Shown piece by piece: positions 1-10,580 of a stretch of 10,580 nt of DNA (positions within the stretch are counted from its first letter, which is position 1; every line of letters begins with the position of its first letter). The notes beneath the pieces were generated by a model that ran no database searches, was not told where the DNA came from, and was given only the letters and a program-made list of their open reading frames with translations. Position numbers and translations under genes: made by a program. The DNA comes from a candidate division WOR-3 bacterium (GTDB lineage: Bacteria; Hydrothermota; Tepidihabitantia; SM23-42; JAOAFX01): assembly GCA_037444665.1 (NCBI GenBank), contig JBBILZ010000068.1:1-10580 (forward strand), in the 5' to 3' direction.

Positions 1-1
1 A

Positions 2-151
2 TTTTTTGTAATTATTTATCGCTCATTAGCAGGGGTTATTCAGGCACTGGGCAGGGTATTTTCTTCAATCCATAATGGTGACCTACCTGGTTATCTCGGC
101 TGGATATTTCTGGGTGGAATAATTATTTTGATTTTAGTGGGACTATTATGA
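2..151 (+). CDS. 3' end (5'-truncated by window) of a proton-conducting membrane subunit (MrpA/MrpD/NuoL-like)
   Basis: Frame +2 is open from the window edge to TGA at 149-151: ...GRVFSSIHNGDLPGYLGWIFLGGIIILILVGLL*. The HxGxLxxYxxW motif plus terminal TM helix resembles the C-terminus of NuoL/MrpA-like subunits, and the operon context fits. Confidence 0.7.
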   Translation, partial: FFVIIYRSLAGVIQALGRVFSSIHNGDLPGYLGWIFLGGIIILILVGLL

Positions 152-201
152 GCAATGGTTGTAAAGGATTAGCACGGGTCATTCTCTTGGAGTCTTTATG
201 A
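148..201 (+). other. Junction scar / 17-aa mini-ORF (MSNGCKGLARVILLESL) resembling the fused left and right ends of the four-helix-bundle cassette
   Basis: 164-183 AAGGATTAGCACGGGTCATT matches 747-766 AAGGGTTAGCAAGGGTCATT at 18/20. It ends in TTGGAGTCTTTATG, like 1243-1256 TTGGAGGTTTTATG. ATGA overlaps with both neighbouring genes. Confidence 0.55.
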
Positions 202-731
202 TTGAAATATATCTGTTTTTGGTTTTTATGATTATCGCCGCAATTATTGCGATTGAAATAAAAGATTTGCTTGCTGCTGAATTGCTGTTGGAGCCAGTAG
301 GTTTTTCTGTGGCGATTCTATTTATCATTTTGCAGGCACCGGATCTGGCTATTGTGCAGATTGTGGTAGAGATTCTTACAGTTATTATCTTTGTTGCAGT
401 TATTTTCCGGACCGCGGATATTGATGAGACACTAACAAAAAAATTCTCACCTTTTCAGACCTCAGGCATTGTCTTTTATGGATTCTTTGTGGTGTTGTTT
501 ATATTAATAATGGAAAAACTTTTCACTCAATTACCAACATTTGGTTCACCAATAATGAAAGTTGCGAGTGAATATATTAAAATGGGACTCTATAAAGTTG
601 GTGGTGCAAATATTGTAGCAGATATTATTCTTGATTTTCGCGGTCTTGATACCTTAGGTGAGGCGACTGTGCTCTTTACCTCGGTCATCGGCGTGCTCGT
701 GGTGATGAGGAAGATAGGGAAGAAGATATGA
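198..731 (+). CDS. Mrp/Mbh membrane subunit, DUF4040 (MbhD-like) fused to an MbhE-like domain
   Basis: Hydrophobic N-terminal region with the APDLAIVQIVVE motif; C-terminal NIVADIILDFRGLDTLGEATVL motif (DFRxxDTxGE); GGAG RBS at 189-192. Confidence 0.85.
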   Translation: MIEIYLFLVFMIIAAIIAIEIKDLLAAELLLEPVGFSVAILFIILQAPDLAIVQIVVEILTVIIFVAVIFRTADIDETLTKKFSPFQTSGIVFYGFFVVLFILIMEKLFTQLPTFGSPIMKVASEYIKMGLYKVGGANIVADIILDFRGLDTLGEATVLFTSVIGVLVVMRKIGKKI

Positions 732-1135
732 ATAATAAGGGTAATCAAGGGTTAGCAAGGGTCATTAAGGGTAATCAGGGGTACAAAAAATTAGTAGTAT
801 GGCGTAATGCATGTGAATTAAGGATGTTCATCTACAAACTCACCAAAAACTTCTCCAGACAAGAATTTAAAAGAACTTCGCAGATGAACGATAGCGCAAT
901 GTCAGTAAAACAAAATATTCAGGAAGGTTATGCCCGTAGGTCTCTTGCTGAGTATATTCATTTTCTTAGCATCGCTCAAGGTTCATTAAGTGAATTGTTG
1001 GGTGACTTAGAAGATTGTTATGTAGATGGACTAATCTCTGAAAGTGATTTTAATTATGGAGAAAAACTGATAGGAAGAACAGATTATCTTTTTATGCGGT
1101 TAATCCAATCATTGAAGAGAAAAAAGGAGCAATAA
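728..1135 (+). CDS. Four-helix-bundle protein, copy 1 (TIGR02436 / 23S rRNA IVS-protein / Avd-like family)
   Basis: Family motifs YKKLVVW, SQMNDSAMSVKQNIQEG and FLSIAQGSLSEL. ATGA overlap with the upstream stop. The N-terminus is encoded by the left repeat arm. Confidence 0.9.
   Translation: MNNKGNQGLARVIKGNQGYKKLVVWRNACELRMFIYKLTKNFSRQEFKRTSQMNDSAMSVKQNIQEGYARRSLAEYIHFLSIAQGSLSELLGDLEDCYVDGLISESDFNYGEKLIGRTDYLFMRLIQSLKRKKEQ
736..783 (+). repeat. Cassette 1 left arm: five ~10-bp units (consensus YAAGGGTMAT)
   Basis: TAAGGGTAAT CAAGGGTTAG CAAGGGTCAT TAAGGGTAAT CAGGGGTA; G-tracts at 739, 749, 759, 769 and 778. Confidence 0.9.
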
Positions 1136-1190
1136 ACTATGGATTATCAGCACCTGTTATGGTTAATCAGAAACTCCGAGGGTGCTCTAT

Positions 1191-1242
1191 TTGCTCCCTT
1201 AATTACCCTTGATTCCCCTTTATTCCCCCTTATTCCCCTTAC
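1191..1242 (-). repeat. Cassette 1 right arm: five ~10-bp C-tract units, imperfect reverse complement of the left arm
   Basis: TTGCTCCCTT AATTACCCTT GATTCCCCTT TATTCCCCCT TATTCCCCTT; ATTACCCTT is the reverse complement of AAGGGTAAT. It ends immediately before the RBS TTGGAGG at 1243-1249. Confidence 0.9.
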
Positions 1243-1253
1243 TTGGAGGTTTT

Positions 1254-1685
1254 ATGAGTTTGATCGTTAAACGAATTACAAATCTTATCAGTGGATTTAT
1301 ATTTATGTATGGTATTTATATTATTCTTCATGGTCATCTTACACCGGGTAGTGGATTTGCCGGCGGAGTGATAATAGCAGGTGCATTGATATTAAGGGTA
1401 TTTGCCTTTGGAAGTGGTGCTGAAAAAGAGAAAAAGTCTTCAATTTTTGGTTCAGTATTTGAAAGTATTGGTGGTCTTATTTTCTGGGGTGCCGCATTTA
1501 CTGGTCTTTTGGTTGCGGGTGTCTTCTTTTTGAATGCACCCATATTTGGCCTTGGAAAGCCTTTGCATTTACTGAGTGCGGGTTTGATACCAATATGCAA
1601 CATTGCCATCGGTATAAAGGTTGCTGCGGGTCTATTCTCTATTTTCCTTGCCTTTGCTGCAATAAAATATTTGATGGAGGATTGA
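1254..1685 (+). CDS. mnhB: Na+/H+ antiporter subunit B / MbhF-like
   Basis: HGHLTPGSGFAGG motif (consensus HGHxxPGGGFxGG), ESIGG and IKVAAG. Start moved from TTG 1209 (inside the repeat arm) to ATG 1254 behind GGAGG. Confidence 0.9.
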   Translation: MSLIVKRITNLISGFIFMYGIYIILHGHLTPGSGFAGGVIIAGALILRVFAFGSGAEKEKKSSIFGSVFESIGGLIFWGAAFTGLLVAGVFFLNAPIFGLGKPLHLLSAGLIPICNIAIGIKVAAGLFSIFLAFAAIKYLMED

Positions 1686-2023
1686 TGATTATCTTTGCCA
1701 GTTGTGTAATATTATTTCTGATCGGTCTTTATGCGGTGGTGGTAAAGCGAAATTTAATAAAAATTGCTATAGGATTTGCGATTATGGAATATGCAGTGAA
1801 CCTTTTATTTGCGCTGATCGGCTTCAAAAAGGGTGCGATTGCACCGATCATTACAAAACTTGATATGCCGCATAATTTTGTTGACCCAATCCCGCAGGCA
1901 CTTGTTCTTACTGCAATTGTGATTGGTCTGGGAACTACTGCGCTACTACTCTCATTCATCGTCCGCATATACGAAAAATATAAGACAATGGATGTGGGAG
2001 AAATCAAAAAATTAAAGGGCTAA
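1685..2023 (+). CDS. mnhC: Na+/H+ antiporter subunit C / MbhG (NuoK-like)
   Basis: RNLIKIAIG and DPIPQALVLTAIVIG motifs. ATG 1685 overlaps the mnhB stop (TGATG), with GGAGGA at 1676-1681. Confidence 0.93.
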   Translation: MIIFASCVILFLIGLYAVVVKRNLIKIAIGFAIMEYAVNLLFALIGFKKGAIAPIITKLDMPHNFVDPIPQALVLTAIVIGLGTTALLLSFIVRIYEKYKTMDVGEIKKLKG

Positions 2024-2139
2024 AAAGAAGGGGTGAAGAAGGGTAAAAAAGGGTGAAGAAGGGTAAAAAGGGGAGAGAAAACAAGAATGGGTGAAGAAGG
2101 GAAAAGAAGGATTAAAAAGGGCGAAGAGGAGAAAAAAGG
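2024..2139 (+). repeat. Cassette 2 left arm: purine-rich 10-bp units (AAGGGTGAAG/AAGGGTAAAA)
   Basis: Starts at the mnhC stop codon. Five phased G-tracts at 2030, 2041, 2051, 2061 and 2070, then degenerate units to about 2139. Confidence 0.9.
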
Positions 2140-2527
2140 CTTGATGGGAAAGGGGTATATGAAGCTCATTGTCTGGAGGAATGCGTGTGAATTGCGTCGG
2201 CTCATATTTAACATCACCAAGAGGTTTTCTTATAAAGAATTTCGCCGCGCATCGCAAATGAATGATAGCGCAAGGTCTATTAAGCAAAATATCCAGGAAG
2301 GATATAAGAGGACATCTATAAAAGAATATATACATCACCTGTCAATTGCACAAGGTTCATTGGGTGAACTTTCCGGGGATGTAGATGATTGCTTTGAAGA
2401 TAAACTTATAATGGAAGAGGAATATAATAGAATTGATAACTTAATTAAGAGGACTGATTATCTATTTATGAGGTTAATTCAATCATTAAACAACAAAATA
2501 AAAAGGGGTAGACAATGTTTGGATTGA
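2087..2527 (+). CDS. Four-helix-bundle protein, copy 2 (TIGR02436 family)
   Basis: Same motifs as copy 1; 77/112 identical residues (about 69%, ungapped, counted by hand) over GY...IQSL. The start could alternatively be ATG 2144. Confidence 0.9.
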   Translation: MGEEGKRRIKKGEEEKKGLMGKGYMKLIVWRNACELRRLIFNITKRFSYKEFRRASQMNDSARSIKQNIQEGYKRTSIKEYIHHLSIAQGSLGELSGDVDDCFEDKLIMEEEYNRIDNLIKRTDYLFMRLIQSLNNKIKRGRQCLD

Positions 2528-2556
2528 AATCCGGCTTTCCCCTTGTTTATCTATCA

Positions 2557-2626
2557 TTCCCCCTCTTTACCTCTCTTTACCCCTCTTTCCCCCTCTTTCC
2601 CCGTCTTTACCCCTTTTTACCCCTTT
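2557..2626 (-). repeat. Cassette 2 right arm: about seven 10-bp pyrimidine units (CCCTCTTTAC-like), complementary to left arm 2
   Basis: CCCTCTTTAC CTCTCTTTAC CCCTCTTTCC CCCTCTTTCC CCGTCTTTAC CCCTTTTTAC CCCTTT; ends 4 bp before the RBS TTGGAGG at 2631-2637. Confidence 0.9.
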
Positions 2627-2642
2627 GTAATTGGAGGTATTT

Positions 2643-4130
2643 ATGACTTTTCTGCCACTCCTTTTTGCTTTGCCCTTATTGGGTGCATTTTTAATACCGC
2701 TGCTGTCTAAATTATGGAAACCTTTTGCTCCACTTATCGGAAATGTTATATCATTTGTGTTATTTATTCTCGCACTTTATGGTATTGCAATTACCCAGGC
2801 AGTTCCTATGGTTGTGTACAAGTTTGGTAACTGGCCACCACCCATTGGTATTGTCTTTGGTTTTGATTCATTTTCTGCTTTTATGGTTCTTGTTATTTCA
2901 ATTGTTGTTTTCACTGGGGCTATTTTTGCTGTCAGTTATTTGAAACATTATACGGGTCAATGGAAGTTCTGGACCCTTTATATGTTGATAACAGCAGGGT
3001 TGATGGGAATCTCAATTACCGGTGACCTATTCAATATGTTTGTCTGGATTGAAATATCTGCTATTGCATCCTATGCCCTGGTCAGTTTTGGTATTGAACA
3101 TGAAGAACTTGAGGCGGCATTTAAATATATGGTGATGGGTGAGATCGGAGGTATGACATTACTTTTGACCATCGCCTTGATCTACGCAAAGACCTCTACT
3201 CTAAACCTCGCAGACATCGGAAATTCATTACAGGAAATTAAAAATACTACATTCTACTGGTCCATCCTCGGGCTTTTATTATTCGCCTTCTCAATCAAAG
3301 CAGCACTTGTGCCATTCCATTTCTGGCTCCCTGATGCGCATCCATCAGCACCAGCACCAATTTCAAGTTTGCTCTCGGGAATATTTATTAAGGTTTTAGG
3401 GATCTATACGAGTGCCCGACTCATATTTAATATCTTTGGGCTAAGCAGGGAAAATGCACCATTCTTTTTTAATATATTGCTCGGGATTGGCTTATTGTCT
3501 ATAATCTTTGCTGGTATCACTGCATTGAACCAGAACGATTATAAGCGCCTGCTCGGTTATTCCACTGTCTCACAGATTGGTTATATAATGCTTGGGCTGG
3601 GGATTGGTAATTTCTATGGTGTGGCAGGTGCAATACTTTATATCCTGGCACATGGTGTATCAAAGGCATTGCTCTTTTTGACATCTGGTTCAGTAGTCTA
3701 TGCAACAGGGGAGAGGGATATAAATAAACTCGGAGGTCTGGGTGAAGCAATGCCCACAACTGCTTGGAGTTATAGAATTGGTGCACTTTCACTCATTGGA
3801 TTGCCACCACTTGTAGGATTCTTTGCCAAGTTTCTCATTGCCCTGGGTGCAATAAAACAGGGATTTTTGTGGCTGGCAATCGTTGCCATAGGATTCAGTG
3901 GAGTTACACTCGGTTATCTATTAAAGATTGAGAATAATGTCTATATGAAAAAGAATGGAGCGCAGGTTAAAGAATCACCTTTTCTTATGCGTGTAGCAAT
4001 GGTATTACTTGTGATTCTGATAATTATCCTTGGTATTGGTTATAAGCCGATATTTGATTTTGTCATTCAACCAGCAACCGAAGCATTGCTCAGGGGCACT
4101 GAATATATCAACTTAATTTTTGGTGGATGA
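2643..4130 (+). CDS. mnhD: Na+/H+ antiporter subunit D / MbhH (proton-conducting membrane transporter)
   Basis: GNWPPPIGI, TGDLFNMFVWIEI, KAALVPFHFWLPDAHPSAP, KRLLGYSTVSQIGY and GLPPLVGFFAK motifs; ATG 2643 follows GGAGG. Confidence 0.93.
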   Translation: MTFLPLLFALPLLGAFLIPLLSKLWKPFAPLIGNVISFVLFILALYGIAITQAVPMVVYKFGNWPPPIGIVFGFDSFSAFMVLVISIVVFTGAIFAVSYLKHYTGQWKFWTLYMLITAGLMGISITGDLFNMFVWIEISAIASYALVSFGIEHEELEAAFKYMVMGEIGGMTLLLTIALIYAKTSTLNLADIGNSLQEIKNTTFYWSILGLLLFAFSIKAALVPFHFWLPDAHPSAPAPISSLLSGIFIKVLGIYTSARLIFNIFGLSRENAPFFFNILLGIGLLSIIFAGITALNQNDYKRLLGYSTVSQIGYIMLGLGIGNFYGVAGAILYILAHGVSKALLFLTSGSVVYATGERDINKLGGLGEAMPTTAWSYRIGALSLIGLPPLVGFFAKFLIALGAIKQGFLWLAIVAIGFSGVTLGYLLKIENNVYMKKNGAQVKESPFLMRVAMVLLVILIIILGIGYKPIFDFVIQPATEALLRGTEYINLIFGG

Positions 4131-4151
4131 TATGAAAAAGGGAGAAGTGTA

Positions 4152-4637
4152 ATGAAGTATGTTATCTATTTCATAGTTAGTTTTGCCCTGTGGTTATTAT
4201 TGACATTAACGACAAATATAGACCATTTGATTGTAGGTGCCATTGTTGCGCTTCTGGGAACCATATTCTTTGGTGGTTATTTCACAGATAGACCGAAAAA
4301 ATTATTACAACCGCATCGTCTATTCTGGTTAATTGTCTATATTCCGGTATTCATCTGGTATATGGTCAAGGCAAATCTTGATGTTGCATACAGAACACTC
4401 CACCCAGAAAGGCCCCTTAATCCAGGAATTGTAAAGATAAAGACAAATCTGAAATCAGATACTGCAAAGGTCTTTCTCGCCAATTCTATTACACTTACAC
4501 CTGGCACGATGACCGTGGATATTGATGGTGATTATCTTTACATACACTGGATCTATGTGCAGGCAAGTGATATTGATGGAGCATCAAAGATTATTGCCCG
4601 TCCTTTTGAGAAGTTTTTAAGGAGGATCTTTGATTGA
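4152..4637 (+). CDS. mnhE: Na+/H+ antiporter subunit E / MbhA
   Basis: KANLDVA, PGIVKI, LANSITLTPGT and LYIHWI motifs; GGAG RBS at 4141-4144. Confidence 0.95.
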   Translation: MKYVIYFIVSFALWLLLTLTTNIDHLIVGAIVALLGTIFFGGYFTDRPKKLLQPHRLFWLIVYIPVFIWYMVKANLDVAYRTLHPERPLNPGIVKIKTNLKSDTAKVFLANSITLTPGTMTVDIDGDYLYIHWIYVQASDIDGASKIIARPFEKFLRRIFD

Positions 4638-4817
4638 AATTCGAAATTCGAAATCCGAAATTCGAAATAAATTCCAAATTCTAAATTCTAATCTCCAAAG
4701 CAGTTTTGGATTTAAATATTGTTTCGGATTTCGTGCTTCGGATTTAGGATTTTATAGCAGGAGGATCTTTGATTGAAATTCGAAATCCGAAATCCGAAAT
4801 TCGAAATAAATTTCAAA
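4620..4817 (+). repeat. 59-bp direct repeat (4620-4678 and 4759-4817, 57/59 identical) containing the mnhE 3' end plus a GAAATYC heptamer array
   Basis: AGGAGGATCTTTGATTGAAATTCGAAATYCGAAATCCGAAATTCGAAATAAATTYCAAA occurs twice, offset by 139 bp. Confidence 0.95.
4636..4753. repeat. Cargo-less heptamer inverted-repeat element (left GAAATYC/AAATTCT array; right TTCGGATTTCGTGCTTCGGATTTAGGATTT)
   Basis: The right part (about 4705-4753) is the imperfect reverse complement of the 7-bp array at 4636-4699, giving a long hairpin between mnhE and mnhF. Confidence 0.85.
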
Positions 4818-4851
4818 CCCGATTTATCGGGAGTATGATAAGGAGTTCGTT

Positions 4852-5106
4852 ATGATTCTGATGTTAATCGTCCTAACTTTCAGTGCCTTTTTGTGTCTTT
4901 ATAGAATTCAGCAGGGTCCAACCATTCCTGACCGTGCAGTTGGTGTGGATATAATGGGCACAATATTTGTTAATATTACTGCACTCACTGCGGTCTTTTA
5001 TAATCTGCCTTACCTTATGGATTTGGCTATCATCATTGCACTTTTCAGTTTTATTGGCACCCTTGCCCTGGCAAAGTATTTAGAAAAAAGGAGCCTTGAT
5101 GATTAA
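4852..5106 (+). CDS. mnhF: Na+/H+ antiporter subunit F / MbhB
   Basis: GPTIPDRAVGVD and FIGTLALAKYL motifs; AAGGAG RBS at 4840-4845. Confidence 0.93.
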   Translation: MILMLIVLTFSAFLCLYRIQQGPTIPDRAVGVDIMGTIFVNITALTAVFYNLPYLMDLAIIIALFSFIGTLALAKYLEKRSLDD

Positions 5107-5458
5107 CCCTATAGGTTGGATAATAATCTGGATTGGCATTCTTTTCAATCTTCTTGGAACCATAGGCCTTGTGAGGTTCCCTGATATTTATAACCGCCTC
5201 CAGACTTCAACAAAGTGTGTCACACTCGGTTCATTTGGATTAATGATAGGAATCTTTTTACTTTACGGTTTTACCCAAACTGGAATCAAGGCATTGATCT
5301 GCGGTGCATTTTTATTATTAACCAATCCTGTCGGTGCACATGCCTTGCTCAAGGGTTCGCTACATTATGGTATAAAATTGTGGAAGGGTTCGGTTGTTGA
5401 TAAGTATGGCGAAGAGAAACTCGGTGGAGAACGAATAGAAAAGGGTGAAGATGGGTAA
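5099..5458 (+). CDS. mnhG: Na+/H+ antiporter subunit G / MbhC
   Basis: GLVRFPDIYNRLQTSTKCVTLG and LTNPVGAHAL motifs; AGGAG at 5089-5093; start is ATG 5099 or TTG 5096. The last codons run into a purine repeat arm. Confidence 0.93.
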   Translation: MINPIGWIIIWIGILFNLLGTIGLVRFPDIYNRLQTSTKCVTLGSFGLMIGIFLLYGFTQTGIKALICGAFLLLTNPVGAHALLKGSLHYGIKLWKGSVVDKYGEEKLGGERIEKGEDG

Positions 5459-5519
5459 AAAGGGGTAAAAAAGGGTGAAAAAGGGGAGGAAACAAAAATG
5501 GGTGAAAAGGGATATAAAA
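5438..5519 (+). pseudogene. Orphan cassette-2-type left arm with the first codons (MGEKGYK) of a truncated four-helix-bundle gene
   Basis: Five phased G-tracts at 5443, 5453, 5462, 5473 and 5483. AAGGGGAGGAAACAAAAATGGGTGAA resembles 2068-2095. ATG 5498 reads MGEKGYK (compare GYKKL and GKGYMKL), then breaks at a GTAG palindrome. Confidence 0.65.
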
Positions 5520-5545
5520 GTAGGGACAAGGCTTGTCCTTGTCCG
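5520..5545 (+). repeat. REP-like palindrome with 5' GTAG
   Basis: GTAG-GGACAAGG-CTTGT-CCTTGTCC (8-bp stem); degenerate relative GTAGACAAGGCTTTTCCTTG at 6443-6462. Confidence 0.7.
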
Positions 5546-5573
5546 AGATGAATGAGGATAAACAGGAGGCAGA

Positions 5574-6179
5574 ATGAGAAAGCCTAAGTTAAGGGAACTC
5601 GGTGAGGCAATAAGAACATTAATCAAGGGACCATATACAAGTAAGTTTCCTTTTAAGCCATCACCAGCCGCACCAAGATTTCGGGGAAAGATAGAATTCA
5701 ATTTTGAAAAATGCATCCTGTGTGGTGCCTGTGTTGAGGTCTGTCCGGCAAATGCTCGTGCCCAGATTGATGATAAGATAAAAAAGGTCCGCCGAGAAAT
5801 CCATTATCAGGAGCGATGCATATATTGTGGCCAATGTGTAGCATACTGCACGACAAAAGAAGGTATTAGACATACGCAGGAATATGACCTGGCACAGATA
5901 ACAAAAGAAGGTTATGAAAATGCCATCGAAAAAGAATTGATTCTCTGTGAAAGGTGTGGGGAGGTTATCACAACCAGGGCGCATCTATTATGGATTGCAC
6001 GGCGAGTTGGTGAACTTGCCTATGCCAATCCCAATCTGTTTTTGGTTCTGTCTCAGGAATTTGGTGAAGAATCCATTCCTAAACCAAAAGATGCACCGCC
6101 ATATAGGAGTGAGCATTTAAGATTCTTGTGCCCTGCGTGCCGACGCACGGTCTATCTCAAAGAAATCTGGGGATATTAA
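5574..6179 (+). CDS. 2x[4Fe-4S] ferredoxin subunit, NuoI/MbhN-like
   Basis: GPYTSKFP...RFRGK N-terminus, CILCGACVEVCP and CIYCGQCVAYC, plus extra CERC and CPAC motifs; AGGAGG RBS at 5564-5569. Confidence 0.88.
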   Translation: MRKPKLRELGEAIRTLIKGPYTSKFPFKPSPAAPRFRGKIEFNFEKCILCGACVEVCPANARAQIDDKIKKVRREIHYQERCIYCGQCVAYCTTKEGIRHTQEYDLAQITKEGYENAIEKELILCERCGEVITTRAHLLWIARRVGELAYANPNLFLVLSQEFGEESIPKPKDAPPYRSEHLRFLCPACRRTVYLKEIWGY

Positions 6180-6193
6180 AAAATAGTCTAAGG

Positions 6194-6355
6194 TTATTGG
6201 GTGGGGATGCTGGTTTGGTTATAGGGCATGGTTTATGGTCAAAAAAATACCTATTGAGGAGAGTACTTTCATTCAATAATTTTAGGTATTTAGGTATTTT
6301 GGACTTTTAGGTATTTTAACTTATTGGGCATAGATGCTGGTTTGGTTAAAGGCAT
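6194..6355 (+). repeat. Imperfect ~36-bp direct repeat (6194-6229 / 6321-6355) enclosing a TTAGGTAT 8-mer array (6281-6317)
   Basis: TTATTGGG-N4-GATGCTGGTTTGGTTA(TAG/AA)GGCAT occurs twice, offset by 127 bp. Confidence 0.8.
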
Positions 6356-6365
6356 CCTTCCAATA

Positions 6366-6428
6366 TCACCCTGAATTATTTCTGGACTTGTTTTAGGGTT
6401 TTCTTTGTGCGATGAATCGCACCGCTAC
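6366..6428 (+). repeat. Composite palindromic repeat, copy A (TCACCCTGAA...CTTGTTTTAGGGT + REP-like GTGCGATGAATCGCACCGCTAC)
   Basis: Direct repeat of 7401-7474. The REP part reads GTAG-CG-GTGCGAT-TC-ATCGCAC on the minus strand. Confidence 0.8.
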
Positions 6429-6480
6429 GATGAATTTATATTGTAGACAAGGCTTTTCCTTGAAAGCCTGCACAAACTAC

Positions 6481-6508
6481 TTGACTATATCATAATTAAG
6501 CATATAAT
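6481..6508 (+). promoter_or_regulatory. Sigma70-type promoter of the TA operon
   Basis: TTGACT (6481-6486), 16-bp spacer, TATAAT (6503-6508); RBS AAGGAGG at 6516-6522. Confidence 0.75.
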
Positions 6509-6528
6509 CAACCATAAGGAGGTCTTTA

Positions 6529-6750
6529 ATGGGCATATCATTGCATATACCGGACATAAACCTGAAAGAGGATGAAGTCAAACTTTTATTAGCGATAAAG
6601 CTCTTTGAAGAGGGTATAGTTTCTCTTGGTAGGGCGGCTGAGATAGCAGGGTATTCTGAAAAATCCTTTGTTGAAATTTTGCTTCATAGAGGGATATCCC
6701 CAATAAAGTATGAAGATATTTCAATTAATAAAGAGTTAAGTAATGCCTGA
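6529..6750 (+). CDS. UPF0175-family protein, putative antitoxin
   Basis: 73 aa with LAIKLFEEGIVSLGRAAEIAG...FVEILLHRGI, typical of UPF0175; overlaps the PIN gene. Confidence 0.88.
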   Translation: MGISLHIPDINLKEDEVKLLLAIKLFEEGIVSLGRAAEIAGYSEKSFVEILLHRGISPIKYEDISINKELSNA

Positions 6751-7192
6751 TGCCATAGTAATTGATACATCTGCGCTAATTGCCCTTGAAAAACTTGGAC
6801 TCCTATCATTACTATGTAATATTTACACTGAAGTTATTGTTCCGGAATCAGTTATAAAAGAATTTGGAGATATTTCTTTGCCATGCATTTCAGTTAAAAA
6901 AGTGGAAAGTAATCTGGTTAAATTACTGGTTACCGATTTAAATTTAGGGGAAGGTGAGGCAGAAGCAATTGCTTTAGCAAATGAGTCTGAACTAAGATTG
7001 ATGATTGACGAGGTAAAAGCACGGAGAATAGCAGAGGATATGGGATTAAAAATAACCGGAACAATCGGTTTCCTTATAAAAGCCCAAAAATTTGGTCTAA
7101 TCAAAAGTGCTTACGAAAAAGTAAAAGAACTTAAAGAAAAAGGTTTTTATATCGCAGATAATTTAATAGAAGAAATTAAAAATTTATCTTAG
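6743..7192 (+). CDS. PIN-domain / DUF3368-type (COG2405-like) putative toxin
   Basis: IVIDTSALIAL, VPESVIKE, LGEGEAEAIALA, LMIDEVKARRIA and GTIGFL motifs; 8-bp overlap with the antitoxin gene. Confidence 0.88.
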   Translation: MPDAIVIDTSALIALEKLGLLSLLCNIYTEVIVPESVIKEFGDISLPCISVKKVESNLVKLLVTDLNLGEGEAEAIALANESELRLMIDEVKARRIAEDMGLKITGTIGFLIKAQKFGLIKSAYEKVKELKEKGFYIADNLIEEIKNLS

Positions 7193-7257
7193 TTGAATTT
7201 TTCCTTTTAAATTACATTTCAGTGCTTTCATTATCTCATAGATACTTCTGAATGTTG

Positions 7258-7338
7258 AGATTCTTCGCCCGCCACTCTGTGTGGCGGGCGAAGAATGACA
7301 ACCTACCTTTTTGTCATTCTGAACGAAGTGAAGAATCT
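7258..7338. repeat. Inverted pair of TTGTCATTCTGAACGAAGTGAAGAATCT-type repeats; the left copy contains a perfect 16-bp-stem hairpin
   Basis: ATTCTTCGCCCGCCAC (7260-7275) pairs with GTGGCGGGCGAAGAAT (7281-7296). AGATTCTTC...AGAATGACAA (7258-7301) is the reverse complement of the ends of 7311-7338. Confidence 0.85.
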
Positions 7339-7400
7339 ATGGGGTTTTCAAGGGGTTTACCCCTTGATGATGTTCTTTCAGGCTTTCCGCCTCCCTCTCG

Positions 7401-7474
7401 TCACCCTGAACCCTGGCCTGACGCCAGGACAGGCTTGTTTCGGGTCTTCTTTGTGCGATAAATCGCACCGCTAC
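7401..7474 (+). repeat. Composite palindromic repeat, copy B, with internal CCTGGC-CTGAC-GCCAGG hairpin
   Basis: TCACCCTGAA...CTTGTTTCGGGTCTTCTTTGTGCGATAAATCGCACCGCTAC matches 6366-6428. Confidence 0.8.
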
Positions 7475-7480
7475 AATTCT

Positions 7481-7530
7481 CCTGATACCCTGCTCCCCTG
7501 ATTCCCCTTGATAACCCTTGATTCCCTTTT
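7481..7530 (-). repeat. Orphan cassette-1-type right arm
   Basis: TGCTCCCCTG ATTCCCCTTG ATAACCCTTG ATTCCCTTTT; its reverse complement AAGGGAATCAAGGGTTATCAAGGGGAATCAGGGG closely resembles 737-781. Confidence 0.8.
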
Positions 7531-7563
7531 AGGCATTTAGGTATTTAGGCATTTTGGACTTTA
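7528..7563 (+). repeat. TTAGGYAT 8-mer array, second copy of 6281-6307
   Basis: TTTAGGCATTTAGGTATTTAGGCATTTTGGACTTT versus TTTAGGTATTTAGGTATTTTGGACTTT. Confidence 0.8.
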
Positions 7564-7633
7564 ATCACCATACCGGTTGCCACGCCCTATAACCATTTAC
7601 CATTTTCTTGGGGTTAAACCCTGCTCAAAACCC

Positions 7634-7661
7634 TTGACTGCTTTTATTTTTTTTGTATAAT
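7634..7661 (+). promoter_or_regulatory. Sigma70-type promoter of the SBP/kinase operon
   Basis: TTGACT (7634-7639), 16-bp spacer, TATAAT (7656-7661). Confidence 0.7.
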
Positions 7662-7671
7662 AATTTTAATT

Positions 7672-9216
7672 ATGAATAATGCCAGAGATTGTATAATGAA
7701 TTTTTTTATTTGTATCATTTTTCTCCTTAACTGCTCACCAAAGGAAAAAAGACCATTGCCTGGTGGTGAGATAAGGATTGCCTGGACCGGTGGACTTATT
7801 GGATTTGACCCCAGTAAAGATTGGGGCTGTGCCGGGGCAATGAAACTCATAAAATTGCTCTTTTCCCCTTTATATGACCCAGACAACCCTGGATTGGGCA
7901 TTGCCGAAAGATTTTCCTGTTCCAAGAACGATAAAGAATGGATATTTTATTTAAAAAGATTTTGTTACTTTCATAACGATCCATGCTTCCAAGAGAATTT
8001 CAGAAAGATAAATGCATATGATATTAAATATTCGTATGATAAGGCAAGTAATTCCTGGTCTCAACTTGCGCCACTTGATAATATTAAAGAGACAATCGTC
8101 CTTGATTCATTCACACTAAAAATTATACTTAAAGAACCAGACAAAGATTTTTTATACAAACTTGGTGAAGGATATCTCTATATAATCCCTTTTGAGGCAG
8201 TGGAGAAATACAAAGACAATTTCAGTTTCCATCCAGTTGGCTCCGGTCCTTTTTGTTTCCAGTCCTGGAATGAGAAAGAGGTTATTTTGATTAAAAATAA
8301 ATACTTCTGGGCAAGGGATAAATGGGGTCAGCAACTACCCTATTTAGAAAAGATTCGGATATTATTCTTTGCCGATGCCAATCAGTGTGTAACGAGCCTC
8401 TTGAATGGCACAATTGACCTATCGTCCAGTATTGGAGATGCGGCAATGGATCTCTTTACAAAAGCCGAAGGTGAGATCGTTCTTAAGCGAGAATATGCCC
8501 AGAGAATCAAGGTTATTCACTCCCCTTTTCCTTCCCTTACTATCCTATTGATGAATAACCGAGATAATCCAATCTTTGATAATAAAAATTTGATGATTGC
8601 TTTGAATTACGGAATCAATCGTGAGGAATTAAGCAATCTGCTTTTTATGCCCCGGGTTCGGTTTGCAACCGGACCAACCCTACGCAATATCAGTAACTTG
8701 AAATACGAATACAATCTCAATAAGGCAAGGGATTATTTAAAAAGGGCAGGATATCCCGAGGGCTTGCGTAATTTAGTCTTCCAATATTATCCCTCTCCAT
8801 TTGCCAGGGAACTTGTAATGGTTCTCCAAAAACAGTTAGAGGCGTTAGGTATTAAGACCAAACTCAGTTGTGCCTCAAGGCCTGCAGTATTACGGGGTGA
8901 GCCCAAATGGGACCTGGGCATTGTCTCCATTATGTATGCTGATTCTACCCCTTCATCCCAGCTTGGTATCTATAGCAGCGAAAATGCCCCCTGGGTGCCC
9001 TTCCACTCCTCAATATTTGATTCTTTGTGGAAATTATACAAATCCCGGGATAATCCGGATAGTAATCTCCTTGTCCGATTGGAATCACTCGTCTTTGAAG
9101 ACCCACCATTTGTCTATCTCTACTGGAGTTATCCCGCATTCCTTGCAGACAAAAGACTGAATAATCTTGACCCGCTCTTTTTAATTAGCTGTTATACCTG
9201 GTGGAATAATGAATAG
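7672..9216 (+). CDS. ABC-type solute-binding protein family 5 (OppA/DppA-like), probable lipoprotein
   Basis: Hydrophobic signal ending FLLNC; FDP, WIFYLK..YFHNDPCF, INAYDIKYS, HPVGSGPF, LPYLEKI and ALNYGINREEL motifs. The start may be ATG 7696. Confidence 0.87.
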   Translation: MNNARDCIMNFFICIIFLLNCSPKEKRPLPGGEIRIAWTGGLIGFDPSKDWGCAGAMKLIKLLFSPLYDPDNPGLGIAERFSCSKNDKEWIFYLKRFCYFHNDPCFQENFRKINAYDIKYSYDKASNSWSQLAPLDNIKETIVLDSFTLKIILKEPDKDFLYKLGEGYLYIIPFEAVEKYKDNFSFHPVGSGPFCFQSWNEKEVILIKNKYFWARDKWGQQLPYLEKIRILFFADANQCVTSLLNGTIDLSSSIGDAAMDLFTKAEGEIVLKREYAQRIKVIHSPFPSLTILLMNNRDNPIFDNKNLMIALNYGINREELSNLLFMPRVRFATGPTLRNISNLKYEYNLNKARDYLKRAGYPEGLRNLVFQYYPSPFARELVMVLQKQLEALGIKTKLSCASRPAVLRGEPKWDLGIVSIMYADSTPSSQLGIYSSENAPWVPFHSSIFDSLWKLYKSRDNPDSNLLVRLESLVFEDPPFVYLYWSYPAFLADKRLNNLDPLFLISCYTWWNNE

Positions 9217-10580
9217 AATATTCGCTTCTTTTGTTTCTTTTCTATTTTTGCTCCTTTTCTTTATTATCATCGTCCCTGTAATAATTATTCAATTTGTCAC
9301 TACCAATACCACAATTAAAAATCTCAGAGCAGATATTGACTTTAGACTTAATGAATATGCAAAAGATCTATTCTCTTCGTTCACAAAAGAGTGCCAGAGG
9401 TGTGAGACCTGTTTGCTTTTTGGCCGTGATATTATTTCTAAAAATAGAATAAAAAAAGAAATACTTGGTTCATATTTTTTCGGCAATGAAGAGTATTTTT
9501 ATAGAATCAGTCTCCTTGATAATCGCGGTGTAAACATCTTCTCCTTTGTTGCCAATCCGGACCAGACCTATCTTGCACCAGAACCTTATGAGGAGTTCAG
9601 AAATCTGCCCGCAATTGACCTGAAAGGGATAAAACCCGTAGGTGATACAGCAATTATCCCGCTGGAATTGATGGCAGTCCCTGGAGGATTTGCCCAGCGC
9701 ACATTGGTTGTTCTGAAAGATATGAATTTCATCCTTGCTGATATAAATATCTCAAAAATCTTGAGTCGTGCGATGCAGGACTCAAACTTTTCCCCGGGCA
9801 CATTCCTTGTGGTATTAAATAATCATAATGATCTGTTATTCAATAGTGCTACAGAAATAACAAAGCAGGATGCGATGAAACTAAAAGATTATTTGCTGCC
9901 CGGCGATTATAAATTAAAAAATTCCATCTACCGTTCATGTTCATTTATAATGAAGACCCCATCATCATTTTGTAGAAATATGGAAAATATCAAAGTCATT
10001 ATCGGGATTGATTATGGAAATATGCTTGTGGGTATCAATAAAGGGCTTAATCGGGGATTAACATTGACCACGATTTTTGCCATTTTAATCTGTGTTGTCT
10101 TTGCCCTTGCGGGATTATACATCAAGCACAAAACCGATATAATCTTAAAAAGGACTGATGAGATTGCCACGGGTGAGTTTGATAAGAGAATCTCAATAAG
10201 GTTCCCCCTGGAATTTAGCCAGATTGCTAAAAATATTAATGAATTGAACATTAAGTTAAAGAATCTTACTGGCGAGAAGGTTAAATCGGCAAGACTCTCG
10301 GCAATCGGTCGTTTTGCTGCACATATGGTTCATGACCTGCGCAGTCCGGTCTATGGACTTTCACTTATTGCCTATGAATTAAAAAAGAGGATTAAGGAAG
10401 ATGACCCGAAACTTCGTTATTTTGATGAGATTGTTGCAGGTATCAAGAAACTCGGTGAGATAATAGATAAGATAGCAGAACACGGCAAAATCTACGAACC
10501 CAAAAGAGAGGATGTTGACCTTAATAGATTGATTAAAGAGACAGCAGATAGTTTTTCAAAAGAGTTTCCTTGCAAAATCA
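9209..10580 (+). CDS. Membrane sensor histidine kinase (TM - extracytoplasmic domain - TM - HAMP - HisKA), 3'-truncated by window
   Basis: Missing from the ORF track because it has no stop in the window. Translated by hand from ATG 9209 (overlapping the SBP stop): MNRIFASFVSFLFLLLFFIIIVPVIII..., second TM, HAMP-like EIATGEFDKRISIRFPLEFSQIAKNINEL, H-box IGRFAAHMVHDLRSP (about 10304-10348). Confidence 0.9.
   Translation, partial: MNRIFASFVSFLFLLLFFIIIVPVIIIQFVTTNTTIKNLRADIDFRLNEYAKDLFSSFTKECQRCETCLLFGRDIISKNRIKKEILGSYFFGNEEYFYRISLLDNRGVNIFSFVANPDQTYLAPEPYEEFRNLPAIDLKGIKPVGDTAIIPLELMAVPGGFAQRTLVVLKDMNFILADINISKILSRAMQDSNFSPGTFLVVLNNHNDLLFNSATEITKQDAMKLKDYLLPGDYKLKNSIYRSCSFIMKTPSSFCRNMENIKVIIGIDYGNMLVGINKGLNRGLTLTTIFAILICVVFALAGLYIKHKTDIILKRTDEIATGEFDKRISIRFPLEFSQIAKNINELNIKLKNLTGEKVKSARLSAIGRFAAHMVHDLRSPVYGLSLIAYELKKRIKEDDPKLRYFDEIVAGIKKLGEIIDKIAEHGKIYEPKREDVDLNRLIKETADSFSKEFPCKI

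Follow-up and report, generated by a model that had tools for sequence, protein, structure and literature searches.

The 10,580-nt stretch of DNA analysed here (the window) carries, within an ion-pump operon of the Mrp/Mbh type, two genes for four-helix-bundle (4HB) proteins, each of which forms, together with the repeat arrays (arms) at its two sides, one discrete cassette rather than a part of the operon. The reading that we prefer, and hold with moderate confidence, is that each cassette is a mobile element of the intervening-sequence (IVS) type whose arms are motif arrays, probably read as a paired stem by the element's own Avd-like protein.

Two armed cassettes at gene junctions

Cassette 1 follows the gene of an MbhD/MbhE-like (MrpA C-terminal type) membrane subunit (198..731, + strand; PF13244, E 1.5e-15; PF20501, E 3.4e-09) and precedes mnhB (1254..1685, +; PF04039, E 1.9e-22; start set by the alignment of relatives). 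The ATG of its 4HB gene (4HB #1, HB1 lineage; 728..1135, +; 135 aa), the sole in-frame start upstream of the domain, lies at 728 and overlaps the stop codon TGA 729-731 of the upstream gene. The left arm (733..787, +; TRF 733-783), a period-10 array of 5.2 copies of a unit close to TAATCAAGGG, is thereby placed inside the 4HB #1 ORF as an N-terminal extension. The right arm (1189..1242, +; defined by TRF 1196-1240 and by the duplex) is a period-10 C-tract array with a unit close to CCCTTTATTC, followed by GGAGG at 1245-1249 and the MnhB ATG at 1254. Both arms contribute to inverted repeat I1 (736-787 / 1190-1241, 52 nt, 73%) and are predicted to form a duplex of 40 bp and -48.5 kcal/mol (735-788 / 1189-1242).

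Cassette 2 separates mnhC (1686..2023, +; NuoK-like; PF00420, E 2.4e-25; mapped by tblastn) from mnhD (2643..4130, +; PF00361, E 5.5e-67; placed by alignment with empty sites). Its gene (4HB #2, HB2 lineage; 2087..2527, +; 146 aa; alternative starts at 2147 and 2159) has orthologues that begin at CAAGAATGGGT, immediately 3' of the MnhC stop. The left arm (2025..2131, +; TRF 2025-2127), a G-tract array of period 10/20 (GGGTGAAGAAGGGTAAAAAA) with about 10 units, begins 1 nt past this stop codon (2021-2023), its 3' half lying within the longest ORF from ATG 2087; the right arm (2529..2635, +; TRF 2535-2624), a C-tract array of the same period, ends at GGAGG 2633-2637, after which comes the MnhD ATG at 2643. 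Inverted repeat I8 (2041-2073 / 2590-2622, 33 nt, 85%) belongs to these arms, whose predicted duplex (left side 2019-2131) reaches 80 bp and -95.6 kcal/mol.

The original prediction had assigned both genes to PF05635/TIGR02436, and HMM searches confirmed this (4HB #1, PF05635 E 2.6e-23 and 82.7 bits, TIGR02436 76.9 bits; 4HB #2, E 1.4e-22 and 80.4 bits, 73.6 bits), all scores exceeding the cut-offs of 33.8 bits for PF05635 and 24 bits for TIGR02436. They are paralogues as proposed, with 65-67% amino acid identity instead of the estimated 69%. Coordinates and empty-site alignments also bear out a G-tract left arm starting from the upstream stop and a C-tract right arm running to the ribosome binding site (RBS), as well as the claimed lack of transposases and target duplications: profile searches of the 15 window ORFs retrieved no transposase, integrase or reverse transcriptase (RT) family, and aligning filled with empty sites shows no target duplication for either of the two cassettes. 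Both cassettes sit between protein-coding genes and not inside an rRNA gene.

Cassettes come and go among orthologous operons

Thirty orthologous operons were compared, the MnhC|MnhD junction being readable in 27 loci. Three junctions host altogether 22 4HB genes of four lineages, all 22 co-oriented with the operon. A 4HB gene occupies MbhDE|MnhB in 7/30 operons, the other 23 junctions measuring 10-86 nt; of the MnhC|MnhD junctions, 9 are filled by the HB2 clade and 2 by clade Y, while 3 show arm remnants and 13 are pristine; and a third clade (Z) is found at MnhB|MnhC in 4. Sister genomes differ in cassette content (G000/G008, G002/G009, G005/G014, G015/G011), different lineages replace one another at one junction in such pairs, and in G008, with a 97% identical MnhB, only the 25-nt start of an HB2-type left arm is left. 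Alignment with empty sites gives exact insert boundaries for both window cassettes. Because 4HB genes come, go and get swapped among close relatives, they behave as insertable units. Empty junctions do exist in orthologous operons, and 4HB genes occur in a patchy pattern that does not follow the operon tree, hence they are not vertically fixed; homologous exchange of entire operon segments, together with deletions, could account for part of this pattern. Relatives also carry other small cargo at these junctions, namely a DUF559 gene with its own inverted arms and NTP_transf_2+HEPN.

These distributions bear on the view that the cassettes are domesticated regulators of the Mrp/Mbh-type operon, kept since they would tune the stoichiometry or stability of mRNA segments. 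The ORFs are intact, and the HB2 lineage has been found at one junction in two families (9 genomes) with 67-79% identity, like that of the flanking MnhB (67-87%). However, pristine junctions make up 13 of the 27 informative ones, the cassette is lost in the closest relative, lineages swap at one junction between sister genomes, and the same design recurs in unrelated operons and phyla, all of which makes such a role very unlikely in our judgement.

The genome contains ten 4HB copies spread over 8 contigs, all ten co-oriented with their neighbours. Host junctions of such cassettes have nothing in common with one another, as they include fumarase alpha|beta, a pair of acyl-CoA dehydrogenases, MvhD|Hdr-like and cas1|cas2. 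Among the ORFs examined, none of the ten copies has an rRNA neighbour, and no transposase, integrase or RT adjoins the other nine. RVT_1 matches are absent from the genome (completeness 99.5%) and from the 4HB neighbours, and the ORFs scanned included no integrase family, nor was any intI, attI or cassette array found. The two copies in the window share just 65-67% identity and the genome has no near-identical 4HB copies, so there is no sign of recent transposition.

Arms match their own partner

Local alignment of each left flank with the reverse complement of the right one yielded complementarity scores of 40 (cassette 1) and 49 (cassette 2), which none of 500 dinucleotide shuffles reached. 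By duplex energy, 3/200 shuffles were as good as cassette 2, whereas cassette 1 did not rise above them (82/200, z -0.2); much of the pairing energy therefore reflects purine-rich versus pyrimidine-rich composition. The expectation that arm pairing would exceed composition-matched shuffles accordingly holds on sequence for both cassettes and fails on duplex energy for cassette 1. It was also expected that other paralogues would bear arms: 7 of the 10 genome copies have arm scores beyond all 500 shuffles, two (both on contig C9) lack significant arms and one is borderline (19/500).

A sample of 38 genes (10 from this genome and 28 from the phylum) revealed how specific this pairing is. The left flank finds its best match in the cognate right flank in 27/38 genes, including both window cassettes (rank 1/38 against non-cognate flanks), and the cognate score lies above the 99th percentile of non-cognate pairs in 24/38; in 11/38 the cognate arm is not the best-ranking one. 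Upon permutation of partners, 0/100000 arrangements attained the observed sum of duplex energies. A genome-wide scan detected 97 inverted repeats versus 22 in the mirror-repeat control, and the top inverted-repeat scores with loops of 380-520 nt are the 4HB cassettes.

It could be argued that there is no real unit, either as common low-complexity repeats flank small genes by chance or as the 4HB proteins are ordinary complex subunits. The genome is certainly rich in short-period arrays, with 1484 TRF rows after merging under a lax threshold and 32 GGG[TA] period-10 arrays, most of them without a 4HB gene. Nonetheless, this reading is contradicted by the exact boundaries against empty sites and by the specific pairing of cognate arms, together with the permutation result and the inverted over mirror excess in the genome-wide scan, and we give it almost no credence.

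The repeat unit travels with the protein clade

Arm units differ among the ten genome copies and by lineage, with GGGT in HB1/HB2, GGCA in X, GGCT in Y and GTGAAACGG or CCGTKAA in Z. In a set of 60 usable relatives drawn from many phyla, the gene is flanked at both ends by GGG[TA] units in 19/24 of those with at least 53% protein identity versus 5/36 below that value (Fisher 5e-07). Mapped on the protein tree, unit type changes 12 times versus a shuffle mean of 26.9, none of 200 shuffles being as low, and genes from different phyla whose proteins share 50-66% identity retain the unit core. The type of repeat unit goes along with the protein clade, whatever the phylum or genomic context. It is solely from this co-variation that we infer a recognition of the arms by the protein, and co-inheritance of gene and arms would equally yield it, as kin share labels. 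Periods of 7, 8, 10 and 20 nt, depending on the clade, and about 4.5 to 10 units per arm fit poorly with a single fixed oligomer geometry. In a Verrucomicrobiota clade of 18 members the array stands on the left only.

The protein itself is well defined as a family member. The AlphaFold model of 4HB #2 (pLDDT 96.1), with a short N-terminal turn and four long helices, is consistent with a four-helix bundle. It is nearest to 2GSC (TM 0.85-0.94; TMq 0.82-0.86, rmsd 0.9-1.0), to which the 4HB sequence also matches (2gsc_A, E 4.6e-10), and close to 2RLD (TMq 0.73-0.79), five chains being listed in each of these entries. The proposed resemblance to the Avd protein of diversity-generating retroelements (DGR) was upheld in the model, with a TMq of 0.76 to Avd 4DWL and to DGR ribonucleoprotein entries at an identity to Avd of only about 10%. 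Residues N48, I49, E51, G52, Y53, S71 and E74 are invariant across 32 sequences, E51 and E74 also among 10 divergent copies. In our reading of the alignments, which is not a curated rule, an NIxEG motif plus a second glutamate would define the PF05635 family. To our knowledge, no function has been assigned to this family since rRNA intervening sequences were first described.

Hairpins without genes, solo arms and composite arrays

Arms also occur apart from 4HB genes. Between mnhE and mrpF the window contains a gene-less hairpin (4620..4820, +; D8, I4, I5; TRF 4636-4688 and 4775-4807) with period-7 arms of the GAAATTC / GGATTTC type, as found around the 4HB genes of contigs C18 and C36. It includes a direct duplication of 59 nt (4620-4678 / 4759-4817, 97%) that takes in the last 18 nt of mnhE, and the sister family has -1 to 35 nt at this junction, as against 45-276 nt within the genus. 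More gene-less hairpins map to C19:24374-24492, C29:15335-15460 and C36:15416-15602. A G-arm of the HB2 type stands alone after mnhG, with a short ORF beginning ATGGGTGAA (5438..5533, +; D2-D5, D10; TRF 5453-5486); it is 69-74% like 2007-2122 and, with G049 having a 4HB gene at that junction, is probably the scar of a lost cassette. On the opposite strand, a composite one-sided array of arm-like modules (7438..7563, -) combines an HB1-type unit (7497-7527), TTTAGGCA with period 8 and a 40-nt repeat common to 6392-6431, and belongs to a family dispersed in the genome. About 18 such composite arrays bear arm-like modules without any 4HB gene, so that these repeats are not confined to cassettes.

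A foldback or MITE-like DNA transposon, whose arms would be the termini bound by a transposase or recombinase that has been lost or has its gene elsewhere, and whose 4HB gene would be a passenger or accessory, accommodates several of these observations. Gene-less hairpins share their arm types (window 4636-4820, C19, C29, C36), and the order left arm, right arm, second left arm (window 4620-4817; L060, L048) looks as if integration had occurred at an arm-like site; moreover, the complementarity of the arms is strand-symmetric, and relatives' junctions hold the other small cargo mentioned above. On the other hand, the arms diverge within one genome to a degree intolerable to a single trans-acting transposase, neither the window nor the surroundings of the other nine copies yielded a transposase, integrase or RT, the two window cassettes show no visible target-site duplication, and the cargo is nearly always a PF05635-type protein, which argues against a passenger. 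We thus consider this origin unlikely.

RNA stem or proposed motif array

When each cassette is folded as a whole, the MFE structure is closed by the arms (cassette 1, z -2.0; cassette 2, z -5.3), as the original prediction had suggested. Such folds would suit a purely RNA-level IVS, with arms acting only as a double-stranded stem that is cut by RNase III or loops out the cargo, thereby freeing the 4HB mRNA or joining stop codon and RBS and rendering insertion neutral, while the protein ignores the arms. Stems of 40 and 80 bp suffice for RNase III, which this genome encodes (PF14622, E 1.5e-30), and every cassette is co-oriented with transcription. A precedent is the Coxiella IVS, with an ORF of this family and a terminal stem of 28 bp, in the middle of which RNase III cuts (PMC4990558).

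Several findings speak against this alternative. In 37 arm pairs, sense-strand G·U (40) does not exceed A·C (35; p 0.64), with 128 transversions and 1088 matches, and a 2:1 ratio is unlikely, by our own estimate, at 75 transitions; arm complementarity is strand-symmetric and the spacers are unconstrained. Arms lie within translated ORFs in the HB1, HB2, C18, C36 and Z copies, ATGA overlaps couple translation at 728-731 and, in G008, at Z|MnhC, and on C4 the 4HB gene is fused in frame with the following one, so ribosomes would repeatedly melt such a stem. Besides, a stem requires neither a periodic unit nor a unit core kept across phyla at 50-66% protein identity, and the energy of cassette 1 does not beat composition-matched shuffles. 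We regard a purely RNA-level IVS as rather doubtful, and the proposed loop-out that brings stop codon and RBS together in the mRNA is not specifically supported, considering the G·U and A·C counts, the translated arms and the conserved unit cores.

In our preferred reading, the IVS-type mobile element would consist of a promoterless PF05635 4HB gene inside two inverted arrays of a short unit. The arms would be more than a stem, serving as motif arrays for the element's own Avd-like, probably pentameric protein, and the form recognised would most likely be a paired, periodically interrupted stem, much as Avd binds an RNA stem-loop with five protomers. The complex of protein and arms could thus act as a self-recognition module in the maintenance or movement of the element, with cutting and joining left to host enzymes, or to RNase III acting on the transcript. 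Its harmlessness to the host operon would stem from three traits, namely its co-orientation, an RBS that it supplies or leaves intact, and its place within the chain of translational coupling.

Relation to known systems

The rRNA IVS of Coxiella burnetii and Leptospira resemble the cassettes in their PF05635 ORF, complementary long-stem termini, sporadic and horizontally influenced distribution and lack of a transposase. They differ in being hosted by an rRNA helix loop instead of stop|RBS junctions of a protein-coding operon; unlike the rRNA IVS as described, the cassettes have arms in which a clade-specific unit of 7-10 nt is repeated in tandem and which may be translated. RNase III excises rRNA IVS and may also cleave the transcripts of the cassettes. 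For the helix 45 IVS of C. burnetii, whose S23p ORF is of the PF05635 family, PMC4990558 reports RNase III cleavage of the rRNA IVS, recalls an old hypothesis that the IVS ORF serves mobility and treats the origin and spread of these elements as an open question in the field. In CPR bacteria the family is described from a scatter of insertion sites, several of them in all, in 16S and 23S rRNA (PMC11270868).

PF05635 is the commonest family adjoining DGR RTs (PMC10053308). The account in bioRxiv 10.1101/2023.10.23.563531 describes an Avd pentamer whose five protomers all touch an 11-bp RNA stem-loop located beside the Avd gene, and a required pairing of segments up- and downstream of the template. 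DGR Avd and the window 4HB proteins are predicted to share a fold; DGRs differ by an adjacent RT and a template/variable repeat pair, the cassettes having neither.

Foldback elements carry terminal inverted repeats built of short tandem subrepeats. They and MITEs are like the cassettes in such termini, in scattered gene-less hairpins and in lacking an internal transposase, and unlike them in that cassette termini vary between copies of one genome, enclose one small-protein cargo and have no target duplication at the window. Integron cassettes are promoterless single genes, co-directional and transcribed by the host, with an imperfect palindrome recognised by structure over sequence; the window cassettes are comparable in these traits, but integron cassettes have a single 3' attC and are arrayed by intI/attI, whereas those described here are armed on both sides and dispersed across operons. 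TAACTGA heptamer arrays of marine Beggiatoaceae, cyanobacteria and Bacteroidetes, placed just upstream of start codons and in larger mixed-heptamer intergenic assemblages (PMC4679880), are like the composite one-sided arrays of this genome; they differ as direct repeats with no enclosed gene, and the text of that paper contains neither 'intervening' nor 'S23'. Our literature search found no published description of the repeat-armed 4HB cassette architecture.

It is tempting to speculate further on a minimal self-recognising mobile ribonucleoprotein, in which an Avd-like pentamer would read the periodic stem formed by its own clade-specific arm arrays and, with enzymes borrowed from the host and an intermediate that is either RNA or a single-stranded hairpin, carry gene and arms into sites that are transcribed and tolerant of structure, such as operon junctions, cas1|cas2 and rRNA helices. 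We deem this extension improbable. Were it true, the classic rRNA IVS would be a special case, the DGR Avd module a domesticated descendant or cousin, and the composite one-sided arrays, with their many arm types, stacked footprints or trans-acting partners of these elements.

Outside rRNA, operon junctions are a habitat of this gene-plus-arms unit, and the operon studied here represents an unusually clean natural experiment, with three junctions, four lineages with their own arm units and filled, scarred or pristine states among congeners. The co-variation of arm unit and protein makes arm binding (to RNA or DNA) and RNase III action directly testable at the bench. Catalogues of candidate cas genes (PMC3936711, PMC10910872) reportedly include PF05635-family genes located between cas1 and cas2; such genes may simply be inserts of this kind.

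Distribution of the cassettes among orthologous operons

The window spans the full 10,580 nt of contig C68, part of a metagenome-assembled genome (2.54 Mb, 37.7% G+C), and carries on the plus strand a Mrp/Mbh-type cation-pump operon encoding MbhD/E (198-731), MnhB (1254-1685), MnhC (1686-2023), MnhD (2643-4130), MnhE (4152-4637), MrpF (4852-5106), MnhG (5096-5458) and a NuoI-like ferredoxin (5574-6179), which is interrupted by two extra genes of the same strand at 728-1135 and 2087-2527. Their assignment to the PF05635/TIGR02436 family of four-helix-bundle (4HB) proteins in the original prediction is borne out with confidence by profile matches of 82.7 and 80.4 bits, respectively. The two products are 65-67% identical to each other, and the predicted model of the second (pLDDT 96.1) consists of four long helices in a four-helix-bundle fold, its nearest solved structures being 2GSC and 2RLD (five chains listed for each), followed by Avd, the accessory protein of diversity-generating retroelements (DGR).

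Comparison of the operon with its orthologs in 29 relatives, aligning filled with empty junctions, placed both inserts exactly between stop codon and ribosome-binding site (RBS); empty junctions read stop codon, GGAGG, 4-5 nt and ATG. Junction 1 (MbhDE|MnhB) was read in 30 loci, 7 of which have a 4HB gene while the remaining 23 measure 10-86 nt; junction 2 (MnhC|MnhD) was read in 27 loci, of which 9 have a gene of the HB2 lineage (that of the second window gene), 2 a gene of another lineage (Y) and 3 arm remnants, the other 13 being pristine. Empty counterparts of both filled sites exist among relatives. A third lineage, Z, occupies MnhB|MnhC, empty in the window, in 4 of 30 loci, and all 22 operon cassette genes are co-oriented with the operon. 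Four clades appear in the protein tree of these genes; the sister clades HB1 (that of the first window gene) and HB2 occupy junctions 1 and 2, as do the sister clades X and Y, and Z is separate from the other operon 4HB clades.

Vertical conservation congruent with the operon, which the original prediction had set against its own reading, is not what the host tree reveals, since cassette content varies between sister genomes, with junctions filled, empty or replaced. In the close relative G008, whose MnhB is 97% identical, HB1 is present alongside a Z cassette, and all that is left at junction 2 is 25 nt corresponding to the beginning of the HB2-type left arm. The sister genomes G002 and G009 carry Y and HB2, respectively, at the same junction, whereas G011 is empty at both junctions filled in its sister G015, and a right arm alone is left in G035 (HB2 type) and G039 (Y type). 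The window 4HB cassettes are discrete units, not parts of the operon. Homologous exchange of operon segments, together with deletion, could have produced part of this mosaic.

Complementarity of the arms

The left arm of cassette 1 is a period-10 array (733-783), of which the right arm (1196-1240) is the reverse complement, and the arrays on either side of cassette 2 lie at 2025-2127 and 2535-2624, all given on the plus strand. Left arms start at the upstream stop codon and right arms finish at the GGAGG of the next gene; in cassette 1 the ATGA at 728-731 makes the 4HB start overlap the MbhD/E stop. The predicted arm duplexes comprise 40 bp (-48.5 kcal/mol) in cassette 1 and 80 bp (-95.6 kcal/mol) in cassette 2 and, in keeping with the original prediction, the arms close both predicted whole-cassette folds. 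Duplex energy is nonetheless a weak measure of arm pairing, confounded by G/C content and purine/pyrimidine skew, because a G-rich and a C-rich sequence already pair well by composition; on this measure cassette 1 did not outperform dinucleotide shuffles (82/200), and the cognate pair ranked first in only 10 of 28 loci of a phylum sample. Local alignment against the reverse complement was adopted instead, and its scores of 40 (cassette 1) and 49 (cassette 2) were reached by none of 500 shuffles. The expectation that the arms pair better than composition-matched shuffles thus held for both cassettes in terms of sequence and failed for cassette 1 in terms of energy, sequence-level complementarity being the decisive test. 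Pairing of TRF arrays by reverse complement returned only 5 pairs and was discarded as too insensitive an arm finder.

Cassettes in the genome and the phylum

Ten PF05635 genes are present in the genome, all co-oriented with both neighbours and lying between functional partners such as the fumarase alpha and beta genes, two acyl-CoA dehydrogenases, or MvhD and Hdr-like genes. In one of them (L008, region 57985-58302 of contig C4) the 4HB open reading frame (ORF) runs in frame through the right arm into a downstream glyoxalase-fold gene, methylmalonyl-CoA epimerase-like, giving a fusion frame of 279 aa. Nearly every copy has its own arm sequence; as to whether paralogs share the armed structure, 7 of the 10 scored above all 500 shuffles, one was borderline (19/500) and two were not significant. 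PF05635 was also found in 77 of the 151 genomes of the phylum sample, with up to 16 copies. Pooling the 28 loci with enough flank among the best 30 of the phylum and the 10 copies of the genome gave 38 genes, of which 27 had their cognate right flank as best partner and 24 exceeded the 99th percentile of non-cognate pairs; each window left arm preferred its own right arm over the 37 others.

A genome-wide scan retrieved 97 inverted repeats against 22 in a mirror-repeat control, with 4HB cassettes as top scorers among loops of 380-520 nt. Gene-less hairpins with cassette-type arms also exist, that at 4636-4820 in the window among them. A custom HMM recognised no other 4HB-like ORF in the 28 candidate inverted repeats with loops of 300-900 nt; 4 of 10 loop ORFs inspected by eye look like small winged-helix regulators with flanking palindromes and were set aside as unrelated.

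Association of repeat unit and protein clade

Each operon clade has its own unit core, namely GGGT in HB1 and HB2, GGCA in X, GGCT in Y, and GTGAAACGG or CCGTKAA in Z. We fetched 65 relatives of HB2 from unrelated contexts in many phyla (Omnitrophota, Patescibacteria, Margulisiibacteriota, Planctomycetota, Bacteroidota, Verrucomicrobiota and others), of which 60 were usable. Two-sided GGG[TA] units flank 19 of the 24 relatives with at least 53% identity but only 5 of the 36 below it; units are of the CGGTTA type in the next clade out, and TGGAAT or TGGAGT in a further one. On the protein tree, 12 changes of unit type are required versus 26.9 in shuffles, none of 200 being as low. Since kin share labels in this comparison, the match shows only that arms and gene travel jointly, which by itself establishes the mobile unit. 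At 50-66% protein identity the spacers vary but the unit core is retained, which suggests a sequence constraint on the core beyond pairing.

An 18-member Verrucomicrobiota clade (L144, L148, L155, L157 and others) has a GGAGT-type left array without recognisable right arm, apparently at one conserved position as judged from the flanks inspected; it may represent a fixed, decaying or domesticated form.

One-sided composite arrays

Period-10 GGG[TA] arrays number 32 in the genome versus 0-2 in five shuffles. About 18 of them sit in intergenic composites of 200-370 nt, whose modules resemble the arms of several cassette lineages and succeed one another in recurring order; they comprise C3:30130-30500, C12:34130-34460, C10:25470-25720 and ~15 more, 7438-7563 of the window being one. 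The usual position of these composites is directly 3' of a gene, in antisense orientation to it; a reverse-complement partner within 6 kb was lacking for 19 of 21 arrays. 'Assemblages of heptamer repeats' resembling these composites have been reported from Beggiatoaceae, cyanobacteria and Bacteroidetes, without being linked to PF05635 genes (PMC4679880). On contig C12, inverted AAAGACTAAA-type arrays (34376-34431 with 37722-37778, and 41520-41571 with 38863-38914) enclose whole large genes (open frames of 928 and 627 aa), not a small cassette.

Other variable junctions of the operon

The length of the mnhE|mrpF junction ranges from -1 to 35 nt among members of the sister family, but from 45 to 276 nt in the genus of the window, where the gene-less hairpin with period-7 arms lies within 4620-4820. 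A 59-nt direct duplication (97%) in this stretch repeats the left arm together with the final 18 nt of mnhE, so that the right arm stands between two left arms; L060 and L048 show this arrangement around a 4HB gene. The solo HB2-type G-arm immediately 3' of mnhG (5438-5533) is accompanied by a short ORF starting ATGGGTGAA and by a small hairpin, AGGGACAAGGCTTGTCCTTGTCC; it resembles what a cassette would leave behind on being lost, and in genome G049 this junction is occupied by a 4HB gene. Two loci (L072 of G002, at 2750-3127, and L074 of G009) have a 477-nt insert between MnhD and MnhE; it encodes a DUF559 endonuclease-like protein (E 8.4e-37), has G-rich and C-rich inverted sequences of its own on its flanks and constitutes a second kind of junction cassette. 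In L072 a 759-nt insert within the operon (751-1478, MnhG|ferredoxin) encodes an NTP_transf_2 and HEPN pair.

Beyond the operon, a UPF0175 and PIN (DUF3368) toxin-antitoxin pair (6529-7192) is bracketed by shared repeats (6281-6431 and 7438-7563), with period-8 arrays of TTTAGGTA at 6281 and 7528 and, at 6392 and 7438, a direct repeat of 40 nt (90%), which suggests that this pair is also an inserted module. At 7254-7302, a 22-nt hairpin (91% complementary, 5-nt loop) precedes the sequence gtcattctgaacgaagtgaagaatc, which we take to be a dispersed repeat of uncultivated bacteria.

Discussion

The original prediction had the arms pair in the mRNA, looping out the cargo and bringing stop codon and RBS together. 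Arms maintained to form a stem in the sense RNA would be expected to show more G·U than A·C mismatches; the 37 arm pairs contained 40 G·U, 35 A·C and 128 transversions alongside 1088 matches, with no bias. The mismatches look like unconstrained spacer positions separating perfectly matched cores. In addition, the left arm lies within the longest ORF in HB1, HB2 and the cassettes of contigs C18 and C36, the Z cassette ORF takes in both arms, and ATGA overlaps carry translational coupling through the cassette. A persistent stem juxtaposing stop and RBS is hard to reconcile with translated arms and coupling, and loop-out of the cargo is not specifically backed by these data.

The closest characterised homologue, Avd, is described in a preprint as a pentamer whose five protomers all grip an 11-bp RNA stem-loop, the same residues contacting flipped-out bases (bioRxiv 10.1101/2023.10.23.563531). 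Given this binding and the unit-protein association, we prefer a mechanism in which the cassette's own oligomeric protein would bind the arm arrays, probably in the form of a paired, periodically interrupted stem. Periods of 7, 8, 10 and 20 nt, variable unit numbers and armless copies speak against a rigid version of this mechanism. The genome encodes RNase III, an enzyme that cuts the analogous stem of the Coxiella intervening sequence (IVS) (PMC4990558).

Family searches agreed with the original prediction in finding no transposase, integrase or reverse transcriptase in the window, nor any beside the other copies; no RVT_1 match was obtained in the genome in a search for retro-mobility, and target duplications are, as predicted, not visible at the two window cassettes. 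There are no near-identical cassette copies in the genome, and no match occurred among 50,697 phage records at E 1e-3; plasmid records gave 14 matches, mostly cyanobacterial and all below 60% identity (31-43% in the 10 listed).

The window cassettes fail the defining features of DGRs, IS elements, MITEs and integron cassettes alike. They match rRNA IVSs by protein family and anatomy, but differ from them in their position at mRNA operon junctions and in their tandem-repeat, translated arms. No description of repeat-armed PF05635 cassettes in mRNA operons was found in the literature searched outside subscription journals. The cassette is thus an IVS element by protein family and anatomy, though not an rRNA IVS by location. 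Such elements also lie between cas1 and cas2 in two loci of the phylum sample (L041 of G062 and L045 of G119), with CGTAAAT/CGTGAAT arms, which may explain the presence of PF05635 in catalogues of candidate cas genes.

What the first reader, a model, noticed from the sequence alone, without database searches (positions are those of the whole stretch)
736..2626. Left and right arms co-vary within each cassette
Seen: cassette 1 uses AAGGGTAAT(C) on the left and (G)ATTMCCCTT on the right. Cassette 2 uses AAGGGTRAAR on the left and YTTTMCCCYY on the right. The repeat unit differs between cassettes, but each right arm matches its own left arm better than the other's, and the 10-nt period and G/C core are retained. 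Inference: either selection maintains pairing, or one arm is copied from the other during element formation.
Basis: partly seen in the sequence, partly recalled or inferred. Interest (0 to 1): 0.72.

Follow-up and report, generated by a model that had tools for sequence, protein, structure and literature searches.

The report
Matched repeat arms around hairpin cassettes
Two small genes wedged between the genes of an ion-pump operon are each wrapped in mirror-image runs of a 10-base repeat, and each gene's two runs fit each other better than its neighbour's, which marks them as two lineages of a widespread, barely described selfish insert related to the intervening sequences of ribosomal RNA.

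Summary
Window 728-1244 and 2024-2629 are two cassettes. Each is a PF05635/TIGR02436 four-helix-bundle gene between inverted arrays of a 10-nt unit. Each sits exactly between the stop codon of one Mrp/Mbh antiporter gene and the Shine-Dalgarno of the next. Cognate arms beat swapped arms: alignment scores 40 and 47 against 20 and 29, and RNA duplex energies -47.8 and -58.3 against -36.8 and -50.6 kcal/mol. The margin is moderate because both unit types share a G3/C3 core and the period.

In 63 related cassettes, arm cross-compatibility tracks protein identity (ratio 0.99 above 80%, 0.46 below 55%), while each cassette keeps its own complementarity. A second clade (75 cassettes, 7-nt units) shows the same: 40 of 41 have the same unit variant on both arms.

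So the arms travel with the gene, diverge faster than it does, and stay complementary. They are not fresh copies of each other: complementarity is 73-85%, and arrays are homogenised separately in each arm.

My best reading is an IVS-like hairpin cassette whose stem forms in the operon transcript. Evidence for RNA-level selection is mixed. A DNA-level recognition-array reading stays open.

This scan has noted the same layout on other DNA, including this genome. I found no paper that describes it as a cassette.

The parts
198..731 (+). Host gene, MbhD/MbhE-like antiporter subunit. Its TGA (729-731) overlaps the ATG of cassette gene 1 (ATGA).
   Evidence: Pfam PF13244 1.5e-15 and PF20501 3.4e-09; sequence.
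733..787 (+). Left arm of cassette 1: about 5 units of AAGGGTAATC-type decamers. Starts 2 nt after the upstream stop codon and lies inside the 5' end of ORF 728-1135.
   Evidence: TRF 733-783, period 10, 5.2 copies; inverted repeat I1; pairs with 1190-1244 in MFE and centroid.
728..1135 (+). Cassette gene 1, a four-helix-bundle protein (23S rRNA IVS protein family). The start at ATG 728 is inferred.
   Evidence: PF05635 2.6e-23, 82.7 bits against cut-off 33.8; TIGR02436 76.9 bits against cut-off 24.
1190..1244 (+). Right arm of cassette 1: about 4.5 units of GATTCCCCTT-type decamers. Ends just before the GGAGG (1245-1249) of mnhB.
   Evidence: TRF 1196-1240; I1 and I6; sequence.
1254..2023 (+). 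Host genes between the cassettes: MnhB-like (1254-1685) and NuoK/MrpC-like (1685-2023).
   Evidence: PF04039 1.4e-22; PF00420 1.1e-25.
2024..2127 (+). Left arm of cassette 2, starting directly after the TAA at 2021-2023. The outer array (2025-2079) is absent from orthologous cassettes. The inner array begins CAAGAATGGGTGAAGAAGGG (2080-2127) and is shared with orthologues.
   Evidence: TRF; I2-I5; comparison with relatives; nested pairing in the fold.
2087..2527 (+). Cassette gene 2, a four-helix-bundle protein. Possible starts are ATG 2087, 2144 or 2159.
   Evidence: PF05635 1.4e-22; TIGR02436 74.3 bits; PDB 2GSC (XCC0516) 8.9e-10.
2535..2629 (+). Right arm of cassette 2: about 9 units of CTCTTTACCC-type decamers. 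Ends 3 nt before the GGAGG (2633-2637) of the MrpD-like gene (ATG 2643).
   Evidence: TRF; I2-I7; sequence.
4620..4820 (+). Related, gene-less: a heptamer (GAAATYC) left array, an inverted array and a second left array, with a 59-nt direct duplication that includes the last 17 nt of mnhE.
   Evidence: TRF; D2, I1-I3.
5436..5511 (+). Related: a solo left-arm array of the cassette-2 type after mnhG, followed by what looks like the first bases of a lost cassette gene. No cognate right arm was found.
   Evidence: TRF 5453-5486; D3 and D5; reading of the sequence.
7476..7528 (+). Related: a solo right-arm array of the cassette-1 type (CCCTTGATT units) with no left partner nearby.
   Evidence: TRF 7476-7528; sequence.

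Best explanation
Each locus is a hairpin-bounded gene cassette of the kind known from ORF-bearing intervening sequences (IVS) of 23S rRNA. Here it lies in an mRNA operon, inserted exactly between the stop codon of one gene and the ribosome-binding site of the next, on the same strand.

The two cassettes belong to two lineages. Each lineage carries its own short repeat unit on both sides in inverted orientation, so left and right arms 'co-vary'. The arms are inherited with the gene and evolve faster than the protein. They evolve by point change plus slippage-type homogenisation within each array. Complementarity between the arms is nevertheless kept.

Most likely (inferred, not shown), the functional form is a long, imperfect, register-tolerant stem in the operon transcript. 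It would loop the cassette out, bring the upstream stop codon next to the downstream Shine-Dalgarno, and could be cut by RNase III as in rRNA IVS. That would limit harm to the host operon. How the cassette inserts is unknown.
For: Shown:
- Identity: PF05635/TIGR02436 genes between inverted decamer arrays.
- Fold: the L arm pairs with the R arm in the MFE and centroid of both cassettes.
- Position: at the NuoK|MrpD junction of 29 relatives' loci, 14 have a 12-15-nt junction, typically TAAGGAGGCGAGT before the start codon (TGAGGAGG in the two same-genus loci, TAGGAGG in two others). 10 have a cassette between the stop codon and GGAGG. 3 have scars or gene-less hairpins. 2 could not be assessed. 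The other two junctions are hit as well, by different lineages.
- Position in the wider set: in 43 of 43 cassettes with clear arms, a same-strand upstream ORF ends a median of 4 nt before the L arm.
- Orientation: flanking genes are on the same strand in 32 (upstream) and 34 (downstream) of 59, on the opposite strand in 0 and 1, and the rest are ambiguous.
- Co-descent: the cross/cognate arm score is 0.99 above 80% protein identity, 0.81 at 65-80%, 0.56 at 55-65% and 0.46 below 55%. Mantel test: 0 of 999 permutations reach the observed value.
- Cognate preference: the cognate R arm beats every unrelated R arm in 42 of 43 (mean -39.4 against -13.2 kcal/mol).
- Maintenance: 98 double changes against 40.5 expected, 55 keeping the pair. 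Unit order is mirrored between arms: 8 of 24 cassettes at p<0.05, mean z 1.76.
- Second clade: both arms carry the same unit variant in 40 of 41.
- RNA level, decamer clade: G:U-type mismatches 95 against A:C-type 50. The sense duplex is more stable in 31, the antisense in 11.
- An RNase III gene is present.

From the literature (passages read): the Coxiella IVS has complementary termini forming a 28-bp stem, is cut by RNase III, and has tandem heptamers upstream of the S23p ORF with the 5' cut at the first repeat (PMC4990558).
Against: - No RNA data exist for this organism. Cleavage and looping-out are inference.
- The strand test fails for the window's own cassettes. Cassette 2 is more stable as antisense (-61.1 against -69.4). 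The arms of cassette 1 are equal (-39.4 against -39.2).
- The heptamer clade shows no bias at all: 70 against 71 mismatches, and 26 against 27 duplexes.
- The bias in the decamer clade could come from C-to-T changes on the sense strand of the C-rich right arms.
- Stems are poor, 73-85% complementary, and 178 of 323 mismatches are transversion-type.
- 228 of 236 short arrays in this genome have no inverted partner within 1.5 kb, so arrays also exist without pairing.
- Co-orientation is equally expected if the gene only needs host transcription.
Confidence: 0.5

Rival explanations
1. DNA-level recognition arrays. The arms are inverted arrays of a short recognition unit, like the multiple subterminal binding sites of transposon ends. 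They are bound by the cassette's own four-helix-bundle oligomer or by a host factor and used for mobility or maintenance. L and R match because the same protein must read both. The unit changes with the protein lineage. An RNA hairpin is then a by-product.
For: - Unit sequence, not only pairing, is conserved. The AAATYCG/CTAAAT heptamer family accompanies proteins only 63-77% identical to the query across many phyla, and cross/cognate stays at 0.68-0.82.
- Cores (GGG, GGTTA) are conserved while linkers mismatch.
- Arrays are amplified separately in each arm yet keep the core (L073).
- Units per decamer arm are tightly distributed: median 4.6, IQR 4.0-5.0, n=74 arms. PDB entry 2GSC of a family member lists 5 chains.
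- No strand or wobble bias in the heptamer clade.
- Many solo arrays, and multi-array blocks with a fixed order of array types.
- An 11-nt target-like duplication (GGAGGACTGAT) flanks the cassette at the MnhB|NuoK junction in L015-L017.
Against: - The protein has no known catalytic domain, and no transposase lies in the cassette.
- No protein alignment column tracks the G/T unit variant: best 0.88 against a baseline of 0.72.
- No target duplication at the two window cassettes.
- Unit order is mirrored between arms more than unit permutation gives, and double changes keep pairing. Independent binding sites do not need either.
- Near-total co-orientation with host genes is unusual for a DNA transposon, unless selection filters the insertions.
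Confidence: 0.25
2. Copying or conversion. One arm is templated from the other, either when the element forms or inserts (fold-back synthesis) or later by intra-strand hairpin repair or gene conversion. Complementarity would then need no selection.
For: - Both arms switch unit variant together (40 of 41), up to 6 times on the best protein tree.
- In this window cassette 2 has extra outer units on both arms at once, relative to orthologues.
- Cassette 1 is 513/517 identical between this genome and its closest relative, while the host genes differ at 72 of 1308 sites (Fisher 3.6e-7). So cassette DNA is exchanged or renewed.
Against: - No cassette of the 138 examined has near-perfect long arms.
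- Freshly homogenised arrays differ between arms at 3 of 10 positions (L073). A fixed difference is repeated in every unit in L023. Conversion between arms would erase both.
- Only 1 co-switch lies on supported branches.
Confidence: 0.12
3. Composition or G-quadruplex reading. The arms are simply purine-rich and pyrimidine-rich simple repeats (G3 tracts every 10 nt, able to form G4 or i-motif). They pair by composition, and the apparent specificity is chance.
For: - Shuffled partners already give -24 to -42 kcal/mol, and swapped arms give z -2.9.
- G-rich heptamer arrays of Xanthomonas form G4 in vitro (PMC4692102, passages and section 10 read).
Against: - Cognate pairs exceed shuffles (z -5.5, -3.8) and swapped pairs.
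- The cognate arm beats all unrelated arms in 42 of 43.
- Arm families without G tracts (GAAATTC, GGTTAAT, TGCAGTATC) show the same layout.
Confidence: 0.03

Closest known systems
ORF-bearing intervening sequences (IVS) of 23S rRNA (Coxiella burnetii S23p IVS; Leptospira). PMC4990558, passages read.
   Same: Same protein family (PF05635). The gene is enclosed by complementary termini that form a stem. Tandem short repeats lie upstream of the ORF (GACAGAT x2-3 in Coxiella). It is inserted in a transcribed region on the sense strand, is sporadically distributed, and horizontal transfer is inferred.
   Different: Here the host is an mRNA operon junction (stop codon | Shine-Dalgarno), not an rRNA helix. 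The arms are 45-100-nt imperfect tandem arrays rather than a 28-bp near-perfect stem. RNase III excision is untested here.
G-rich heptamer arrays of Xanthomonas and Nostoc (Rehm et al. 2015, PMC4692102). Passages, section 10 and a supplement search read.
   Same: Short tandem arrays, mostly about 4 units, intergenic between co-oriented genes and close to the upstream ORF (mean 28 nt). 70-75 occur as convergent inverted pairs. Supplementary file 2, row 27 (the paper's repeat no. 15) puts a 4-unit array 6 nt after bccP and over the start codon of XCC0516, a PF05635 protein (PDB 2GSC).
   Different: The paper reads them as G-quadruplex-forming simple repeats. In the text I searched it does not link them to a four-helix-bundle gene or to a cassette ('four-helix' occurs 0 times).
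MITEs and Correia-type elements (recalled, not checked here)
   Same: Small non-autonomous elements with inverted ends and gene-less forms. They are inserted in intergenic DNA and co-transcribed with neighbours. Correia transcripts are reported to be cut by RNase III (recalled).
   Different: MITE ends are conserved within a family because a transposase reads them, and they leave fixed target duplications. Here the arms are tandem arrays that differ between lineages. No transposase is known, and no consistent duplication was seen.
Integron attC sites (recalled)
   Same: Cassette-specific imperfect inverted repeats whose sequence varies between cassettes while the two halves stay complementary.
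   Different: attC halves lie side by side at one end of a cassette and are read by an integrase as folded single-stranded DNA. Here the arms flank the gene, are tandem arrays, and sit in ordinary operons. The window's 14 main ORFs were screened by Pfam and show no integrase.
Avd of diversity-generating retroelements
   Same: Homologous four-helix-bundle protein family (PF05635 is discussed in the DGR review PMC10053308; search listing only).
   Different: No reverse transcriptase (PF00078) was found in this 99.5%-complete genome. There is no template or variable repeat.

Membership tests
PF05635 / TIGR02436 four-helix-bundle (23S rRNA IVS) protein | Profile match above the curated cut-off | tested here: met
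   82.7 and 80.4 bits against 33.8; TIGR02436 76.9 and 74.3 bits against 24; PDB 2GSC 8.9e-10.
ORF-bearing 23S rRNA intervening sequence | Located inside a 23S rRNA helix (9, 25 or 45) | tested here: not met
   The flanks are Mrp/Mbh antiporter genes. No rRNA match in the window at E<=1, nor in the loci of the eight PF05635 genes outside this window at gathering score.
ORF-bearing 23S rRNA intervening sequence | Complementary termini forming a stem that encloses the ORF | tested here: met
ORF-bearing 23S rRNA intervening sequence | Excision from the transcript by RNase III | not testable with these tools
   An RNase III gene is present, but there are no transcript data.
Hairpin-bounded four-helix-bundle cassette (layout noted earlier in this scan) | PF05635 gene between inverted tandem arrays of one unit, at an intercistronic junction, co-oriented with the flanks | tested here: met
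   In this genome, 7 of 10 PF05635 genes have clear cognate arms.
MITE / TIR transposon | Target-site duplication of fixed length | tested here: inconclusive
   None at either window cassette. An 11-nt duplication occurs in L015-L017. A 59-nt duplication lies at 4620/4759.
MITE / TIR transposon | Terminal repeats conserved across the family; a cognate transposase | tested here: not met
   Arms differ between lineages within one genome. The cassette ORF has no catalytic domain.
Diversity-generating retroelement (Avd) | Adjacent reverse transcriptase and template/variable repeats | tested here: not met
   PF00078 has no match in the genome.
REP/BIME | Short GC-rich hairpin with a GTAG box | tested here: not met
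   The arms are AT-rich tandem arrays. REP-like hairpins occur elsewhere in the window (6392-6431 and 7438-7477).

The most novel reading that the evidence does not exclude
The arms are not merely a stem. Each arm is an array of about five recognition units read by the cassette's own four-helix-bundle oligomer (relatives crystallise with five chains). The unit sequence and period (10, 7, 8 nt) form a lineage-specific 'address' that co-evolves with the protein. This protein-plus-two-arrays module would be a self-recognising mobile element with no conventional transposase. It would target stop-codon/Shine-Dalgarno junctions and rRNA loops. It would also account for many unexplained short tandem arrays in bacterial genomes, such as Xanthomonas GGGAATC and the cyanobacterial heptamers.
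Probability: 0.18. Interest if true: 0.85.

Novelty: new variant of a known kind. Interest (0 to 1): 0.62.

Why it matters
If this is right, the ORF-bearing rRNA intervening sequence is only the best-known habitat of a much larger class of compact cassettes that live between the genes of ordinary operons in many phyla.

The arm co-variation gives a handle on how they work. The arms are a lineage-specific, actively maintained pair, so swapping arms between cassettes is a direct experiment on processing, on operon expression, and on whatever the four-helix-bundle protein recognises.

It also offers an origin for dispersed short tandem arrays that have been reported as curiosities or G-quadruplex motifs.

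For annotation, it warns that PF05635 genes inside cas, polysaccharide or respiratory operons are probably inserts rather than pathway components. Zhang et al. 2013 read them as cas-associated (PMC3936711, passage read).

Tried and rejected
- Chance or composition as the cause of pairing: rejected by shuffles and by cognate-against-unrelated comparisons.
- DGR accessory protein: no reverse transcriptase in the genome.
- Known RNA family: Rfam finds only sub-threshold plant/animal miRNA-like hits on the heptamer hairpin at 4624-4821. It finds nothing in the loci of the eight PF05635 genes outside this window.
- Census of inverted array pairs by TRF consensus: too insensitive, 3 pairs. I replaced it with alignment of each array to its flanks.
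- Profile-based locus search with an alignment of six proteins: not possible, because no conserved 7-10-column stretch exists. A single protein was used instead.
- Phylogenetically independent co-switches of the G/T unit variant: 6 changes on the best tree, but only 1 pair on supported branches, so the test has no power.
- A protein residue that tracks the unit variant: none convincing.
- Arms derived from the target: the 3' end of the host NuoK gene (AAAGGNTAA) resembles an arm unit and pairs with the outermost R unit. However, occupied and empty sites do not differ consistently, and cassettes at the MnhB|NuoK junction have unrelated units. Left open.
- Word searches of earlier notes for wobble or strand tests returned nothing.
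Full report
WHAT IS THERE

The window is one contig of a 2.54-Mb, 120-contig genome. It carries an Mrp/Mbh-type antiporter operon in this order: MbhD/E-like 198-731, MnhB 1254-1685, NuoK-like 1685-2023, MrpD-like 2643-4130, then MnhE, MrpF and MnhG.

Two extra genes interrupt it, ORF 728-1135 and ORF 2087-2527. [quoted passage not shown] Both also match TIGR02436, 'four helix bundle protein'. The nearest solved structure is XCC0516 of Xanthomonas (2GSC, 8.9e-10).

Each gene lies between two tandem arrays of a 10-nt unit in inverted orientation. The left arm starts 1-2 nt after the upstream stop codon. In cassette 1 the ORF's ATG even overlaps that stop, as ATGA. The right arm ends just before the GGAGG of the next host gene.

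THE OBSERVATION

- The arms are 52 nt at 73% complementarity and 49 nt at 78%.
- Each right arm fits its own left arm better than the other's. Alignment scores are 40 and 47 for cognate pairs against 20 and 29 for swapped pairs.
- RNA duplex energies are -47.8 and -58.3 for cognate pairs against -36.8 and -50.6 kcal/mol for swapped pairs.

The margin is moderate:

- Swapped arms still beat shuffled partners (z -2.9), because both unit types share a G3/C3 core and the period.
- With DNA energy parameters L2 prefers R1 (-29.3 against -25.9).

Folding the whole cassettes as RNA pairs L with R in both the MFE and the centroid (z -2.7 and -3.7). In cassette 2 the stem is two-layered. An outer array is present on both sides and is missing from orthologous cassettes.

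CONTEXT IN RELATIVES

I fetched the MnhB neighbourhood from 29 related genomes. The three junctions are occupied as follows.

| Junction | Cassette with PF05635 gene | Short, apparently empty | Scar, gene-less hairpin or other insert | Not assessable |
|---|---|---|---|---|
| NuoK/MrpD | 10 (8 of the cassette-2 lineage at 67-79% protein identity; 2 of another lineage at about 35%, units GGCTAAAAAG / CTTTTTAGCC) | 14, with a 12-15-nt junction (typically TAAGGAGGCGAGT) | 3 | 2 |
| MbhDE/MnhB | 6 (2 of the cassette-1 lineage; 4 of another lineage, units AAGGCAATTG / CAATTGCCTT) | 22 | 1 unrelated GC-rich hairpin | 0 |
| MnhB/NuoK (empty in this genome) | 4 (7-nt units) | 21 | 3 gene-less repeat hairpins | 1 |

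- The three scarred NuoK/MrpD sites are a 37-nt remnant in the closest relative, a right arm alone, and a 146-nt gene-less hairpin.
- Different lineages, each with its own matched arms, therefore land on the same stop|Shine-Dalgarno junctions.
- I saw no target duplication at the two window cassettes. An 11-nt duplication flanks the cassette in L015-L017.
- Between this genome and its closest relative, cassette 1 is 513/517 identical (arms 118/118). The surrounding host genes are 96.2, 94.8 and 91.4% identical (72 differences in 1308 sites; Fisher 3.6e-7). A low-divergence tract runs from 588 to 1264. The cassette region is thus younger than its flanks, which points to exchange by recombination or to re-insertion.

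CO-VARIATION IN LARGER SETS

Set 1 holds 63 cassettes. It comprises 10 from this genome, 19 from the operon loci, and 34 from a search with protein 2 (37 loci, 3 dropped as duplicates). All were re-identified with an HMM built from this genome's copies.

- The cognate L/R score has a median of 35, against 18 for all non-cognate pairs. 47 of 63 reach 30.
- The cognate arm is the single best partner in only 20 of 63 rows, because relatives share arm families.
- The ratio of cross to cognate score rises with protein identity: about 0.46-0.48 below 55%, 0.56 at 55-65%, 0.81 at 65-80%, and 0.99 above 80%. In the Mantel test, 0 of 999 permutations reach the observed value.
- In RNA energies, the cognate right arm beats every right arm from cassettes below 55% protein identity in 42 of 43.
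- In the clade of proteins 1 and 2, both arms have period 10 in 26 of 32.

Set 2 is a different clade, with 7-nt units, found with one of this genome's other copies. It gave 80 loci, of which 75 have enough flank.

- Here the arm family is conserved across many phyla. The cognate median is 37 against 31 for non-cognate pairs.
- Even so, the cognate sum exceeds the swapped sum in 76-94% of pairs at 40-75% protein identity (65% at 75-80% and 50% at 80-90%).
- A simple variant shows the co-variation cleanly. Units are CGAAA-type or CTAAA-type. Both arms agree in 40 of 41 (29 G/G, 11 T/T, 0 G/T, 1 T/G; Fisher 3.8e-9).
- On the protein tree the variant changes 6 times, but only one change lies on supported branches. 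I therefore cannot claim several independent events.

HOW IS COMPLEMENTARITY KEPT?

If the arms drifted freely, a cassette's own pair and the cross pair with an orthologue would decay alike, since both are separated by the same amount of evolution. They do not. Further evidence:

- I mapped predicted pairs between orthologous cassettes: 40 ordered pairs and 1403 mapped base pairs. This gave 98 double-sided changes against 40.5 expected under independence. 55 of them keep a pair. One-sided changes keep the pair 103 times and break it 178 times. Alignment of periodic arrays is uncertain, so these are not clean compensatory events.
- Permuting the order of units in one arm lowers the fit: 8 of 24 cassettes at p<0.05, mean z 1.76, window cassette 2 at p=0.03. 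The arms are therefore mirror images beyond their consensus.

The arms are not copies of each other either:

- None of the 138 cassettes has near-perfect long arms.
- Arrays are homogenised separately. L073 has six identical left units and five identical right units that differ at 3 of 10 positions. In L023 one difference is repeated in every unit.

RNA OR DNA?

For an RNA stem:

- Co-orientation with the flanks: 66 same-strand calls against 1 opposite, with 44 ambiguous where both strands are open.
- The upstream stop codon lies a median of 4 nt before the left arm in 43 of 43.
- An RNase III gene is present.
- In the decamer clade, G:U-type mismatches outnumber A:C-type ones, 95 to 50 (29 cassettes against 7).
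- There the sense duplex is more stable in 31 cassettes against 11. By protein cluster it is 11 of 14.

Against:

- The window's own cassettes show no such bias.
- The heptamer clade shows none at all: 70 against 71, and 26 against 27.
- The bias could reflect C-to-T changes on the sense strand of the C-rich arms.

For a DNA-level or recognition reading:

- Unit sequence is conserved across phyla.
- Units per decamer arm are tightly distributed, median 4.6, IQR 4-5, n=74.
- Of 236 short arrays in this genome, only 8 have an inverted partner within 1.5 kb, and 4 of those 8 are the window's arms.
- Several long intergenic blocks string the same array types in the same order.

Against that reading, no protein column tracks the unit variant.

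LITERATURE

- Searches for PF05635, TIGR02436, the family names, IVS/S23p/RNase III, 'IVS-like' and heptameric repeats found no description of such cassettes.
- Warrier et al. 2016 (PMC4990558): complementary termini, a 28-bp stem, RNase III cleavage, and 2-3 tandem GACAGAT heptamers before the S23p ORF, with the 5' cut at the first repeat (passages read).
- Zhang et al. 2013 (PMC3936711): PF05635 genes lie between cas genes, which the authors read as cas-associated (passage read).
- PMC11270868: the family's ORFs occur in 16S and 23S inserts of CPR bacteria (passages read).
- Rehm et al. 2015 (PMC4692102): GGGAATC arrays of Xanthomonas, mostly four units, 28 nt after the upstream ORF, 70-75 inverted pairs, read as G-quadruplex motifs (passages and section 10 read). 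Supplementary file 2, row 27 (the paper's repeat no. 15) places a four-unit array 6 nt after bccP and over the start codon of XCC0516, the PF05635 protein of PDB 2GSC. I ran only a term search across the supplements.
- Earlier notes of this scan describe the same layout in many genomes, including this one. They are leads, not evidence.

VERDICT

- Complementarity is actively kept and travels with the gene.
- It is kept at the level of a lineage-specific unit family.
- 'Copying at formation' is unlikely.
- Whether the constraint acts on an RNA stem (my preferred reading, 0.5) or on DNA-level recognition arrays (0.25) is open.

Noticed in passing
window 4620-4820: Gene-less heptamer (GAAATYC) element after mnhE. 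It consists of a left array, an inverted array and a second left array, so two alternative hairpins are possible. A 59-nt direct duplication (97% identical) includes the last 17 nt of mnhE with its AGGAGG.
   Followed up: partly
window 5436-5560: A solo left-arm array of the cassette-2 type after mnhG, ending in ATGGGTGAAAAGGGATATAAAAG. This resembles the 5' end of a cassette-2-type gene. It looks like a remnant whose gene and right arm were lost.
   Followed up: partly
window 6190-7640: The toxin-antitoxin pair (UPF0175 6529-6750, PIN/DUF3368 6743-7192) sits in a repeat-rich stretch. It holds TTTAGGYA octamer arrays in direct orientation (6281-6316 and 7528-7563), 40-nt direct repeats with a REP-like hairpin plus GTAG box (6392-6431 and 7438-7477), motifs like the arms of this genome's C4 cassette (6194-6225, 6321-6352 and about 7570-7610), and a solo cassette-1-type right array (7476-7528).
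   Followed up: partly
G000 C2:14537-15010, C2:38775-39050, C12:34130-34450, C94:1640-1830: Intergenic blocks of 300-500 nt string together several different short arrays in the same order (AAGGGG-type decamers, GTGGATACGAAGTTGT, AGTAGGT heptamers, ACCAAATAGACC-type, ATCCAGT). Many of these are the arm types of this genome's cassettes. Origin unexplained.
   Followed up: partly
G000 whole genome: There are 236 tandem arrays of period 6-22 with at least 2.8 copies in 2.5 Mb. Heptamer arrays have a median of 4.4 copies (31 nt). 228 of the 236 have no inverted partner within 1.5 kb.
   Followed up: partly
window 183/184 against L012: The closest relative has an insertion of about 75 nt, relative to this genome, just upstream of the MbhD-like gene.
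   Followed up: no
L015-L017, MnhB|NuoK junction: The cassette with ACGGT-type heptamer arms is flanked by GGAGGACTGAT on the left and GGAGGACT(A/G)ATG on the right. The empty site reads GGAGGACTGATG. This is either an 11-12-nt target duplication or a rebuilt ribosome-binding site.
   Followed up: partly
L032, MbhDE|MnhB junction: An 86-nt GC-rich hairpin insert of a different kind occupies the junction that cassette 1 uses here.
   Followed up: no
G000 C9:51753-52400 (L002): This PF05635 gene has a TGCAGTATC-type left arm that fits the right arm of the C26 copy (score 47) but not its own downstream region. That region is instead an array of small hairpins separated by CTTCC.
   Followed up: no
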